Below the pieces are notes generated by a model. That model saw nothing but the letters and a program-made list of their open reading frames with translations. It was not told the origin of the DNA and ran no database searches. From Candidatus Binatia bacterium (lineage in GTDB: Bacteria > Desulfobacterota > Binatia > HRBIN30), in the NCBI GenBank assembly GCA_038245295.1, contig JBBRSP010000003.1, forward strand, positions 96,001 through 160,000: a DNA stretch of 64,000 bases. Direction: 5' to 3'. This document shows, piece after piece, positions 1 to 64,000 of this stretch. The number at the start of each line of letters is the position of its first letter. Position 1 is the first letter of the stretch. Position numbers and translations under genes: made by a program.

Positions 1-2
1 CG

Positions 3-1886
3 CCCCAGGATAGTGCCTTGCGGGCTCGATTGCTGGGCGTGTTGGCGGTGACGTCGTCGATGTCGCGATCCGCCACGGATCGACGCGCCATGGTGACGCA
101 GGCACTGACGATGGTCCAGCGGCTGGACGACAGGGACGCCCGAGCAGCGGTGCTCGATGCGGCTCACCGGGCCTGCTGGGAACCTGAGTTTCTGCAGGAG
201 CGCCTGCGGCTCGCCGACGAGATCCTCGCACTGGCGCGCCGTCAGCGCGATCTCAAGCGTGAGATCCTCGCCTATTCGCTGCGATTCACGGATCGCGCCG
301 AGGCTGGTGATGTCCATGGAGTCGACGCGGACCTCCTCAAGTTCGGCGAGCGTGCCGACGAGCTTGGCCATCCGGTCTACGAGCAGCCGGCGGTATGGTT
401 CTCGACCTGGTGGCGTGCCACGCGCGCCTTGCTGGAGGGGCGCTTCGGCGAGGTCGAGCGCCTGGCTGAGCGCAGCCTGTCGCTTGGCGAACGTGTGCAG
501 AAAGATCTGGCCAGGCAGAACTACGGAGTGCAGCTGTTTGCGTTGCGACGCGAACAGGGGCGATCGGCCGAGTTGGTGCAAGCGGCGGCGGCCATCGACC
601 CCACGGCGCGCGGAGCAGGCTGGCGGATCGGTATCGCCGCGCTTTCGGTTCCAACCCTGCAGCAGCGCTACGCCGAGTTCTGGCACGAGCCGAGTTGGCG
701 CGTTGGCTACGTCGTGGCGTGTTGTGATGGAGGTCTCTTCGATGCGGCTCGCGAGATGTTCGACGAGTTGGCGGAGCATCAGTTTGCTGCCACACTGCAG
801 GACTCGGCTTGGCTGGCCAGCGTCGCTCTGCTTGCCGAGGTGTGTGTCAAACTCGGCGATGCGGGGCGGGCGCGATTGCTCTACTACGCCCTGTTGCCGT
901 TCCGTGATCGTTATGTCGTCGTGGGACCGGCATCCTTTTACTGGGGGCCGGTATCGCGAGCCCTCGGTTTGCTGGCTACCGCCATGGAGCAAGGACAAGT
1001 GGCCGAGCAACATTTCGAAGCTGCCATCCAAGCCGCCGAGCGAATCGGGGCATTTCCTTGCCGAGCGCACATCGAGTTTGAGTTGGCGCTAGCCCTGCGT
1101 CATCGCGGCAGTGTGCGAGATCTGGAGCGTTCGACTGCGTTGATCAGCAGCGCGGCGGAATTGGCCGAGCGATACGGTATGGCGCGGCTGCGGCTGCTGT
1201 GTCGGGAGTCGACAGAACGTGTCGTCGAGCCCGCCTCCGAGGCGGGCCGGACGTCCGGCGACAACCGCGTCACGGCCACCGTGGCGGCCCTTCTTGATGC
1301 GATGTCGGATGGAATTGCCTTGATCGATGCCAATGGTGCGGTTCTCTATCTCAACGAGGAGGCGGCGAGCCACGTGCACAGTGGCGAGGTCTTTACAGTG
1401 CGAGGCCGCACGCTTGTGTTGCAGCCAACCCTTCCGCAGGCGTCGTGGCTCGGCGACGCCTTGCGACAAATTGTGTCGGATGGCGCAGCGCTTTGCGCCA
1501 CCGTCGTGCCCAGGCGGCGGCAGCCGGGATTGCGAGTGCTGGTTTCTCGCTTGTCGATCGCGGGCGAATCGAAGCTCGGGGCCTTGATCCTGGTGCGGAT
1601 TGTCGATCCACTGGCCGACCGCGGCATGTGTGTCGATCTGGTCCGCCGGCTGTACGGCCTGACTGCTGCGGAAGCACGCCTGGCGCGGTTCCTCTGTCGT
1701 GGCATGACACTCTCCGAGGCTGCCGCGGAGGCGGGGATCGCGACGAGCACGGCGCGCAATCAGCTCAAGTCCATCTTCGAGAAGACGGAAACGTCTCGAC
1801 AAAGTGACCTCCTGCGCCTTTTGCTATCGAGCAGCGCGGGGTGGCGCATGCCCTTCTCGGAGGACGGCGTCGGCGCGATGCGCTGA
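3..1886 (+). CDS. STAND/MalT-like regulator, C-terminal part (TPR-like helices, PAS-like segment, LuxR HTH); 5' end cut by the window edge
   Basis: The frame is open from base 3 (PQDSALRARLLG, matching PEEDSAVRVRLLG in the next gene). PAS-like LLDAMSDGIALIDANGAVLYLN. C-terminal LuxR HTH: YGLTAAEARLARFLCRGMTLSEAAAEAGIATSTARNQLKSIFEKT. Confidence 0.85.
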   Translation, partial: PQDSALRARLLGVLAVTSSMSRSATDRRAMVTQALTMVQRLDDRDARAAVLDAAHRACWEPEFLQERLRLADEILALARRQRDLKREILAYSLRFTDRAEAGDVHGVDADLLKFGERADELGHPVYEQPAVWFSTWWRATRALLEGRFGEVERLAERSLSLGERVQKDLARQNYGVQLFALRREQGRSAELVQAAAAIDPTARGAGWRIGIAALSVPTLQQRYAEFWHEPSWRVGYVVACCDGGLFDAAREMFDELAEHQFAATLQDSAWLASVALLAEVCVKLGDAGRARLLYYALLPFRDRYVVVGPASFYWGPVSRALGLLATAMEQGQVAEQHFEAAIQAAERIGAFPCRAHIEFELALALRHRGSVRDLERSTALISSAAELAERYGMARLRLLCRESTERVVEPASEAGRTSGDNRVTATVAALLDAMSDGIALIDANGAVLYLNEEAASHVHSGEVFTVRGRTLVLQPTLPQASWLGDALRQIVSDGAALCATVVPRRRQPGLRVLVSRLSIAGESKLGALILVRIVDPLADRGMCVDLVRRLYGLTAAEARLARFLCRGMTLSEAAAEAGIATSTARNQLKSIFEKTETSRQSDLLRLLLSSSAGWRMPFSEDGVGAMR

Positions 1887-1966
1887 GTGCGCGCGCCGAC
1901 CAAGCGCCGAGAGTCGCTACGATACAGACTCGACAGAGGTTGGATTCCCTCCTAGGCTTTTGAGCC

Positions 1967-4900
1967 GTGGTTACAGATCCTGCCCGTGATGCCTGGGCTC
2001 ACCGTTCGCCGTTTGTCGGTCGCACGCATGAGCTCGCCGAGCTACGCCGAGCGCTCGACGACGCCTATGAGCGCCGGACGCGCGTCGTCCTCATTCCGGG
2101 GGATCCGGGAATTGGCAAGACCCGCCTGGCCAACGAAATCGCTGAGGAAGCGGCGCAGCGCGGCGCCGCCGTCCTATGGGGACGCTGCTGGGAAGGCGGC
2201 GGCGCGCCGGCCTACTGGCCGTGGGTGCAGGTGCTGCGTGCCTGCAGTACGCACGAGTCTGTCGATCCGCTGATCGCCGGTGAAGCCGCGGCTCTGGAAC
2301 GTCGCCTGGCTCCGGATACGCGTCGTCAGGCCACCCCGGAGCCGCGTGTCGAACCGACCAGATTCGATCTCTTCGACGAGACCACTCGGCTGGTGCGGCA
2401 CCTCGCCGCCAGCGGTGTCGCCGTGATTGTGTTGGATGATTTGCACGCGGCCGACGAACCATCCCTGCATTTGATGTTGTTCCTGGCGCGTGAACTGCGC
2501 AATGCTTCCGTGCTTGTCGTTGGCACCTATCGCGACGCGGCTACCCGACAATCACCGGCGCTGGCGCGACACCTCGCCGCCTTGTCGCGTGAAAGTCGGG
2601 TGCTGCCGCTACGCGGCCTGAGCGACGCCGAAGTGGGAGAGTTCGTCGCCGCTCTCGTCGAAGCCCCACCTCCGGATACGCTTGTGGACGAGTTGTGTCG
2701 CGTCACGGAAGGGAACCCCTTTTTCCTGGACGAGATCGTGCGTCTGTGGCGTGCCGGCAAAGGACGGAACGTGCCTGACCGGTTGCCGATTCCGGATCAG
2801 GTGCGCGATGCGATCCGCTATCGGCTGGAGCCGCTCGGCGATGCGATTCTCAATGTGCTGCGCGTCGCCGCCGTGTTGGGCCGTGAATTCGAGCAGCGCA
2901 TTGTCGAGCGTCTCGTCGCCGCCGATGCGGCGCCATCGGTGTATCGTTGCTTGACGGAGGCGGTCGCGGCGGGTGTGGTGCACGAGATGCCGACGCAGCT
3001 CGGTCGGTACCGTTTCTCTCATGCCCTGATCGTCGATACCCTTTACGCCGATCTAGGGAGTCCGGAGCGCGCCGCGGTCCATTGCGCCGCGGCGGCCGGG
3101 CTCGAACGCCTGTATGCCGCGGCCCTTGATGCCCACGCGGCCGAGATTGCCGAGCATCACCTGCGCGCCGGGCGCAGCGGTGACGCCCATAGCGCCGTTG
3201 CCTTTGCGCTGCGGGCAGGGCGGCGCGCGATGCGTGTGCTCGCCTACGAAGATGCGGCCTACTGGTTTGAACGTGCCGACAAGGTGATGGACGAGCTTGG
3301 CGCGGAGCCGCTCGCGCAAGCCCAGGTCTGGCTCGATATCGGGGAAGCCCACCGCCTCGCCGGCAGTTTCGCTCAGGCGGCGCCGGCATTTCAACGCGTC
3401 GTTGCCGTGGCACGGCGACACGGGTTGCGCGAGGCATTCGTCGAAGCCGTCCTAGGAATCGGCCAGGTCGCTGCCGAGACGGGTGTTGTCAATGCCAACC
3501 TGGTGGCGTTGTTGGAACAGGCACTGACCTGGCTTCCCGAGGAAGATAGCGCCGTGCGGGTGCGACTCCTCGGTCGCTTGGCGGTGGCATTGTACTTCTC
3601 GCCGAGCGACCCACGGCGCGAACTTGCTAGCCGGGACGCCGTCGCCATGGCGCGCCGCCTGGACGATGCTGGTGTGCTTACGGTGGCGTTGCGGACACGG
3701 CATTTCTCTCTGTGGAAGCCTGGCGCGGCCGAAGAGCGGCTGGCTCTGGCGCGTGAGATGCTGCGTTTGGGGGAACGGATTGGCGACGTCGAAGCGCAGT
3801 TCGGCGGCCTCAACTGGGGTGTGATCGATCAACTTGAGCTCGGGCAAATCCAGGCGGCCCGCGAGGACCTTGCGGCCTATGGTCAACTCGCGGCCGAACA
3901 CCACGCGCCGCGCGAGCAGTGGAATGTTACCCTGCTGCGTAGCGCCCTGGCTTTGTATCAGGGCGATCTGAGCTCTGGGGAGTATTTGGCGAAGACGGCA
4001 TTCGCACTCGGCGACCGCTGGGAAGTCGCCAATGCGGCGCAGTTTCTCAGTGTCCAGACATTCATCTTGTTCCGCGAGCTCGACCGCCTGCAGGAGCTCG
4101 AGGGCAGCGTGCGTACTCTGGTGGAACGCCTGCCGAATCTACCCGTTTGGCGCTGCGGTTTGGCGCTGTTGTATGCCGAGACCGGTAAGAGAGAAGCGGC
4201 GCAGCGTGAGCTGGCGTTGCTGGCGGCCCACGATTTCGCCGACTTGCCGGCGGATGCAAATTGGATTCCCGCCCTTTGCCTGCTCGCCGAGATTGCCGCG
4301 GCCACGAAAGATGCGGCGCGTGCGCAGACTCTTCTTGATCTACTGCGCCCCCATTCCGGCTGTACGTCGGTGTTTGGCACAGGCGCCGCGTGTGCCGGGT
4401 CGGTGACCTACTATCTTGGGTTGCTCGCGGCGACCGTTGGCAAGACCGACGAAGCGGCAAGCTGGTTTGCCGCGGCAGAGCACACTCACACCGAAGCGGG
4501 AGCATTCCCGTGGATCATTCGCGGACACGTCGCCGAAGTTGAAATGGGTCTGCGTTTCGGCGTCGCCGTCGATGCGCCGCTGGCGCGCTTGCATGCCGTG
4601 TTGGATGGCCTTGTTCTGCCGCGCCTGCAACGCCAGGTCGAGGAGATTGAAGCGTCGTTGCGAGAGCGCCGGAAGCCCGGCCCGGCGGCAATCCAGTTCG
4701 AACAAGCGGGGGAGTATTGGTCGTTGCACGGCACCGGGGAGCCATTCCTGCTGCAGGATACAAAAGGCTTGCGCTATTTGGCGCATCTGTTGCGCCATCC
4801 TCGCGACGAGTTTGGTGCCGCGACGTTGCAACAGCTGGGCGAGGGCCACAGCAAGACACGAATCGATGCTGCCGTATGCGCCGAACGTGCGGAGCTAGAA

Positions 4901-5179
4901 GTGCTGCAAAGTGAGTTGGCCGAGGCCGTATCGTTCAACGATCTTGGTCGCATCGAGAGAACTCGGGCTCAGATCAGCGACCTGGCACGCCGGGCGACGA
5001 GTCGCTCGGAAGCCGAGGCGCCGGCAGCGGAAAAAGCCCGGCTGAATGTGACCCGCGCCATCCTGGCGGCGGTGCGTCGCATTCGTGCGCAGGACGAGGT
5101 TCTTGGCCGCTACCTCGCGACGAACGTTCACACCGGCAGCGTTTGTTGCTTCCAGGCGGGTCCCTGGCCGCCGAAGTAG
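1967..5179 (+). CDS. AAA (STAND-type) ATPase with TPR-like repeats, putative transcriptional regulator
   Basis: FVGRTHEL, Walker A GDPGIGKT, Walker B VIVLDDLHAAD, TEGNPFFL and RYRFSHAL. C-terminal KGLRYLAHLL...EKARLNVTRAI module. Confidence 0.9.
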   Translation: MVTDPARDAWAHRSPFVGRTHELAELRRALDDAYERRTRVVLIPGDPGIGKTRLANEIAEEAAQRGAAVLWGRCWEGGGAPAYWPWVQVLRACSTHESVDPLIAGEAAALERRLAPDTRRQATPEPRVEPTRFDLFDETTRLVRHLAASGVAVIVLDDLHAADEPSLHLMLFLARELRNASVLVVGTYRDAATRQSPALARHLAALSRESRVLPLRGLSDAEVGEFVAALVEAPPPDTLVDELCRVTEGNPFFLDEIVRLWRAGKGRNVPDRLPIPDQVRDAIRYRLEPLGDAILNVLRVAAVLGREFEQRIVERLVAADAAPSVYRCLTEAVAAGVVHEMPTQLGRYRFSHALIVDTLYADLGSPERAAVHCAAAAGLERLYAAALDAHAAEIAEHHLRAGRSGDAHSAVAFALRAGRRAMRVLAYEDAAYWFERADKVMDELGAEPLAQAQVWLDIGEAHRLAGSFAQAAPAFQRVVAVARRHGLREAFVEAVLGIGQVAAETGVVNANLVALLEQALTWLPEEDSAVRVRLLGRLAVALYFSPSDPRRELASRDAVAMARRLDDAGVLTVALRTRHFSLWKPGAAEERLALAREMLRLGERIGDVEAQFGGLNWGVIDQLELGQIQAAREDLAAYGQLAAEHHAPREQWNVTLLRSALALYQGDLSSGEYLAKTAFALGDRWEVANAAQFLSVQTFILFRELDRLQELEGSVRTLVERLPNLPVWRCGLALLYAETGKREAAQRELALLAAHDFADLPADANWIPALCLLAEIAAATKDAARAQTLLDLLRPHSGCTSVFGTGAACAGSVTYYLGLLAATVGKTDEAASWFAAAEHTHTEAGAFPWIIRGHVAEVEMGLRFGVAVDAPLARLHAVLDGLVLPRLQRQVEEIEASLRERRKPGPAAIQFEQAGEYWSLHGTGEPFLLQDTKGLRYLAHLLRHPRDEFGAATLQQLGEGHSKTRIDAAVCAERAELEVLQSELAEAVSFNDLGRIERTRAQISDLARRATSRSEAEAPAAEKARLNVTRAILAAVRRIRAQDEVLGRYLATNVHTGSVCCFQAGPWPPK

Positions 5180-5189
5180 GGCGGCTGCC

Positions 5190-5256
5190 GCCATTTGCCC
5201 ATTTGGCTATTTGGCCATTTAGTCTTTAGTCATTTGGCCATCGGGCCACTTGGCCG
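5190..5256. repeat. Degenerate tandem ~8-nt repeat (CATTTGGC-like) between convergent genes
   Basis: ccatttgc ccatttgg ctatttgg ccatttag tctttagt catttggc catcgggc cacttggc. Confidence 0.7.
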
Positions 5257-5258
5257 TC

Positions 5259-6212
5259 TTAGGCGGGTAGGCCGGTCGTTTCACCGAGCCCGAGCATCAG
5301 GTTGATATTCTGGATCGCCACACCGCTGGCGCCTTTGCCCAGGTTGTCGAGAATGGCAACGAGCAGGACATGTCCGGAAGGATGCGGTAGGACGTGCAGG
5401 TCCATACGATTGGTGTCGTTGCAGGCGAGCGGATCGAAGCTGCGATCGTGGGTCGCCGGTGCTTCCTGAAACTCGACAACTCGGACGAACGGCTCCTCGG
5501 CATAGCGCGCCTGCAGAGTTTCCCAGATCTCGCGCCCATTGGTGTCGGCGACCAGCGCCGCGTGCAGCGGAATCTGGATGCGCATGCCGGCGCGAAAAGG
5601 TCCAACCGCGGGCTCGAAGTACGGCTCCTGTTGCAGGCCGGAATATTTCGTCATCTCTGGAACGTGTTTGTGGACCCGCTCCAGCGCGTAGGGTGCTTCA
5701 TAGGCAAGCGACAGGAGGCTGCCCTCCGGATCTTCCCATTTCTCGATGAGTTGCCGCCCGCCGCCGGAGTAGCCGGATAACGCGTGTACGCTGATCGGGG
5801 CGAAAGGCGAGAGGAGCCCGGCGTCGATCAAGGGCCGCAGCAACAAGACGATGCCGCTCGGGTAACAGCCGGGATTCGATACGTACTTGGCGGCCCGGAT
5901 GGCGTCGCGCTGTTCGGGCGCCAGCTCCGGCAGTCCATAGACCCAGCCGTCGGCGACCCGATGTGCCGTGCTCGCATCGATCAGGCGCGTCGGTGTATCC
6001 CGCACCCAGGAAGCGGCTTCGCGCGACGCATCGTCAGGCAGACACAACACGGCGAGATCCGCCGCCTGTAGTAACTCGCGCCGCGCCGCCGCATCCTTGC
6101 GCTGTTCATCCGGGAGGGTGAGGAGCTCGACGTCGGTGCGTGCCGCCATCCAGTCGCGAATGCGCAGGCCGGTAGTTCCGACGTGGCCGTCTATGTAGAT
6201 CCGTGGTCGCAT
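5259..6212 (-). CDS. argC: N-acetyl-gamma-glutamyl-phosphate reductase (short type 2 form)
   Basis: IYIDGHVGTTGLRI, IDASTAHRV, WVYGLPEL, catalytic NPGCYP, SGYSGGG and LDNLGKGASG. Confidence 0.95.
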   Translation of the reverse strand: MRPRIYIDGHVGTTGLRIRDWMAARTDVELLTLPDEQRKDAAARRELLQAADLAVLCLPDDASREAASWVRDTPTRLIDASTAHRVADGWVYGLPELAPEQRDAIRAAKYVSNPGCYPSGIVLLLRPLIDAGLLSPFAPISVHALSGYSGGGRQLIEKWEDPEGSLLSLAYEAPYALERVHKHVPEMTKYSGLQQEPYFEPAVGPFRAGMRIQIPLHAALVADTNGREIWETLQARYAEEPFVRVVEFQEAPATHDRSFDPLACNDTNRMDLHVLPHPSGHVLLVAILDNLGKGASGVAIQNINLMLGLGETTGLPA

Positions 6213-6281
6213 GGGTAGCTGATGCTATCCGCTGGCGTCGTGTGGCTCAATTCGGGAGGCGCAAAAGCTTTCGACGAATGA

Positions 6282-7634
6282 CTACGGCGCCAGCGTCGCG
6301 CCGACTTCCGTCAGCGCATGGTCGAGCGCCGTCACGATGGTATCGATTTCTCGCTCCTTGATGATCAACGGCGGGCACAGCGCGATGGTGTCGACACTGG
6401 CGCGCACGATGACGCCCTGCGCCAGGGTGGCGGCGCGGATGCGCAGCGGGATGTTCCATTCTGGCGGCAACGGTTCCTTGCTCTGCTTGTCGCGCACGAA
6501 CTCGAGTGCGGCCATCAGGCCGGCGGCGCGCACCTCGCCGACGATCGGGTGTCGCTCAAGGGTACGCAGTTTCTTGGCAAAGTAGGGCGCCAGACGGCGC
6601 GTCCGCTGCACCAGCTTTTCCTTTTCTATGATGTCTAGATTCGCCAATCCTGCCGCACAGACGACCGGGTGACCCGAATACGTAAAGCCGTGGTACAAAG
6701 AAAAGTCCGGCCCGGCATCGACCATTGTCTGGTAGATATCCTCCTTCATGAGTACGCCGCCGAGCGGCAGATAGCCGCTGGTCACGCTCTTGGCGAAGGA
6801 GATCATGTCGGGAACGGCCTTCCAGCGCTGTATGCCGAAGTTGTGCCCGAGACGGCCAAAGCCGGTGATTACCTCATCGGCGATCATCAAGACATTGTAT
6901 TTGTCGCAGATGGCGCGGATGCGCTCGAAATACCCGGGTGGCGGAACGATGACGCCGCCCACACCTTGCACCGGTTCGGCAATGAACGCACCGACGGTGT
7001 CGGGACCCTCCTCGAGGATGATGCGCTCGAGCTCGTCGGCACAGGCCAAGGCGCATCCGGGGTACGTCAGCTTGAGCTCACAGCGGTAACAAAACGGTCG
7101 CGCCATGCGCAGAACCCCTGGCATCATCGGCTCGTAGTACTTGTGGAAGTAGGGCAGGCCGGTGAGACTTGCCGAGCCGGTCGACGACCCGTGGTAGGCA
7201 CGTGTCAGCGCCACCATCTTTACCTTGTCGGCTTTTCCCTTGAGTCGCCAATACAACCGCATGAAGCGGATGACGCTTTCATTCGCCTCGGAACCGCCGG
7301 ATGTGAAGGAGACGCGGGTCAGCCCCTTGGGCGCCATCTTGACGATGCGCGTCGCCAATTCCTCGGCCGCCGGAGAGGAGAAGCCGAGGAGAGTCGGAAC
7401 AAATTCGAGGGCCCGTATCTGGCGCGCCGCGGCCGCGGCGATCGTCGGTCGGCCGTGGCCGACAGCAACGTTCCAGAGCGATGCCAGGCCGTCGATATAT
7501 CTATTTCCCTCGTCGTCCCACACGTAGATGCCACGACCCTTCACCAAACGAGTCGTGCCGTTGGCGGCGATCGTCGCCGGCGAGGCAAAGCCGCAAATCA
7601 AGTTCTTCGGGGCGCGACGACGTGGTTTCGGCAT
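6282..7634 (-). CDS. Class III PLP-dependent aminotransferase (omega-amino acid/SpuC/BioA-like)
   Basis: YIDGLASLW, SGGSEANE, AYHGS, FIAEPVQG, DEVITGFGR, PLP lysine in FAKSVTSGY, and HGFTYSGHP. Confidence 0.93.
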   Translation of the reverse strand: MPKPRRRAPKNLICGFASPATIAANGTTRLVKGRGIYVWDDEGNRYIDGLASLWNVAVGHGRPTIAAAAARQIRALEFVPTLLGFSSPAAEELATRIVKMAPKGLTRVSFTSGGSEANESVIRFMRLYWRLKGKADKVKMVALTRAYHGSSTGSASLTGLPYFHKYYEPMMPGVLRMARPFCYRCELKLTYPGCALACADELERIILEEGPDTVGAFIAEPVQGVGGVIVPPPGYFERIRAICDKYNVLMIADEVITGFGRLGHNFGIQRWKAVPDMISFAKSVTSGYLPLGGVLMKEDIYQTMVDAGPDFSLYHGFTYSGHPVVCAAGLANLDIIEKEKLVQRTRRLAPYFAKKLRTLERHPIVGEVRAAGLMAALEFVRDKQSKEPLPPEWNIPLRIRAATLAQGVIVRASVDTIALCPPLIIKEREIDTIVTALDHALTEVGATLAP

Positions 7635-7807
7635 TTCCAGGCTCCCTCCTGCGGCATAGACCTATAGAGTATGGACCGGCATCAAAGGAAGTCGCCAAAT
7701 CCAATACGCTGCGCCGGACGTAGTTTGGATCGAAGTGGTAAGACCAGAGTCGCTTCACGGCGGCGAGAAGGTTACACGGGAGACACGTTGTGGTAGGCGC
7801 CAACTGG

Positions 7808-8227
7808 ATGAGAAAGCGAAGCATCATGCCCAGGCTGGCCTCCGTGGTCATGCTGGCTGCCTTCGCGTTCCAGGCGGGAACGCCACGTGTCGCCGTTCTG
7901 TTTCACGAACATGCCGGCGGTGAGCACGCTCACGTACACACCAGCGACATCGACGCCCTCATCAACGAATTCGCTACCCCGCCGCAGATCCGTGCGCGCA
8001 TCGCCCATCGCGCCGCCAGAGGCCTTGCCCTCGCGGTCGAACATCACAGTGGCCTGCACGCGCACTGGCAACAAGCCTTTCACGGGATCGATCGCCCATC
8101 CGATCCTCCGGCGCTCGCCGTTGCTGGCCTTGCCAGATCCCTCGGCCGCGCGCCGGGCGCTGCCGCCCTTCGAGGCAGTACGCTCGTCCCCCAGGTCCGC
8201 GGCCCGCCCCTCCCCGCCTGCGTCTAG
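7808..8227 (+). CDS. His-rich leader protein (uORF) with signal-like N-terminus and C-terminal RGPP arrest-type motif
   Basis: MRKRS plus hydrophobic LASVVMLAAFAFQA. His clusters HEHAGGEHAHVH and HHSGLHAHW. Ends QVRGPPLPACV, 79 nt before the receptor start codon. Confidence 0.75.
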   Translation: MRKRSIMPRLASVVMLAAFAFQAGTPRVAVLFHEHAGGEHAHVHTSDIDALINEFATPPQIRARIAHRAARGLALAVEHHSGLHAHWQQAFHGIDRPSDPPALAVAGLARSLGRAPGAAALRGSTLVPQVRGPPLPACV

Positions 8228-8306
8228 AACATACTACCAAAGCAGGAACGGGGACCGGGTTGTCGGTTTCGCAGCACCGCGCCCCGGATGTTCATGGAGG
8301 GAGCGG
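8204..8306 (+). promoter_or_regulatory. Putative SD-sequestering mRNA structure
   Basis: CCGCCCCTCC (8204-8213) is complementary to GGAGGG-A-GCGG (8296-8306) with one bulge. Inner stems: GAACAT (8227-8232)/ATGTTC (8288-8293) and CGGGG (8249-8253)/CCCCG (8282-8286). Confidence 0.6.
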
Positions 8307-10571
8307 ATGAAACGCATGACTATGGCGCTCGGCGTCGCGACTGTAGCGGTGTGCCTGGGCGCGCCGGCATGGGCACACGACCCGGACAACGGCGACCAGA
8401 CCGTTGCCGGGGCAACGCATGAGACCAAGCTCGACGAGGTTGTCATCGAAGCCAAGAAGCCGGTGTCGGCGGCCTCGTCCGACGAGGTGCGGGCGCGCGA
8501 CTACGAGCTACGCCCGCACGATACGACGCAAGAGATTCTTAATAACCTTCCTGGCGTTGTCGTGGCGCAACACCAGGGCGGCGGCAAAGCGACGCAGTAC
8601 CTCGTGCGCGGATTCGACGCTGACCACGGCACCGACTTCGCCGTCTCCGTCGACGGGCTGCCGGTCAACCTGCCGACACACGCGCACGGCCAGGGGTATG
8701 CCGATTTGAACTTCGTCATCCCGGAGACCATCGAGCGCTTGCAGCTGCGCAAAGGTCCGTACTTTGCCGACCTGGGTGATTTCGCCAATGCCGGTGCCCT
8801 CAACATGGTGACGCGGGATGAGGTGCCGGAGAACTTCGGACGCGCCGAAGGCGGTTCGTTCGGTACACAGCGCTACGTCGCCGCGGTTTCGCCGAAGCTC
8901 AGTTGGACGAAGAACTTGACCGCGGCGCAGGCGTATTTTTCGGACGGACCATTCGTCAATCCGCAACACTACGCGCGCTACAATTTCTTCACAAAGTTTA
9001 CGATCGATTCGTTGCCCGACTCGAAGTTGTCGCTGACGGCAAGTGTGTATCAGGGTGACTGGGACGGTTCGGGCGAAATCCCGCTGCGGGTCGTGCAAGA
9101 CGGCCGCTTGCAGTTGGATCCGGCCGGGACTCCCAATCCGCGAAGCCGCTCGTTCACGCGCTTCGACTCGATCGATCCCACCGAAGGTGGCTCAAGTGAT
9201 CGCGAGAACCTCAATCTTCAATATAACTATACGCCCAGCGCCCGCGACGACTGGTCGTTCCAACTCTACGGCTCGCGCTATAAGCTGCAGCTGTTTAGTG
9301 ATTTCACCTTCTTCAAGGACACGGGGTTGCGATTCAAAGATGCCAACGGCAACTACATCCCCGGCGACGGCATCGAGCAGAACGACTCGCGTCTGTTGTA
9401 CGGTGGGAAGGCCAAGTACACGCGAAACTGGGGCCTCAGCGATCTGCCCGGTCCGGTCCACGACATCGCGATGCAGACAGAGGTCGGTGTTGAAACACGC
9501 AACGACATCATCGACGTCGCGTTGCACCGCCAACTGCGCCGCCAAAGGTTCTTCACGGTGAACGATGTGGCCGTCGAAGAGCACACGTTCAGCGGTTTTT
9601 TGCAGCAGCAGGTATTCCTTACCGACTGGTTGCGGATTGAGGGTGGGTTACGCGGCGACGTCTTCCTCTTCGACGGCAGCAATCGGCTGCCGCAACAAGG
9701 CAACGACCCGAACTTCGACGCTGTGTACGTTGCCGGGAACTCGACCAACTCGATTGTCAGCCCGAAGGCGAGCATCATCTTGACGCCTCTCAACGACACC
9801 GACGTCTACCTGAACTACGGCAACGGTTTTCATTCGAACGACGCGCGCAATGTCCTGTTGGCCAAAGCCAACCCGCAACTGGCCGGAAATGCGACCTCGG
9901 CGTTGGCACGCTCCACCGGCTACGAGCTCGGCGCACGGACCCGCCAGTTCGGCAAACTCGACGTCGCGGCGGCCTTGTGGCTGCTCGATCTGCAAAGTGA
10001 GTTGGTGTTCTCCGGTGACGGTGGCAACCAGGAAACGGCGGCCGGAGGTAGCTTTCAGCCGAGCGGCCCAACCCGGCGCTGGGGCGTCGACTTCGAAACG
10101 CGTTACGAGCTGACCAGTTGGTTGTTCGCCGACTACGACTTGTCGTGGTCTGATCCGCGCTTTCGGAACACCGGCGAGGCCGTGCCGTTGGCCCCAACGC
10201 TGTTGATGAACGGTGGTTTGACGGCCGAGTGGGCGAATGGCTTCTCGGCTGGCTTGCGTGGGCGGTACCTGGGGGATCGGCCCGCCATCGAGGATCGCAG
10301 CCTGACGGCGCGAGGTTATTTCCTGTTGGACCTGTTGGGCAAATACCGTTGGCGCAATATCGAAGTGTCGTTGGTGCTGCTCAATCTGACCGACACGGAC
10401 TGGCGTGAGGCGCAGTTTGCCGACACGACCTGTGTCTTGGGGGAAGTGGGGAAGGGGAACTGCGCCGCCAACCCCGGCAAACAGGGCAGCCAGGGCGATC
10501 CACCGGACAGCATCCATTTCACTCCGGGTAATCCGTTCAACGTGCGCGGCGGCGTCAGTGTCTACTTCTAG
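8307..10571 (+). CDS. TonB-dependent outer-membrane receptor
   Basis: SD GGAGGG then MKRMTMALG...AWA signal peptide. TonB-box-like DEVVIEA. Plug motif QHQGGGKATQYLVRGFDADHGTD. Ends in a terminal beta-strand VRGGVSVYF. Confidence 0.93.
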   Translation: MKRMTMALGVATVAVCLGAPAWAHDPDNGDQTVAGATHETKLDEVVIEAKKPVSAASSDEVRARDYELRPHDTTQEILNNLPGVVVAQHQGGGKATQYLVRGFDADHGTDFAVSVDGLPVNLPTHAHGQGYADLNFVIPETIERLQLRKGPYFADLGDFANAGALNMVTRDEVPENFGRAEGGSFGTQRYVAAVSPKLSWTKNLTAAQAYFSDGPFVNPQHYARYNFFTKFTIDSLPDSKLSLTASVYQGDWDGSGEIPLRVVQDGRLQLDPAGTPNPRSRSFTRFDSIDPTEGGSSDRENLNLQYNYTPSARDDWSFQLYGSRYKLQLFSDFTFFKDTGLRFKDANGNYIPGDGIEQNDSRLLYGGKAKYTRNWGLSDLPGPVHDIAMQTEVGVETRNDIIDVALHRQLRRQRFFTVNDVAVEEHTFSGFLQQQVFLTDWLRIEGGLRGDVFLFDGSNRLPQQGNDPNFDAVYVAGNSTNSIVSPKASIILTPLNDTDVYLNYGNGFHSNDARNVLLAKANPQLAGNATSALARSTGYELGARTRQFGKLDVAAALWLLDLQSELVFSGDGGNQETAAGGSFQPSGPTRRWGVDFETRYELTSWLFADYDLSWSDPRFRNTGEAVPLAPTLLMNGGLTAEWANGFSAGLRGRYLGDRPAIEDRSLTARGYFLLDLLGKYRWRNIEVSLVLLNLTDTDWREAQFADTTCVLGEVGKGNCAANPGKQGSQGDPPDSIHFTPGNPFNVRGGVSVYF

Positions 10572-10575
10572 GCCG

Positions 10576-11334
10576 ATGCCCCAGCAACTGTCCTCAACGA
10601 CCCGCTCGCCCGCTCTCGCTCCTGTGCGAGCGCGGGCGACGGCGGCTTCCGTCGCACTCCATCTCGTCTTGCTCGGGCTGGCATTTCTGTTGGGGCGGCA
10701 GTCGACCACACCACCGCCGATTCAGATTCGGTTGGTGTACGTCGAGCCCAAGGTGATCGATGCCCCAGCCCCCGCGCCGCCGCCGCCGGCTGCGGAACCG
10801 GCCCAAGCCGCACCGATTGAGGTGCCGCAGACGATGCCCCACAGGGCAGCCGAGAAGCCGATCGATCCGCCGCAACGCAAACATGTGATCGCCGCCAAGA
10901 AGCCGCCGGCAGCGCAGCAGGCGTCGCCACCGGCGCCGGATGCCGCTGCTTCAGATGCAGCCGTTGGTGGTCTCGAGGGTGGCGTGGTCGGTGGGGAAGT
11001 CGGCGGCAAAGAGGGCGGCCGAATTGGTGGCCAAGGTGATGCGCCTGTGCGTGAGGATCAGGTGGCACATCCGCCGACGGTCGTGTCGCGCGTCGTGCCG
11101 ACCTATCCCGCCATGGCACGGGCCCGCGGCATCGAAGGGCGTGTTCTGTTGCGAGCCATCGTTGATCGTGACGGCCATGTAGAACCGGCGGTGGAGGTCA
11201 TCGAATCGATGGCGCCGTTCGATGTCCCGGCAGTCGATGCCCTGCGCCAGTGGCACTTTCACCCGGGAAGCGACGCCGACGGAAAGACGGTCCGCGTGGT
11301 CGTCGAGGTGCCGATGCGTTTTCAGTTACGTTGA
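10576..11334 (+). CDS. tonB: TonB family energy transducer
   Basis: TM segment SVALHLVLLGL, Pro/Ala-rich linker, and C-domain YPAMARARGIEGRV...WHFHPG...VPMRFQLR. Confidence 0.9.
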   Translation: MPQQLSSTTRSPALAPVRARATAASVALHLVLLGLAFLLGRQSTTPPPIQIRLVYVEPKVIDAPAPAPPPPAAEPAQAAPIEVPQTMPHRAAEKPIDPPQRKHVIAAKKPPAAQQASPPAPDAAASDAAVGGLEGGVVGGEVGGKEGGRIGGQGDAPVREDQVAHPPTVVSRVVPTYPAMARARGIEGRVLLRAIVDRDGHVEPAVEVIESMAPFDVPAVDALRQWHFHPGSDADGKTVRVVVEVPMRFQLR

Positions 11335-11342
11335 ATCAAACT

Positions 11343-11367
11343 GGTAGGCGCAGGCTTCAGCCTGCGG
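11343..11367 (+). repeat. GTAG-type REP palindrome
   Basis: GGTAGGCGCAGGCTTCAGCCTGCGG, identical to the copy at 24182-24206; lies between convergent genes. Confidence 0.85.
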
Positions 11368-11387
11368 TGTGCTCCGATAATTTGCTG

Positions 11388-11690
11388 TCAGCCAAGCACG
11401 GCGCGGAATTGCCGGAGCAGCTCGTGGCGCAACTGTTCGGGCACATCGTCGTCGGTGAGTTTGGCCAGGTCACTGCGGTACCAGTGACAATCCTTGACGT
11501 AGAAATAGGAAAACACACTGTCGTAGGCGACCGTCGCGGTGAGAGCGTAGTCGCCGGCCCGCATCGCCAGCACGCGTTTGTCCGAGGCGATGACAAAACG
11601 CTTGTCGTGCATGGCGCGAAACAGGTTCAGTCGTAAACCCGTGTAGCGACGCAAACACGTCCATCTCGCTTCAAGCGAGTGCTGGCTCAT
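11388..11690 (-). CDS. Hypothetical protein
   Basis: 100-aa ORF that fills the gap between tonB and tldD, with protein-like composition. No family recognised. Confidence 0.6.
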   Translation of the reverse strand: MSQHSLEARWTCLRRYTGLRLNLFRAMHDKRFVIASDKRVLAMRAGDYALTATVAYDSVFSYFYVKDCHWYRSDLAKLTDDDVPEQLRHELLRQFRAVLG

Positions 11691-11785
11691 CGAGCCGCTC
11701 CATTGCGCGCTTCAAACACTCTATGTGGCTCCGTGTAGATCCGTATGGTAGTCAGAAAAAAAACCTGAGATCAAGGAACTTCTCA

Positions 11786-13240
11786 ATGCCGACCCCCCCG
11801 ACCACTGTCGATCCCGTCCGCTTCTTTTTGGAGCGCTTCGGGCTATCGCACAACCAACTCGAAAATACCGTCGCCTCGGCCATCGCCCGCCGCGCTGACT
11901 ACGCTGATCTCTACTTCGAATTCCGTACATTACAAAGTCTCAGCTTGGAAGATGGAATCGTCAAGAGCGCCGGACAGCACGTGGCGCAGGGCGCCGGCGT
12001 GCGCGTCGTCGCCGGCGACAAGACCGGTTACGCGCACTCCGACGACGTTAGCATTGAGAGTCTGCAGTTGGCCACGCGGACGGCTCAAGCGATCGCCCAG
12101 CAGTCGAGTGATCCGCGTTCGGTGGCGGTTCGCCCGATGGTCGCGGCGCACGATCTCTACACCCTGGCGCGGTCGCCGTTCGACATCCGGCTGGCCGACA
12201 AGGTCGACCTTCTCAACCGCATCGATATCGCGGCGCGGCGTCACGACTCGCGCATCAAGAACGTGATGGCCTCGGTGGCGGTCGAAGAAAAGTACATCGT
12301 CATCGTAGGGTCGACCGGCTTTATCATCGGCGACGTACAACCTCTCGTACGCCTCAATGTCACCTGCATCGCCGAGGAGAATGGCCAGCGCCAACAAGGC
12401 ACCTATGGCGGCGGCGGTCGGGTAGAATTCGAGTTTCTCCTGCAAGAGGACCGCTGGCTGCGCTACACGCGTACCGCTGCAGACCATGCCCTGCGCAACT
12501 TGAAAGCGGTGGATGCCCCAGCGGGATCGATGACCGTCGTGCTGGGCCCGGGTTGGCCCGGCGTGCTGTTACACGAGGCCGTTGGTCACGGACTGGAAGG
12601 CGACTTCAATCGCAAGCAGATCTCGGCGTTCTCGGGCCTGATCGGCAAACAGGTGGCGTCGGAGTTGGTGAGTGTCGTCGACGACGGGACGATGCCGAAT
12701 CGCCGCGGTTCGTTGAACGTCGACGACGAAGGCACACCGACCAGCCGCACGGTGCTCATCGAGAAGGGTATCCTGCGCGGTTACCTGCAGGACCGCATGA
12801 ACGGGCGATTGTCGGGAATGCCGCTCACAGGAAATGGCCGGCGCGAGAGTTTTGCGCACATGCCGATGCCGCGCATGACGAACACGTTCATGTTGGCCGG
12901 CGAGTCGACGCACGACGATATCATTCGGTCGGTCGACCGCGGCTTGTACGCCGCCTACTTCGGCGGCGGCCAGGTCGACATCACCAGCGGCAAGTTCGTC
13001 TTCTCGGCGAGCGAGGCCTATCTGATCGAGGGTGGTAAACTGACGCGTCCCGTGAAGGGTGCAACCTTGATCGGTAGCGGCCCCGAAGCGCTCAAGCGTG
13101 TCTCTATGGTGGGTAACGATCTTGAGCTCGACGAAGGCATCGGCACTTGCGGCAAGGACGGCCAATCGGTGCCCGTTGGGGTCGGTATGCCGACGGTGCG
13201 AATCGACGGCATGACCGTCGGTGGAACACAGGCGAGCTGA
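11786..13240 (+). CDS. tldD: Metalloprotease TldD
   Basis: GWPGVLLHEAVGHGLEGDFNRK, PMPRMTNT, GGGQVDITSGKFVF and CGKDGQSVPVGVG. Confidence 0.96.
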   Translation: MPTPPTTVDPVRFFLERFGLSHNQLENTVASAIARRADYADLYFEFRTLQSLSLEDGIVKSAGQHVAQGAGVRVVAGDKTGYAHSDDVSIESLQLATRTAQAIAQQSSDPRSVAVRPMVAAHDLYTLARSPFDIRLADKVDLLNRIDIAARRHDSRIKNVMASVAVEEKYIVIVGSTGFIIGDVQPLVRLNVTCIAEENGQRQQGTYGGGGRVEFEFLLQEDRWLRYTRTAADHALRNLKAVDAPAGSMTVVLGPGWPGVLLHEAVGHGLEGDFNRKQISAFSGLIGKQVASELVSVVDDGTMPNRRGSLNVDDEGTPTSRTVLIEKGILRGYLQDRMNGRLSGMPLTGNGRRESFAHMPMPRMTNTFMLAGESTHDDIIRSVDRGLYAAYFGGGQVDITSGKFVFSASEAYLIEGGKLTRPVKGATLIGSGPEALKRVSMVGNDLELDEGIGTCGKDGQSVPVGVGMPTVRIDGMTVGGTQAS

Positions 13241-13243
13241 GCT

Positions 13244-14599
13244 ATGGGACTCGACATGCAACTCGAAGACGTGGCGCAGCAGCTTCTGGCGGCGGCCAAG
13301 AGTGCTGGAGCAACGGCCGCCGACGTCGTCGTCGCCGAAGGCGACTCGCTCGAAACGGGGGTCCGCCTCGGCGAGATTGAGAAGCTCAAACAGTCGCGCC
13401 AGAAACATCTTGGTTTGCGCGTGTTCGTCGGTGACCGAAGCGCCGTGACCTCGTCGTCTGATTTCTCGGCCGCTGCGATTCGTCAACTCGCCGTCGATAC
13501 CTGTGAGCTGGCAAAGGTGATCGCGGCCGACCCATTTGGTGGGCTCCCGGAGGCGTCCGACCTGGCCCAATCGGTGCCAGATCTCGATCTCTACGACCCA
13601 GCCGTCGCCGAGTTCACGGCCGAGGCGGCCATCGAGCTGGCCAAGGAAGCCGAAGCGGCGGCGCTCGGAGCCGATCCGCGTATCACCAATTCCGAGGGTG
13701 CCGAGTGTGGCGCGTCGACGTCGCGTGTTTTGTATGCCTCGTCGCTCGGCTTCTTGGGCAGCTATCGCGACTCGGGTGTATCCCTGTCGACCGTACCGAT
13801 CGCCTCCGAGAACGGTTCGATGCAGCGCGACTACTGGTACACCGCGCAACGCCGCCTTTCGGCGCTCGAGGCGCCCGGGGACGTTGGTCGCAAGGCGGCG
13901 GCCCGGGCTTTGCGGCGCCTCAACGGCAAGCAGGTCAAAACGTGCGCGGTACCGGTCGTATTCGATCCGGACGTTGCCGCAAGCCTGATCCGTCACCTCG
14001 CGGGAGCGGTCTCGGGATATTCTCTCTATAAGGGGAGCTCGTTCTTGATCGGTAAACTCGGCCAACGCATCGCGCCGGAGTTTGTGACGATCTTCGACGA
14101 TGGCACCCTGGTCGGGCGCCTGGGCTCGAAGCCGTTCGATGCCGAAGGTTTGGCGACCCGCCGCAATGTTGTGGTCGAGAAGGGTGTCTTGAAGAGTTAC
14201 CTGTTCGACACCTATTCGGCACGCAAGCTCAACAGCCGCAGCACCGGCAATGCGGCGCGCTCGGTTGGTTCGCCGCCGATGGTGTCGACGACCAACTTCA
14301 TTCTCGAAGCCGGTACTTCAACGCCGCAAGAGATCATCGCTTCGGTGCGTGACGGGCTCTATGTGACCGAGCTCATCGGTATGGGCGTCAACGGGACCAC
14401 CGGTGACTACTCGCGTGGTGCCGTCGGCTTGTGGATTGAGAACGGCCAGCTGGCGTATCCGGTGGAAGAGATCACCATTGCCGGGAACCTGCTGGAGATG
14501 TACCAGCGCCTCGAGATGATCGGCAACGATCTCGACTATCGTCATTCGGTTTGTGCGCCGACGCTCAAGATCGCCAAAATGACCGTTGCGGGAAGCTGA
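13244..14599 (+). CDS. pmbA: TldE/PmbA partner subunit
   Basis: Directly follows tldD. MQRDYWY, SKPFDAEG, TGDYSRGAVGLWIENG and EITIAGNL; no HExxxH motif. Confidence 0.95.
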   Translation: MGLDMQLEDVAQQLLAAAKSAGATAADVVVAEGDSLETGVRLGEIEKLKQSRQKHLGLRVFVGDRSAVTSSSDFSAAAIRQLAVDTCELAKVIAADPFGGLPEASDLAQSVPDLDLYDPAVAEFTAEAAIELAKEAEAAALGADPRITNSEGAECGASTSRVLYASSLGFLGSYRDSGVSLSTVPIASENGSMQRDYWYTAQRRLSALEAPGDVGRKAAARALRRLNGKQVKTCAVPVVFDPDVAASLIRHLAGAVSGYSLYKGSSFLIGKLGQRIAPEFVTIFDDGTLVGRLGSKPFDAEGLATRRNVVVEKGVLKSYLFDTYSARKLNSRSTGNAARSVGSPPMVSTTNFILEAGTSTPQEIIASVRDGLYVTELIGMGVNGTTGDYSRGAVGLWIENGQLAYPVEEITIAGNLLEMYQRLEMIGNDLDYRHSVCAPTLKIAKMTVAGS

Positions 14600-15240
14600 T
14601 GCGATTGCGCTCCGTCGTCCTGTTGCTGCTGCTCGTCGGGGGCAGTGGCTGCGGGCTTTTCCGGCACAGCATCGAGGCGACCCCTGGCGCCAGTGAGGAG
14701 GGCACGGCCTCGTGGTACGGTCCTGGGTTTCACGGCAACAAGACGGCCAGCGGCGAAGTTTATGATCAGCGCGACCTCACGGCGGCGCATCAGACCCTGC
14801 CGCTGGGCACGCGGGTGTCGGTCACCAATCTGGCCAATGGTCGTGAGATCGAAGTGCGCATCAACGATCGCGGCCCGTTCGCGCGCCGGCGAATCATCGA
14901 TCTGTCGTATGCCGCGGCGCAAGCGATCGGTATGGTCGGCCCGGGGACAGCCACCGTGCGGATCGAAGTTCTTGATCAAGGCGGCGAGACAATGCCCAGC
15001 GCCACCTTCACCATTCAGGTCGGTTCGTTTGCGGATGAGCGTAACGCCACGGCGTTGCGCGAACGCCTTGGGACGCGTTTTGGCGACGTTCGCATCGTCC
15101 CGGCCGTGACCCCGTCGGGCAGCTTCTTCCGTGTTCGCGTCGGTACGTTCACGCAGCGTGAGCGCGCCGCCAAACGCGCCCGGGATCTCGCACCCATAGG
15201 CCTGACTCCGATCGTCGTCGAAGACGGGCAACGCCTCTAG
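14599..15240 (+). CDS. rlpA: Septal ring lytic transglycosylase RlpA (DPBB + SPOR), lipoprotein
   Basis: Lipobox-like GGSGC, GTASWYG, TAAHQTLPLGT, VRINDRGPF, IIDLSYAAA, and SPOR-type IQVGSF. Confidence 0.93.
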   Translation: MRLRSVVLLLLLVGGSGCGLFRHSIEATPGASEEGTASWYGPGFHGNKTASGEVYDQRDLTAAHQTLPLGTRVSVTNLANGREIEVRINDRGPFARRRIIDLSYAAAQAIGMVGPGTATVRIEVLDQGGETMPSATFTIQVGSFADERNATALRERLGTRFGDVRIVPAVTPSGSFFRVRVGTFTQRERAAKRARDLAPIGLTPIVVEDGQRL

Positions 15241-15258
15241 GGAAATTGCGGGAACTGC

Positions 15259-15876
15259 GTGTCGGGTAACTCGAAGCCGCTGGCTGAAGCTCTCGTGTTG
15301 CTCGTCCTGACCCTGGCATTGGCGATTGGCCTGCACGCACCGATGATGTGGTTGGTAGTGCCCGTCGCCTGGCTGAGTTGGTGCGGTCGCGAGCCGGCGG
15401 CCTACGGCCTGAGCGCGCGCCATTGGGGTTCTTGGAGTTTTCACCTGTTCAATGCGGTTGGGATCCTTGGGGCCTATCTCGTCGTCCACTATTGTTACGG
15501 GCACTTCTGGCTGGGACATGAGTTTGTCCTGCGCTGGCCCGAGGAACCGCTGTGGTTCGCCTTCAACCAGATTCTAGCCACGGCTCTTCCTGAGGAATGC
15601 TTCTTCCGCGGCTATTTGCAGACGCAGCTCGACCTGGCCTGGCCACCACGTTGGCGTCTTCTCGGCGCGACGGTCGGCCCTGGATTGTTCCTCACAGCTC
15701 TGTTGTTCGGCCTTTGTCATCTGTTTCATGGCGGGCCCGCCCGAGTGGTCACGGCGCTGCCGGGATTGTGGTACGGCTGGCAGAGGGCGCGTACCGGATC
15801 CATCGCGGCCTCGGTCTTCTACCACGGCGCCAGCAACGTTCTGATGGCGACAATGCTTGGAAGTTTAAGTTCTTGA
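15259..15876 (+). CDS. CPBP family glutamic intramembrane protease, myxosortase-like
   Basis: Motifs PEECFFRGYLQ, FGLCH and YHGASN; several TM segments. Confidence 0.88.
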   Translation: MSGNSKPLAEALVLLVLTLALAIGLHAPMMWLVVPVAWLSWCGREPAAYGLSARHWGSWSFHLFNAVGILGAYLVVHYCYGHFWLGHEFVLRWPEEPLWFAFNQILATALPEECFFRGYLQTQLDLAWPPRWRLLGATVGPGLFLTALLFGLCHLFHGGPARVVTALPGLWYGWQRARTGSIAASVFYHGASNVLMATMLGSLSS

Positions 15877-15998
15877 CGAGTCCGTCGACTCGGTGACACG
15901 CCGCCGCCGCCGGTGCGGTTGTCAATCGCCTGTGTCGGAAGCTCTTGCATCTGGCGTGCGAATTGCTGCATTGCAGAGGTTGGAGGGGACTGTACGCC

Positions 15999-17114
15999 AT
16001 GGACATCACGCAACTACTGACGTTTGCACATCGGGAAGGCGCCTCGGACGTCCATCTGTCGGCTGGCGAGCCCCCGATGGTGCGTATGCATGGCGACATG
16101 AAGAAGATCGAGCACCCGCCGTTGTCGCATGAGGAAGTGCACGACATGGTGTTCGACATCATGAGCGACGCCGTGCGGCGTGTGTTCCAAGAAACCAACG
16201 ATGTCGACTTTTCCTTCGAGCTCGGAGATATCGCCCGCTTCCGCGTCAACGTCTTCCGGACGCGACGCGGCGAGGCAGGCGTCTTCCGAACAATTCCGAC
16301 CAAGGTCATGACACTCGACGAGCTCGGCCTGCCGCCGATCCTGCGCGACTTGTGCAATAAGGAGAAGGGTCTGGTTCTGGTCACCGGACCCACCGGCTCG
16401 GGTAAATCGACGACGCTCGCGGCGATGATCGACTACATCAACGAGACCTATGAAGGCCACATCTTAACGATCGAGGATCCGATCGAGTTCGTGCATAAGT
16501 CGAAGAAGTGTCTGGTCAACCAACGCGAGGTTGGGCCGCACACCATGAGTTTCGACAACGCGCTACGCGGTGCCTTGCGTGAAGATCCGGACGTCATTCT
16601 GGTCGGCGAAATGCGTGACCTGGAGACAATCTCCTTGGCCCTGACGGCCGCTGAAACGGGCCATCTCGTGTTCGGTACGCTGCATACGTCGAGCGCTCCG
16701 AAAACCGTCGATCGCGTCATCGACGTATTCCCCGCGGCGCAGCAGGAGCAGATCCGCGCCATGTTCGCCGAGTCGATCCAAGCGGTGGTGACGCAGACGC
16801 TCTTAAAGAAGCGCGCCGGCGGGCGCATCGCGGCACTGGAGATCCTCATTGGCACATCGGCCGTGCGCAATCTGATCCGCGAGAACAAGATTCACCAGAT
16901 CCCGTCGATGCTACAGACGGGTCAATCCTTTGGCATGCAGACGATGGATATGGCGCTGACCGAGCTGGCGAGCCGTGGCGTGGTTACCAAGGAGGAAGCA
17001 CAGGCCAAGAGCATGACGTCGAACCTGTTTGGTGCACCAATCCCGGGCAGTGGTCCTGCCGATCCCAGGGCGGCACAACAGCGTCTGACTCGACCAACGT
17101 TGGCCGGTCGTTGA
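15999..17114 (+). CDS. pilT: Type IV pilus retraction ATPase PilT
   Basis: ASDVHL, GPTGSGKSTT, TIEDPIE, LREDPDVILVGEMRD, GTLHT and AVRNLIRE. Confidence 0.96.
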   Translation: MDITQLLTFAHREGASDVHLSAGEPPMVRMHGDMKKIEHPPLSHEEVHDMVFDIMSDAVRRVFQETNDVDFSFELGDIARFRVNVFRTRRGEAGVFRTIPTKVMTLDELGLPPILRDLCNKEKGLVLVTGPTGSGKSTTLAAMIDYINETYEGHILTIEDPIEFVHKSKKCLVNQREVGPHTMSFDNALRGALREDPDVILVGEMRDLETISLALTAAETGHLVFGTLHTSSAPKTVDRVIDVFPAAQQEQIRAMFAESIQAVVTQTLLKKRAGGRIAALEILIGTSAVRNLIRENKIHQIPSMLQTGQSFGMQTMDMALTELASRGVVTKEEAQAKSMTSNLFGAPIPGSGPADPRAAQQRLTRPTLAGR

Positions 17115-17123
17115 GGTAGGACG

Positions 17124-18284
17124 ATGGCTTGGGACGTTCGTGAGTTGCTCGGCGAGATGGTTGCGCAGGGGGCCTCTGACCTTTACCTGACAGTCGACAG
17201 CCCACCGATTCTGCGCGTCGAGGGGTTCAATCAGCCGGTCGGCGACGCCAAGCTCGATTCCAAGTCGGTGGAGTTACTCGCTGGCGCGCTGATGACCGAC
17301 CGACAGCGGGCGCTGTTCGACGAACGCCTCGAGATCAACCTGGCGATTGCTTCGGATCGCCTCGGTCGCTTTCGCATCAACGCCTACCGCCAGAGGGGCG
17401 CCGTCGGCGTCGTCGTGCGGCAAATTAAAATGAAGATCCCGACACTCGATGAGTTGGGATTGCCGCCGATCCTCAAGACGATCGCCTCGAGTCGACGCGG
17501 GCTGGTTTTGGTGACAGGCGCGACGGGCTCGGGCAAGTCGACGACGCAGGCGTCGATGATCGATTACCGCAACGAGACGTCGACGGGCCACATCCTGACC
17601 GTCGAAGATCCGATCGAATTCGTGCACCCGCATCGCAAGTGTATCGTCAGCCAGCGCGAGGTTGGCTTTGACACCGTGTCGTTCAACGAAGCTCTGCGCA
17701 ACGCACTGCGGCAGGCTCCCGACGTAATTCTCGTCGGCGAGGTACGCGACCTGGAAACGATGGAGGCCGCGCTAACCTTCTCGGAAACAGGTCACCTCTG
17801 TCTCGCCACACTGCACTCGAACAATGCCAACCAGGCGATCGAGCGCGTCATGAACTTCTTCCCCGTTGCTCGCCATGCCGAGATCTTTCTGCAGTTGTCG
17901 CTCAACCTGAAGGCGATCATTTCGCAACGATTGATCCCCGGGATCGACGGCAAACGCGCCGCGGCGCTGGAGATCCTGGTCGACACGCCGTACGCCAAGG
18001 AGCTGATCAAACGCGGCGAGATCGACACGCTCAAAGAAGCGATGGAGACCAGCACCCAGGAAGGGGCGCAAACGTTCGATCAGTCGGCGTTCGAGCTGTA
18101 TGCCGCCGGCCTGATCAGCGAAGAGCAGGCGCTGGCAAACGCCGACAGCGCCAACAACCTGCGCATCAAGATCAAACAGCTCGAGATCAGCCGCAAGAAC
18201 CCGGGGCAACGCCGACAGGCTCTGCTGCACGAAGGCGACGGAATCCGCCTGGACGAAGGCCGCGGCGGCTTCAACCGCCGCTAG
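17124..18284 (+). CDS. pilU: PilT/PilU family ATPase PilU
   Basis: GATGSGKST, LRQAPDVILVGEVRD and TLHSNNANQA; lacks AIRNLIRE; tandem with pilT. Confidence 0.92.
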   Translation: MAWDVRELLGEMVAQGASDLYLTVDSPPILRVEGFNQPVGDAKLDSKSVELLAGALMTDRQRALFDERLEINLAIASDRLGRFRINAYRQRGAVGVVVRQIKMKIPTLDELGLPPILKTIASSRRGLVLVTGATGSGKSTTQASMIDYRNETSTGHILTVEDPIEFVHPHRKCIVSQREVGFDTVSFNEALRNALRQAPDVILVGEVRDLETMEAALTFSETGHLCLATLHSNNANQAIERVMNFFPVARHAEIFLQLSLNLKAIISQRLIPGIDGKRAAALEILVDTPYAKELIKRGEIDTLKEAMETSTQEGAQTFDQSAFELYAAGLISEEQALANADSANNLRIKIKQLEISRKNPGQRRQALLHEGDGIRLDEGRGGFNRR

Positions 18285-18339
18285 GTCAGACGGCGGACAT
18301 CGGAACACGCCCAACGCGGCTCAGGCTTTTAGCCTGCAA

Positions 18340-18413
18340 ATTCAGCGCGGTACGCGCAGGCTTTCGCCTGGGGTAGCCGAACGCTGCCTGCCCGTTGAAT
18401 GAAATGCAGAGCT
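18340..18413 (+). repeat. Degenerate right half of the GTAG-REP miniature element
   Basis: ttcagcgcggtacgcgcaggctttcgcctgggg...gttgaatgaaatgcagagc aligns by eye with 24174-24248. Confidence 0.65.
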
Positions 18414-18760
18414 TTGGACTGGGGTGGCAATCGCAGAGCGAGAGCTTTCCCACCGAACTGTCCCGCGTGATGGGCCCAAGCCTGCGGCGGGGCGACGGAT
18501 TTGCAATCGCAATGCGCCTTCCGGGTATCCCCAAAGCGCAATTTCTTTCGCATTTCACTTTTCGGGATCCCGGAGATCAGAATGTTTTGCGCACAGCAGT
18601 TGTCAGCGACCTTGGATGTGGTGTGCCGCTCGCGGCGCGCTCGCGCTCTGAGATCGTGGGCTTGTCACGATCATCGTACGGGCCTTTGTTCACCCTGAGC
18701 TGGCTCTGCAGGCAATTCGTGTGAGCCGGTAGTTGGGAAACGGCCGCCATCCCGGCGGAG

Positions 18761-18965
18761 GAGACTGTCGATAAACTGAAATGAAGCAACGTCATCCCGG
18801 CGAAAGAGCCTGTCGTAAAACCAAACTGGAGCAACGTCATCCCGGTGAAAACCGGGATCTCTCCCTGCTGGAAGCCTCGAAAGCTGGCAAGATACCGGCT
18901 TTCGCCGGTATGACGGAGGTGTTTGCGGAGTTTCAAACGATGAATCAGAGAAAATCGACAGTCTT
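18761..18965. mobile_element. Nested MITE-like elements with GAGACTGTCG-type terminal inverted repeats carrying CGTC-type REP hairpins
   Basis: Left ends GAGACTGTCG (18761) and GAGCCTGTCG (18806), right end CGACAGTCT (18956-18964). Internal hairpins CGTCATCCCGGTGAAAACCGGGATC and GATACCGGCTTTCGCCGGTATGACG. Near-identical sequence at 24033-24351. Confidence 0.75.
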
Positions 18966-19081
18966 CTGCGCCGCGCCGACGCCCGAAGCGCGACACGGCA
19001 GGAAGCTCACGACGCTGACTTCACCCGCAACCCAACCCGAAGTCTCAGGCCAGCCCTCGCCCTTGGTTTCCTACCCTGAAC

Positions 19082-19879
19082 CGCGATAGTCTCGCCGACG
19101 ATGCAGCCAGATGTGGGGACATCGCGCTCGTTGCTTACGGGACCGGCAGTCAGATCACGAGTTCCGTGGACGAGCGCGATCTGGCGCTTACCCTTACCTA
19201 TGGCGGCATCTTCGAGCTGCCGGTAGGAGACAAGCTCTTTGCGGCCGAGGACATCCCGAATGGAATGGGCAAGACCCTCACCCCTGGGCGGCAGGCCGCT
19301 CGGCGCGGCAGGCGATCCCGAGAGCTGCCTGCTGTATGTGGCCGACGGCACGGCCGAGCTCAGCATCATCGACCTCTACTCGCTGGGCGGCACGCGCGAC
19401 CGCATCAACGCCGCCTATGCCCCAACCCCCGACAAGATCGACGATCGAGTCCTCAGAGGCGCATCCAATCGTGGTCCTCGCGGCATGCGGGGAGGATACG
19501 GATTGAGGAGTGCAACCGACATCGATGCACCACATCGCTGCCGCGCGTGGGGTCGCTTGCAGCCGACGACCGAGAATTGCGCGAATCGCCCATACGTCCA
19601 GGACTCGGCTTGATCTGTGGAAGGTCGTTTGTCGAGCTAGTGTGCGGTGGCACCGACCAAGATCATCTCTTAGTTTGTGACGCTGACATTACCCGGTTCC
19701 AGCCAAATGGCCGGTGGGCGTGGATCGTTAATCAGGGTGGCATTTGGGACGACTATGTCGCCAGCAGCGACAAGACCGCTGAAGTGCGGCGCGAACTCCG
19801 TGAACGTTCCGATGCAAGCTTTACGATTGCGAGACCGGTGTGTGCAGCGGTTCTGCCGATCGAGTGTACAATATGGTAG
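19082..19879 (+). pseudogene. Frameshifted fragments of a large extracellular protein gene
   Basis: Protein-like stretches switch frames: GDIALVAYG...TYGGIFEL, then LLYVADGTAELSIIDL (LVIVD/propeller-like), then a C-terminal piece ending LPIECTIW. No start or signal peptide. Confidence 0.5.
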
Positions 19880-20787
19880 CGAACCGGCGATTGGTCACGG
19901 TGTGTGTCGCAGTGATGTGCCTTCCCGGGGGTGCCTCCGCGGAGATCTGGCGCAGCCCGACCCCAGCGTGCTCGCCGTGTACCATCGACTTAACCAACGA
20001 CCACAATCTGAGTGCTATTTTTGACGCGGGCCTACGGCCCTGGCGGGTTCCCCGCGCTGAGACCCACCAATGCTCTATCGAGTGGCGCGAGCAGCTACGC
20101 GTCGTGTTGCCAAATGGTCGCTCATTCGAACTCACGATTCGGCGCGCCGATATGAGCGTAGTCGCGAATAATGAGTTGTCCTTTATTACCCTCTTTGGCG
20201 AGGACGAAGGGATAACCTCGGCAATTGAGCGGGTGAGGGGCATCTGTCATGCGGCCGGCATCCCAAGCGAATCGTTCGAGCGAGTCGTGGCCGGGCTTGC
20301 TGGTAGCTCGACAGGAGAGAAGCGTTGGTTCAAGGCCGCGGAGGTGGATGATGTGCGAGTGTCGATCACATTTGATCCATTGGATCTCGGCAATCGGATC
20401 GTTGCAGGGGTCTTGGTTCAGCTAAACTACCAACCCTCGATCGCCAGGCGCTGGAAGAAGCAAGGGAGCATCGGGCCGGAGTATGTGCCGCTCACTGAAC
20501 CGATTCAGCCGCCGCGCGGGTACGAACACGTGTCGATGGATCCGCCGACACCGCAGCTTTGGCCTACGAATACGCCCACCCAACTACCGCCAGGAAATAT
20601 CAACGCCGGAGTTCGGTTGGCCGTTACTCCAACAATCACTGCATCTCCGACCGCATCTCCTCGACCGTCGATACCACTGAAAACACCTTCGGTCACACCC
20701 GCCGCGGCGAAACCTCACGGCGTCCTTGACGGCGGATGGGCGAAGACTGGTGGATTCTCGGCGATAGCTGCTCTGATTACATGTTAG
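19873..20787 (+). CDS. Secreted hypothetical protein with Thr/Pro linker; C-terminal anchor probably frameshifted
   Basis: Signal peptide MVANRRLVTVCVAVMCLPGGASA and a PT-rich tail. The -1 frame continues MLALYFRRRRDE to 20819. Confidence 0.7.
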   Translation: MVANRRLVTVCVAVMCLPGGASAEIWRSPTPACSPCTIDLTNDHNLSAIFDAGLRPWRVPRAETHQCSIEWREQLRVVLPNGRSFELTIRRADMSVVANNELSFITLFGEDEGITSAIERVRGICHAAGIPSESFERVVAGLAGSSTGEKRWFKAAEVDDVRVSITFDPLDLGNRIVAGVLVQLNYQPSIARRWKKQGSIGPEYVPLTEPIQPPRGYEHVSMDPPTPQLWPTNTPTQLPPGNINAGVRLAVTPTITASPTASPRPSIPLKTPSVTPAAAKPHGVLDGGWAKTGGFSAIAALITC

Positions 20788-21099
20788 CACTGTATTTCCG
20801 TCGGAGGCGCGATGAGTAGGGTCTATGCGAGCAGCCGCAATACTAGATGCAGCTGCAGGATCTCCGAGTTGGCTGAACGGGCGGGGGCAGCTCGGCCATG
20901 GTCCGAAGGCTGGGCTCAAAACGTTCGCTTCACACGCCGTGGACGGATCGACGGCGACTGCCACGATATTGTTGCGAGGGACAGGCCCGCGATCGACGTG
21001 GCGAGGACCAAATCGAGGTATCTTGGAGTTGGGGCTACGCTAAGGGACGAGCGAACATGGGAACGGGCCCAATCACCCGGCTGGAGTAGAAGGCGCTAG

Positions 21100-21936
21100 A
21101 TGAGCATGCGGCCAACATTCACGTCCTCGTGGGCGGCGTTGCTTCTGGTGGCCGCGTCTTTGTTCTTTGCCTTCCCTGTGCGAGCCCAGCTTGCCGCGAC
21201 GGACCTACGCATCGCCGGTCGGCGTCCGGTTGTCGAAGATACCGAGACGACAACCCCGAAGAACCAGGCAACTGGCATCGTCGTGCGCCTGGTGGATGCA
21301 TCGCGGCCGGACGATGCCCTACCATCTGGATTTCAGACCGTCGACGGTGGTCGGACGACGGTAGTGAGAGCAACCCTCAGCGGCCCTGGGCTGACTGAGC
21401 CGCTGTCGCTTTCTGTGGAAGTCCCACCGGATCACGTACCAACGCCTCCGGATGGCGATCAGAATGCCGTCCTCCTACCCGTCCCGGCGCTGCCCGTGGC
21501 GGGTCACTACCTACTTGAAGACATTCGACTCACCGATTCGATGGGCAACCTGATCCTGCAGGCGGAGCCGTCGGTGACCACGATCAACGTCGTCGACCGG
21601 GTGCTGATTACCGGCGTCAGCACGCGCCCGTTGTCGCTGGAGGAGATCCAATCGCGCGGCATCCTGCTCGATGCCAATAGCTTCACGGCCTTCGAGTTCA
21701 CCGTCGGCTTCGGTACGTTGTCGAACAGTCTGCCGATCAAGCTCGACATGGCGTTCAAGATGGACACTGCCCCGGTCGGTGGTCTCGTTTACGTAACCGC
21801 CGTCGACACTGACACACAACACACGGCGGCGCGCGAGGCGCCGACGCTGCAGGAGCGCGAGGATCTGCGCGTTTCGATCCGTTGGGGTGGGCGAGGCGTT
21901 ACAGGCGCACGATCCGGCTGTAGTCGCGTTGCTTGA
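21100..21936 (+). pseudogene. Truncated N-terminus of a giant secreted protein
   Basis: Signal peptide ending VRA-Q. Contains VSTRPLSLEEIQSRGILLDANSFTAFEFTVG, which I recall from N-termini of very large Ig-like repeat proteins (unverified). The sequence degrades soon afterwards. Confidence 0.55.
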
Positions 21937-21941
21937 AGAAC

Positions 21942-22016
21942 CCGCCTCCGCCCGCACCTTTGCCTCCGCCTGCGTTTTCACACAGGCGAGGGCGAGGGCG
22001 CGGGCGAAGCCGAGGG
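21942..22016. terminator. Long imperfect GC-rich hairpin between convergent ORFs
   Basis: gcccgcacctttgcctccgcctg...caggcgagggcgagggcgcgggc. Confidence 0.45.
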
Positions 22017-22017
22017 G

Positions 22018-23118
22018 TTAATGAAGCTCGCCTAGCACCCAGGCGGCGGTATCGTGCGGCAGGTCGGGGATCTGGGCGACGAACTCTTCGACGTCCTTGC
22101 CGACGATGCGGGCGCTGAAGTTCTCCATCAGGAATGAGTGGTAGTGTTTGGCGACGCGCTCACTCAACAACCCACAACGCTTGAGAGTTGGGATGACGAA
22201 GCCTTGAACGGGACCGAGGCGCTTGCCGGCCGGTACCTGTTTCGACAACTCCTCGCGCTCGTTCTGCAGCGAGGTCAGCATGGCGGCCGGATCGACGCCG
22301 ACCTCGGCCCAGATGGCGAGGATGGTGCTGAAGAAGGTCTGCTGGTTGCGCTGATCGATCAAGGTGCGCGCCGCCTCGAGGGCGAAATCTTCCAGGTCGC
22401 TGCGTTGACTGTCGGTGAGCTGCGGCACGCAGCGCGAGAGATACGTGACGCCGTAAGCGTGATGACGCGCTTCGTCGCGCGCCACATACGTCAGGAGCTC
22501 CTTGAGCAGCGGCTCCTGGGTCAGGTTGCGCATCTCTCGAAAGCTGTAGAGGGCCAGGCCTTCGACGACGATCTGCATGCCGACGAGCTTTTTCATCCAG
22601 TCGTCGGTCTGTAGCGTCGCATCGAGGATGTGCTTGAGAGCCGGCGCAATCGGCCGTACCTCGTCGAGCTTCTTGATGTACTTGGCGAAGACTTCGACGT
22701 GGCGCGCCTCGTCCATCGTCTGCGTCGCGGCGTAAAACTTCGCGTCGGTATGCGGCGTGGCGTTGACCAACTGTGCGGCGACCATCAGCGCGCCCTGCTC
22801 ACCGTGCAGGAAGTTGCTGAGGCGAAAGCTGGCGACGCGGCGGTTGAGCTCCAGTTGTGTGTCGGCGGAGAGGGACTTCCAGTACGACGTCTGGTCGATG
22901 GCGATGGCGGCGCCGAGCGGCGTCGTCGCAAACTTCTCCATGTCGATCGGCCGGTCCCAGTCGATTTCGCGTTCAGCAATCCACTGCGCCTCGGTTGCCT
23001 TCTGATACAGGCTGCGCAGTTCGTCGACCTGCGGATTGTAGTTCCACTGGTAGATGACCTTCATGGCCGTATCGATCGGGGCTTCTTCGGTTGTGCTGGT
23101 GATGCTGAACTCGTTCAT
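22018..23118 (-). CDS. Ferritin-like diiron protein (AurF-related superfamily)
   Basis: SD AAGGAG. Diiron ligand pattern LHGEQGA, DEARHVE, VEGLA, DEARHH. Confidence 0.88.
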   Translation of the reverse strand: MNEFSITSTTEEAPIDTAMKVIYQWNYNPQVDELRSLYQKATEAQWIAEREIDWDRPIDMEKFATTPLGAAIAIDQTSYWKSLSADTQLELNRRVASFRLSNFLHGEQGALMVAAQLVNATPHTDAKFYAATQTMDEARHVEVFAKYIKKLDEVRPIAPALKHILDATLQTDDWMKKLVGMQIVVEGLALYSFREMRNLTQEPLLKELLTYVARDEARHHAYGVTYLSRCVPQLTDSQRSDLEDFALEAARTLIDQRNQQTFFSTILAIWAEVGVDPAAMLTSLQNEREELSKQVPAGKRLGPVQGFVIPTLKRCGLLSERVAKHYHSFLMENFSARIVGKDVEEFVAQIPDLPHDTAAWVLGELH

Positions 23119-23139
23119 AGGTGTCTCCTTCAATTTGAA

Positions 23140-23892
23140 TTAACGGCTTCGGCCGCCGGCACGGACGGGCTGTGACGGTGGCTGTCCAATGATTTGCAAT
23201 GCTTGTCGCAGGGCGTCGATCGCGTCCTTTGGTTTGCCCGCCTCGATGGCGGCAAGACACGCGTCGATCACCGGTACGACGCGACCCGGATCGCGCTGCA
23301 GGTGTCGGCGTGTCTCACGTAACGGTTCGGAAGCCAGGAAGCCGCGCACACGTCGCGCCAGCATTTGCCAGACACGGTTGCCGGTGATGTCGGACAGCAG
23401 CACGATGACATCGCGCCCGGCGGCAAAGCGCGCCTCCACCTCCAGGGTGGTATCGGCCATGACGTCGCGCAACCGTCGCAGCTCGCCGACCTGCTCACTG
23501 CGGAAGCGCTCGATGGCGAGGCGGGCCATCTCGTACATGAGGAGCGACACGACCTCGTTCATCTCTTCGAGCAGGGCAAGGTCGACCTTACCGCCGTGCA
23601 GGATCATCGGCGCCAGGACATCCAGGGAGGCATCGGTGAGAGGCTGAACGGTCGCGCCGTCGCCCTGTCGCACACTGACGAGACCGAGACCTTCGAGAAC
23701 CTTGATGGCTTCGCGCACCGACGTGCGATTGACGCGAAACTCTTCGGCCAGTTCGCGCTCCGGCGGCAGCTTGCTGCCGGCGCGGTACCGGCCGTCGATG
23801 ATCGCATCGCGCAACTGCTGCGCCACGTCTTCGTGTAAACGGCGCCGCGCCGGGGGGCGAAACGGCGTGACTTTGCGGCGCATCGACAACAT
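23140..23892 (-). CDS. GntR/FadR family transcriptional regulator
   Basis: KLPPERELAEEFRVNRTSVREAIKVLEGLGLVSVRQGDG wHTH plus an FCD-like C-domain. Start is 23883 or 23892. Confidence 0.93.
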   Translation of the reverse strand: MLSMRRKVTPFRPPARRRLHEDVAQQLRDAIIDGRYRAGSKLPPERELAEEFRVNRTSVREAIKVLEGLGLVSVRQGDGATVQPLTDASLDVLAPMILHGGKVDLALLEEMNEVVSLLMYEMARLAIERFRSEQVGELRRLRDVMADTTLEVEARFAAGRDVIVLLSDITGNRVWQMLARRVRGFLASEPLRETRRHLQRDPGRVVPVIDACLAAIEAGKPKDAIDALRQALQIIGQPPSQPVRAGGRSR

Positions 23893-23910
23893 GGAATTGA
23901 ACTGGTTATT

Positions 23911-23927
23911 AAATGGTCCAACCAATT
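23911..23927. promoter_or_regulatory. FadR-subfamily operator palindrome
   Basis: AAATGGTCCAACCAATT matches the AATTGGT-N3-ACCAATT consensus and lies just upstream of the GntR gene. Confidence 0.75.
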
Positions 23928-24032
23928 GCAAGAAGGGTTGGTAAATTTGTCGGCCCTTGTCGTTCAGGTGACGGCCGGGACCCAGTGTAACCGGATGCGG
24001 AGCTACGTTTTCATCACTGGACCCGGGCGTTC

Positions 24033-24351
24033 GAGAATGTCGTAAAGCCAAAGTGGAGAAACGTCATCCCGGTGAAAACCGGGATCTCCCCCTGCAGGCT
24101 TTGGACGGCAATTCGCCTTGGAGGACTCCGCAGGCTGAAGCCTGCGCCTACCGGTTTCCAATTCGCAAGTGTATTCAGCGTGGTAGGCGCAGGCTTCAGC
24201 CTGCGGTGAGCTGAGCGTTGGCTGCTCGTCGAATTTACGTGCAAAGCCCCCTGCTGGAAGCCTCGAAAGCTGGGGAGATACCGGCTTTCGCCGGTTTGAC
24301 GGAGGTGTTTGCGCCGTTTCAAACGATGAATCAGAGAAAATCGACAGTCTC
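24033..24351. mobile_element. Second copy of the GAGACTGTCG-type MITE, interrupted by a 154-bp insert
   Basis: Left end GAGAATGTCG, right end CGACAGTCTC; flanks align with 18806-18965. Confidence 0.8.
24096..24249. mobile_element. Inner MITE with 19-bp imperfect TIRs and an inverted GTAG-REP doublet
   Basis: GGCTTTGGACGGCAATTCG / CGAATTTACGTGCAAAGCC (3 mismatches). CCTGC is duplicated at 24091-24095 and 24250-24254. REPs at 24128-24152 and 24182-24206. Confidence 0.8.
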
Positions 24352-24455
24352 TTTCGCTGGAATGACGGAGACGCTGAAATCAACAGTTCAGAGAAAGTCG
24401 AGTCATGCGCCCGGTGACGGCTGTTGGGTTGAGCCTAAGTACTCCGGCTCACGCG

Positions 24456-24533
24456 CCGCAGGCTGAAGCCTGCGCCTACCAGACTGAGTGCGCACCGTAA
24501 AGCGGATCGGTAGGCGCAGGCTTTAGACTGCGG
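24456..24533. repeat. Inverted GTAG-REP doublet (REPIN-like)
   Basis: CCGCAGGCTGAAGCCTGCGCCTACC, a 28-nt spacer, then GGTAGGCGCAGGCTTTAGACTGCGG. Confidence 0.85.
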
Positions 24534-24575
24534 AGGGCGGTTGCGGATACGTCACCGCATTTGTGCCGAACAGCA

Positions 24576-24881
24576 CTAGGGTGCCGCTGCTGGTGCCGGC
24601 TGCGCCGTGTCGCCGGGTTGAGTCTGAGCCAGGTCGTTGAAGCGTTTTTCGAGAGTCTGGAAACTTTGCGCCATCTGCTCGGCGATCTTCTGGAAGTCTT
24701 CGAGCTGTTTGTCGGCGCGGGCGCGGGATTCTTCGGCGGCCGCGATCTTACGATTGAGCTCTTCGATGCGTGCCGGCGAGATGTTCGCCGCCGGTGGACC
24801 ACTCAAGACGAGCGCGGCAACAGCGCCGACGATGATGCCAAGACCGAGACCAACGACGAGGCCCTTGGTGAAAGGAGTCAT
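24576..24881 (-). CDS. Small single-TM coiled-coil protein
   Basis: N-terminal TM GLVVGLGLGIIVGAVAALVL followed by a heptad-rich helix. Confidence 0.75.
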   Translation of the reverse strand: MTPFTKGLVVGLGLGIIVGAVAALVLSGPPAANISPARIEELNRKIAAAEESRARADKQLEDFQKIAEQMAQSFQTLEKRFNDLAQTQPGDTAQPAPAAAP

Positions 24882-24953
24882 TGGCGAACCTTCCTAACAC
24901 CGCCGTCCTCGGTGACAACCACCCGGGCGGCTCGCGAGGCGGCGGCAGTTCGA

Positions 24954-26120
24954 TCAAGCCTCCGTGGCGACGACGACGGCGTGGACACGATCACCGGGCA
25001 CGAGGCGCCAGAAGACCAGGGCGGCGAGGGTCGGGGTGAATCCGGCAACGCCGAACATGACGCGGTGACCGAAATGATCGGCGACCTGGCCGAAGACAAA
25101 GGCGCTGCTCATGACACCGAGATTGAAGGCTCCGTTGAAGAGCGCCTGGGCCCGCCCGAATTGTGGTTTGGTGCTGATGTCGACCATGTAGGCGTGCAGT
25201 GTTGGGTAACTGATGCCCTGGGCAATCCCGAACGCCGCGCCGGCGGCGGCGAGGGCGGCGACGTTGGTGGCATCGGCAAGTCCGAAGATCGACAAGCTGA
25301 GAACAAGCAACGCTGGGATGACAACGCGGCGGCGGCCGACGCGGTCGGACAGGCTGGCGCCGATCAGCCGCGTGCCGATCGCCGTGGAGGTGTAGGCACC
25401 GAAGAAGTAGCTGGCGCGGCCGAGATCCATGACGCGCACAAAGGTCGGGATGAAGGTCATGACGCAGCCGAATCCCATTCCCTGCAGCGCCATGGTAGCG
25501 GCGACGATCCAGTGAAGTTGGCTGAGACTTGTGGCGACACCCGCCGTGGGAATGTCGGCCGGTTCATGGACCGGGATTGTGCGCGCCAGGACAACGGCCA
25601 CGAGGGAGAACGAGGCTGCCGTCAAAAACAGCGCGTGAAAGCCAAAGCTGGCGATGATCTGTTCGCCGATCATCGGCGACAGAGCATGGGTGAGCAGCGT
25701 CGATACGCCAAACAGACCAAGCGCCTGGCCGCGCTGTTCGAGTGGGGCGAAGTCGGCCGCCATCGTTGTCGAGGCGGTGAATGCCGCGGCGAAGCTGATG
25801 CCCTGCAACGCCCGCAGCACGAACAGCATCGGCCCCAGCTCGTGGATGAAAATGAAGGAAGCCGAGGCGAGCGACATGCCGAGGCTGCCGAGCGCCAGAA
25901 AGCGACGTCGCCCAAGGCGGTCGATCAAGCGCCCGAGGAACGGCAGCGACAACATCGACGCCAGCCCCGTGATACCCATCGCAATGCCGATCGTCCCCTC
26001 CGAGCCGCCGAGGGAACGCACGTACAGCGGTAAGAGAAAGAATGCCGCGAAGTTGAGGAAGAAGAAAAAGTTCGCCGCCATGACGCGGCCGAACGGGCCC
26101 TTCATCAGATCAATACGCAT
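24954..26120 (-). CDS. MFS transporter
   Basis: About 12 TM segments; motif A variants GRLIDRLGRRR and SLSDRVGRRR. Confidence 0.93.
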   Translation of the reverse strand: MRIDLMKGPFGRVMAANFFFFLNFAAFFLLPLYVRSLGGSEGTIGIAMGITGLASMLSLPFLGRLIDRLGRRRFLALGSLGMSLASASFIFIHELGPMLFVLRALQGISFAAAFTASTTMAADFAPLEQRGQALGLFGVSTLLTHALSPMIGEQIIASFGFHALFLTAASFSLVAVVLARTIPVHEPADIPTAGVATSLSQLHWIVAATMALQGMGFGCVMTFIPTFVRVMDLGRASYFFGAYTSTAIGTRLIGASLSDRVGRRRVVIPALLVLSLSIFGLADATNVAALAAAGAAFGIAQGISYPTLHAYMVDISTKPQFGRAQALFNGAFNLGVMSSAFVFGQVADHFGHRVMFGVAGFTPTLAALVFWRLVPGDRVHAVVVATEA

Positions 26121-26288
26121 GAGCTCACTTTGCCATTTGGCCGCGGCATCGTTTGATCATTTGCGGATGGACGACTCATCGCCCCCGTGTGCTCACCTGC
26201 TGACGGTCACCAGCATTGCGGCTATCGCTACGGCGCCGACAAACCCTGAAGTGACCAACCGACCAAACGACAAAATGGCCGATGTTCA

Positions 26289-28694
26289 TCACGCCGGCCC
26301 ATCGACGGTGCGCACCGTGCGCGCCGCGGGATCATAGATGACATGATCGAGTGTCGGCTGCGTGAATGCCTGTTGTCCGTCGATGAACAAGGAGAAGCCT
26401 TCGGGGATGCCGTCGTAACGCACTTTGCCGTCGGGTCTGTCCCAGACGATACGCAGATCCTTGCCGCGGTAGCGCAGGCGATCGATCAGGAAGTAGTCCC
26501 AATCGCGCGCCATCGGGTAGAGCTCGATCAGCTCGTCGCCACGTGGCGTCAGGCCGACCACCCCTTCGACGATGAGCGACAGATACATCGAATGGAAGTC
26601 ATGGGAGATGTCGGACGGCTTGGGACGCTGCACCGACTGGTTGGGCTCCCACTTCGAGTAGTACTCGTGCACGTTCGGGCGCCACAACGGATCGTAGGGA
26701 TTCACCCGCGGCAACATCAGGGCGTTGTAGCGCTCCATCAGATCCATGAAGTGTTTTGGCGTCACCGCGGTTTGCTTGTAATGCTTGATCGCCTTCAGCA
26801 CCGTGCGCGCGCCCATGCTGATCGGGTGGGGCGCGATGTTGCGGGTCAAGCCGTCCATGTCCCAGGTCCACTTCTTGTAGTGCACGAGGCTGGTGATCAC
26901 CGGCGGATACATGGCCCAGAACTCATTGGGATCGACGAGTTTGTTCAAGGCGCCGACGTAATGCCCGTCGTCGGGGGCGAGCTGCGTGGTGAACGGGAAG
27001 AAACCGTGCAGCTCGCGAATCGGCACGCGTGATTTCGTGTCGACGCTGCGCGGATAGAAAAACTGCGTCTCCGGATCCCACAGGTTCTGCAGGGTCGCGG
27101 TGCGGATCTTGTTGGCGATCTCGGTAAACTCACGCTCGATCGGCAAGTTTCCCGTGAGCTTGGCGAATTCGACCAGAGCACTGGCATTGGCAAATACGAA
27201 GCTGGCGAAGTCGACCCGCTCGAGAGCGGGCGGTTTTCCGTAGATGCTGAGCTTGATGTCGTTGAAATACCAGTACGAGAGGATGTCGAGGTCGTAGCCG
27301 GTGATGCGCGGGCGGTCGCTTTGCGGCAGGCCGTTACTGTCTTCGTCAAAGGTGGTCACCCAGGCACGCACATCGCCGGCCATGGCCGGTAGGAGTTTGC
27401 GCAGGGTTTCGGTTGGAATCGGGTGGACGCGCGAGAATTCGAGCAACGCGGCGGCGGCCCAGTGCGAGTACGATTCACCCCAGTAGGGGCTGCCGGGTGG
27501 ATCTTGAATCGCTCCGGTCGGCGCCAGGTTGCGATAGGCGTTTTCGATCTGGCTCATACCGTACGCCGGATCGCGCAAGTAGGTGAGCTCCTTCATGTGC
27601 ACGGGCGTCGCGAAGGTGATCGGGTTGTCGAACCCGAGCTTGCCTTCATAGAAGCGATAGCCCGAGAGGTCGGGCGTGTTGGCCTCGGTCATGTTGAAGC
27701 GAACGATCCAGGCGCGATAGTACCAGAGGCGTTTGAAGGCGGCGTCGGAGGCGTCGAAGTACGGCACGTTGTCGGCGTACCACTTCTGGTTGGCGCGCCG
27801 GTGTTGTTCGAAAAGGTCGTCGGCGATGCCAACGTTGTCGTTGCTGCGCTTCTCATTCTCATAGCTGGCGGCGATCTGGACTTGCGTCGAGCTGCCGTCC
27901 GCAGGCAACGAGATGTGCCGCCGTAAGTGGATGAGCCCCGTGTCCGTCTTGGTGAAACCGGGTGCATCCAGGTAGATGAACAGAGGCGAGCCCTGGTAGG
28001 CCCCGGCGCCGAGCAGCGGAAACTTCACCTCCTCGCCGCGCGGCATAGGGAGATAGGGAGCGAGCACCTCGATGTCGAGCTCATGCGCTTTCTTATCGGT
28101 ACTCTGCAGCCGCATACTCGAGACGGCGCGGTCATCGTAGGTGATGAACTTCTTCTCTTCGACGTTGACCCCTTCGAGGAAGTACTTCACTGCCGTATGA
28201 CTCGGGAAGCGTTCGATGCCGAAGGCGTTGTCGTAGATGACGACGGGTTTGCCATCGAGGAAAAACGTGACGTCGAACAGTCGCTTGCTGCAGAAGCTCG
28301 AGTGCAGGTAGCAGAACTTGCCCGACATGCCGGGCTGGTAGGTGACCTCCTGGCCCCACAAACGGCGACCGCATGAGAGGAGTAACTTGTCGTCGTCGAG
28401 GAGCAACTCGCGGGCCTGCTGCGTCGGCAAGCCTTGCGGCGGAAACATGAAGACCTGATGGCCGAGGACCGCGTCGATGTAGGCCTCGCCGCCCGCAGCG
28501 GCTGGGAGCTTGGCGTCGGCGGCTTCGTACTTCATCCACGATTCGAACAGCGCTGGCCCCGCCACTTTTACGGGGGGCGGATTTGCGGCCACGGGTGTGG
28601 CGGGTGCTGAGGTGGAGCTCGGCTGACACGCCGTGATCGTCACCGCCGTACCCAAGAGTCCGATGAAGGAAAGGATCCACAGAGTTCGCGTCAC
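26289..28694 (-). CDS. Lipoprotein with probable (alpha/alpha)6 glycoside hydrolase domain (GH63/MGH1-like)
   Basis: Lipobox ITAC; RLWYYRAWI, LWDPETQFFY, LVDPNEFW, HEYYS; C-terminal LRYRGKDLRIVWD beta-domain. Confidence 0.7.
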   Translation of the reverse strand: MTRTLWILSFIGLLGTAVTITACQPSSTSAPATPVAANPPPVKVAGPALFESWMKYEAADAKLPAAAGGEAYIDAVLGHQVFMFPPQGLPTQQARELLLDDDKLLLSCGRRLWGQEVTYQPGMSGKFCYLHSSFCSKRLFDVTFFLDGKPVVIYDNAFGIERFPSHTAVKYFLEGVNVEEKKFITYDDRAVSSMRLQSTDKKAHELDIEVLAPYLPMPRGEEVKFPLLGAGAYQGSPLFIYLDAPGFTKTDTGLIHLRRHISLPADGSSTQVQIAASYENEKRSNDNVGIADDLFEQHRRANQKWYADNVPYFDASDAAFKRLWYYRAWIVRFNMTEANTPDLSGYRFYEGKLGFDNPITFATPVHMKELTYLRDPAYGMSQIENAYRNLAPTGAIQDPPGSPYWGESYSHWAAAALLEFSRVHPIPTETLRKLLPAMAGDVRAWVTTFDEDSNGLPQSDRPRITGYDLDILSYWYFNDIKLSIYGKPPALERVDFASFVFANASALVEFAKLTGNLPIEREFTEIANKIRTATLQNLWDPETQFFYPRSVDTKSRVPIRELHGFFPFTTQLAPDDGHYVGALNKLVDPNEFWAMYPPVITSLVHYKKWTWDMDGLTRNIAPHPISMGARTVLKAIKHYKQTAVTPKHFMDLMERYNALMLPRVNPYDPLWRPNVHEYYSKWEPNQSVQRPKPSDISHDFHSMYLSLIVEGVVGLTPRGDELIELYPMARDWDYFLIDRLRYRGKDLRIVWDRPDGKVRYDGIPEGFSLFIDGQQAFTQPTLDHVIYDPAARTVRTVDGPA

Positions 28695-29683
28695 ACTTCG
28701 CCTCGCAGCTTCAGTCCGGCCTTGTGATAGATCGCATCGATGACTCGCATGTTGCGCACACCGTCTTCCGGGTTGGAAGGCACGCTGCGCCCGTTGCGAA
28801 CCGCCGCCGCGAAGGCGCGCAGTTGGTGCGTGTACGTTGCGTCACCCTGCACGTGTTCGACGCGCGAGCCGCGTTCGTTGCGAACCGTGAGCCGATGATA
28901 GATGTGCGGCGCGATCGGGTTGAAAACCCGCATCTCGCCACGATCGCCGATGGCATGGGCACTCATGCGGAAGAGACTTGCCGACAGTAGCGAGCACAGG
29001 ATTCGCCCGCTGCGGCCGTCGGCGAAAGACATCTCGGCTTCCATGGCGCGGTCGACTTGTGACCGGATCAGCCAGGCCTGGGCGCGAAGCACTTCCGGTT
29101 CGGCGCCGGCCAGGTGGCGGAGAATGTTGATCGCGTAGCAGCCGGTATCCATGGTGGCGCCGCCACCGAGGCTGAATTCGTAGCGGATATTGTTCGGCAT
29201 CGGGAAGGGAATGCAGAACTCGACTTCGATGTGTCGCACGGTTCCGATCTCGCCGTTTTCCAACACTTCCTTCATGCGTGTGGCCAAGGGGTGATAACGC
29301 CAGTGAAAGGCTTCCATGAGGAAGAAGCCCGTGCGCCGGGCCGCCTCAGCCATGCGTTCGGCCTCGGCCGTGTTGTTGGCGAGGGGTTTCTCGCACAAGA
29401 CGTGTTTGCCGGCCTCGAGGGCGCGGATCGTCCAGTCGCAATGGTGGCTGTTCGGCAGTGGGTTGTAGATGGCGTCGATCTCGGGATCGGCGATCAGCGC
29501 CTCGTAGGAAGCGACAACCCGTGGGATACCATGCTTCGAGGCGAACGCTTGAGCGCGTGATGGATCGCGCGCCGCGACAGCGGCAATTTCTACGCCCCGT
29601 ACCTCGCGGGCCGGACGTAGCAACGCCATGGGCGTGATGCGTGCGGCGCCGAGGACACCAATACGAAGGGATCGATCCGCCAT
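28691..29683 (-). CDS. Gfo/Idh/MocA family oxidoreductase
   Basis: IGVLGAARI, IYNPLPNSHH, AGKHVLCEKP and GGGATMDTGCY. Confidence 0.95.
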   Translation of the reverse strand: MADRSLRIGVLGAARITPMALLRPAREVRGVEIAAVAARDPSRAQAFASKHGIPRVVASYEALIADPEIDAIYNPLPNSHHCDWTIRALEAGKHVLCEKPLANNTAEAERMAEAARRTGFFLMEAFHWRYHPLATRMKEVLENGEIGTVRHIEVEFCIPFPMPNNIRYEFSLGGGATMDTGCYAINILRHLAGAEPEVLRAQAWLIRSQVDRAMEAEMSFADGRSGRILCSLLSASLFRMSAHAIGDRGEMRVFNPIAPHIYHRLTVRNERGSRVEHVQGDATYTHQLRAFAAAVRNGRSVPSNPEDGVRNMRVIDAIYHKAGLKLRGEV

Positions 29684-29688
29684 CGAGG

Positions 29689-30165
29689 TTACTTTGCGGC
29701 CGGGTGGTAGAGGACCAGCATCACGTAGATCAAACAGGGGCGCTCTTTGCCGGCGATGTGAACCTGGATCTCCTGCGTCATTTGTGTGCCGGCCGGCTTA
29801 GATTCGACGGCAACGAGGCGCGATCGTGCCTGGATCTTGGACCCGGCGGGCACCGGCGCGGTGAAGCGCAACTTGTCGGCGCCGTAGTTCGTTGCATTGC
29901 CGTACCCAACAATTTGGAAATTGGAGGAGACGCGCAGCTTGGGGATCAGGCTGAGGGTCAGGAAGCCGTGGGCGATCGGCTGTTTGAAGGGGCTTTCTCG
30001 CTTGCAGCGTTCTACATCAACGTGGATCCACTGATGATCGCCGGTAAGGTCGGCGAACTTGTTGATCATGTCCTGGGTTACTTCGAACTCGGGGCCGAAT
30101 GGTCCGAAGCTTTCGCTCACCTTGCTGCGCAGCTTCTCGATATCATCAAACCGAATCTCTTCCAT
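29689..30165 (-). CDS. MaoC family (R)-hydratase/dehydratase
   Basis: SD AGGAGG; FADLTGDHQWIHVD, IAHGFLTLSL and NYGADKLRF. Confidence 0.93.
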   Translation of the reverse strand: MEEIRFDDIEKLRSKVSESFGPFGPEFEVTQDMINKFADLTGDHQWIHVDVERCKRESPFKQPIAHGFLTLSLIPKLRVSSNFQIVGYGNATNYGADKLRFTAPVPAGSKIQARSRLVAVESKPAGTQMTQEIQVHIAGKERPCLIYVMLVLYHPAAK

Positions 30166-30294
30166 GGGAATGGTCCTCCTAAAGATATGTGGGGCCGTTT
30201 CTAGTCCAGGCCGAACCCTACGCCAAGCGGTTGTCACGATTCGTGCAGTGTACTTGGCTTATGTATGCCGAGGCGTACGGACGATGGAGGCTGT

Positions 30295-32835
30295 GTGAAG
30301 ACGTTGAATTGGCAAATAGTCCTGTCCCTCTGGCTGACCCTGTGGGCAGTGCGAGCCAACGCCTTGAGTGCGTGTAGTGCCGGCGACATCGCCGCCCAGG
30401 ATCCCGGATGCGGCGGCAGCGGTGCGTGTATCGTGACGCAGTCGTTCAATATTGCCGGCGGGTGCAATTTCGATTTTGGTCAGAGGTCGGTTCACATGAG
30501 CAGCGCGGCCGTCCTCCGGGTTGGCTCTCCGGTGTCGCTGCAAGCGGCCAGTCTCTCCATGGCGCCTGGCGCGTTGATCGACGGTAGCGGTTCGGCTGCG
30601 GCCGGCGACGGCGCGCAGCTCACGATCACGATGTCCGGAGCGATTACGATGCAGGGCACCGGCACGGTGCACTCGTCGATCAACGTGTCCGGGAACAATG
30701 GTGGAACGCTCCTCTTGTCTGGCTCCACTCTCGGCTTGCTGGGGCAGATCCGTGCTGATGGAACCAGCGCCACCGGTGGTACCTTGGCTTTGCTCGGCGC
30801 CCGCGGCGTCCAGGTGCTTGATACGATCAGCGCAAATGGCTCGAGCGCGGCTGCCGGCAACGGTGGTGGCATCACGATTGGCACGACGCTTGGCGACGTG
30901 ACGGTCAGCTCCAGCGTACAGGCGAAGGGTGGGGCTCCCGGTGGAATCGGTGGCGCGATTACGATCGAGGCGCAACACACTTTCGAGTTACAGAGCACCG
31001 GCTCCCTCTCGGCGCGCAGTGATGGCTCGCAGGGCGGCGGCGGGTCGGTGAGCGTGACAGCGCAGGGCATCAGCACGGCCGCTTTGATCGATGTCAGCGG
31101 GGGTTTCGAAGCTGGGACGGTGACGTTGAGTGCAAAGGGCAACATCACGCTCGACGGGCCGATTGATGCGACGGGGCGGGCCGCCGAAGGTATTGGCGGC
31201 GCGATCAGTGTCACAGCCGGAGACGGAGCTGCGGGCACACTGGTGGTGAAGAAGGACCTGAATGTTGGCGGCGGGAGCTGCGATCCGGATGCCTGTGGCG
31301 ACGCCGGACTGATCGACCTCGAAGGGTGCGTGATCGATATCCAGGCAAGCAGCAGTCTGTTGGCGCGCGCCCCGGGCGATGGCGGTGAGATTGGTCTCCA
31401 GGCGCGTCGTCAGTTGACGATCAGCGGCACGGTGAGCGCGGTGACGACTTCGGCCGGCGGGATCGATGGTGATAACACCTTGACCTATCCGATCGGCACG
31501 ACACCCAGCGTGAGCGGCGTGGTTCATCCGGATGCGGTAGCGGTGACGCAGCCGCTTTGCGCCTCGCTCACCGACACGGCCTGCCTGATTCCGTGTCCAA
31601 CGTGTGGCAACGGGCTGGTTGAATTTCCGGAGACCTGCGACGGCAGCAACACAGTCAATTGCGATGGATGTTCATCGTTTTGCGACGTCGAGACGTGTGG
31701 TCCGGGTGTGCCATGTCGCGAGACGTGTGATCCAACCTACGGCTGCGCCGTTGGTACTCCTTGCGTGCTGACGCCGACGCCGACGCCGACATCGACGCCG
31801 ACCGTGACGGTGACGTCGACGCCGAGCCATACACTTGCGCCCGGCGTGCCCACCTATACGCCGACGCAGACACCGACTGTGACGAAGACGCCGACCGCAA
31901 CGGCAACAATCACGTCGACGAAGACCCGCACGGCGACGCCGACCAACTCGCCAACCGTCACGCCGACGCCAACCCCGGTGACGCGCCACGATGCCTGGGT
32001 GCAGGCGCCGCGGCCGCTAAACATCAAGATCAGATCCGGCAGCGTAGCGGTCACCAAGCAACTGCGCGTGCGGGTATGGAACGGCAACATTGCGCCGTTG
32101 GATGCTCAAGCAATTCCGATTCAATTGATCGTCACGTCGAGCGATTGTCCCGCCGGTACGGTGGGGCTGCCTGACTTTGTCCGTTCGACGCCCGGCGCCG
32201 ATGATCATGTGAATCTGGCTGGGGGAGCTTCGGCGTCCGCGGTTGTACCGCTGACGTTCCGGGCCGACAGCTTCAAGTCCCTCAGCTTCCGTTCTCCGGT
32301 ACGCTGTACCGTGATGATCGAGGCCCGGGTCGACTTGGCCGGCAATCAAGACCCAACGCCTGACAACAACATCGTGCCGGTCGAGTTGAATGTCGTGGAT
32401 GCCAACGATGCCGATGTCTTATTGCCCGAGCAATCGGCGGCGTTGAGTGCCAAGCCGCTCCAGATCCGCATCCCGAAGGGTGGATCGAGTGTCCAGAAGA
32501 ACGCCTTTGTGAAGGTAGCCAACGTATCCACCGGGCCGCTCAGCTACTCGTTGGTTTCTGTCTTAGCGGGGGCGGGGGACTGTCCCGCCGGAACGATCGG
32601 TGCGGTCGTCTTGGACCCCAACAATGTGCCTCCGATGCAGACCTTTCTGGCGAGCGGTCAACAGCGGCGGGCGAAAGTGACGTTGCTCTTGGATGCCAAG
32701 GATTTTCCGACGGCGCTGAAGGAGCGGCCGCGCCGTTGCATCGTGACGGTCACGGTGAGCGGTTCCCTCGCAGACCTCGATCCGTCGAATGACGCGACGT
32801 TACTGACGCTGGACATCAGCGACAGCAACTTGTGA
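30295..32835 (+). CDS. Large secreted protein: Gly-rich beta-helix-like region, Myxococcus-type Cys-rich repeat, Thr/Pro linker, duplicated C-terminal domain
   Basis: Signal peptide ending ANA; repeated GGxITI motifs; [14 protein letters not shown]...DGCSSFC; (TP)n; two DCPAGT-containing repeats. Confidence 0.85.
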
Positions 32836-32842
32836 GAACGAA

Positions 32843-34168
32843 TTAACGAACCGCGTAGACGCAGCCGCCCAGCGTCGCGACGTAGATCGTCGCGTTTCCA
32901 TTGGTATCGCGCGTTACCGCGGGGGAGGAAACGATGGACCCACCGGCGAGGGGGATCACCGTCGGGGTTCCGGCGGTTGTACCCTCGTCCTCGACGACGA
33001 GCAGCCCACGGTTATCCGTGCCGAAGACGATGACACGTTTACCAGCGCTGTCGACCAGGACGGCGGGAGACGAATGAACTGTTGTGCCAAGGTCGAGGCC
33101 CCAACTCGGCGCACCCGACGATTTGTTTCTGGCAAACAACTCGTTTCCACCGGCGATGTAGAGGTGATCGCCGGCAAGCGCCGGAGAGGCGACCACCGGG
33201 CCGTTAACCTTGACGGCGTAGTCGACCACACCCTGAGCCCGAATCCGGTACAGATGGCCGTCCTGGTCAACGGGGTAGACGATATTGTCGGTCGGTAGGG
33301 CTGCATCGTAGTCATCGATCAGTACGGCGGTCGAAACCGGGGCTGCGGTAGCAATGGCCCAGAAGATCCGCCCGGTTGAATTGAAGGCCCGTACCTGGTT
33401 GTCGGCGCTGCCGGCGTAGATCGTATTGTTCCGATCCACTCCAGGGGTGCTCGACACAGGGTCGGGGAATGAGTCGCCGAAACGTAGGACGCCGTTCGGG
33501 CAGAAGCCGGCGAAGATGCCGCCGGTGGAGCCAAGAAAAACGGTTCCATCGGCGGTGATGTTGGGTGAGCCCAAGCCAATCCCGGTGATCAACGCGGGCC
33601 AGACTGTCGCTTCCGTCGTGCCGGTTTTGTTCACGTGGAACAGCGAGCCACCCTCAGACGAGAAGAACAGCGCGTCGTCGTCCGGACCGCCACGGGTGAC
33701 CGCTATGGCCGTGCTGTGGATGGCGAAATCCGTCTGGAAGGAGAAGTTGTCGGTGGGCAACTTCGCGCCGGTGCTTGGATCGAGTGCGTACATCCGGCCG
33801 TTTTGATTGCCGATGAATAGGCGCTTGTCGCCTTTGCTGAAGACTGGCGAGGCGACGAACTGTTCGAAGGGCGGATTCTCACCATCGCCCTGGCATGCCG
33901 CATCCAGAGCCGCGCAGGCGTCGGGGGAGTCATAGGTGCAGGATTCATTCGTGTGGGCACGAAACACCCAGACGGGCTTCGGGGCTGGGGCGAGGGACGT
34001 ATTTTCGATGCGACCGGTGTTCTGGACGTCGTGCCGGAATTTGGGCCAGCTGGATGCAGCCAGGGTAGACCCGGGATCGAATTCGCAATGAATCGTTGAA
34101 CCGCCGCCGCTGCTGCAGCCGATCGTCGTGGCGAGGACAGCGAAAAGCAATATGGACGTATGTTTCAT
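32843..34168 (-). CDS. PQQ-like beta-propeller lipoprotein
   Basis: Lipobox TIGC; WPKFRHDVQNTG; repeated SSPA/STP...YALD blades. Confidence 0.85.
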   Translation of the reverse strand: MKHTSILLFAVLATTIGCSSGGGSTIHCEFDPGSTLAASSWPKFRHDVQNTGRIENTSLAPAPKPVWVFRAHTNESCTYDSPDACAALDAACQGDGENPPFEQFVASPVFSKGDKRLFIGNQNGRMYALDPSTGAKLPTDNFSFQTDFAIHSTAIAVTRGGPDDDALFFSSEGGSLFHVNKTGTTEATVWPALITGIGLGSPNITADGTVFLGSTGGIFAGFCPNGVLRFGDSFPDPVSSTPGVDRNNTIYAGSADNQVRAFNSTGRIFWAIATAAPVSTAVLIDDYDAALPTDNIVYPVDQDGHLYRIRAQGVVDYAVKVNGPVVASPALAGDHLYIAGGNELFARNKSSGAPSWGLDLGTTVHSSPAVLVDSAGKRVIVFGTDNRGLLVVEDEGTTAGTPTVIPLAGGSIVSSPAVTRDTNGNATIYVATLGGCVYAVR

Positions 34169-35697
34169 GATCCCCTGATGCGGAACATGCCGCGGCTGGT
34201 GCCGATCCAAATTGTCCCGTCCGCGGCCATTGCCGGTGACGACAGGATGGCTTCTCCATCCGTCAGCACCAACGGCGAGTTGCTGCGCAGTTCGAGAGTG
34301 GTTGCATCAAGCGCATACAATCGCCCCGTATCGGTGGCGAAGACGAGAGTTCCCTCAAATGTGGTGATCGGCGAGGACAATACGTTCCCCTCGATTGTCG
34401 GGATGAGGTCGCTGTCGATCACTGCTCCGGTGCGTGTTGTAATGATCTTCACCTTGCCGCTGCGCGTGACGGCGAAGAGGGTGGAGTCCGTAAGGGATGG
34501 CGTGACCGATATCGTAGGCGACGCGGTTGCCGTCGCCGTGGCGGTTATCGTCCGCACCACCGTGCTGGTGGGAGGAGGCGTCGGGGTCGGCGTCTGGGTC
34601 GGTGTTGCGCTGGCGCTCACCGCCGTGGCGGTCGGCGTCTCGGTGGGTTCCAGTTGGATACTGAGTAGCGCGGTCCCGACAAACTCCTCGTTGCTGAACG
34701 TATTGTGCCACACGATGGTGCGGCCGTCCTGAGTAAGCGCCCAGGCTTCGGCGGTGGTGGTGGTCGCGTTGGTGTCGGGGTTGGTCGTGGTGCTCGTGCC
34801 GGTTGCAAAGGTCAATGCGTTGCCTACCATCGGCGACATCGTCCACGTAGAATCCGGGTGACGCAGCGGGCCAAGAGCCCGGCGCCAGAGCAGCGTGCCA
34901 TGGGTTGTCAGCGCGACGAGCTCACCGTTGGCTTCTGGCTCGCCCGGCGGGGGCAGGCCGTCGACCGAGAGAATGATGAAGTCGCCGGTGGCCGAGGCGG
35001 CCTTGCTGGTGACCGGGCCGATTGGCCGGCCGTTCTCGCCGGAATACTCCCACAGTAAGGAACCGTTTCCGGTGACCGCGTAGATTTTGCCGTACGGTGC
35101 GGCCGGTGCCGGTGGCGTGATTTTGGCCCCAAGGATGATTGCGGTGATGTCTAGAGTGGCGGAATTGATCAATACGAGTGGCGAAGAAACGAAGGAGACC
35201 GTCGCGCCGGGGACGCTCGGCTGAAAGCAGAATTGGCAGGTGCCGGAGGTTCCGTGGTCTTGGAAGACGAGAAGTTTGCCGTCGTCGGACCCGACCGACA
35301 GCGTCGGCACGTCGCGTATGATCGCCAGCGCGGCCGACGAATGAATCGCTCCCAGAGTGGGGCAGGCGGCGTTGCATTGGTCGGTCTTCCATTTGAGGGC
35401 GGTTCCGTCAGCCCGAATCGCGGCGAACGTGCCACCCTCGGTGCCTACATAGACGTCGCCACCCACGCCAATCGCCGCGGTGGCGGAGACGGCGCTGCCG
35501 TCGATCTCGATTGGCGTTGGTGCAGTCGCAGGCAGGCCGACAAAATCATCGATCGAGGCACCCGAATTCGAGCTGTCGTGACGGAAGGATCCCCAAGGGA
35601 TCGTCGGAGGGATCGGTGCGCTGCTGCCCCCACCACTGGAACACGCAGCGCACAAGGCGGCGAGTGCCAATGCTGCTACGGAGCGCCGAATCATCAT
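34165..35697 (-). CDS. PQQ-like beta-propeller lipoprotein with Thr/Pro insert
   Basis: Lipobox CAAC; WGSFRHDSSNSG; SSP blades; internal TPT tract. Confidence 0.85.
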   Translation of the reverse strand: MMIRRSVAALALAALCAACSSGGGSSAPIPPTIPWGSFRHDSSNSGASIDDFVGLPATAPTPIEIDGSAVSATAAIGVGGDVYVGTEGGTFAAIRADGTALKWKTDQCNAACPTLGAIHSSAALAIIRDVPTLSVGSDDGKLLVFQDHGTSGTCQFCFQPSVPGATVSFVSSPLVLINSATLDITAIILGAKITPPAPAAPYGKIYAVTGNGSLLWEYSGENGRPIGPVTSKAASATGDFIILSVDGLPPPGEPEANGELVALTTHGTLLWRRALGPLRHPDSTWTMSPMVGNALTFATGTSTTTNPDTNATTTTAEAWALTQDGRTIVWHNTFSNEEFVGTALLSIQLEPTETPTATAVSASATPTQTPTPTPPPTSTVVRTITATATATASPTISVTPSLTDSTLFAVTRSGKVKIITTRTGAVIDSDLIPTIEGNVLSSPITTFEGTLVFATDTGRLYALDATTLELRSNSPLVLTDGEAILSSPAMAADGTIWIGTSRGMFRIRGS

Positions 35698-35746
35698 CGG
35701 CGGGGACTTCGCACAGGGATAGTCGAACTGCAATCCCAGGTTGGCT

Positions 35747-36307
35747 TCAGCCGATGCGGCGCTGCGCCACGAGCTGCGCGATGTGGGCTGTCGCATCACG
35801 GCTCAGGCCCTCATAGGAATGGAGAATGTCCCAAGTATCAAACTCGCTGCGCAGCTCCCCGGGCCGAAGCAGGAAGGCTGGGTTGCGCGGATGGCCAAGC
35901 GCAGCTTGTTCGATGGTGAAGGTTTCGAACACGACAATTCCGCCAGGCCGGACCGCTTCTTTGATCGGTCGCCAAAGGTTGCGCTGCAGATACCGAAAGT
36001 TCAACACAACACCGTAGCGCGAGCGCGGTAGCGGGAATTCCTCGAGATCGGCTTGGACCGCGAGCAGCCGGAGCCTCTCGTCGCGGCCTACACGCACCGC
36101 CCGCGCCAGGGGAGTGTGGGCGAGATCAATGAGATCGACATCGTGCCCGCGGCGCGCCAGGTGCAAGCCATTCTGGCCGGCGCCGCAGGCGAGGTCGAGG
36201 ACGCGCCCCTGAAGCACCGTTTCGTAGTCGCGCAGGAGCTGGGCTGGCGGAGGTTCGCCTACGTCCCTGCTGTACGTTGCATCCCACTTTTCGCGAGTCG
36301 AGGTCAT
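35747..36307 (-). CDS. Class I SAM-dependent methyltransferase (TehB-like)
   Basis: VLDLACGAGQNGL, NFRYLQR and FLLRPGEL. Confidence 0.9.
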   Translation of the reverse strand: MTSTREKWDATYSRDVGEPPPAQLLRDYETVLQGRVLDLACGAGQNGLHLARRGHDVDLIDLAHTPLARAVRVGRDERLRLLAVQADLEEFPLPRSRYGVVLNFRYLQRNLWRPIKEAVRPGGIVVFETFTIEQAALGHPRNPAFLLRPGELRSEFDTWDILHSYEGLSRDATAHIAQLVAQRRIG

Positions 36308-37039
36308 TTAGAGAACCGCCCGGGCGAGCACCAAGACATCCACGATGGTCGCGCCGTGGCGGCACAGAACGCGAGCGCACTCGTTGACCGTGGCGCCAGT
36401 CGTCATGACATCGTCGACGAGGAGAATTCGCCGTTCCCGGATTGCGTCGGGTCGGCGAACTCCAAACGCACCACGGACGTTTGATTGACGTTCGGAGGCC
36501 GACAACTCGACCTGAGGGCGCGTCGCCTGGCAGCGCTCGAGGGCCAACGGTTCGACGGGCGCGTCGTAATGCCGTGCGAGGTGACGTGCCAGCAGCAGCG
36601 CCTGGTTGAAACCGCGCCAGCGCAACCGTTCGAGATGCAAAGGGACGGGGAGGATGATGTCGTAAGCCGCGTCCTTTGGAGCTCTCTCTTTAATGAGGTC
36701 GGCGAAGGGACGGGCTAGCCAGAGATGGCGGCCGTATTTGTGCCGTTGGATGGCGTCGCGCAATGGTCGCGGTTGTGTCTCGATGGAATCGTACGCGGCA
36801 CACGCGCGTGCACGGCGAAACGCCGGGCGCTGCTGGATGCATCGACCGCAGCGGTGATCATTGCCGGCACGGGAGGGAAACGGCGTCCCGCAGATCAAAC
36901 AAAAAGGACTGTCGATCCTTGGTGTTAAGCGTTCACAGCGATCGCACAATCCTGGGCCCACCACGGCGCCGCCGCAGAGGCAGCTGAACGGATACAGGAG
37001 GTCGACGCATGACTTCGCAAGGCGGACAAACACGATCAC
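36308..37039 (-). CDS. comF: ComF family protein (double zinc ribbon + PRTase)
   Basis: Four CxxC-type pairs; PVPLH...RGFNQA; LLVDDVMTTGAT. Confidence 0.93.
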   Translation of the reverse strand: MIVFVRLAKSCVDLLYPFSCLCGGAVVGPGLCDRCERLTPRIDSPFCLICGTPFPSRAGNDHRCGRCIQQRPAFRRARACAAYDSIETQPRPLRDAIQRHKYGRHLWLARPFADLIKERAPKDAAYDIILPVPLHLERLRWRGFNQALLLARHLARHYDAPVEPLALERCQATRPQVELSASERQSNVRGAFGVRRPDAIRERRILLVDDVMTTGATVNECARVLCRHGATIVDVLVLARAVL

Positions 37040-37121
37040 CCTATGCTACGGGCAAGTCTACGGGCGTGCAACTCAGGCTGGAGACTTGCATGACCGAGCC
37101 TGGTCGCTAAAGCCGACGACT

Positions 37122-37472
37122 ATGCGGTGCCGCTACTGTGGCGATCGGGCTGGTTGGCTGCGGCGCCAGTGCGGGGACTGCCGTCGTCTCTTGGGGGTGG
37201 CCAGCGAGCATCGCGGTGCCGACATGGTGAGCTTGGCCGCAGCGTTCCAGGCGACTGGCATAGCGTCGGATCGTATCGATCGCTTTCTCGATGCGGATCC
37301 ACTTGGTTCGGGAAGTGTGCGCGACCAAATCGCGGCGGACACCGCAAACGTACTCTTGGAGGCTCTCGGCAGTCGCAAACGCCACACGGCGCAAGATATT
37401 GCCAAGCTACGGGCCAAGGGATCCTGGCGGTCGATGGATCGACGCCCGGAGGAGCCACCCGGGGATGAGTGA
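37122..37472 (+). CDS. Hypothetical protein with N-terminal zinc ribbon
   Basis: MRCRYCG...QCGDC. Confidence 0.7.
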   Translation: MRCRYCGDRAGWLRRQCGDCRRLLGVASEHRGADMVSLAAAFQATGIASDRIDRFLDADPLGSGSVRDQIAADTANVLLEALGSRKRHTAQDIAKLRAKGSWRSMDRRPEEPPGDE

Positions 37473-37518
37473 TTGTCTTTGACTGCGTCGCGCTTGCGTC
37501 CTATGATCCGCGCGGTCG

Positions 37519-37692
37519 ATGAATTCACTCAAGAAATTTATCATAGGGTTCGCCGCTGGCATTGGCATCGCGTACTGGTACTTGCACTATTACGACGTAA
37601 GCCGAGAAGACACGACTCGATGGTTCAGCGGAACCGCATCCAACTACCGCAGCGACAAGCACAAGAGCTTGGCCGACGAAGCGGCTCGCTGA
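37519..37692 (+). CDS. Small 57-aa membrane protein (absent from the ORF track)
   Basis: Hand translation: MNSLKKFIIGFAAGIGIAYWYLHYYDVSREDTTRWFSGTASNYRSDKHKSLADEAAR. It fills the gap between co-oriented genes. Confidence 0.7.
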   Translation: MNSLKKFIIGFAAGIGIAYWYLHYYDVSREDTTRWFSGTASNYRSDKHKSLADEAAR

Positions 37693-37715
37693 GTCGACCC
37701 TCCTGACGAAATTCT

Positions 37716-38909
37716 ATGCTTAAGGCGCTCGACGATGTGCGCGTGGTGGATCTTACCCGCGTGGTGGCTGGACCGTATGCGACCCAATTGCTCGGGGACA
37801 TGGGTGCCGACATCATTAAGGTGGAACTGCCAGGTCGGGGTGACGATGGTCGGCATGGTTACCCCTCGGTGGATGACGTACCGATTGCCTTTCTGGCTTT
37901 GAACCGGAACAAGCGTGGAATAACACTCGATATCCGCAAACCTCAGGGCCAGGAGATCCTGCGCAAACTGGTGGCGAATGCAGACGTGGTCATTGAAAAT
38001 TTTGCGGCGGGCACCATGGACCGATGGGGAGTGGGTTACTCGGCGTTATCGGCGGTAAATCCGAAGCTCGTGTATGCGGCGCTGTCGGGGTTTGGACAAA
38101 CAGGCCCCTACGCGAATCGAACCTCCTATGACATCATCGCACAAGCGATGGGCGGGCTGATGGGCATCACGGGCTTTGCCGATGGCCCACCGACTCGCGG
38201 CGGTGGCGCGCTGGGTGACTTCATCGGCGGCATCTTTGCGGCGTACGGTGTCCTTTGTGCGCTTCACTTTCGCAGCCGGAGCGGGCGCGGTCAGTTAGTT
38301 GATATCTCAAATATGGACGCGATCCTGTCGATGACCGATAACTGGCCGACGGTATTCGGAGTCACCGGCCGTGAACCACAGCGCATGGGCAACCGTCATC
38401 CCTTTACGGCGCCCTACGATTGCTTCCACGCCAAGGACGGATGGGTCGTCGTTGGAGTCGGCAACAGCGCCCTGTTTCGCACGCTGATGACGGCGATCGG
38501 CAAAGAAGAGCTGGGTCGAGATCCGCGCTACAAGTCGCCGCCGGCGCGCCTTGAACGACACGACGAGGTCAATCGACTCGTCGGCGATTGGGTGGCGGAG
38601 CGCGACGTCGCTGAAGTCATGCGCATCCTGGGGCCCGAGGGTGCCAATATTCCTTGCGCGCCCGTGATGACGGTCGACCGGTTGATGGACGATCCGCACG
38701 TGCGTTCGCGCCGAATGATCGTCGATCTGCATCACCCGCGTCTCGGCAAGATCCCGGTAACCGGTAGTCCTTTTCATCTCTCGGAGACGCCGGGTCGGGT
38801 CGAACGACTGGGGCCTGACCTGGGCCAAGACAATCGACAAGTGTATCAGGAGTTGTTGGGCCTGTCGGAGGCCGAGTTGGACGATCTGCGCGCGCAGGGT
38901 GTGATTTAG
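37716..38909 (+). CDS. Family III CoA-transferase (CaiB/BaiF)
   Basis: VVDLTRVVAGP, LNRNKRGITLD, ADVVIENF, GFGQTGP and SYDIIAQA. Confidence 0.95.
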   Translation: MLKALDDVRVVDLTRVVAGPYATQLLGDMGADIIKVELPGRGDDGRHGYPSVDDVPIAFLALNRNKRGITLDIRKPQGQEILRKLVANADVVIENFAAGTMDRWGVGYSALSAVNPKLVYAALSGFGQTGPYANRTSYDIIAQAMGGLMGITGFADGPPTRGGGALGDFIGGIFAAYGVLCALHFRSRSGRGQLVDISNMDAILSMTDNWPTVFGVTGREPQRMGNRHPFTAPYDCFHAKDGWVVVGVGNSALFRTLMTAIGKEELGRDPRYKSPPARLERHDEVNRLVGDWVAERDVAEVMRILGPEGANIPCAPVMTVDRLMDDPHVRSRRMIVDLHHPRLGKIPVTGSPFHLSETPGRVERLGPDLGQDNRQVYQELLGLSEAELDDLRAQGVI

Positions 38910-38918
38910 GAGGGTGGC

Positions 38919-39389
38919 ATGGAACTACCGATTATCCAAAAGCTCAAGAAGGACCTCGCCGAGCTGATGCATGAGTTCACCCACAAGATCCCCAAGGATT
39001 TGCAGGAGGCGGCAAGTCACGGTGATTTGAGCGAAAATGCCGAGTACGAGGCCGCAAAGAATCGCCAAGATTTCGTGCGGGCGCGGATCGCTCAGATGCA
39101 AAGTCGCATCCGAGACCTGTCGTTGTATAATCTGCAGTCGATTCCCGAAGGGGTCGTCGCTTACGGCAGCAAGGTGACTGTCGAAGTCGACGGAGGCGAA
39201 CAACAGGTCTACGAGATCGTTTTCCCCGAGGAGGTCAATGCTGCGATTGGTCTCATCTCGGTCAGCTCGCCGATCGGCCGGGCGTTGATCAACAAGGCGG
39301 TTGGGGACGACGTCGAAGTCCAGACGCCGCGTGGCAAACGTCAGTACACGGTCACCGAGGTGATCACCATCCATCAGCGTAATCTTTAG
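38919..39389 (+). CDS. greA: Transcription elongation factor GreA
   Basis: HGDLSENAEYEAAK and ISVSSPIGRALI. Confidence 0.93.
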   Translation: MELPIIQKLKKDLAELMHEFTHKIPKDLQEAASHGDLSENAEYEAAKNRQDFVRARIAQMQSRIRDLSLYNLQSIPEGVVAYGSKVTVEVDGGEQQVYEIVFPEEVNAAIGLISVSSPIGRALINKAVGDDVEVQTPRGKRQYTVTEVITIHQRNL

Positions 39390-39497
39390 CGAGAGCCGAA
39401 AGCGTTCAGTATCGCGCAACCGTCCAACATCGGACGCTTACCTTGCGACGGGCTAGCGGCGTGTGCTAGACCCCACAGGGTTCCCAGGCCTCTAGGG

Positions 39498-39525
39498 AAG
39501 GTGGGCCTTTCAGCCCACTTTTTTT
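39498..39525 (+). terminator. rimP leader attenuator hairpin
   Basis: GTGGGC-ctttca-GCCCAC followed by T7, immediately upstream of rimP. Confidence 0.8.
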
Positions 39526-39536
39526 GTTTGGTGAAG

Positions 39537-40007
39537 ATGCACGAAAGCGTAGTTCAGCAGGTTTGGCACTTGGCAGAGTCCTTGGCCAGCCAAGAAGGCG
39601 TGGAGATCGTGGACGTTGAGTTCCGGCGTGAGAACCGGGGGACGGTGCTGCGCCTTTATATTGATAAGGCTGGTGGCGTGACGCTCGACGAGCTGGGTCG
39701 GACTAGCCGACAGCTCGGCGATATTCTCGACGCCAACGACACCGTTCCGGGGAAATACACTCTGGAGGTATCATCGCCGGGTATCTATCGCCGATTACGG
39801 CGACCGGAGCACTTTGCCCGCTTCATGGGGAAGCGTGTTCGAGTTCGCGCCACGATGCCGATTGAAGGGCGGCGCAGCTTTCTTGGGACTCTGACCGCGG
39901 TCGACGCAGAGGCGGTCGAGGTTTCCGAGGCGACGGGATCGTACCGCATTCGATATGCGGACATCGCGCAGGCCAACTACGAGCCCGAAGACATCGGAGA
40001 GGCGTGA
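39537..40007 (+). CDS. rimP: Ribosome maturation factor RimP
   Basis: LRLYIDKAGGVTLD and YTLEVSSPG; lies before nusA. Confidence 0.95.
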   Translation: MHESVVQQVWHLAESLASQEGVEIVDVEFRRENRGTVLRLYIDKAGGVTLDELGRTSRQLGDILDANDTVPGKYTLEVSSPGIYRRLRRPEHFARFMGKRVRVRATMPIEGRRSFLGTLTAVDAEAVEVSEATGSYRIRYADIAQANYEPEDIGEA

Positions 40008-40016
40008 GGTGAGGGT

Positions 40017-41363
40017 ATGCAGCCAGAACTCAGCCGTGTGATCGAACAGGTCAGCAAGGAAAAGGGAATCGATAGAGCCACCGTAGTCGGCGCCGTCGAA
40101 GCGGCGATGTTGTCGGCGGCGCGTAAGGTGGTCGGTGCGACGACCCGACTGGAAGCGAAGTACAACGCCGACATTGGCGAGGTGGAGCTTTTCAAGATCC
40201 TGACGGTGGTCGAACATGTCACCGACCCCGAAGTGGAAATTACGATCGAAGCGGCACATGCCAATCTCGACCCCGAAGCGGAGCTCGGTGACGAGCTACT
40301 TGAGAAGCTCGACCAACGCTACGGGCGTATCGCTGCGCAAGCCGCAAAGCAGAATTTGATTCAGCGATTGCGCGATGCCGAGCGCGACATCATCTACAAC
40401 GAGTTCAAGGACCGCAAAGGCGAGATCACCCACTCGGGGATCGTGCAACGGTTCGAGAAGAAGAACATTATCGTCAACCTTGGCCGAACGGACGCGATTC
40501 TTCCTGAGAAGGAACAGATTCCGCGTGAGCGCTACCGGCAAGGCGATCGGATTCGAGCCTTCATCCTCGATGTCGAAATGACCAGTAAGGGGCCGCAAAT
40601 CGTTTTGTCGCGGACCCATCCTGGCTTTTTGATGAAGCTCTTCGAGCAGGAAGTGCCTGAAGTCTACGAAGGCATCGTCGAAATCAAAGGCGCGGCGCGC
40701 GAACCAGGCGGTCGCGCCAAGATTGCCGTTGTGTCCAACGACCCCGATGTCGATCCGGTGGGCGCCTGCGTCGGCATGAAGGGAACGCGCGTTCAGTCCG
40801 TGGTCCAGGAATTGCGCGGTGAGAAGATCGATATCGTCCATTGGACGGCGGATCCGGCCGAGTTTGTCTGTCGAGCGCTCGCGCCGGCCAAGGTAACAAA
40901 GATCATCATGGACGAGGACGAGCGGGCGATGGAAGTCATCGTGCCTGACGACCAGCTGTCACTGGCGATCGGTCGCAAGGGGCAAAACGTTCGCTTGGCC
41001 TCGCGCCTGACGAATTTCAAGCTTGATGCGCGTAGCGAATCCGAGGCCGAGGACGAGGCGCGTAGCGCCCGTGCGTCGCTCACGGCGGTGCCTGGCATCG
41101 GCGATGTGACGGCGGAGCTGCTTTATCAAAACGGCTTCAAGTCACCGGAAGAAGTGTCGCAAGCCGACGAGTCGACGCTTGGCGAAATCGAAGGAATCTC
41201 TCCCGACAAGGTTTCCACGATTCTCAAGGCGGTGCGCGCTTATCTTGAAGCTCCTCCGGCCGTCGAGGCTGAGGCAACGGAAGCGGCGGAGGATTCTCCA
41301 GCCGTGGACGTCAGCAGCGAGACGCCCGCCACAGAGTCGGTTAAGGAAGGCGAGGCATCGTGA
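40017..41363 (+). CDS. nusA: Transcription termination factor NusA
   Basis: [44 protein letters not shown], and a C-terminal HhH. Confidence 0.97.
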
Positions 41364-41644
41364 GTCACTCGCCTACGCCCGTCCGCACATGCGTTGGCTG
41401 CGGCGATCGTTCGCCCCAAGCCGCGCTGCTGCGACTTCGTCTTTCTACCGACGGCGCCCTGCGCCTGGCGGCACGGCGAGATCAGGGTGGGCGGTCGGCA
41501 TACTTGCATAGAGCCGAGAGCTGCTGGGAAAAATTTGCAAAGCGCAAAGGGCCACTGCGGTCCTTGCGGAGTTCGGTTGATCGCGGAGTGCGCGCCGCGT
41601 TTGTGTGCGGGCTACAAGACGGGAAGTTTCTGTCATTGAGGTGA
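41360..41644 (+). CDS. ylxR: YlxR (DUF448) family protein
   Basis: PVRTCVGC...GRSAYL; lies between nusA and infB. Confidence 0.88.
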
Positions 41645-41652
41645 GTTTGGGG

Positions 41653-44412
41653 ATGTTGCGTAAACGTGTAAACGAGTTGGCCAAAGAGTGGGGCCTCGAC
41701 CCGAAAGATGTCGTGGCTCGTCTCGAGCGCGCCGGCGTGAAGGGCAAGAAACCCCAGAGCACCTTGACGGACGAGGAAATCGACCGCGCGAAGGGCGAAC
41801 TTGGCCTAGTGGACAAGCCGTCGATCGCTGTGGGCGATGAACGGTTGGTGACCGGCAGCGAGGGCCAAACGGTGCTCGAGAAGCGCGTTGGCACCGGTGT
41901 CATCCGACGTCGTGCCGCGGCTCGCGTGGATGCGCCGGCTAGCGATGCTCCCGTATTCGAGGCTCCTTCTACATCAGAGGCGACCTTCGAATCGTTTCCG
42001 CCCACCGAGGCACTCGACGATCTTGCCTTGCCAGTGGCGCCGGAACCTGAGCTGCCTGCACCCCCACATGAGGTGAAGGCCGCTCCGGTGGCTGCGAAAC
42101 CGCCTGCCCCAACGAAGCCTGAGCCGGTTGTCGTACGACCATCTTCGCCTCCAACACGAACTACCGTTATCGTACCGCGAGCCACCGAGGCACCGCGCCC
42201 GCATATCTACCAGCGTCCAAACGCTCCGCCGCCGCGGGCCGCGTTGCCGACCACGGGAACCCAGTCGCCGGCTTCGACGCCGGACGCGCCGCGCGGACCG
42301 CGTATCTTGGGGCGCATCGATCTCAGCAAGATTAAACCACCGGCACCTGCCCCGGCTCCGGCTCAGCGCCCGGGAGTTGCGGCCCGTGGGCCGGCACGAC
42401 CCGCCGCTGGGCCACGAGATGTCAACGAACTCATCCCCCCGCCGCCTCCCGGAGAAGGGGACCGGCCGCGCAAGAAGAAGCGTCGCGTCATCAACAAGCC
42501 GGAAACCGGCGAGCCGTCCGAGTCGGATCGTCGGCGCGGTAAGTTGCCGCGCAAGAAGCGCGTGCTTCCTGGTAAGGAGCTGCGCAAGACGGAGATTACG
42601 GTGCCGCGGGCCAGCAAGCGCGTGGTTCGCATCTCCGAAGTGATCACCGTCGGCGAACTGGCGAAGGCGATGGGTGCCAAGGCAGGCGAGGTCGTCAAGA
42701 AGTTGATGGATGCCGGCATGATGGCAACCATCAACCAGGTTCTCGATCTCGACACCGCCACACTGATCGCGTCCGAGTTCGAGTACAACATCGAAAACGT
42801 CGCCTTCAACGCCGATACTGCCCTCGAAGAAGGGCACGAGCAGCCGCAGGACGACCACCTCGTACCACGCTCGCCAGTGGTGACGATCATGGGCCATGTT
42901 GATCATGGCAAAACCTCGCTCCTGGATGCCATTCGCAAGACCAACGTAACCGAGCAAGAAGCCGGCGGAATCACGCAACACATCGGCGCCTATCAGGTAG
43001 AGGTGCACGGTCGTTCGGTGACGTTCCTGGATACCCCAGGCCATGAGGCGTTCACCGCCATGCGCGCTCGCGGTGCCAAGGTGACCGATATCGTCGTGCT
43101 GGTGGTTGCGGCGGACGATGGCGTGATGCCGCAAACGGCGGAAGCCATCAATCACGCGCGTGCCGCCGAGGTGCCGATCATCGTCGCGATCAACAAGATC
43201 GACAAGCCCGACGCCAACCTCGAACGCACGCGCCAGAGTCTCTCCGAATACGGTCTAGTAAGCGAAGAGTGGGGTGGTGACACCACAGTCGTGCCGGTTT
43301 CCGCCAAAACTCAGGAGGGAATCCCTCAACTCCTCGACATGCTCTTGCTGCAGGCGGATGTGTTGGAGCTGAAGGCGAACCCGGACAAGTTGGCCCGCGG
43401 CACGATTGTCGAAGCCAAATTGGATCGTGGGCGGGGGCCTGTGGCTACCGTGCTCGTTCAAGAGGGGACGCTCAAGATCGGCGACCCATTCGTTTGTGGC
43501 GGTAACTACGGCCGTGTGCGCGCCATGATCGACGATAAGGGCAACAAGATCGACGTGGCTGGGCCGTCGACCCCGGTCGAAATTCTCGGCCTCCAAGGTG
43601 TGCCGGAGGCGGGTAGTCCGTTTGTTGCTGTGGCTGACGAGGCAACGGCGCGACAGGTCGCGGAACACCGGCGCGGCAAACAGCGCGAGGCCGAGCTGGT
43701 CAAGACCGCCAAGGTCTCCTTGGAGGACTTGTACAACCGCATCCAGGCGGGCGACGTCAAGGAACTGCGTGTCGTGCTCAAGGCTGACGTCCAGGGGTCC
43801 GTGGAAGCGATCAGTCAGGCACTCCTGCGCTTATCGGCGGATGAAGTCAGGCTGAACGTGCTGCACTCATCGGTTGGCGGTATCACCGAGAGTGACGTAC
43901 TCCTCGCCTCGGCATCGAACGCCATCGTCATCGGCTTCAACATTCGCCCGGAGTCGAAAGCCAACGCCGTAGCGGAACGCGAAGGCGTTGAGATCCGTCT
44001 CTACACGATCATCTATGACGCCGTGAACGAAATTCGCGAAGCCATGGAAGGCCTCCTGGAGCCGATGTTCAAGGAGAAAACGGTTGGGCGAGCCGAAGTC
44101 CGCCAGGTTTTCACCGTTCCGAGCGTTGGTCTGGTTGCGGGGTCCTTTGTCATCGACGGCAAGATTACCCGCAATGGGCCAGTACGATTGGTACGCGACC
44201 ACGTCGTCGTCTACACCGGCAAGTTGACCAGCCTGCGTCGATTCAAAGAAGACGCTCGCGAAGTCTCGTCCGGCTACGAATGCGGCATCGGCCTGGAAAA
44301 CTATCAGGACGTGAAGGTTGGCGACGTAGTCGAGGCGTTCGAACTCGAACGCGTCGTCCGGCGCCTGACGCAGACGGCCACCAAAGGCGCCGGAGCCGAG
44401 CGCCGCGCCTAA
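41653..44412 (+). CDS. infB: Translation initiation factor IF-2
   Basis: [30 protein letters not shown] and NKID. Confidence 0.98.
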
Positions 44413-44415
44413 CCC

Positions 44416-44724
44416 GTGGTTTTCAAAGACAGCGCCGTGGTCGTAGGCGTTCTCAGGTTGACGCTCTACCTGCCGGAGAATCATTCCCTCAAAGGCAAGC
44501 GCGGAGTACTAAACAAGATAAAGTCGCGTGTCGCGAATACATTCAACGTGTCGGTCGTCGAGTGTGACGCGCACGACATGTGGCAACGGGCGGTGCTTGG
44601 AGTTGCTCGCCTCGGCACGGAAGTGGGAGATGTCGACGGTGCGCTGCGACAGGTGGTTCGCTTCGTCGAAGACATGCAGGTCGCTGAAGTCGGCGAAGAT
44701 TCGATCGAGATCCTCCACTGCTGA
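44416..44724 (+). CDS. DUF503 (YlxP) family protein
   Basis: HSLKGKRGV...FNVSVVE...WQRAVLG; lies between infB and rbfA. Confidence 0.9.
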   Translation: MVFKDSAVVVGVLRLTLYLPENHSLKGKRGVLNKIKSRVANTFNVSVVECDAHDMWQRAVLGVARLGTEVGDVDGALRQVVRFVEDMQVAEVGEDSIEILHC

Positions 44725-44739
44725 TAACAAGGGTGCACG

Positions 44740-45093
44740 ATGAGCAGCCGCCGATCAGAACGAGTCAGCGAGTCAATCCGTGATGCGATTGCCGCCATGC
44801 TCCTACGCGAGGTCAAGGATCCGCGCGTAGGCATGGTCAGCGTTACACGTGTCGTTTTGAGCGATGACTTGAGACAAGCACGCGTCTATTTCAGTTTGGT
44901 CGGCGATCAGGACGCGATTGATCGGTCGATTGCCGGAATGCGAAGTGCGAGCGGCTTCATGCGCAGTCAGTTGGTGCGACGTCTGCAATTGCGGTACGCC
45001 CCGGAACTGACATTCGTGTTTGATCCGTCCCTGGCTGAGTCGATTCATCTCTCGACACTATTGCGTCCAAACGACGATCCGGACGACGAATGA
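44740..45093 (+). CDS. rbfA: Ribosome-binding factor A
   Basis: VKDPR, LSDDLRQARVYFS and LRYAPELTF. Confidence 0.95.
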   Translation: MSSRRSERVSESIRDAIAAMLLREVKDPRVGMVSVTRVVLSDDLRQARVYFSLVGDQDAIDRSIAGMRSASGFMRSQLVRRLQLRYAPELTFVFDPSLAESIHLSTLLRPNDDPDDE

Positions 45094-45968
45094 ACGGCAT
45101 ACTCGTCGTCGACAAACCGAAGGACCTGACTTCGGCCGATGTTGTTCGTGTCGTTAAACGGCGCTTCCATTGCAAGACCGGACATCTCGGCACACTTGAC
45201 CCTTTTGCGACCGGGTTGCTGCCCATTTGCGTCGGCGAAGGTACAAAGATTGCGCAGTTCTTGAACGACGCCGACAAGGAGTACGCGGGGATCGTACAGC
45301 TCGGCAGCCAAACCGATACCGGAGATCCGACCGGCACGGTGATTCGCGAGGCCGGCGTTCCATCAATCTCCGAAGAGCAACTGGCCGAGTTGGCACGCAC
45401 GCTGGTCGGACCACAGCTGCAAACACCGCCGATGTATTCAGCGGTGAAACAGCAAGGCACGCCCCTTTACAAGTTGGCGCGCCAGGGAGTCGAGGTCGAA
45501 CGCCAGGCGCGCCCGATCTCAATCCTTAGCCTTGAGCTGCATCGCGACGGGCCGACCACGGTGTCGATCCGGGTCGCCTGTTCGAAGGGGACCTATGTGC
45601 GTGTTCTGGCCGAGGAGATTGCGAATCGCCTTGGAACCGTAGGGCATCTCCAATCGTTGCGTCGGACACGCTTCGGACGTTTCAGCGAGTCCATGGCCGT
45701 TACATTATCCGAAGTCGAAAAGGGGGATGTGACGCCGATCGGTTTGCGCGCCGCGCTCGACCATCTCGAGGAGGTGGTGCTCGACTCGAACGCGGCCCGA
45801 CAGGCGCGACACGGCTTCCAACCGTTGCTAAGCTCACTGCCGCTGATGGCAAGAGAAGGTGCCGTAAGACTTGTGGCTCCCGATGGCGCGCTGGCAGCCA
45901 TCATCGCCGCCGACCGCGCCTCGTGGCGGTTCTTGCGGGTTTTTCCGTCGCTTGAAGCCGCAGCCTGA
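45090..45968 (+). CDS. truB: tRNA pseudouridine(55) synthase
   Basis: GHLGTLDPFATGLL, PPMYSAVK and CSKGTYVR. Confidence 0.97.
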   Translation: MNGILVVDKPKDLTSADVVRVVKRRFHCKTGHLGTLDPFATGLLPICVGEGTKIAQFLNDADKEYAGIVQLGSQTDTGDPTGTVIREAGVPSISEEQLAELARTLVGPQLQTPPMYSAVKQQGTPLYKLARQGVEVERQARPISILSLELHRDGPTTVSIRVACSKGTYVRVLAEEIANRLGTVGHLQSLRRTRFGRFSESMAVTLSEVEKGDVTPIGLRAALDHLEEVVLDSNAARQARHGFQPLLSSLPLMAREGAVRLVAPDGALAAIIAADRASWRFLRVFPSLEAAA

Positions 45969-46027
45969 CTCTTGCGGGGACGGCGTCGTGCTGGCAAGAA
46001 AAACCGCGAACCAATGTGATCAAATCG

Positions 46028-47224
46028 ATGCTTGAACATCAAAAGCGATCGATCCCCGTCGGGATCCTGGCTGCAGCTGGAGTTTGGCTCAGCATCCTTA
46101 CTCAGCGCATTCATCAGCAATTGCGGACGTCTTCGGGCTTCCTGCCAAGCTGCGATATGAATGATCGGGTCAGCTGCTCGACGGTGCTCGGCAGCCCAGC
46201 CGCAGAAATGTTCGGGGTCTCGGTGTCGATATGGTCGCTGTGTTTCTACCTAGGCGTGGTGGCCCTGGTGATCACGATCTGCTTGTCTCGAAGCGCGCGC
46301 TTGCGTGGGCTCCTGACCACGACGCTGTTGCTGATGTCGCTATGGTCGGTCGCCTTTTCCGGGTACATGGCCGGCATCGCGATCCTGCAGATTCAGGCAA
46401 TCTGTCTCATGTGCAGCGGGCTGTACCTCGTTGCCGTCGGACTTTTCGCGTCGACGTGGTGGTTGCGACGGGCGACAACGGTCTCCGCCGTAGAGGGTGA
46501 AGCTTCTGACCGTGTTGTCTTGATGATTGGCGCCGCCGTTGCCGTACTCCTCGTTGGATTTGTGGCGTTCGAGATATTTCGACCAGCGCCGCCTTCGGAG
46601 TCGGTCGAGAGCATTCAAGCGAACGATCGCGAGTTCTACGATTGGTTCGTGGCACGTCCGGGCATCGAGATGCCAACTACGGGCGGTAATCGGCGCGGCG
46701 CGGCTACGGCGGCCGTGCAGATCGTCGAGTTCTCGGATTTCGAGTGTGGTCACTGCAATGCGTTTCATCGCAGTCTTGACACCGTTCTCAGACGTATGAC
46801 GTCGGATGTGTCTGTCGTGTTCCATCACTTCCCTCTTGATGCCCATTGCAACCCGACGGTGAAGGATCCATTTCACGAGAACGCATGTCTAGCGGCTGTT
46901 GCGGCAGAATGCGCTGCTGAGCAGGGCAAGTTTTGGGAATACCATAATCAGCTGTTCGATAATCAAGCGCAGCTCGGTCGGACATTTCTGTTGAAGTACG
47001 CTGAGGACCTCGGACTAGAGATCGCGCGCTTTGGCGCATGCTTGAGCAGCCCGGAGGCGCGCAAACGCGTCGAGCAGGATGCGCAACTCGGCGCGCGTCT
47101 TGGAATCCGTTCAACCCCCACGGTTCTCATCAATGGTCGGCGCATCGAAGGCACACTCGATGCAAAACAATTGGCGCAAGCCATCGTTCTCGCCAAGGCT
47201 GAGCCGTCGCCGGCGAAGCCGTAA
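46028..47224 (+). CDS. VKOR-DsbA/thioredoxin fusion protein
   Basis: VKOR loop cysteines (SCDMNDRVSCSTVLGS), TM CLMC, then FSDFECGHC, HFPL and STPT. Confidence 0.9.
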   Translation: MLEHQKRSIPVGILAAAGVWLSILTQRIHQQLRTSSGFLPSCDMNDRVSCSTVLGSPAAEMFGVSVSIWSLCFYLGVVALVITICLSRSARLRGLLTTTLLLMSLWSVAFSGYMAGIAILQIQAICLMCSGLYLVAVGLFASTWWLRRATTVSAVEGEASDRVVLMIGAAVAVLLVGFVAFEIFRPAPPSESVESIQANDREFYDWFVARPGIEMPTTGGNRRGAATAAVQIVEFSDFECGHCNAFHRSLDTVLRRMTSDVSVVFHHFPLDAHCNPTVKDPFHENACLAAVAAECAAEQGKFWEYHNQLFDNQAQLGRTFLLKYAEDLGLEIARFGACLSSPEARKRVEQDAQLGARLGIRSTPTVLINGRRIEGTLDAKQLAQAIVLAKAEPSPAKP

Positions 47225-47598
47225 AACTCGGAGTCCGCGTTGGATTGAGCGAACTCAGCGAATTTTTTGGGGTTTCGTTAATCCTCGTCACGGCGCCGAA
47301 AATGGGCAGCCCGATTAGAGTATCGTGCCACGATATGATCGATGACGAGAATTAATTGAGAAGTCGCGGAACTACAACGAGACTGAAAAATTTGTTGACT
47401 GCGACAAGGCCGAACAGTACTCAGATCACCTCTCGCGGTTGTGTTTAAGGAACCCAATTTTTTGCCTCAGTTTGTGAAACTTGTCGGTTGGGCGTGCTGC
47501 TCTCCTGAGGGCGCAGGAGAACCGGGTCGCGTTGGGGAAGGTGTGTATTGCAGGGCGGAGGTTGGGAACGGACGGCGATTCGAGGGTGGGCACCCGGG

Positions 47599-47618
47599 TT
47601 ATCCCCTAGTGTGGATAG
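47599..47618. promoter_or_regulatory. Pair of imperfect inverted DnaA boxes upstream of dnaA
   Basis: TTATCCCCT (47599-47607, 2 mismatches to TTATCCACA) and TGTGGATAG (47610-47618, 1 mismatch). Confidence 0.55.
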
Positions 47619-47669
47619 TCAGCGCGCCTGGCCGACAGGGGTGTGGGTCGGATTGTCGGAGGGGTGGAG

Positions 47670-49007
47670 ATGAAGGAAGCCGAGTGGAGGAGGGCGTTGC
47701 CGAGATTGCGCGAACGCCTCGGCGACCGCAACTTTGCGACTTGGATCGAGCCCATCCGCTGCGTCGGAGACGACGACGGATTGCGGTTGGAGGTCCCAAG
47801 TCGGTTCATTCAAGAATGGGTAAGCCGCCATCTCATTGCCGCGATTCGTGACGTTCTCGGACCTGAGGCAAGCGAAGGCCTGCGTGTCGTCGTTGCCGAC
47901 CAGTCGACGTGGGTTGCGCCTGCGGTCGTTCGGGAAAGCCCCCCGGCTCCGGCGGTAGCTTCACGATCGCGCGTTCCGCGTGTCGGGCGATTGGTTCCCG
48001 ATTACATCTTTGATCGATTCGTCGTTGGGCCTTCCAACCGGGTCGCATTTGAGGCCGCCAAGTCGATCGTGGTTTCGCCAGGCGTGCACTACAACCCCCT
48101 TTTCGTATGGGGTGGAGTAGGTCTTGGGAAAACGCATCTTGTAAACGCCATTGGTCACCAGATTCTTCAGGAAAATCCGCGCGCCCGGGTCGCGTGCATC
48201 GGCGCCGAGACGTTCATGAATGCTATGATCGGCTCGCTGCGCCAGGATCAGATGGCGGGGTTTCGCGACCGTTATCGAGAACTCGATGTCTTGATCCTCG
48301 ACGATGTCCAGTTCCTGGCCGGCAAAGAACGCACACAGGAGGAGTTCTTTCACACCTTCGAGTGTCTCTACACCGCCGGTAAGCAGGTGATCCTCACTTC
48401 AGATAAGCCACCTAGCGCTATGGCTGGACTAGAGAACCGCTTACGCAGCCGTTTCGAAGGCGGACTTTTGGCCGACGTAAGGCCGCCGACCGCCGAGATG
48501 CGTCTAGAGATCATCCACCGCAAGGCCACACTCCAGGGCACCTCGATCCAGGACGACGTCGCCTTGGCGATTGTGCAACGTTGCGGCCCAAGTGTTCGCG
48601 AGCTCGAAGGTGCCCTGACGCGTGTTCTAGCCAGCGCCAATCTGGAGGCTGCCCCTGTCACCGTCGATCTGGTGCAGCAAGTGCTGATGCTGGTGATGCC
48701 GCGCCGCAAGACCCTCACCATCGAGGCGGTTCAGCAGCGCGTGGCTCAACATTTTGGTCTCTCCGTTCCGGATCTTACGTCGCATCGCCGCGGACGCGCC
48801 GTGTCGTTTCCGCGCCAGGTTGCGATGTATCTGAGTCGGACATTGGCCGACGCCGCTCTTACGGCAATCGCGGCGAAATTCGGTGGCCGCGACCACACCA
48901 CGGTCCTCTACGCCGTAAAAACGGTCGAGGCAAAAGCCGAAAAGGACCCGTCGACGCGCCATCTCATTGATGACCTCCAGCGCTCGCTAACCGCCGCCGA
49001 CGAATAG
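47670..49007 (+). CDS. dnaA: Chromosomal replication initiator DnaA (possibly a second paralogue)
   Basis: FDRFVVGPSN, YNPLFVWGGVGLGKTHL, LILDDVQFL, TQEEFFHTF, VRELEGAL, RQVAMYL and FGGRDHTTV. Confidence 0.93.
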   Translation: MKEAEWRRALPRLRERLGDRNFATWIEPIRCVGDDDGLRLEVPSRFIQEWVSRHLIAAIRDVLGPEASEGLRVVVADQSTWVAPAVVRESPPAPAVASRSRVPRVGRLVPDYIFDRFVVGPSNRVAFEAAKSIVVSPGVHYNPLFVWGGVGLGKTHLVNAIGHQILQENPRARVACIGAETFMNAMIGSLRQDQMAGFRDRYRELDVLILDDVQFLAGKERTQEEFFHTFECLYTAGKQVILTSDKPPSAMAGLENRLRSRFEGGLLADVRPPTAEMRLEIIHRKATLQGTSIQDDVALAIVQRCGPSVRELEGALTRVLASANLEAAPVTVDLVQQVLMLVMPRRKTLTIEAVQQRVAQHFGLSVPDLTSHRRGRAVSFPRQVAMYLSRTLADAALTAIAAKFGGRDHTTVLYAVKTVEAKAEKDPSTRHLIDDLQRSLTAADE

Positions 49008-49174
49008 AGGCGCGGCCACCCCCGACGGTCGCGCTTTCTCTCCCTGATTCCCAAAACCTCCTCCGCACGCTCACTTTTCTCTCGACGCTCCCTTGACACC
49101 CCTAGGTCGGTGGTTAGGAAGCCGACGGACAGTCGATTCGAAGTCCATCACAATTGGAATCAGGAGGAATAGGC

Positions 49175-49462
49175 ATGAAAATCCGGCCGCTGCAGGACCG
49201 TGTCCTGGTCGAACGCGTCGAGGAAGAGACGAAGACAAAGGGTGGCATCATCATCCCCGATACCGCCAAGGAGAAGCCGCAAGAAGGTAAGGTTGTGGCT
49301 GTCGGTCCGGGCAAGGTCAGCGATGATGGCAAGGTGATCAAACTCTCCGTCAAAGCCGGTGACCGTATTCTCTTCGGGAAATACTCCGGGTCCGAAATCA
49401 AGTTGGACGGATCCGATTATCTGATCATGCGCGAGGACGACATCCTCGGCGTTCTCGAGTAA
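49175..49462 (+). CDS. groES: Co-chaperonin GroES
   Basis: [18 protein letters not shown] and [13 protein letters not shown]. Confidence 0.98.
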
Positions 49463-51130
<1,668 letters not shown>

Positions 51131-51185
51131 CGGTTTATGAAGCCCCTGATCTGGGGGGCGGCGAACCGAATGCCCGAAGAGGTCC

Positions 51186-51219
51186 CAACGGCCCGCGAGT
51201 GAAAACTCGCGGGCCGTTG
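51186..51219 (+). terminator. Terminator-like hairpin after groEL
   Basis: Perfect 15-bp stem CAACGGCCCGCGAGT-GAAA-ACTCGCGGGCCGTTG with a weak T tail. Confidence 0.8.
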
Positions 51220-51350
51220 TGCTTTCTCGACCAGGCCTCACTCGGATGTTCTATTCAACGGGCGGACGTATTCGTGGAAGAAAGTACGCCCTTGTTTCGG
51301 CCCGACAAGATTGACAAACCGCGCACCGACCGCCAAAACGGCGGACACTC

Positions 51351-54215
51351 ATGCGATCTCCGCGTCGCGCTACGAGCGCCGTCTTCACGATAGTATTTCT
51401 TCTTGGTTTTGCCGCGAACGTCGAGGCGGCTGTGCGCTTTCAGCGACAGGCCGCGCTGATCCCACTCGACCTCGATGTCGAGAGCGGGCCACAGTCCATC
51501 GCGCTTGGCGACATGAACCGCGACGGCCGTTCTGACCTGGTCGCGGTCGATTTTGGCGCCGAAACGATATCAATTCATTTGGCAGATCCAGCGGGCGTAT
51601 TGCCTGTTACCTCGTCCTCGGAAGCTGAGCTCGATCCCAATGGCGAGGTCGATGCCTTGGAGCCGATTGCGGTGGCCGTGGCAGATTTCAACAACGATCG
51701 TAACCTCGACGTCGTAGTCGCCAATCGCGCCAACCAAAGTGTGTCGGTGCTTCTTGGCACCGCCGACGGCGATTTTACCCGGGATACCGAACCACCAAGA
51801 TTTTCGGTCGCCGGCGTGCCGCTTGGTATTGTCGCGGTCGACCTCGATCTGGACAACAAGGTTGATCTGGCGATCCTGCGGGACAATTCAACTGTGTATC
51901 TTTTGAAGGGGCAGGGGAATGGACAGTTCGTACCTTTCCCGACGGCCAGCATTTCGACCGGTAGCGGTACGAGTGGAAGTTTTCAGATCGTCTCTGGATT
52001 GATCGACAGCAATACGATTCCCGATCTGGTCGTCAGTCATTCAGGATCGCGCAACATCTCCATTCTGTTCGGTGATTCCGCCGGCACCTTCCGACCGGCG
52101 CAAGTGCGCCAAGTGCTCGACGATGTGCGCGGCGTGACGCTGGGCAATTTTAATCGTGACACTGACTCGACTCTGGATATCGCCGTCGCCGTCGAGACCG
52201 GTTTCGATAACGTCGCTCTCTACTTTACGAACGCCGATGGGACGATTCCCGACCAGGTCAGTACGCGTACCGAGGTTGCCGAATTCCCGCAATATATCGC
52301 AGCCCTCGACGTCGACGGCGATACGAAGGACGATTTGGCCACAGGGTCGGCAAGTGACCAGGGTGGTACGATCTCTGGCTCGATTGCGTGTCAGCAGGAG
52401 AGCCTTCAGTGTACGGTTCCCAATACGGAGACGCGAGGTGGATTCCAGCTCCAGGAGGGACTGAATACGGCAACCAATCGCGCCATCGTCGTGGGTGATC
52501 TAAATGGGGATTCGCATCCGGACCTGGTCTTTGTGACGCAAAGCGGCAACGCGGTTCCCTTCATCAATCGGATCGGACAAGTCGTGCCCACCACGACTCC
52601 AACATTCCTCCCCAGCGTACCGACCTTTACCCCAACCCCGACGCTGCCGACCTTCACGCCGACACGCACGCCAACGCCGACGGTAACTTCAACGGCTACG
52701 GCTCTTCCCACTGCCCCTTATGGAGTCTGTAATAGTGCCGATGCGGGTGCCAACGGTGGCGAGGTTCTGCCGCGATTCGGTCGCCCGGTGGCGCTTGCCA
52801 TCGGGGATTTCGATCGCGACGGAACACCCGACGTAGCGGTTGCCAACTTCACCGGGAACCGCATCCAGATCGTCCGACCCAAGCCTGTGGCGGGTGGTAG
52901 TGATCCGTGCAGCGTCTTGTCCCTCACGGCAACCCTGCCGGCACTCGACGTGGATCAACCAACCGGTGTTGTCGCAGCTGACTTCGACCGTGACGGGAAG
53001 ATCGACATCGCGGCATCCGGTAGCGCCGGTCTAAGCGTCTTCTATGGCGACGGCACAGGGAAGTTCGCCGCCGGAAGCGGGTTCCCAATGACGGCGGGAA
53101 CGGCTCCTTCGGATGTCGCGGTGGGAGACGTCGACCACGATGGTATCCTCGACCTGCTCGTATCCAACAACGGCAGCAGCGACGTGTCCTTGTTCCGAGG
53201 CACCGGTGGTCGTACCTTCTCGGCACCTTGCGCCCTGTCCATCGGTAGCGGGCAAGGAGCTGGACATCTCGTGGCAAATGACTTCAACCTCGATGGGCAG
53301 GTCGATTTTGCCGTCACCAGCCCGACCGTGAATGCGTTTACCGTGTTCCAGCGCAACAAGCCTGGCGATCCAGTGCCCGCGAACGCTTGTCCCGAAAACA
53401 CCTCGGGGTTCCAACGTTTGCCGCTTGCGAGTCTGAGCGGTCAGCCGAGCTCGATTGTTTCGGCGTTGGTTGACCGTGCGGACTCGGTCCCAGATCTGGT
53501 CCTCGGCGTCCACAACATGGCGCCCGATGCCGACAACGTGGTCGTAGTCACCGGCCGCATCCTCAGCTCGGGAACGATTGATTACTCACAGCGTGGCTCC
53601 TTGGAGCTGTCGGATTCGCGGGCCTTTATCTCAACTGTCGCGGTTGCCGATGTTATTCGTGACGGGGTTGCCGACCTCATCGTCGGCGATACCCGACGCG
53701 GCCTGATCTATGTGCTCCGGGGGGAGGGAGACGGAGTTTTCCGAGAAACGCCGAATCCGTTCAGCGTCCGGGGCATCAATGACACAACCTCGGTTCCTGT
53801 GGATACGGCGGTTGCCGATTTCGATCGTGACGGGTTCCCCGATGTGGTGACCGCCAATACCAATGCGACAGACAGCGGAACTCTGAGTTTTCTGGTGAGC
53901 TCGCGGCCGCGCGCGACACCAACTCCAGCGCCAACATTCACGCCAACCGTCACTTCGTCTCCGACGCCTGTAAGTCCATCGCCGACACCGACCGCTACCT
54001 CCACCGAGACGCCCGGGCCGTCGGCGACACGTACCAACCGGCCGACCAATACTCGAACAGCGCTGCCAACCGCGACGCAGCGCGGTGTGATTCAGTTGAG
54101 TAACGGGACTTGTGCCGTGAGCCCGGATCCGTCGGGTAGTTCCGGTGCCGCGTTGCTAATCGGTGCGGCCGTGGTCTGGCTCGGTGGTAGAAGTCGCCGC
54201 AGAGAGAGGCAGTGA
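51351..54215 (+). CDS. FG-GAP/VCBS repeat surface protein, two propellers, MYXO-CTERM-like tail
   Basis: Signal peptide; many GDxNxDGxxD repeats in two blocks separated by TP linkers; ends GTCAV-linker-TM-RSRRRERQ. Confidence 0.9.
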   Translation: MRSPRRATSAVFTIVFLLGFAANVEAAVRFQRQAALIPLDLDVESGPQSIALGDMNRDGRSDLVAVDFGAETISIHLADPAGVLPVTSSSEAELDPNGEVDALEPIAVAVADFNNDRNLDVVVANRANQSVSVLLGTADGDFTRDTEPPRFSVAGVPLGIVAVDLDLDNKVDLAILRDNSTVYLLKGQGNGQFVPFPTASISTGSGTSGSFQIVSGLIDSNTIPDLVVSHSGSRNISILFGDSAGTFRPAQVRQVLDDVRGVTLGNFNRDTDSTLDIAVAVETGFDNVALYFTNADGTIPDQVSTRTEVAEFPQYIAALDVDGDTKDDLATGSASDQGGTISGSIACQQESLQCTVPNTETRGGFQLQEGLNTATNRAIVVGDLNGDSHPDLVFVTQSGNAVPFINRIGQVVPTTTPTFLPSVPTFTPTPTLPTFTPTRTPTPTVTSTATALPTAPYGVCNSADAGANGGEVLPRFGRPVALAIGDFDRDGTPDVAVANFTGNRIQIVRPKPVAGGSDPCSVLSLTATLPALDVDQPTGVVAADFDRDGKIDIAASGSAGLSVFYGDGTGKFAAGSGFPMTAGTAPSDVAVGDVDHDGILDLLVSNNGSSDVSLFRGTGGRTFSAPCALSIGSGQGAGHLVANDFNLDGQVDFAVTSPTVNAFTVFQRNKPGDPVPANACPENTSGFQRLPLASLSGQPSSIVSALVDRADSVPDLVLGVHNMAPDADNVVVVTGRILSSGTIDYSQRGSLELSDSRAFISTVAVADVIRDGVADLIVGDTRRGLIYVLRGEGDGVFRETPNPFSVRGINDTTSVPVDTAVADFDRDGFPDVVTANTNATDSGTLSFLVSSRPRATPTPAPTFTPTVTSSPTPVSPSPTPTATSTETPGPSATRTNRPTNTRTALPTATQRGVIQLSNGTCAVSPDPSGSSGAALLIGAAVVWLGGRSRRRERQ

Positions 54216-56134
54216 TGCAGCATCGTTACGGCTGGTTGTTGGGTATCTTGCTCGCGGCGTGCATCCCATGTCGCGCCGCGACGGCCCAAACCTATTTCTC
54301 CTGTGCTACTCCAACCGATAACGCGGTCAATCAGATCGTCGTGGGTGATCTTGATCGTGACTCCGATTTGGATTTAGTCACTCTGAACACCTCAATGGAT
54401 CGGGTGTCGGTCTATCTCTTGAGTGGAGCATCCATTCGCAGCCGCGGGTGTGGCGGGTTGCCTGCGCCGGTAACCACCGACTTGCGTAGCATCACGATTG
54501 CCATGCCTACACCGGCGACACCTCCGACGCCGAGCACAACTCCTAATACCAGCCCAACCGCGACGCCTATCCACCCCATGGGGGCTAAAGCGATGGCTCT
54601 CGGGGACGTCGATCAGAACGGCACATTGGACGTCGCGGTAGCCCTCTCGTCGGGTGTCATTCTACTGCGCGGCAACGGCCAGGGCGCTTTGGTGGCCGAC
54701 ACGAGCTACATCACCGCCGGCCCGAGTCCCCTCTCCATCGCGATCGCCGATGTCGACGCCGATGGGCGGGCCGATTTGGTGGTCGGCAACGCAAGCAACG
54801 GAACCGTAGTTGTTATCTACGGTCCGAGTTTTACTGAGAGTACGACGGTGAGCAGTGGCGACAGCCTCGCGAGTTTCGTCGTTGTTGGCGACTTCAACCG
54901 CGACGGAGCGTTGGACTTTGCCGCAGCTGACTCTGGTTCAGGAAGACTGACCGTTTTCCTACAACGTCGCCTCAGTCCCCGGACATTTGATCGTGTCGCC
55001 AATACGATCGCTCTCGGCACGACACCGTCAGCCGTTGTGTTGGGCGATGTCGATGGCGACGGCGTCCTTGACCTTGTGGTCGGAAGTGGCGCTAGCAGCG
55101 GTCGCCTTGACGTGTTTCGTGGCACTGGGAGTGGCAACCGGGAGGCCTTCGTCTTGCAGTCACCCGCGCCAGTGTTGACCTCATCGCTGCGCAGCCCACG
55201 TGTGGCGCTGGGATTCCTTGATTCGGATGCGCGTCTCGACGTCGTCGCTTCAAGTCGCGAAAGCCAAGGACCGCTGGCTGTTCTCTATGGTAGCGATGGT
55301 GGGTTGAGCGAAGTCAGCGGACTATGCGGCTCGGCAGGTCGCTGTTTAAGTGGCGGAGCCGCGGAATCGATCGCCACCGGAGATATTGATCAAGATGGCC
55401 GTCCCGATGTGATCGTCGGTTCGCCACAGCAATCGTTGGGATTACTGCTCAGTGCCGCCCGCCCCGCGACGCCGACCGCGACACTACCTCGGACCCTCAC
55501 CCCAACGATCACGCCGCCGCCGATGCTCACTCCCACGCCTGGCGGAGATTGTTGCACGGCGCATGATGGCGCTTCCTGTGACGGGGGTTTTCGCGACGGC
55601 TGTTCAACTTGCGTCTGCGACCTCCTGCCGTCCTGCTGCCAAGGTGTTTGGGATGCGCGGTGCGCCGGCTTGGCCAACGGCGAAGAGCAGAGCGGGTGTA
55701 TGCCGGTCTGTAAATGCGATGTGTCTTTACCGACTCCCACGCAAACCGAGACGCCCACCCCTACCGGCACCCCGACCCTGACTCCGACGCAAACGTTGAC
55801 CACGACACCGTCAATCACGCCGACAGGCCCAACGGCGACGGCAACCCCGACGGTAACGATCACACCGACGGGGGCAACGCATACGCCCACGGCGACGCTG
55901 GCACCATCGCGTACCCGCACGGCGACGGCCAGCCCAACCGTGACGGCCACGCCGACACGAACCGCTGAGCCGGTGGGTACCTCGACGCCGAGATGTATCG
56001 CTAAAGGTGTCTGCGTCCAGGGCAATTCTTGTGCGATCCTTCCTCCCGGCAGCTCAGGCTCCGGTTTGTGGCTGGCTCCGGCCCTGGTTGGATTGCTCTG
56101 GCGCGGTGCGAGACGTGGGTGGCGGCGTAGCTAA
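54212..56134 (+). CDS. FG-GAP/VCBS repeat surface protein with Cys-rich module and MYXO-CTERM-like tail
   Basis: GDxDxDG repeats; DCCTAH...CSTCVC...CCQGVWDARC; TP linker; ends NSCAI-linker-TM-RGARRGWRRS. Confidence 0.9.
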   Translation: MMQHRYGWLLGILLAACIPCRAATAQTYFSCATPTDNAVNQIVVGDLDRDSDLDLVTLNTSMDRVSVYLLSGASIRSRGCGGLPAPVTTDLRSITIAMPTPATPPTPSTTPNTSPTATPIHPMGAKAMALGDVDQNGTLDVAVALSSGVILLRGNGQGALVADTSYITAGPSPLSIAIADVDADGRADLVVGNASNGTVVVIYGPSFTESTTVSSGDSLASFVVVGDFNRDGALDFAAADSGSGRLTVFLQRRLSPRTFDRVANTIALGTTPSAVVLGDVDGDGVLDLVVGSGASSGRLDVFRGTGSGNREAFVLQSPAPVLTSSLRSPRVALGFLDSDARLDVVASSRESQGPLAVLYGSDGGLSEVSGLCGSAGRCLSGGAAESIATGDIDQDGRPDVIVGSPQQSLGLLLSAARPATPTATLPRTLTPTITPPPMLTPTPGGDCCTAHDGASCDGGFRDGCSTCVCDLLPSCCQGVWDARCAGLANGEEQSGCMPVCKCDVSLPTPTQTETPTPTGTPTLTPTQTLTTTPSITPTGPTATATPTVTITPTGATHTPTATLAPSRTRTATASPTVTATPTRTAEPVGTSTPRCIAKGVCVQGNSCAILPPGSSGSGLWLAPALVGLLWRGARRGWRRS

Positions 56135-56184
56135 TCGTGTCTCGGCGGACTCAAGGTCTGCCGCACTCTGGGGAGACTCCAAAC

Positions 56185-57591
56185 GTGGTTGGTATCACTT
56201 CGTACAGTTCGTATATTCCACGCCTGCGACTCGATCGGGCCAAGATCACGGCAGCCTGGGGAACGTCACAAGCGGCGGGTGAAATCGCCGTTGCCAACTA
56301 CGACGAGGATGCCCTGACCATGGGAATCGAAGCGGTCCAGGCCTGCGTCGGGGACCGCGACTCACAGGACTTTGATGGCTTGTACTTCGCCAGCACCAGC
56401 GCTCCCTACCGCGAGAAGCAAATGGCGGGACTCATTGCCACTGTTTGTGATCTGCCGCGGCGTTGCCAATCGGCTGACTTCGCCGGCTCGGTGCGCAGCG
56501 GCGTCTCGGCCATCCTGGCCGCGGCCAATGCAGTGGGCGCCGGAGCGCGACGACGTGTCATTGTGACGGCCGCCGATAGTCGGGTGGCACAACCGGAATC
56601 GGAGATGGAAGGTTTGCTCGGTGACGCCGCCGCAGCGGTAGTCATCGGCGGCGGTGACGACATCCTCGCCGAGATCGTCGATTCGGCCTCCTTTTCGGAG
56701 GAGTTCACCCATCTCTGGCGAACCGATGACGAGAGTTTCGTGCAATCGTTTGCCGGCCGCTTCTCCAATTCTTATGGCTACGGCAAGGACCTCGGCGCGG
56801 CGATCAAAGAGGTTCTGGAGCGGCAGAAGCTCGAACCCAAAGCCATTGCCAAGTTGGCGCTCTATTCTCCGGATGCGCGTGCCGCCGCGGACCTCGCCAA
56901 GGAGATCGGTTTTGATCCGAAGAAGCAGCTCGTTACGCCGGCGGTAAACCTGATCGGCAGTGCCGGTTCGGCGGATGCTTTGTTGGCTCTGGCCAGTGCC
57001 CTCGATACGGCCAACCCCGGCGACCTTATCCTGGTCGGTAGCTACGGTGAGGGCGCCGACGTGATCTTGCTGCGCGCGACAGCTCGTTTGTCTTCGCACC
57101 GCGCCCCTCGCTCGCTGCAGCACGGAGTCGACGCAAAGCTTCCACTGGCGTCGTACGAGAAGTACCTCAAGTTCCGACGGATCTTCGACCTTGAAGAGCC
57201 GGGCGAGGCAATCAACAACGTTCTCGAATTCCAGGAGCTCAAACAGGATACCCGATTGTACGGAAGCCGCTGCCAATCCTGTAGCTGTGTCCAGTACCCA
57301 CGCGCCCGCGTGTGTATCGCCTGCAAGGCGCAAGAGCAGATGGTCGACCACAAACTCGCCAAGAGCGGCGCGATATTCACCTTCACGATCGATCAACTCA
57401 TTACCAACATGGAACATCCGTTGCCGATGGCCGTGATCGACCTTGATGGGGGCGGTCGTCTGTACCTGCAGGTCACCGACTTTCTCGTCAGTGAGGTCGA
57501 AATCGGCCGGCCGGTTGTTCTCACCTATCGGCGTTTGCATGAGGGCGGCGGGAATCACAACTATTACTGGAAAGCACGCCCGGTTCGCTGA
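56185..57591 (+). CDS. HMG-CoA synthase-like domain fused to DUF35 zinc ribbon/OB-fold
   Basis: YIPRLRL, YDEDALTMGIEA, LLGDAAAA, SYGEGAD; C-terminal CQSC...YPRARVCIAC and FTFTID...YYWKARP. Confidence 0.9.
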   Translation: MVGITSYSSYIPRLRLDRAKITAAWGTSQAAGEIAVANYDEDALTMGIEAVQACVGDRDSQDFDGLYFASTSAPYREKQMAGLIATVCDLPRRCQSADFAGSVRSGVSAILAAANAVGAGARRRVIVTAADSRVAQPESEMEGLLGDAAAAVVIGGGDDILAEIVDSASFSEEFTHLWRTDDESFVQSFAGRFSNSYGYGKDLGAAIKEVLERQKLEPKAIAKLALYSPDARAAADLAKEIGFDPKKQLVTPAVNLIGSAGSADALLALASALDTANPGDLILVGSYGEGADVILLRATARLSSHRAPRSLQHGVDAKLPLASYEKYLKFRRIFDLEEPGEAINNVLEFQELKQDTRLYGSRCQSCSCVQYPRARVCIACKAQEQMVDHKLAKSGAIFTFTIDQLITNMEHPLPMAVIDLDGGGRLYLQVTDFLVSEVEIGRPVVLTYRRLHEGGGNHNYYWKARPVR

Positions 57592-57600
57592 GGAGCACCC

Positions 57601-58743
57601 ATGAAGGACGCTGTTGCGGTCATCGGAGTAGGTTGCACCAAGTTTGGCGACCTGTTCGAAACGAGTTACGAGGACCTGATTTGTGATGCCGCGTTCGAAG
57701 CCTATGCCGACGCAGGCATCGATCCGGCACAGATCGACGCCGCCTACCTCGGGACGTATATGCCGGGACCCTCCGGGGGTAAGTCAGCGGTATCGCTTGG
57801 CGACGCTCTGCGCCTCTACGATCGGCCGATCACGCGCGTCGAAAACTATTGCGCCACCGGTACAGACGCATTTCGCAACGCCTGCCTGGCGGTTGCTTCC
57901 GGAACCTACGACATCGTGCTCGTTCTAGGCGCGGAGAAGCTCAAAGATCGCGGTGGGCGAGGTCTTCCACGTTTTGGTCACCCTCTACTCGCCAAGGGCA
58001 ACTCGGCTCCCGGACTCTTTGCGCTGGCGGCGACTCGCTACATGCATACGTTCGGCGGCGGGCGCGAGATGCTGGCCAAGGTTGCGGTAAAGAACCATTA
58101 CAATGGGGCGCGCAACCCAAAGGCGCACCTGCGCATGGAGGTAACCGAGGAAAAGGTCCTCAAGGCGCCGATGATCGCGTCACCGTTCGGATTGTTCGAT
58201 TGTTGCCCAACCACCGACGGGGGCGCCGCGGCGATCGTCTGTCGCGCCGATATGGCGAAGCGCTTCCGGTCCGACTACGTACTCGTCAAAGGATTCGGCC
58301 TCGCCGTAACCACCGGCCGCCCGTACTTCGATCCAACCTACGACTACCTCGGCTTCCGCTCTACCCAGATGGCGGCCCAGCAGGCGTACAAGATGGGCGG
58401 GATTACTGCCAAGGACATCAGCTTCGCCGAGGTTCACGATTGTTTCACGTGGACGGAAATTTCCAACACCGAAGACCTCGGGTTCTGCGCCAAAGGCGAA
58501 GGTGGCAAACTCGCGGCTGAGGGGCGAACGTCTCTCACTGGGGACATCCCGATCAACCCCAGTGGTGGTCTGAAATCCTTCGGTCATCCGATCGGCGCCA
58601 GTGGCGTACGGATGATCTATGAGTGTGTCCAACAATTGCGTGGTCAATGCGGCGAACGTCAAATCAAGAACGCCAAACTTGGCCTGGCGCATAATGTTGG
58701 CGGACCAGGGTCCGTTTCCTGCGTGGTTGTTCTCGGCAATTGA
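57601..58743 (+). CDS. Thiolase, SCP-x/archaeal-like type
   Basis: VENYCATG, KNHYNG, AEVHDCF, GHPIGASG and HNVGG. Confidence 0.93.
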   Translation: MKDAVAVIGVGCTKFGDLFETSYEDLICDAAFEAYADAGIDPAQIDAAYLGTYMPGPSGGKSAVSLGDALRLYDRPITRVENYCATGTDAFRNACLAVASGTYDIVLVLGAEKLKDRGGRGLPRFGHPLLAKGNSAPGLFALAATRYMHTFGGGREMLAKVAVKNHYNGARNPKAHLRMEVTEEKVLKAPMIASPFGLFDCCPTTDGGAAAIVCRADMAKRFRSDYVLVKGFGLAVTTGRPYFDPTYDYLGFRSTQMAAQQAYKMGGITAKDISFAEVHDCFTWTEISNTEDLGFCAKGEGGKLAAEGRTSLTGDIPINPSGGLKSFGHPIGASGVRMIYECVQQLRGQCGERQIKNAKLGLAHNVGGPGSVSCVVVLGN

Positions 58744-58926
58744 TCCACGGATCCACGCCTATGCCTAGCAGCGCTGCATAGACTCACTCTGAATCCACCA
58801 CCTGTCTGCTTTTGCTACACACAGGTGGTGTTGTTCCGAGACACCGCAGGCAGCGTCGGGGTTGCGCTGCGCCACCGTACCGCCAATTTTCTTGATGATT
58901 CCCACTCTTGAAACTCTTCCCAGGAG

Positions 58927-58942
58927 TGGCACGCGTCGTGCT
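58927..58942 (+). promoter_or_regulatory. Putative sigma-54 promoter
   Basis: TGGCACGCGTCGTGCT has the GG-N10-GC spacing and one mismatch to TGGCACG-N4-TTGCW. Confidence 0.65.
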
Positions 58943-58989
58943 TTGTTCTGGCGTGTAGAATAAAAATTCAGCAACACGGGAGAGCAGGC

Positions 58990-59475
58990 ATGGACGGGTC
59001 CACGATGCGCTGGTCGAAAGAGTACGATGGGACGAGTTTCGATGGCATTTTGCCGCGGCTCGTTGAGCCAGAGATCCTCCTTCCGTCCCAGTTCTACAAT
59101 CGGGCGCGCGGCTTGAGTGTGCTCGAGGGCGAGCGCCGCCTAATGCTTGCCATCCTTGAGGACGCAGTGTCGTGTTTCCAGAAGTATGCTGGCGCGACCC
59201 GGCCACGCTCGCGCCGCCTTTTTCAAGAGGCGGAAGAGTGGTTCATGGAAGAATCAGGCGCCTGGGTCTTCTCGTTCGATTCGATCTGCACCGTACTCGA
59301 CATCAACCCCGAATACTTCCGCAATAGCCTGAAGCGGTGGAAAGAACAGTTGATGGCCCAACCAGCCGGCGAGCGCGGTAAGGTTGGTCGCGTGCGCCTA
59401 CGTGCGGCGCGCCGCCACAAGATCCTGCCGTTCGTTCCGCGCCGCCGCAATAAGCCTGTTGCCGCTGCGGCATAA
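58990..59475 (+). CDS. Conserved hypothetical protein with basic C-terminus
   Basis: ILLPSQFY...GERRLMLAILEDAVSCFQKY...FSFDSICTVLDINPEYFR; has its own promoter and terminator. Confidence 0.8.
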   Translation: MDGSTMRWSKEYDGTSFDGILPRLVEPEILLPSQFYNRARGLSVLEGERRLMLAILEDAVSCFQKYAGATRPRSRRLFQEAEEWFMEESGAWVFSFDSICTVLDINPEYFRNSLKRWKEQLMAQPAGERGKVGRVRLRAARRHKILPFVPRRRNKPVAAAA

Positions 59476-59508
59476 GGTCCGCGCGACGACGCGATGATTC
59501 GATTACGG

Positions 59509-59545
59509 GAGGCCGGGATGCACTTGCATCGCCGGCCTCTTTTTT
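59509..59545 (+). terminator. Intrinsic terminator
   Basis: GAGGCCGG-GATGCA...TGCATC-G-CCGGCCTC followed by T6. Confidence 0.85.
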
Positions 59546-59564
59546 GGTGAGCCGTCCGGATCGC

Positions 59565-59945
59565 CTAGTGGAGGTGAATCCATATGCGCGCGAACGTGAT
59601 GCTCCAGGGAACCAGCGACAGCGAGAGGTGAGTCAGAGCCAACAGTACGAGGGTTGGAAGAACGAGACGGTGACCCGGGCGGCGGCTCAGCAAGAACAGC
59701 AGGCCGCAGGCGAAGGCTTTGAAAAGCAGCAACGAAGGTCCGGTTCCGAGGCGCTGGAATGTCGCGACAAGAATCGGATTAGCCTCGCGAACTCCCAGTT
59801 GAATGCCAACATACGTGGCCATGCCGTCGAAGAGTTGCAACGTCAGGTTGAGCAGGAACAGATCGTAGATGAGCAGATACGGTATCAACCGTGGCGCCGA
59901 TTCACCGCTGTGCCAGGGCTGTGTAACGCCCGACTGAGTGCTCAT
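59565..59945 (-). CDS. Small membrane protein (DUF5658-like)
   Basis: LQLFDGMATYVGIQLGVREANP with 3 TM segments. Confidence 0.75.
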   Translation of the reverse strand: MSTQSGVTQPWHSGESAPRLIPYLLIYDLFLLNLTLQLFDGMATYVGIQLGVREANPILVATFQRLGTGPSLLLFKAFACGLLFLLSRRPGHRLVLPTLVLLALTHLSLSLVPWSITFARIWIHLH

Positions 59946-59963
59946 GTTCCTTGCGCCATAGTC

Positions 59964-61175
59964 TCAGCGCAAGATCCCGTCGGTTTGCAGCCCCGCAATT
60001 TGGGAGGCGGTGTAGCCGAGGATGTTGCGCATCACGAGCTCCGTGTGCTGTCCGAGGCATGGCGCGGCGCGTTGTACCTTGCATGGCGTGCCTTGCATGC
60101 GCCACGGAATGCCCACATGGCGCAGCGTGCCCACTTCTGGATGGTCGAGCTCGGCAAAGATCCCGGAGGCATTCAGGTGGGTGTCCTCGGATAGATCTTT
60201 GCTGTCGTACGTTGCAAAGGCGGGGATGTGCGCTTGCTGCAAAACGGCCACGACCTCTTCGCGTGTCTGCTTTACCGTCCAACCTGTGACGATCGCTTCG
60301 AGTTCGTCCTCGTGTCGTTTTCGCCCGGCCAGCGTAGCGAAACGGGGGTCGTTTGCCTGGCCTTCGATCATCGCCGCGAGTTGTTTCCACTCGGCATCGG
60401 TACGCACGGCGATCGCGACCCACCGCTGTTCACCTCGACAGCGGAATACGCCATGGGGTGCCATCCATGGATCGCGGTTGCCGTTGCGTGGCGGCTGTGT
60501 GCCGTTCATGTCGTACTCGGTTGTTCCTTCGGCAAGGACAGCGATGCTGGTTTCCTGCTGTGACAGGTCAATGTACTGTCCCATTCCCGTTTTGGCCCGG
60601 TGCAGCAGCGCCGCAAGAACGGCGAAAGCGCCGTGCAGGCCGCCCGTCGGATCGCCGTAGGATATGCCAACGTGCATCGGCGGCGAGCCGGCGTAGCCGG
60701 TGAGCGACGATAAGCCTGACAGGGGCACCTGCGCTGGCCCGTACGAAACGTATTCGTGCTCCGGTCCTGTGGCCCCGTATCCCGACAATGCGATCATGAT
60801 GATGTCCGGCCGGATCGACCTCAACGTCTCATACCCCAAGCCAAGCCGGTCCATCACACCAGCCGCAAAATTCTCGCAAACAATATCACTCTTGGCGACG
60901 AGCTCCTTGGCGATCTCGACGGCGCGGGGTTGCTTGAGATCCAGTGCCAAGCTCAGTTTTCCTTGGTTGTACTGATTGAAGTAGCCGCTGCGGTTAATGC
61001 CGGGTTGGCCGTCTCGCCACGGCGGCAACATGCGCGTCACGCACGGGCGAGTCGCGGTTTCGACGCGGATGACCTCGGCGCCCAGGTGGGCGAGTTGGAG
61101 AGTGCAAAACGGGCCGGCCCAGACCCACGTGAAGTCGGCAACGCGAACCCCTTCGAGCGGTAGCTTGGTGCTCAT
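59964..61175 (-). CDS. Family III CoA-transferase
   Basis: VADFTWVWAGP, NQGKLSLALDL, DIVCENF and SYGDPTGG. Confidence 0.94.
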   Translation of the reverse strand: MSTKLPLEGVRVADFTWVWAGPFCTLQLAHLGAEVIRVETATRPCVTRMLPPWRDGQPGINRSGYFNQYNQGKLSLALDLKQPRAVEIAKELVAKSDIVCENFAAGVMDRLGLGYETLRSIRPDIIMIALSGYGATGPEHEYVSYGPAQVPLSGLSSLTGYAGSPPMHVGISYGDPTGGLHGAFAVLAALLHRAKTGMGQYIDLSQQETSIAVLAEGTTEYDMNGTQPPRNGNRDPWMAPHGVFRCRGEQRWVAIAVRTDAEWKQLAAMIEGQANDPRFATLAGRKRHEDELEAIVTGWTVKQTREEVVAVLQQAHIPAFATYDSKDLSEDTHLNASGIFAELDHPEVGTLRHVGIPWRMQGTPCKVQRAAPCLGQHTELVMRNILGYTASQIAGLQTDGILR

Positions 61176-61178
61176 GGG

Positions 61179-62387
61179 TTAGATCACTCCTTGTCGGCGC
61201 AGCGTGTCAATCTGTGGTGGGCTGAGTCGCAGAACATCTGAGAGGACTTCTGCCGTGTGCTGACCCAGGAGGGGGGCAGGGCGACGCAACGCCCACGGGG
61301 TCGCGGTCATTTGATAGGGGGCGCCCGGCATGCGGGCCGGGCCGGCGACCGGATGCTCAATCGTTGCGAAGAACCCCCGTGCTTTGAGGTGGTCGGAGGC
61401 GAACAGCTCGCCCATCGACGATGCCGGTGCCAACGGAATCCGGCGAGCCTGGCCGGCGTGATAGAGTTCCGCGACGCTCTGGTCGGCCGCCCATTCCTGC
61501 ATGAACATTTTGAGGGCGTCCCAATTCTGGGCTCGTGTCAGTCGGTTCTCGAACAACTCGATACTCGCCCATTCTGGGTTGCCCATCAGATCAACCAGCG
61601 TATGCCACTGGTGCTCTTCGACGCAGCAAACGAAAATCCACCCGTCCTTGCATTCGAGGAAGTCGAGCGGCTGGATCGGCTTTTGGCCGAGACGCGACGC
61701 AATCAATCCCATGTAGGGATAGTACTCAAACGTCAGCTCGAGGATCGCCGCCAACGATTCCTGGATCGATACCGATACGTGTTGCCCCTTGTCACTCGAC
61801 AGTCGTGCGAACAGCGCCGCCATTCCGGCGATGGCACCGTTCAGCCCACCCTGAAATTCGGCCTGCTGCCCAAACGCGACCAGGGGAGGCCGCTCATCAC
61901 TACCGGGACCCGCCCCGTTGAGATTGGCAATGCCGCCGGCATTCCACAGAGTCAGGTTGGTGTACTCAAGGTCGCAATTGGGTCCCTCGAGCCCGAAAGG
62001 GGTGATCGACACCTCGATCAGCCGCGGATTCACCTCGGCGAGGGGCTCGTAGCTGAGGCCACGCTGGCGCATGTCACAGGGCCGGTAGTTGTGGACCAGC
62101 AGATCGGCCTCGGCCGTCAAATCGGCCAGTACGCGCTGGCCATCGGGGCGCGTCAGGTCGAGTGTCATGCCGAGCTTGTTGGCATTCAGGTAGAGGAAGA
62201 GCCCGCTTTTTTCCGGATCGACCACTCCGCCCGGGTAGGGGCCACGTCGACGAGCGGCGTCACCCTCCGGCGCTTCGATCTTGATGACCTCGGCACCGAG
62301 ATCAGCCATGAGCTTGGTCGCATACGACGCGGCGACCAACTCCCCACACTCGATCACCCTGATTCCGGCAAGCGCTTGTTCTGACAT
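61179..62387 (-). CDS. Family III CoA-transferase, divergent partner subunit
   Basis: KLMADLGAEVIKIE, FLYLNANKLG, SITPFGLEGP and PAPLLGQHT. Confidence 0.92.
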   Translation of the reverse strand: MSEQALAGIRVIECGELVAASYATKLMADLGAEVIKIEAPEGDAARRRGPYPGGVVDPEKSGLFLYLNANKLGMTLDLTRPDGQRVLADLTAEADLLVHNYRPCDMRQRGLSYEPLAEVNPRLIEVSITPFGLEGPNCDLEYTNLTLWNAGGIANLNGAGPGSDERPPLVAFGQQAEFQGGLNGAIAGMAALFARLSSDKGQHVSVSIQESLAAILELTFEYYPYMGLIASRLGQKPIQPLDFLECKDGWIFVCCVEEHQWHTLVDLMGNPEWASIELFENRLTRAQNWDALKMFMQEWAADQSVAELYHAGQARRIPLAPASSMGELFASDHLKARGFFATIEHPVAGPARMPGAPYQMTATPWALRRPAPLLGQHTAEVLSDVLRLSPPQIDTLRRQGVI

Positions 62388-62504
62388 TCGGAGCCGGCCT
62401 CGTACCATGATCGCCCGAGTCCTGCTAGATCGAACGCAATTGGCTTGACAATCGCCGGTCGCTGATGGTGATTTAGGGCGCTACTTGAAGAGGAGAGAAC
62501 CTGC

Positions 62505-63239
62505 ATGTTCGGATCGCGAAGATCAACACGAATGCGGCGAGTGGTGGGCAGAGTAGTGCCGGTGGCGGCGCTGACAGGGTTGTTGTCGTTAGCCGGTTGC
62601 GGATCGGACGGCAGCAGCGGAATCGATGTGCGCCCGGGCGATACGCCGCAGGCCAACATCACTGGCATTGTCTACGGCCCGGGTGGTGCGATCGCCATGC
62701 ACAAAGCCTGGTGGGACGTCGGATTGGTCAGCAGTGCGTTTGCCTTGCTGCCCGGCGTAACCCTGCCGGTCGGGCCGGGGCAACCTGTCTCTTTGTCGCA
62801 GGTTGATATTGTGGACGCGGGTGACGGCGTCATCGATCATGACCAACCGCTCATTCCGCTCACGTTTACCAACTTCGAGGGACGCTACAGCATCATCGCT
62901 CCCGAAGCCGAGGACGTTACCTCGTGCCGCAAGATGGTGTCCGTGGGCAGCGGCACCGCCCTGACTCGCTCCTTCGTGTACCGCAAGAGTCCTGTCGATA
63001 TCGATGCTACCAGCGAAGCGATGGTGCGCGTGATTCTCGACAACGTCGCCCAGACTCGCCACCAGCTCTGCAACTTCAGCAGCGACGAATTGATTCAGAT
63101 CTACGATAAGGTCTTCGTTGCGGCATCAACCGCGCGCGGCGACAACGTCGCCGATCTCAACCAAGCGGCCTACGTGAGAGCGCGCGGCAACCGTGACGTG
63201 CAGGCCGCGCTCGCCGCTGCGGGCGAATCAGCCAACTGA
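62505..63239 (+). CDS. Hypothetical lipoprotein
   Basis: SD GAGGAG; lipobox LAGC followed by GSDGSS. Confidence 0.8.
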   Translation: MFGSRRSTRMRRVVGRVVPVAALTGLLSLAGCGSDGSSGIDVRPGDTPQANITGIVYGPGGAIAMHKAWWDVGLVSSAFALLPGVTLPVGPGQPVSLSQVDIVDAGDGVIDHDQPLIPLTFTNFEGRYSIIAPEAEDVTSCRKMVSVGSGTALTRSFVYRKSPVDIDATSEAMVRVILDNVAQTRHQLCNFSSDELIQIYDKVFVAASTARGDNVADLNQAAYVRARGNRDVQAALAAAGESAN

Positions 63240-63287
63240 TGCGAACACAGCGGCAGCAGTCTACGGACTGCTGCCGCTGCCTCTGCT

Positions 63288-63545
63288 CTAGGACAATAAG
63301 GCGGATTTCGGCACGACCTCGAGCATGTCGCGCGGCGCGGACGGTTCGTCGCGCCGCTGCCACGCCGACATGAACTGGGTGTGCGAAAACTCCTCACCCT
63401 TCCAACGAGCCAAGACGGTCCAGCCGTTGGCGTCGCGATGCAAGAGGTGGACTTCCCGCTTTTCGGTGAGACCCATGGCGCCACGTTCGCTCTGTGTCAT
63501 CGCAAAGAGTACATACCCTTCGCGTTTGGTGGTTACGAAGTACAT
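63288..63545 (-). CDS. Hypothetical protein
   Basis: MYFVTTKREGYVLF..., protein-like, directly after the upstream ORF with a GAGGG SD. Confidence 0.7.
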   Translation of the reverse strand: MYFVTTKREGYVLFAMTQSERGAMGLTEKREVHLLHRDANGWTVLARWKGEEFSHTQFMSAWQRRDEPSAPRDMLEVVPKSALLS

Positions 63546-63553
63546 GGTCGCCC

Positions 63554-64000
63554 TCACTCATTCGTCACGCGTGCCGGACAGACGCCCAGGGCACCGTGAC
63601 GCACGGCTCGCGAATAGCTGAAGATCTGTAGGCCGTTCTTACTGAAACCACCGATGTTGAGATAGCCGCCATCGGTCGTGCGGGTGGACGACCAGTCCCA
63701 CGTGCGCTCGAGGACCCGCTGCTGGCGGGTCATCCAGAGAATCAATGTATCGTAGGTGATCTCCACCGCGGTCCGTCGCCGTACGGCGGATCCAATTCGC
63801 TTGCCGTAGGCTGCCAGGAAGTCATCTTGTGCTTCGTAAGCGACGTTGAGGCTCTCCTTAAGGACGTCTTTGAGGACGACCCCCCAACCGCCGGTACAAG
63901 TCGCGGTCGAAGCACTGGGCTCCAACTCGATGCCCCACTCATCTTTGAGCTGGTAGCCCATCTTTTGCAGAAAGCGCGCATCGACCAGCGTCGGCTGACG
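63554..64000 (-). CDS. Hypothetical protein, 5' end cut by the window edge; C-terminus loosely FGE/C-lectin-like
   Basis: The frame is open to the window end; WDWSSTRTTDGGYLNIGGF...GALGVCPAR. Confidence 0.65.
   Translation of the reverse strand, partial: RQPTLVDARFLQKMGYQLKDEWGIELEPSASTATCTGGWGVVLKDVLKESLNVAYEAQDDFLAAYGKRIGSAVRRRTAVEITYDTLILWMTRQQRVLERTWDWSSTRTTDGGYLNIGGFSKNGLQIFSYSRAVRHGALGVCPARVTNE

Follow-up and report, generated by a model that had tools for sequence, protein, structure and literature searches.

A conserved His-rich leader ending in R[AG]PP, a candidate metal-responsive arrest peptide ahead of a TonB-dependent receptor and TonB in Binatia

A small gene ahead of a receptor and TonB

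We examined a window of 64,000 nucleotides from a Candidatus Binatia bacterium (contig JBBRSP010000003.1), in which an ORF of 139 aa directly precedes the genes for a TonB-dependent receptor and TonB (Table 1). The first-pass annotation had credited this ORF with a basic and hydrophobic N-terminus, two His clusters and an RGPP motif five codons before the stop, and translation, together with the Plug and TonB_C matches of the following genes, bears out this description. The N-terminus consists of a basic segment, MRKRSIMPR, and a 17-residue hydrophobic stretch, and in homologues A-x-A-like sites lie ahead of (A/S/T)-P-R (alignment A2, 30 sequences). The second His cluster reads HHSGLHAHW (residues 79–87, nt 8042–8068), and the RGPP motif is followed by LPACV and the TAG at 8225–8227. 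The single Cys of the window leader lies in this tail, and A2 has no conserved Cys column.

Table 1. Features of the leader–receptor–TonB locus, in window coordinates.
Feature	Position	Strand	Basis
Promoter-like element, GTTACA and TAGGCG 17 nt apart; its end is 8 nt upstream of the leader ATG	7771..7799	+	Inferred only
Leader ORF, 139 aa and TAG stop	7808..8227	+	Translation; family conservation
Putative export signal or membrane anchor, residues 1–26, ending at invariant Pro26	7808..7885	+	AF2 helix 6–24; homologue comparison
His cluster 1, HEHAGGEHAHVH, residues 33–44	7904..7939	+	Alignment A2, 30 sequences
His motif 2, H84-A-H86 (HxH), invariant, within the 8042–8068 cluster	8057..8065	+	Alignment A2
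Spacer, Ala/Pro/Gly-rich, 44 residues in the window protein (43 in most members)	8066..8197	+	Motif spacing
RGPP candidate arrest motif, residues 131–134	8198..8209	+	R131, P133 and P134 invariant in A2
Anti-Shine-Dalgarno stretch CCGCCCCUCC within the predicted stall site	8204..8213	+	Minimum-free-energy fold
Intergenic region, 79 nt, with internal G+C-rich hairpin at ~8249–8286	8228..8306	+	RNA folding
Receptor Shine-Dalgarno GGAGGGAG	8296..8303	+	Within the intergenic region
TonB-dependent receptor, 754 aa, signal peptide MKRMTMALGVATVAVCLGAPAWA	8307..10571	+	Plug PF07715, 2e-15
TonB, ~252 aa from ATG 10576, 5 nt past the receptor stop	10576..11334	+	TonB_C PF03544, 5.7e-16

The AF2 model of the leader has low overall confidence (pLDDT 64.6), although the two 10-residue blocks over residues 1–20 average 79 and 94. 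Beyond the helix at residues 6–24, the only strands (30–34 and 83–87) each carry an HxH; past residue 87 the model is mostly coil at low confidence, except for a short helix at 103–112, and the last 27 residues are coil. Because of this low confidence, the modelled geometry of the His clusters is merely suggestive.

The receptor has no informative named relative among NCBIfam families or, by sequence, among solved structures. Of the 16 NCBIfam families that it hits at E up to 1, none comes near its own cut-off (TIGR01785, the best, scores 90 bits where 317 are required), and the OprC-type copper transporter model TIGR01778 is absent from these 16. By sequence, the solved structure closest to it is the BtuB plug (1.7e-8). 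Gene neighbours say little about a substrate: in 16 enlarged loci of the family, a DUF4198 gene lies between receptor and TonB in one, MbnP lies ~5 kb downstream in one, and F420_oxidored-domain genes occur in two. A match of one family member to ZrgA (E = 0.035) was set aside as low-complexity His.

A consensus sigma-70 scan of 7500–8400 gave no match. By eye, L010, L011, L012, L014, L018 and L028 have a pattern similar to the promoter-like element (GTGACA-N17-TAGnnn) at the corresponding upstream position. The leader mRNA may have almost no 5' UTR. No metalloregulator-like conserved palindrome was seen upstream on inspection by eye. Among public sequencing runs, the window stretch occurs in DNA contigs of one study only, with no RNA run listed.

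A conserved, unnamed family

The leader belongs to a conserved, unnamed protein family, whose syntenic members lie ahead of homologous receptors. Within the order, profile searches recover it from 31 of 52 genomes; across the class (database relatives labelled Candidatus Binatia), 73 of the 401 genomes sampled have it, spread over 50 of 146 genera. In a phylum-level sample with nine candidates scored per genome, it was found in 3 of 401 genomes, all three from the window's class. Profiles were needed, since a word-index protein search with the single leader sequence gave no match and an exhaustive phmmer search gave only four representatives. A degenerate DNA pattern for HxHxGGxHxHxH, scanned over genome contigs, hit at least 120 unrelated stretches with no family member among the matches listed, and says nothing on distribution beyond the class.

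Ten positions are invariant in A2 (P26, H33, H35, H42, H44, H84, H86, R131, P133 and P134), with G38 conserved in at least 90% of its sequences, and the Arg and Pro codons of R-x-P-P vary synonymously among relatives. A C-terminal R[AGS]PP is present in 50 of 52 distinct members, as RGPP (26), RAPP (21) or RSPP (3), and lies 2–11 residues before the stop; RAPP and RGPP are reported as the most robust arrest cores, with RSPP partially permissive (PMC12992588). Conservation in relatives had been set beforehand as the refuting test, and the signal-like N-terminus, the His clusters and R[AG]PP are all kept upstream of homologous receptors.

A lone C-terminal R[AG]PP is unremarkable by chance in the host genome (62.7% GC), where 99 of 62,660 stop-to-stop frames of at least 60 aa carry one in their last 16 residues. 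What raises the leader above this level is conservation: relatives retain the ORF in frame, together with its six His and R-x-P-P. Of the seven Plug-domain genes in the window's genome, a single one is preceded by a frame of this type. A functionless chance ORF in G+C-rich DNA, which the background frequency might otherwise allow, is contradicted by the in-frame conservation of the ORF and ten residues across 50 genera, and we give this explanation practically no credence.

Receptors of the clade do not always have the leader, which is missing upstream of 7 of 13 further ones. Among 16 enlarged loci, the gene after the leader encodes a Plug or barrel protein in 13, and TonB_C lies downstream in 8. 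The related loci are kin, and counts over them are hence not independent.

A fixed spacing between His motif and Arg

From the second HxH to the Arg there are 43 residues in 43 of the 50 R[AGS]PP members (44 in three, 42 in three and 39 in one), so that 49 of 50 fall within 42–44, and no column of this spacer is invariant in A2. Motifs 1 and 2, by comparison, lie 29 to 112 residues apart. The HxH-to-Arg spacing parallels the ruler of two copper-responsive leaders. In CruR (CXXC-45-RAPP), changes of one or two residues are tolerated and an insertion of five abolishes copper control (PMC9426467); in CutF the ruler is likewise 45 residues (PMC9973294). DUF2946 proteins of the window's own lineage show CxxC-45/46-R[AG]PP.

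These features also bear on whether the product might work mainly as a mature protein, namely a periplasmic or membrane-anchored His-rich partner (chaperone or buffer) of the receptor, with R[AG]PP tuning its own yield or being incidental. Six invariant His, the placing of an HxH on each of the two modelled strands, and the long additional His-rich inserts of several members (L204, L208 and L215) would suit such a role. Against it, the C-terminal third is fixed in length, unconserved in sequence and ends in what is described as the proteome's most avoided motif (PMC12992588), a combination expected of a tunnel spacer rather than a folded domain; over that part AF2 predicts mostly coil, with low confidence; and both CruR (PMC9426467) and CutF (PMC9973294) are quickly degraded once made. 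We consider a mature partner protein quite improbable.

Relation to published arrest leaders

CruR (Bp2923) of Bordetella pertussis, the prototype of Pfam DUF2946, is likewise a small first gene before a TonB-dependent transporter (PMC9426467), and its arrest and toeprint have been shown (PMC12992588). The two leaders share an N-terminal export-type signal (a candidate one in Binatia), a C-rich 3' region and a ligand motif at a fixed distance (45 residues in CruR, 43 here) from a C-terminal R-A/G-P-P that stands 3–5 residues before the stop. In contrast to CruR, the Binatia leader has HxH and six His in place of CXXC, a gap of 79 nt instead of 162 nt, a predicted stall site complementary to the downstream Shine-Dalgarno, and a receptor that is not of the OprC type, judging by the missing TIGR01778 match.

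The proposal that the leader has the same layout as CruR and CutF is supported in part, with a parallel ruler, and the accompanying DUF2946 check came out negative. The PF11162 model matched neither the window leader at E up to 1 nor eight family members at E up to 10. Across the order it has matches in 3 of 52 genomes, always away from the His-leader loci, and the window's genome encodes a true DUF2946 protein elsewhere (25.8 bits). Furthermore, hhalign of A2 against A5, three DUF2946 sequences of the lineage, aligned 13 columns, the RxPP tail alone (probability 0.28%, E = 0.22). By sequence, the leader is a layout analogue of DUF2946 and not a detectable member.

With CutF of Rhodobacter capsulatus the leader shares a gap below 100 nt and a helix masking the Shine-Dalgarno, predicted in the leader (PMC9973294), and it fits the Ozturk 2023 CutF-like filter applied here. 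That work describes His-only variants (SSN clusters 14 and 17 of 29), taken to indicate metals other than copper; these precede HupE/UreJ genes, and CutF itself controls an oxidase, its arrest being prolonged by metal (PMC9973294), whereas our leader precedes a TonB-dependent receptor. Similar in kind are the small RAPP/RGPP uORFs before TonB-dependent receptors of Fujiwara et al., EMBO J 2025 (PMC12992588), marked by a length below 300 aa, a motif near the C-terminus, a localisation signal and a TonB-dependent receptor downstream. At 139 aa, with RGPP five residues from its end and 79 nt before a receptor, the leader fits this class in length, motif and position, and its conserved basic and hydrophobic N-terminus, modelled as a helix at 6–24, is a candidate localisation signal; the class is a statistical, motif-based grouping, and the passages of that paper covered here describe no His-type family, ruler or anti-Shine-Dalgarno feature. 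Its source data, from 52,895 GTDB genomes, may already list family members. Finally, SecM, ApdA and ApdP resemble the proposed leader in having an exported nascent chain, RAPP/RAGP-type arrest and a stalled ribosome that unmasks a downstream ribosome-binding site, but they monitor Sec activity and control sec genes, whereas this leader precedes a receptor and TonB and its chain carries a conserved His set.

To call the leader new, as the first-pass annotation did, was therefore an overstatement, given the published RAPP/RGPP uORFs (PMC12992588) and His-only CutF-like leaders (PMC9973294). Its general kind is already in print, and the family extends the idea without founding it.

The predicted stall site and the receptor Shine-Dalgarno

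By analogy with the CruR toeprint reported in PMC12992588, we infer a stall with the Pro133 codon (8204–8206) in the P site and the Pro134 codon (8207–8209) in the A site. In the minimum-free-energy fold, 8204–8213 pairs with 8296–8306 (P ~0.8); among 120 leader windows this one gives the best duplex (−25.5 kcal/mol), a value that 2 of 200 shuffles also reached. The Shine-Dalgarno is paired with the arrest zone at P of at least 0.5 in 11 of 21 loci (mean 0.47; the other 10 lack the pairing), against a genomic control in which 10 of 322 same-strand gene pairs reach that level (mean 0.067). Only 4 of the 21 loci exceed 95% of composition-preserving shuffles, and the pairing is largely a composition effect of C-rich Pro codons facing a G-rich Shine-Dalgarno. 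The fold of 8180–8330 is no stabler than shuffles (z = −0.08); for one subgroup, RNAalifold gave a consensus that is weak (−6.4 kcal/mol, with an unfavourable covariation term), and for the other no consensus structure. With a stalled-ribosome footprint imposed, predicted pairing of the Shine-Dalgarno falls to 0.59 from 0.71, leaving it still partly paired. The leader–receptor gaps of 51–133 nt in 21 loci are within the range in which CutF-type unmasking by a stem-loop was deemed possible (PMC9973294).

The same arrest could instead act on transcription, as in CruR, with the stalled ribosome blocking Rho loading on the C-rich 3' leader mRNA and its release letting Rho terminate before the receptor. 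C-over-G skew along the leaders is highest in the arrest zone, at +0.196 with all 21 of 21 loci positive, and receptor coding sequence has +0.011; CruR operates in this way (PMC9426467), and a search of the locus found no intrinsic terminator. The skew is, however, explained by His, Pro and Ala codons, cruR-bfrG has a longer gap, of 162 nt (PMC9426467), and Shine-Dalgarno pairing exceeds the genomic control. We hold this transcriptional output to be possible, though doubtful. The two outputs are compatible with each other.

A working model

Taken together, we favour the reading, at a probability of about 0.62, that the 139-aa ORF is a cis-acting, metal-responsive regulatory leader of the receptor–tonB operon that works through programmed arrest at its C-terminal RGPP. 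The ribosome would stall once the first Pro codon occupies the P site, and its footprint would cover the C-rich codons 8204–8213 that otherwise pair with the receptor Shine-Dalgarno (8296–8306), freeing the ribosome-binding site so that receptor and TonB are made; it may also shield a C-rich, Rho-loading-like stretch. At arrest the last HxH would be 46–47 residues from the P-site residue, just beyond the exit tunnel, a geometry shared with the CruR CxxC. On this proposal, metal bound to the six invariant His would alter the force on the nascent chain and hence how long the arrest lasts. The sign of CruR would be the most sensible for an uptake receptor: metal would release the arrest, the leader would be finished, the Shine-Dalgarno re-masked and uptake turned off.

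The opposite sign would follow if the leader, like CutF, were exported co-translationally by Sec and periplasmic metal slowed its export, prolonging the arrest and inducing the receptor by its substrate metal. The basic and hydrophobic N-terminus with A-x-A-like sites is conserved in the family, the intergenic gap is short and contains a stem-loop, and CutF requires its Sec signal, the same ~45-residue ruler placing the ligand motif in the SecY vestibule (PMC9973294). Yet induction of an uptake receptor by metal that is already periplasmic makes little regulatory sense, and CruR, described as the only studied leader of a TonB-dependent transporter, has a dispensable signal peptide (PMC9426467). 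We consider periplasmic sensing of this type unlikely. Sensing of Ni, Co or Zn during export was also the proposal of the first-pass annotation; CruR itself has no need of its signal peptide (PMC9426467).

Beyond the regulatory leader as such, we put forward tentatively that the family is an independently evolved, or unrecognisably diverged, His-only nascent-chain sensor that converged on the CruR/CutF ruler, senses not copper but another metal (Ni, Zn or Co) and controls the outer-membrane receptor with its own stall-site codons as the anti-Shine-Dalgarno.

Significance

Nascent-chain metal sensing has been shown so far for copper only, with Cys ligands, in CruR and CutF. A family with an all-His ligand set, no detectable homology and the same ruler would be a second, independent test case for ligand control of RAPP-type arrest near the tunnel exit, and the exact spacing of 43 residues (43 of 50 members) through freely varying sequence makes a clean, testable prediction. 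If the His-only convergence is true, a ligand-to-RAPP ruler of ~45 residues would be a physical design rule that applies generally to the sensing of ligands during translation. For Binatia, a lineage known solely from metagenomes, the leader would give a first regulatory handle on metal uptake.

Conservation of the leader family

In a genome of 62.7% G+C, R[AG]PP falls within the last 16 residues of 99 of 62,660 stop-to-stop frames of at least 60 aa, and a single occurrence, such as the RGPP ending of the His-rich leader, therefore proves nothing. Among the seven Plug-domain genes of this genome, only the receptor gene behind the leader is preceded by a frame with an RxPP-type ending. A single-sequence word-index protein search with the leader gave no match; exhaustive phmmer against 1.84 billion representatives matched four proteins, and a six-frame search of related genomes returned weak yet syntenic matches, which are ORFs of ~140-150 aa immediately 5' of receptors sharing the plug motif, with endings such as ...RAPPPLPSC, ...RAPPAATLV and ...RGPPLVL. 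The leader that the first-pass annotation proposed as a metal-responsive arrest peptide thus has counterparts in relatives, where these syntenic ORFs and profile searches find both ORF and R[AG]PP conserved upstream of homologous receptors.

A profile built from eight leader sequences (A1) matched in 31 of 52 genomes and 22 of 32 genera of the order, and one built from 30 sequences (A2) matched in 73 of the 401 genomes sampled from the class, covering 50 of 146 genera and nine families. At phylum level, only three of 401 sampled genomes matched, all three in the window's class; nine candidates per genome were scored in the class and phylum searches (401 genomes each). The 12 database relatives are all annotated as 'hypothetical protein' and lack Pfam domains, one being labelled Candidatus Binatia bacterium. 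An unpublished genome (G050, loci L018 and L166) supplies one A2 row, one of 50 measured members and one tallied genome, and no claim hangs on it alone. The leader family is real, conserved and unnamed.

Family anatomy and the ruler

Translation confirmed every coordinate that had been assigned to the leader, including an Ala/Pro/Gly-rich stretch between the second His cluster and RGPP.

Coordinates of the leader, its operon and the DUF2946 leader of the same genome
Feature	Position	Strand	Basis or remark
Leader ORF, 139 residues, TAG stop	7808-8227	+	translation
Leader N-terminus: MRKRSIMPR, then hydrophobic stretch LASVVMLAAFAFQAGT			translation
His cluster 1, HEHAGGEHAHVH	residues 33-44, nt 7904-7939	+	translation
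His cluster 2, HHSGLHAHW	residues 79-87, nt 8042-8068	+	translation
RGPP, then LPACV and TAG	residues 131-134, nt 8198-8209	+	translation
TonB-dependent receptor, 754 aa, signal peptide and Plug	8307-10571	+	PF07715, 2e-15
TonB_C protein	10576-11334	+	Pfam search; starts five nucleotides past receptor stop
DUF2946 leader of the genome	G000:C4:132115-132450; locus L038 1489-1947	-	PF11162 match

Members share a signal or anchor followed by Pro, HxH-x6-HxH, a variable region, a second HxH motif and a spacer, and they end in R[AGS]PP with a tail of just 2-11 residues. The invariant positions of A2 are P26, H33, H35, H42, H44, H84, H86, R131, P133 and P134. Pooling the A2 sequences, database proteins, enlarged loci and four leaders found upstream of receptor homologues, with duplicates removed, gave 52 distinct members. 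In 50 of them the second HxH is present together with a C-terminal R[AGS]PP (RGPP in 26, RAPP in 21, RSPP in 3); the exceptions are L193, with a degenerate second His motif, and L199, which lacks an in-frame RxPP.

The ruler, which is the number of residues separating the second HxH from the Arg of R[AGS]PP, is strikingly exact: it measures 43 residues in 43 of the 50, 44 in three (including the window), 42 in three and 39 in one. The distance from the first His cluster to the second HxH ranges from 29 to 112 residues (sd 15.5), and no column of the 43-residue spacer is invariant in A2 or the pooled members. In L204, L208 and L215, 40-70 extra residues, very rich in His and Asp, lie between the two conserved His motifs, and the ruler is exactly 43 despite these inserts. 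Furthermore, the Arg and Pro codons of the ending vary synonymously among loci, so the constraint acts on the peptide. Three leaders (L022 in G007, L037 in G038 and L199 in G458) are split over two frames or have lost the in-frame RxPP, the receptor gene of L199 being likewise broken up; such cases reflect either misassembly or decay of the gene copy.

An AF2 model computed with A2 is of low confidence (mean pLDDT 64.6, pTM 0.35) and predicts an N-terminal helix (residues 6-24), only two strands (30-34 and 83-87), each bearing one HxH, and mostly coil from residue 88 on except for a helix at 103-112. This is compatible with both His motifs forming one His cluster and with a mostly unstructured spacer in the tunnel, the model alone being no evidence for either.

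Comparison with CruR, CutF and DUF2946

In the copper leader CruR, 45 residues separate CXXC from a RAPP that stands three residues before the end; changes of 1-2 residues are tolerated and an addition of five abolishes copper control (PMC9426467). CutF likewise separates its Cu motif from its C-terminal motif by 45 residues (PMC9973294), and the two Pro codons of the CruR RAPP are described as occupying the P and A sites of the stalled ribosome (PMC12992588). If the CruR register is assumed, the last ligand residue of the His-leader family lies 46-47 residues from the one in the P site, compared with 48 for CruR.

Bona fide DUF2946 proteins of this lineage, counted by hand, read CPIC-45-RAPP-ARA, CALC-46-RGPP-ALA and CPVC-45-RGPP-RVG, the same layout as CruR and CutF. 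The window's own genome carries the first of these, a CruR-type leader (CPIC-45-RAPP-ARA-stop, 25.8 bits). The next gene there encodes not a TonB-dependent receptor but a 476-aa protein whose N-terminus is a coiled coil, a pairing that recurs in G017 (L042). The DUF2946 model, a check suggested by the first-pass annotation, does not reach the His leaders: PF11162 matched neither the window leader (E up to 1) nor eight family members (E up to 10), and its matches in three of the 52 genomes of the order include none at the His-leader locus. Moreover, when A2 was compared by hhalign with the three DUF2946 proteins of this lineage (A5), only 13 columns around RxPP aligned, with a probability of 0.28%, and the family has no conserved Cys. 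As far as could be tested, the leader family is not DUF2946; relative to CruR and CutF, it has the same layout but no detectable shared ancestry. The proposed resemblance in layout, with His in place of CxxC, held up (a ruler of 43 against 45, and no conserved Cys), and judged by sequence the design is that of CruR and CutF with histidines replacing cysteines.

The receptor unit and its putative metal

The leader does stand directly before a receptor and tonB, as annotated, with a gap of 79 nt to the receptor. On the opposite strand upstream lie an aminotransferase-like and an argC-like ORF (named by eye from translations), so that the window leader heads its own unit. A conserved promoter-like GTGACA-N17-TAGnnn occurs at 7771-7799 and at the same position in L010, L011, L012, L014, L018 and L028; it ends ~8-10 nt 5' of the leader ATG with no Shine-Dalgarno between, and the leader mRNA may be leaderless or nearly so. 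In one family of genomes (L015, L017, L018, L020, L021, L024 and L025, 160 nt upstream), a conserved membrane-protein gene ending ...FPANIHIALNNVP...WAWWYT* directly precedes the leader, sometimes abutting it, and in those loci the unit does not begin with the leader. The metallopeptidase genes tldD and pmbA follow the receptor unit in the window (11723-14599) and in L187 and L197 of the five-genome genus g9, probably as inherited synteny.

In 13 of 16 enlarged loci, the leader is followed by a gene with a Plug or barrel domain and in one more by a receptor recognised by similarity, the gene in the remaining two having no Pfam match at 1e-5; TonB_C lies downstream in eight of the 16 and ExbD in two. 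In L189 of G039, receptor and TonB form one 1,156-aa open frame (3291-6758) matching only TonB_C at 1e-5, possibly through gene fusion or an error in calling the start. Homologues of the receptor, present in 43 of the 52 genomes of the order, form two subclades (54-74% and 36-39% identity), both with leaders. Inspection of 13 additional receptor upstream regions without a called leader found a His leader in four, a different, Cys-containing RAPP leader in one, a contig end in one and no leader in seven. In a relative, a small ORF (L212, G016:C313, frame from nt 340) with several Cys and a C-terminal RAPP-VFS precedes a paralogous receptor (39% identical) and looks like a second, unrelated RAPP leader family.

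The receptor has no named close relative: its NCBIfam matches all lie far under the cut-offs, no OprC-type model is among them, and of the solved structures the BtuB plug is nearest to it in sequence. Few genes in the 16 enlarged loci hint at a metal: DUF4198 occurs in one locus, MbnP in one and F420_oxidored-domain genes in two. A ligand set made up only of His speaks against Cu(I); any narrower choice of metal would be inference.

Predicted stall site and Shine-Dalgarno

The predicted fold of 8180-8330 pairs CCGCCCCUCC (8204-8213), made up of both RGPP Pro codons and the four bases after them, with GGAGGGAGCGG (8296-8306), the Shine-Dalgarno and spacer of the receptor, at pair probabilities of ~0.8; the stability of this fold is not above that of shuffles (z = -0.08). 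A receptor start could be defined in 21 loci (gaps 51-133 nt), and in 11 of these the mean probability of pairing between Shine-Dalgarno and arrest zone is at least 0.5 (mean 0.47). In five loci no other window of the leader pairs better than the arrest zone, and only four beat 95% of composition-preserving shuffles. Among 322 control pairs of same-strand ORFs in the window genome, with gaps of 50-135 nt and comparable Shine-Dalgarno, the Shine-Dalgarno pairs with the final 30 nt of the preceding gene in ten (3.1%; mean 0.067). Pairing is strongly enriched at the leaders, which are interrelated loci, and much of it stems from composition, as Pro codons are complementary to the Shine-Dalgarno. 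Of two subgroups, RNAalifold gave only one a long-range consensus, which is weak, and with a ribosome footprint imposed the Shine-Dalgarno is predicted to stay partly paired (0.59 vs 0.71). In roughly half of the loci, the window among them, the predicted stall site is thus also an anti-Shine-Dalgarno.

Additionally, C-over-G skew is highest at the arrest zone, where it reaches +0.196 and is positive in all 21 loci, compared with +0.011 in receptor coding sequence; this makes a CruR-like Rho mechanism possible for leader output; no intrinsic terminator is present at the leader-receptor locus. In L010, L012, L013 and L014, the leader stop and a G+C-rich hairpin flank an unstructured conserved motif, GAUUC(U/C)UCGAUCAAC, and a related (C)GAUCGACC occurs in the intergenic regions of L019, L020 and L021.

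Place among known arrest leaders

Among arrest cores, RAPP and RGPP rank as the most robust (PMC12992588). According to that paper, proteomes are depleted of both motifs, small exported proteins are enriched for them at the C-terminus, and they are over-represented before genes for TonB-dependent receptors. Worked examples are CruR, before a TonB-dependent transporter (PMC9426467), and CutF, for Shine-Dalgarno unmasking (PMC9973294); the latter also describes CutF-like clusters with only His-rich motifs, adjoining HupE/UreJ genes, for which Ni or Co is suggested. In the literature on DUF2946, RAPP arrest peptides and CruR, we found no paper on a His-type leader of a TonB-dependent receptor. 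Compared by description only, the leader family may already lie within the clusters of PMC9973294 or the source data of PMC12992588. The first-pass annotation had proposed a candidate new switch, a label too strong for its kind, given CruR, CutF and the His-only CutF-like clusters (PMC9426467, PMC9973294). The kind of switch is already published, and the leader family is a new His-type version of it.
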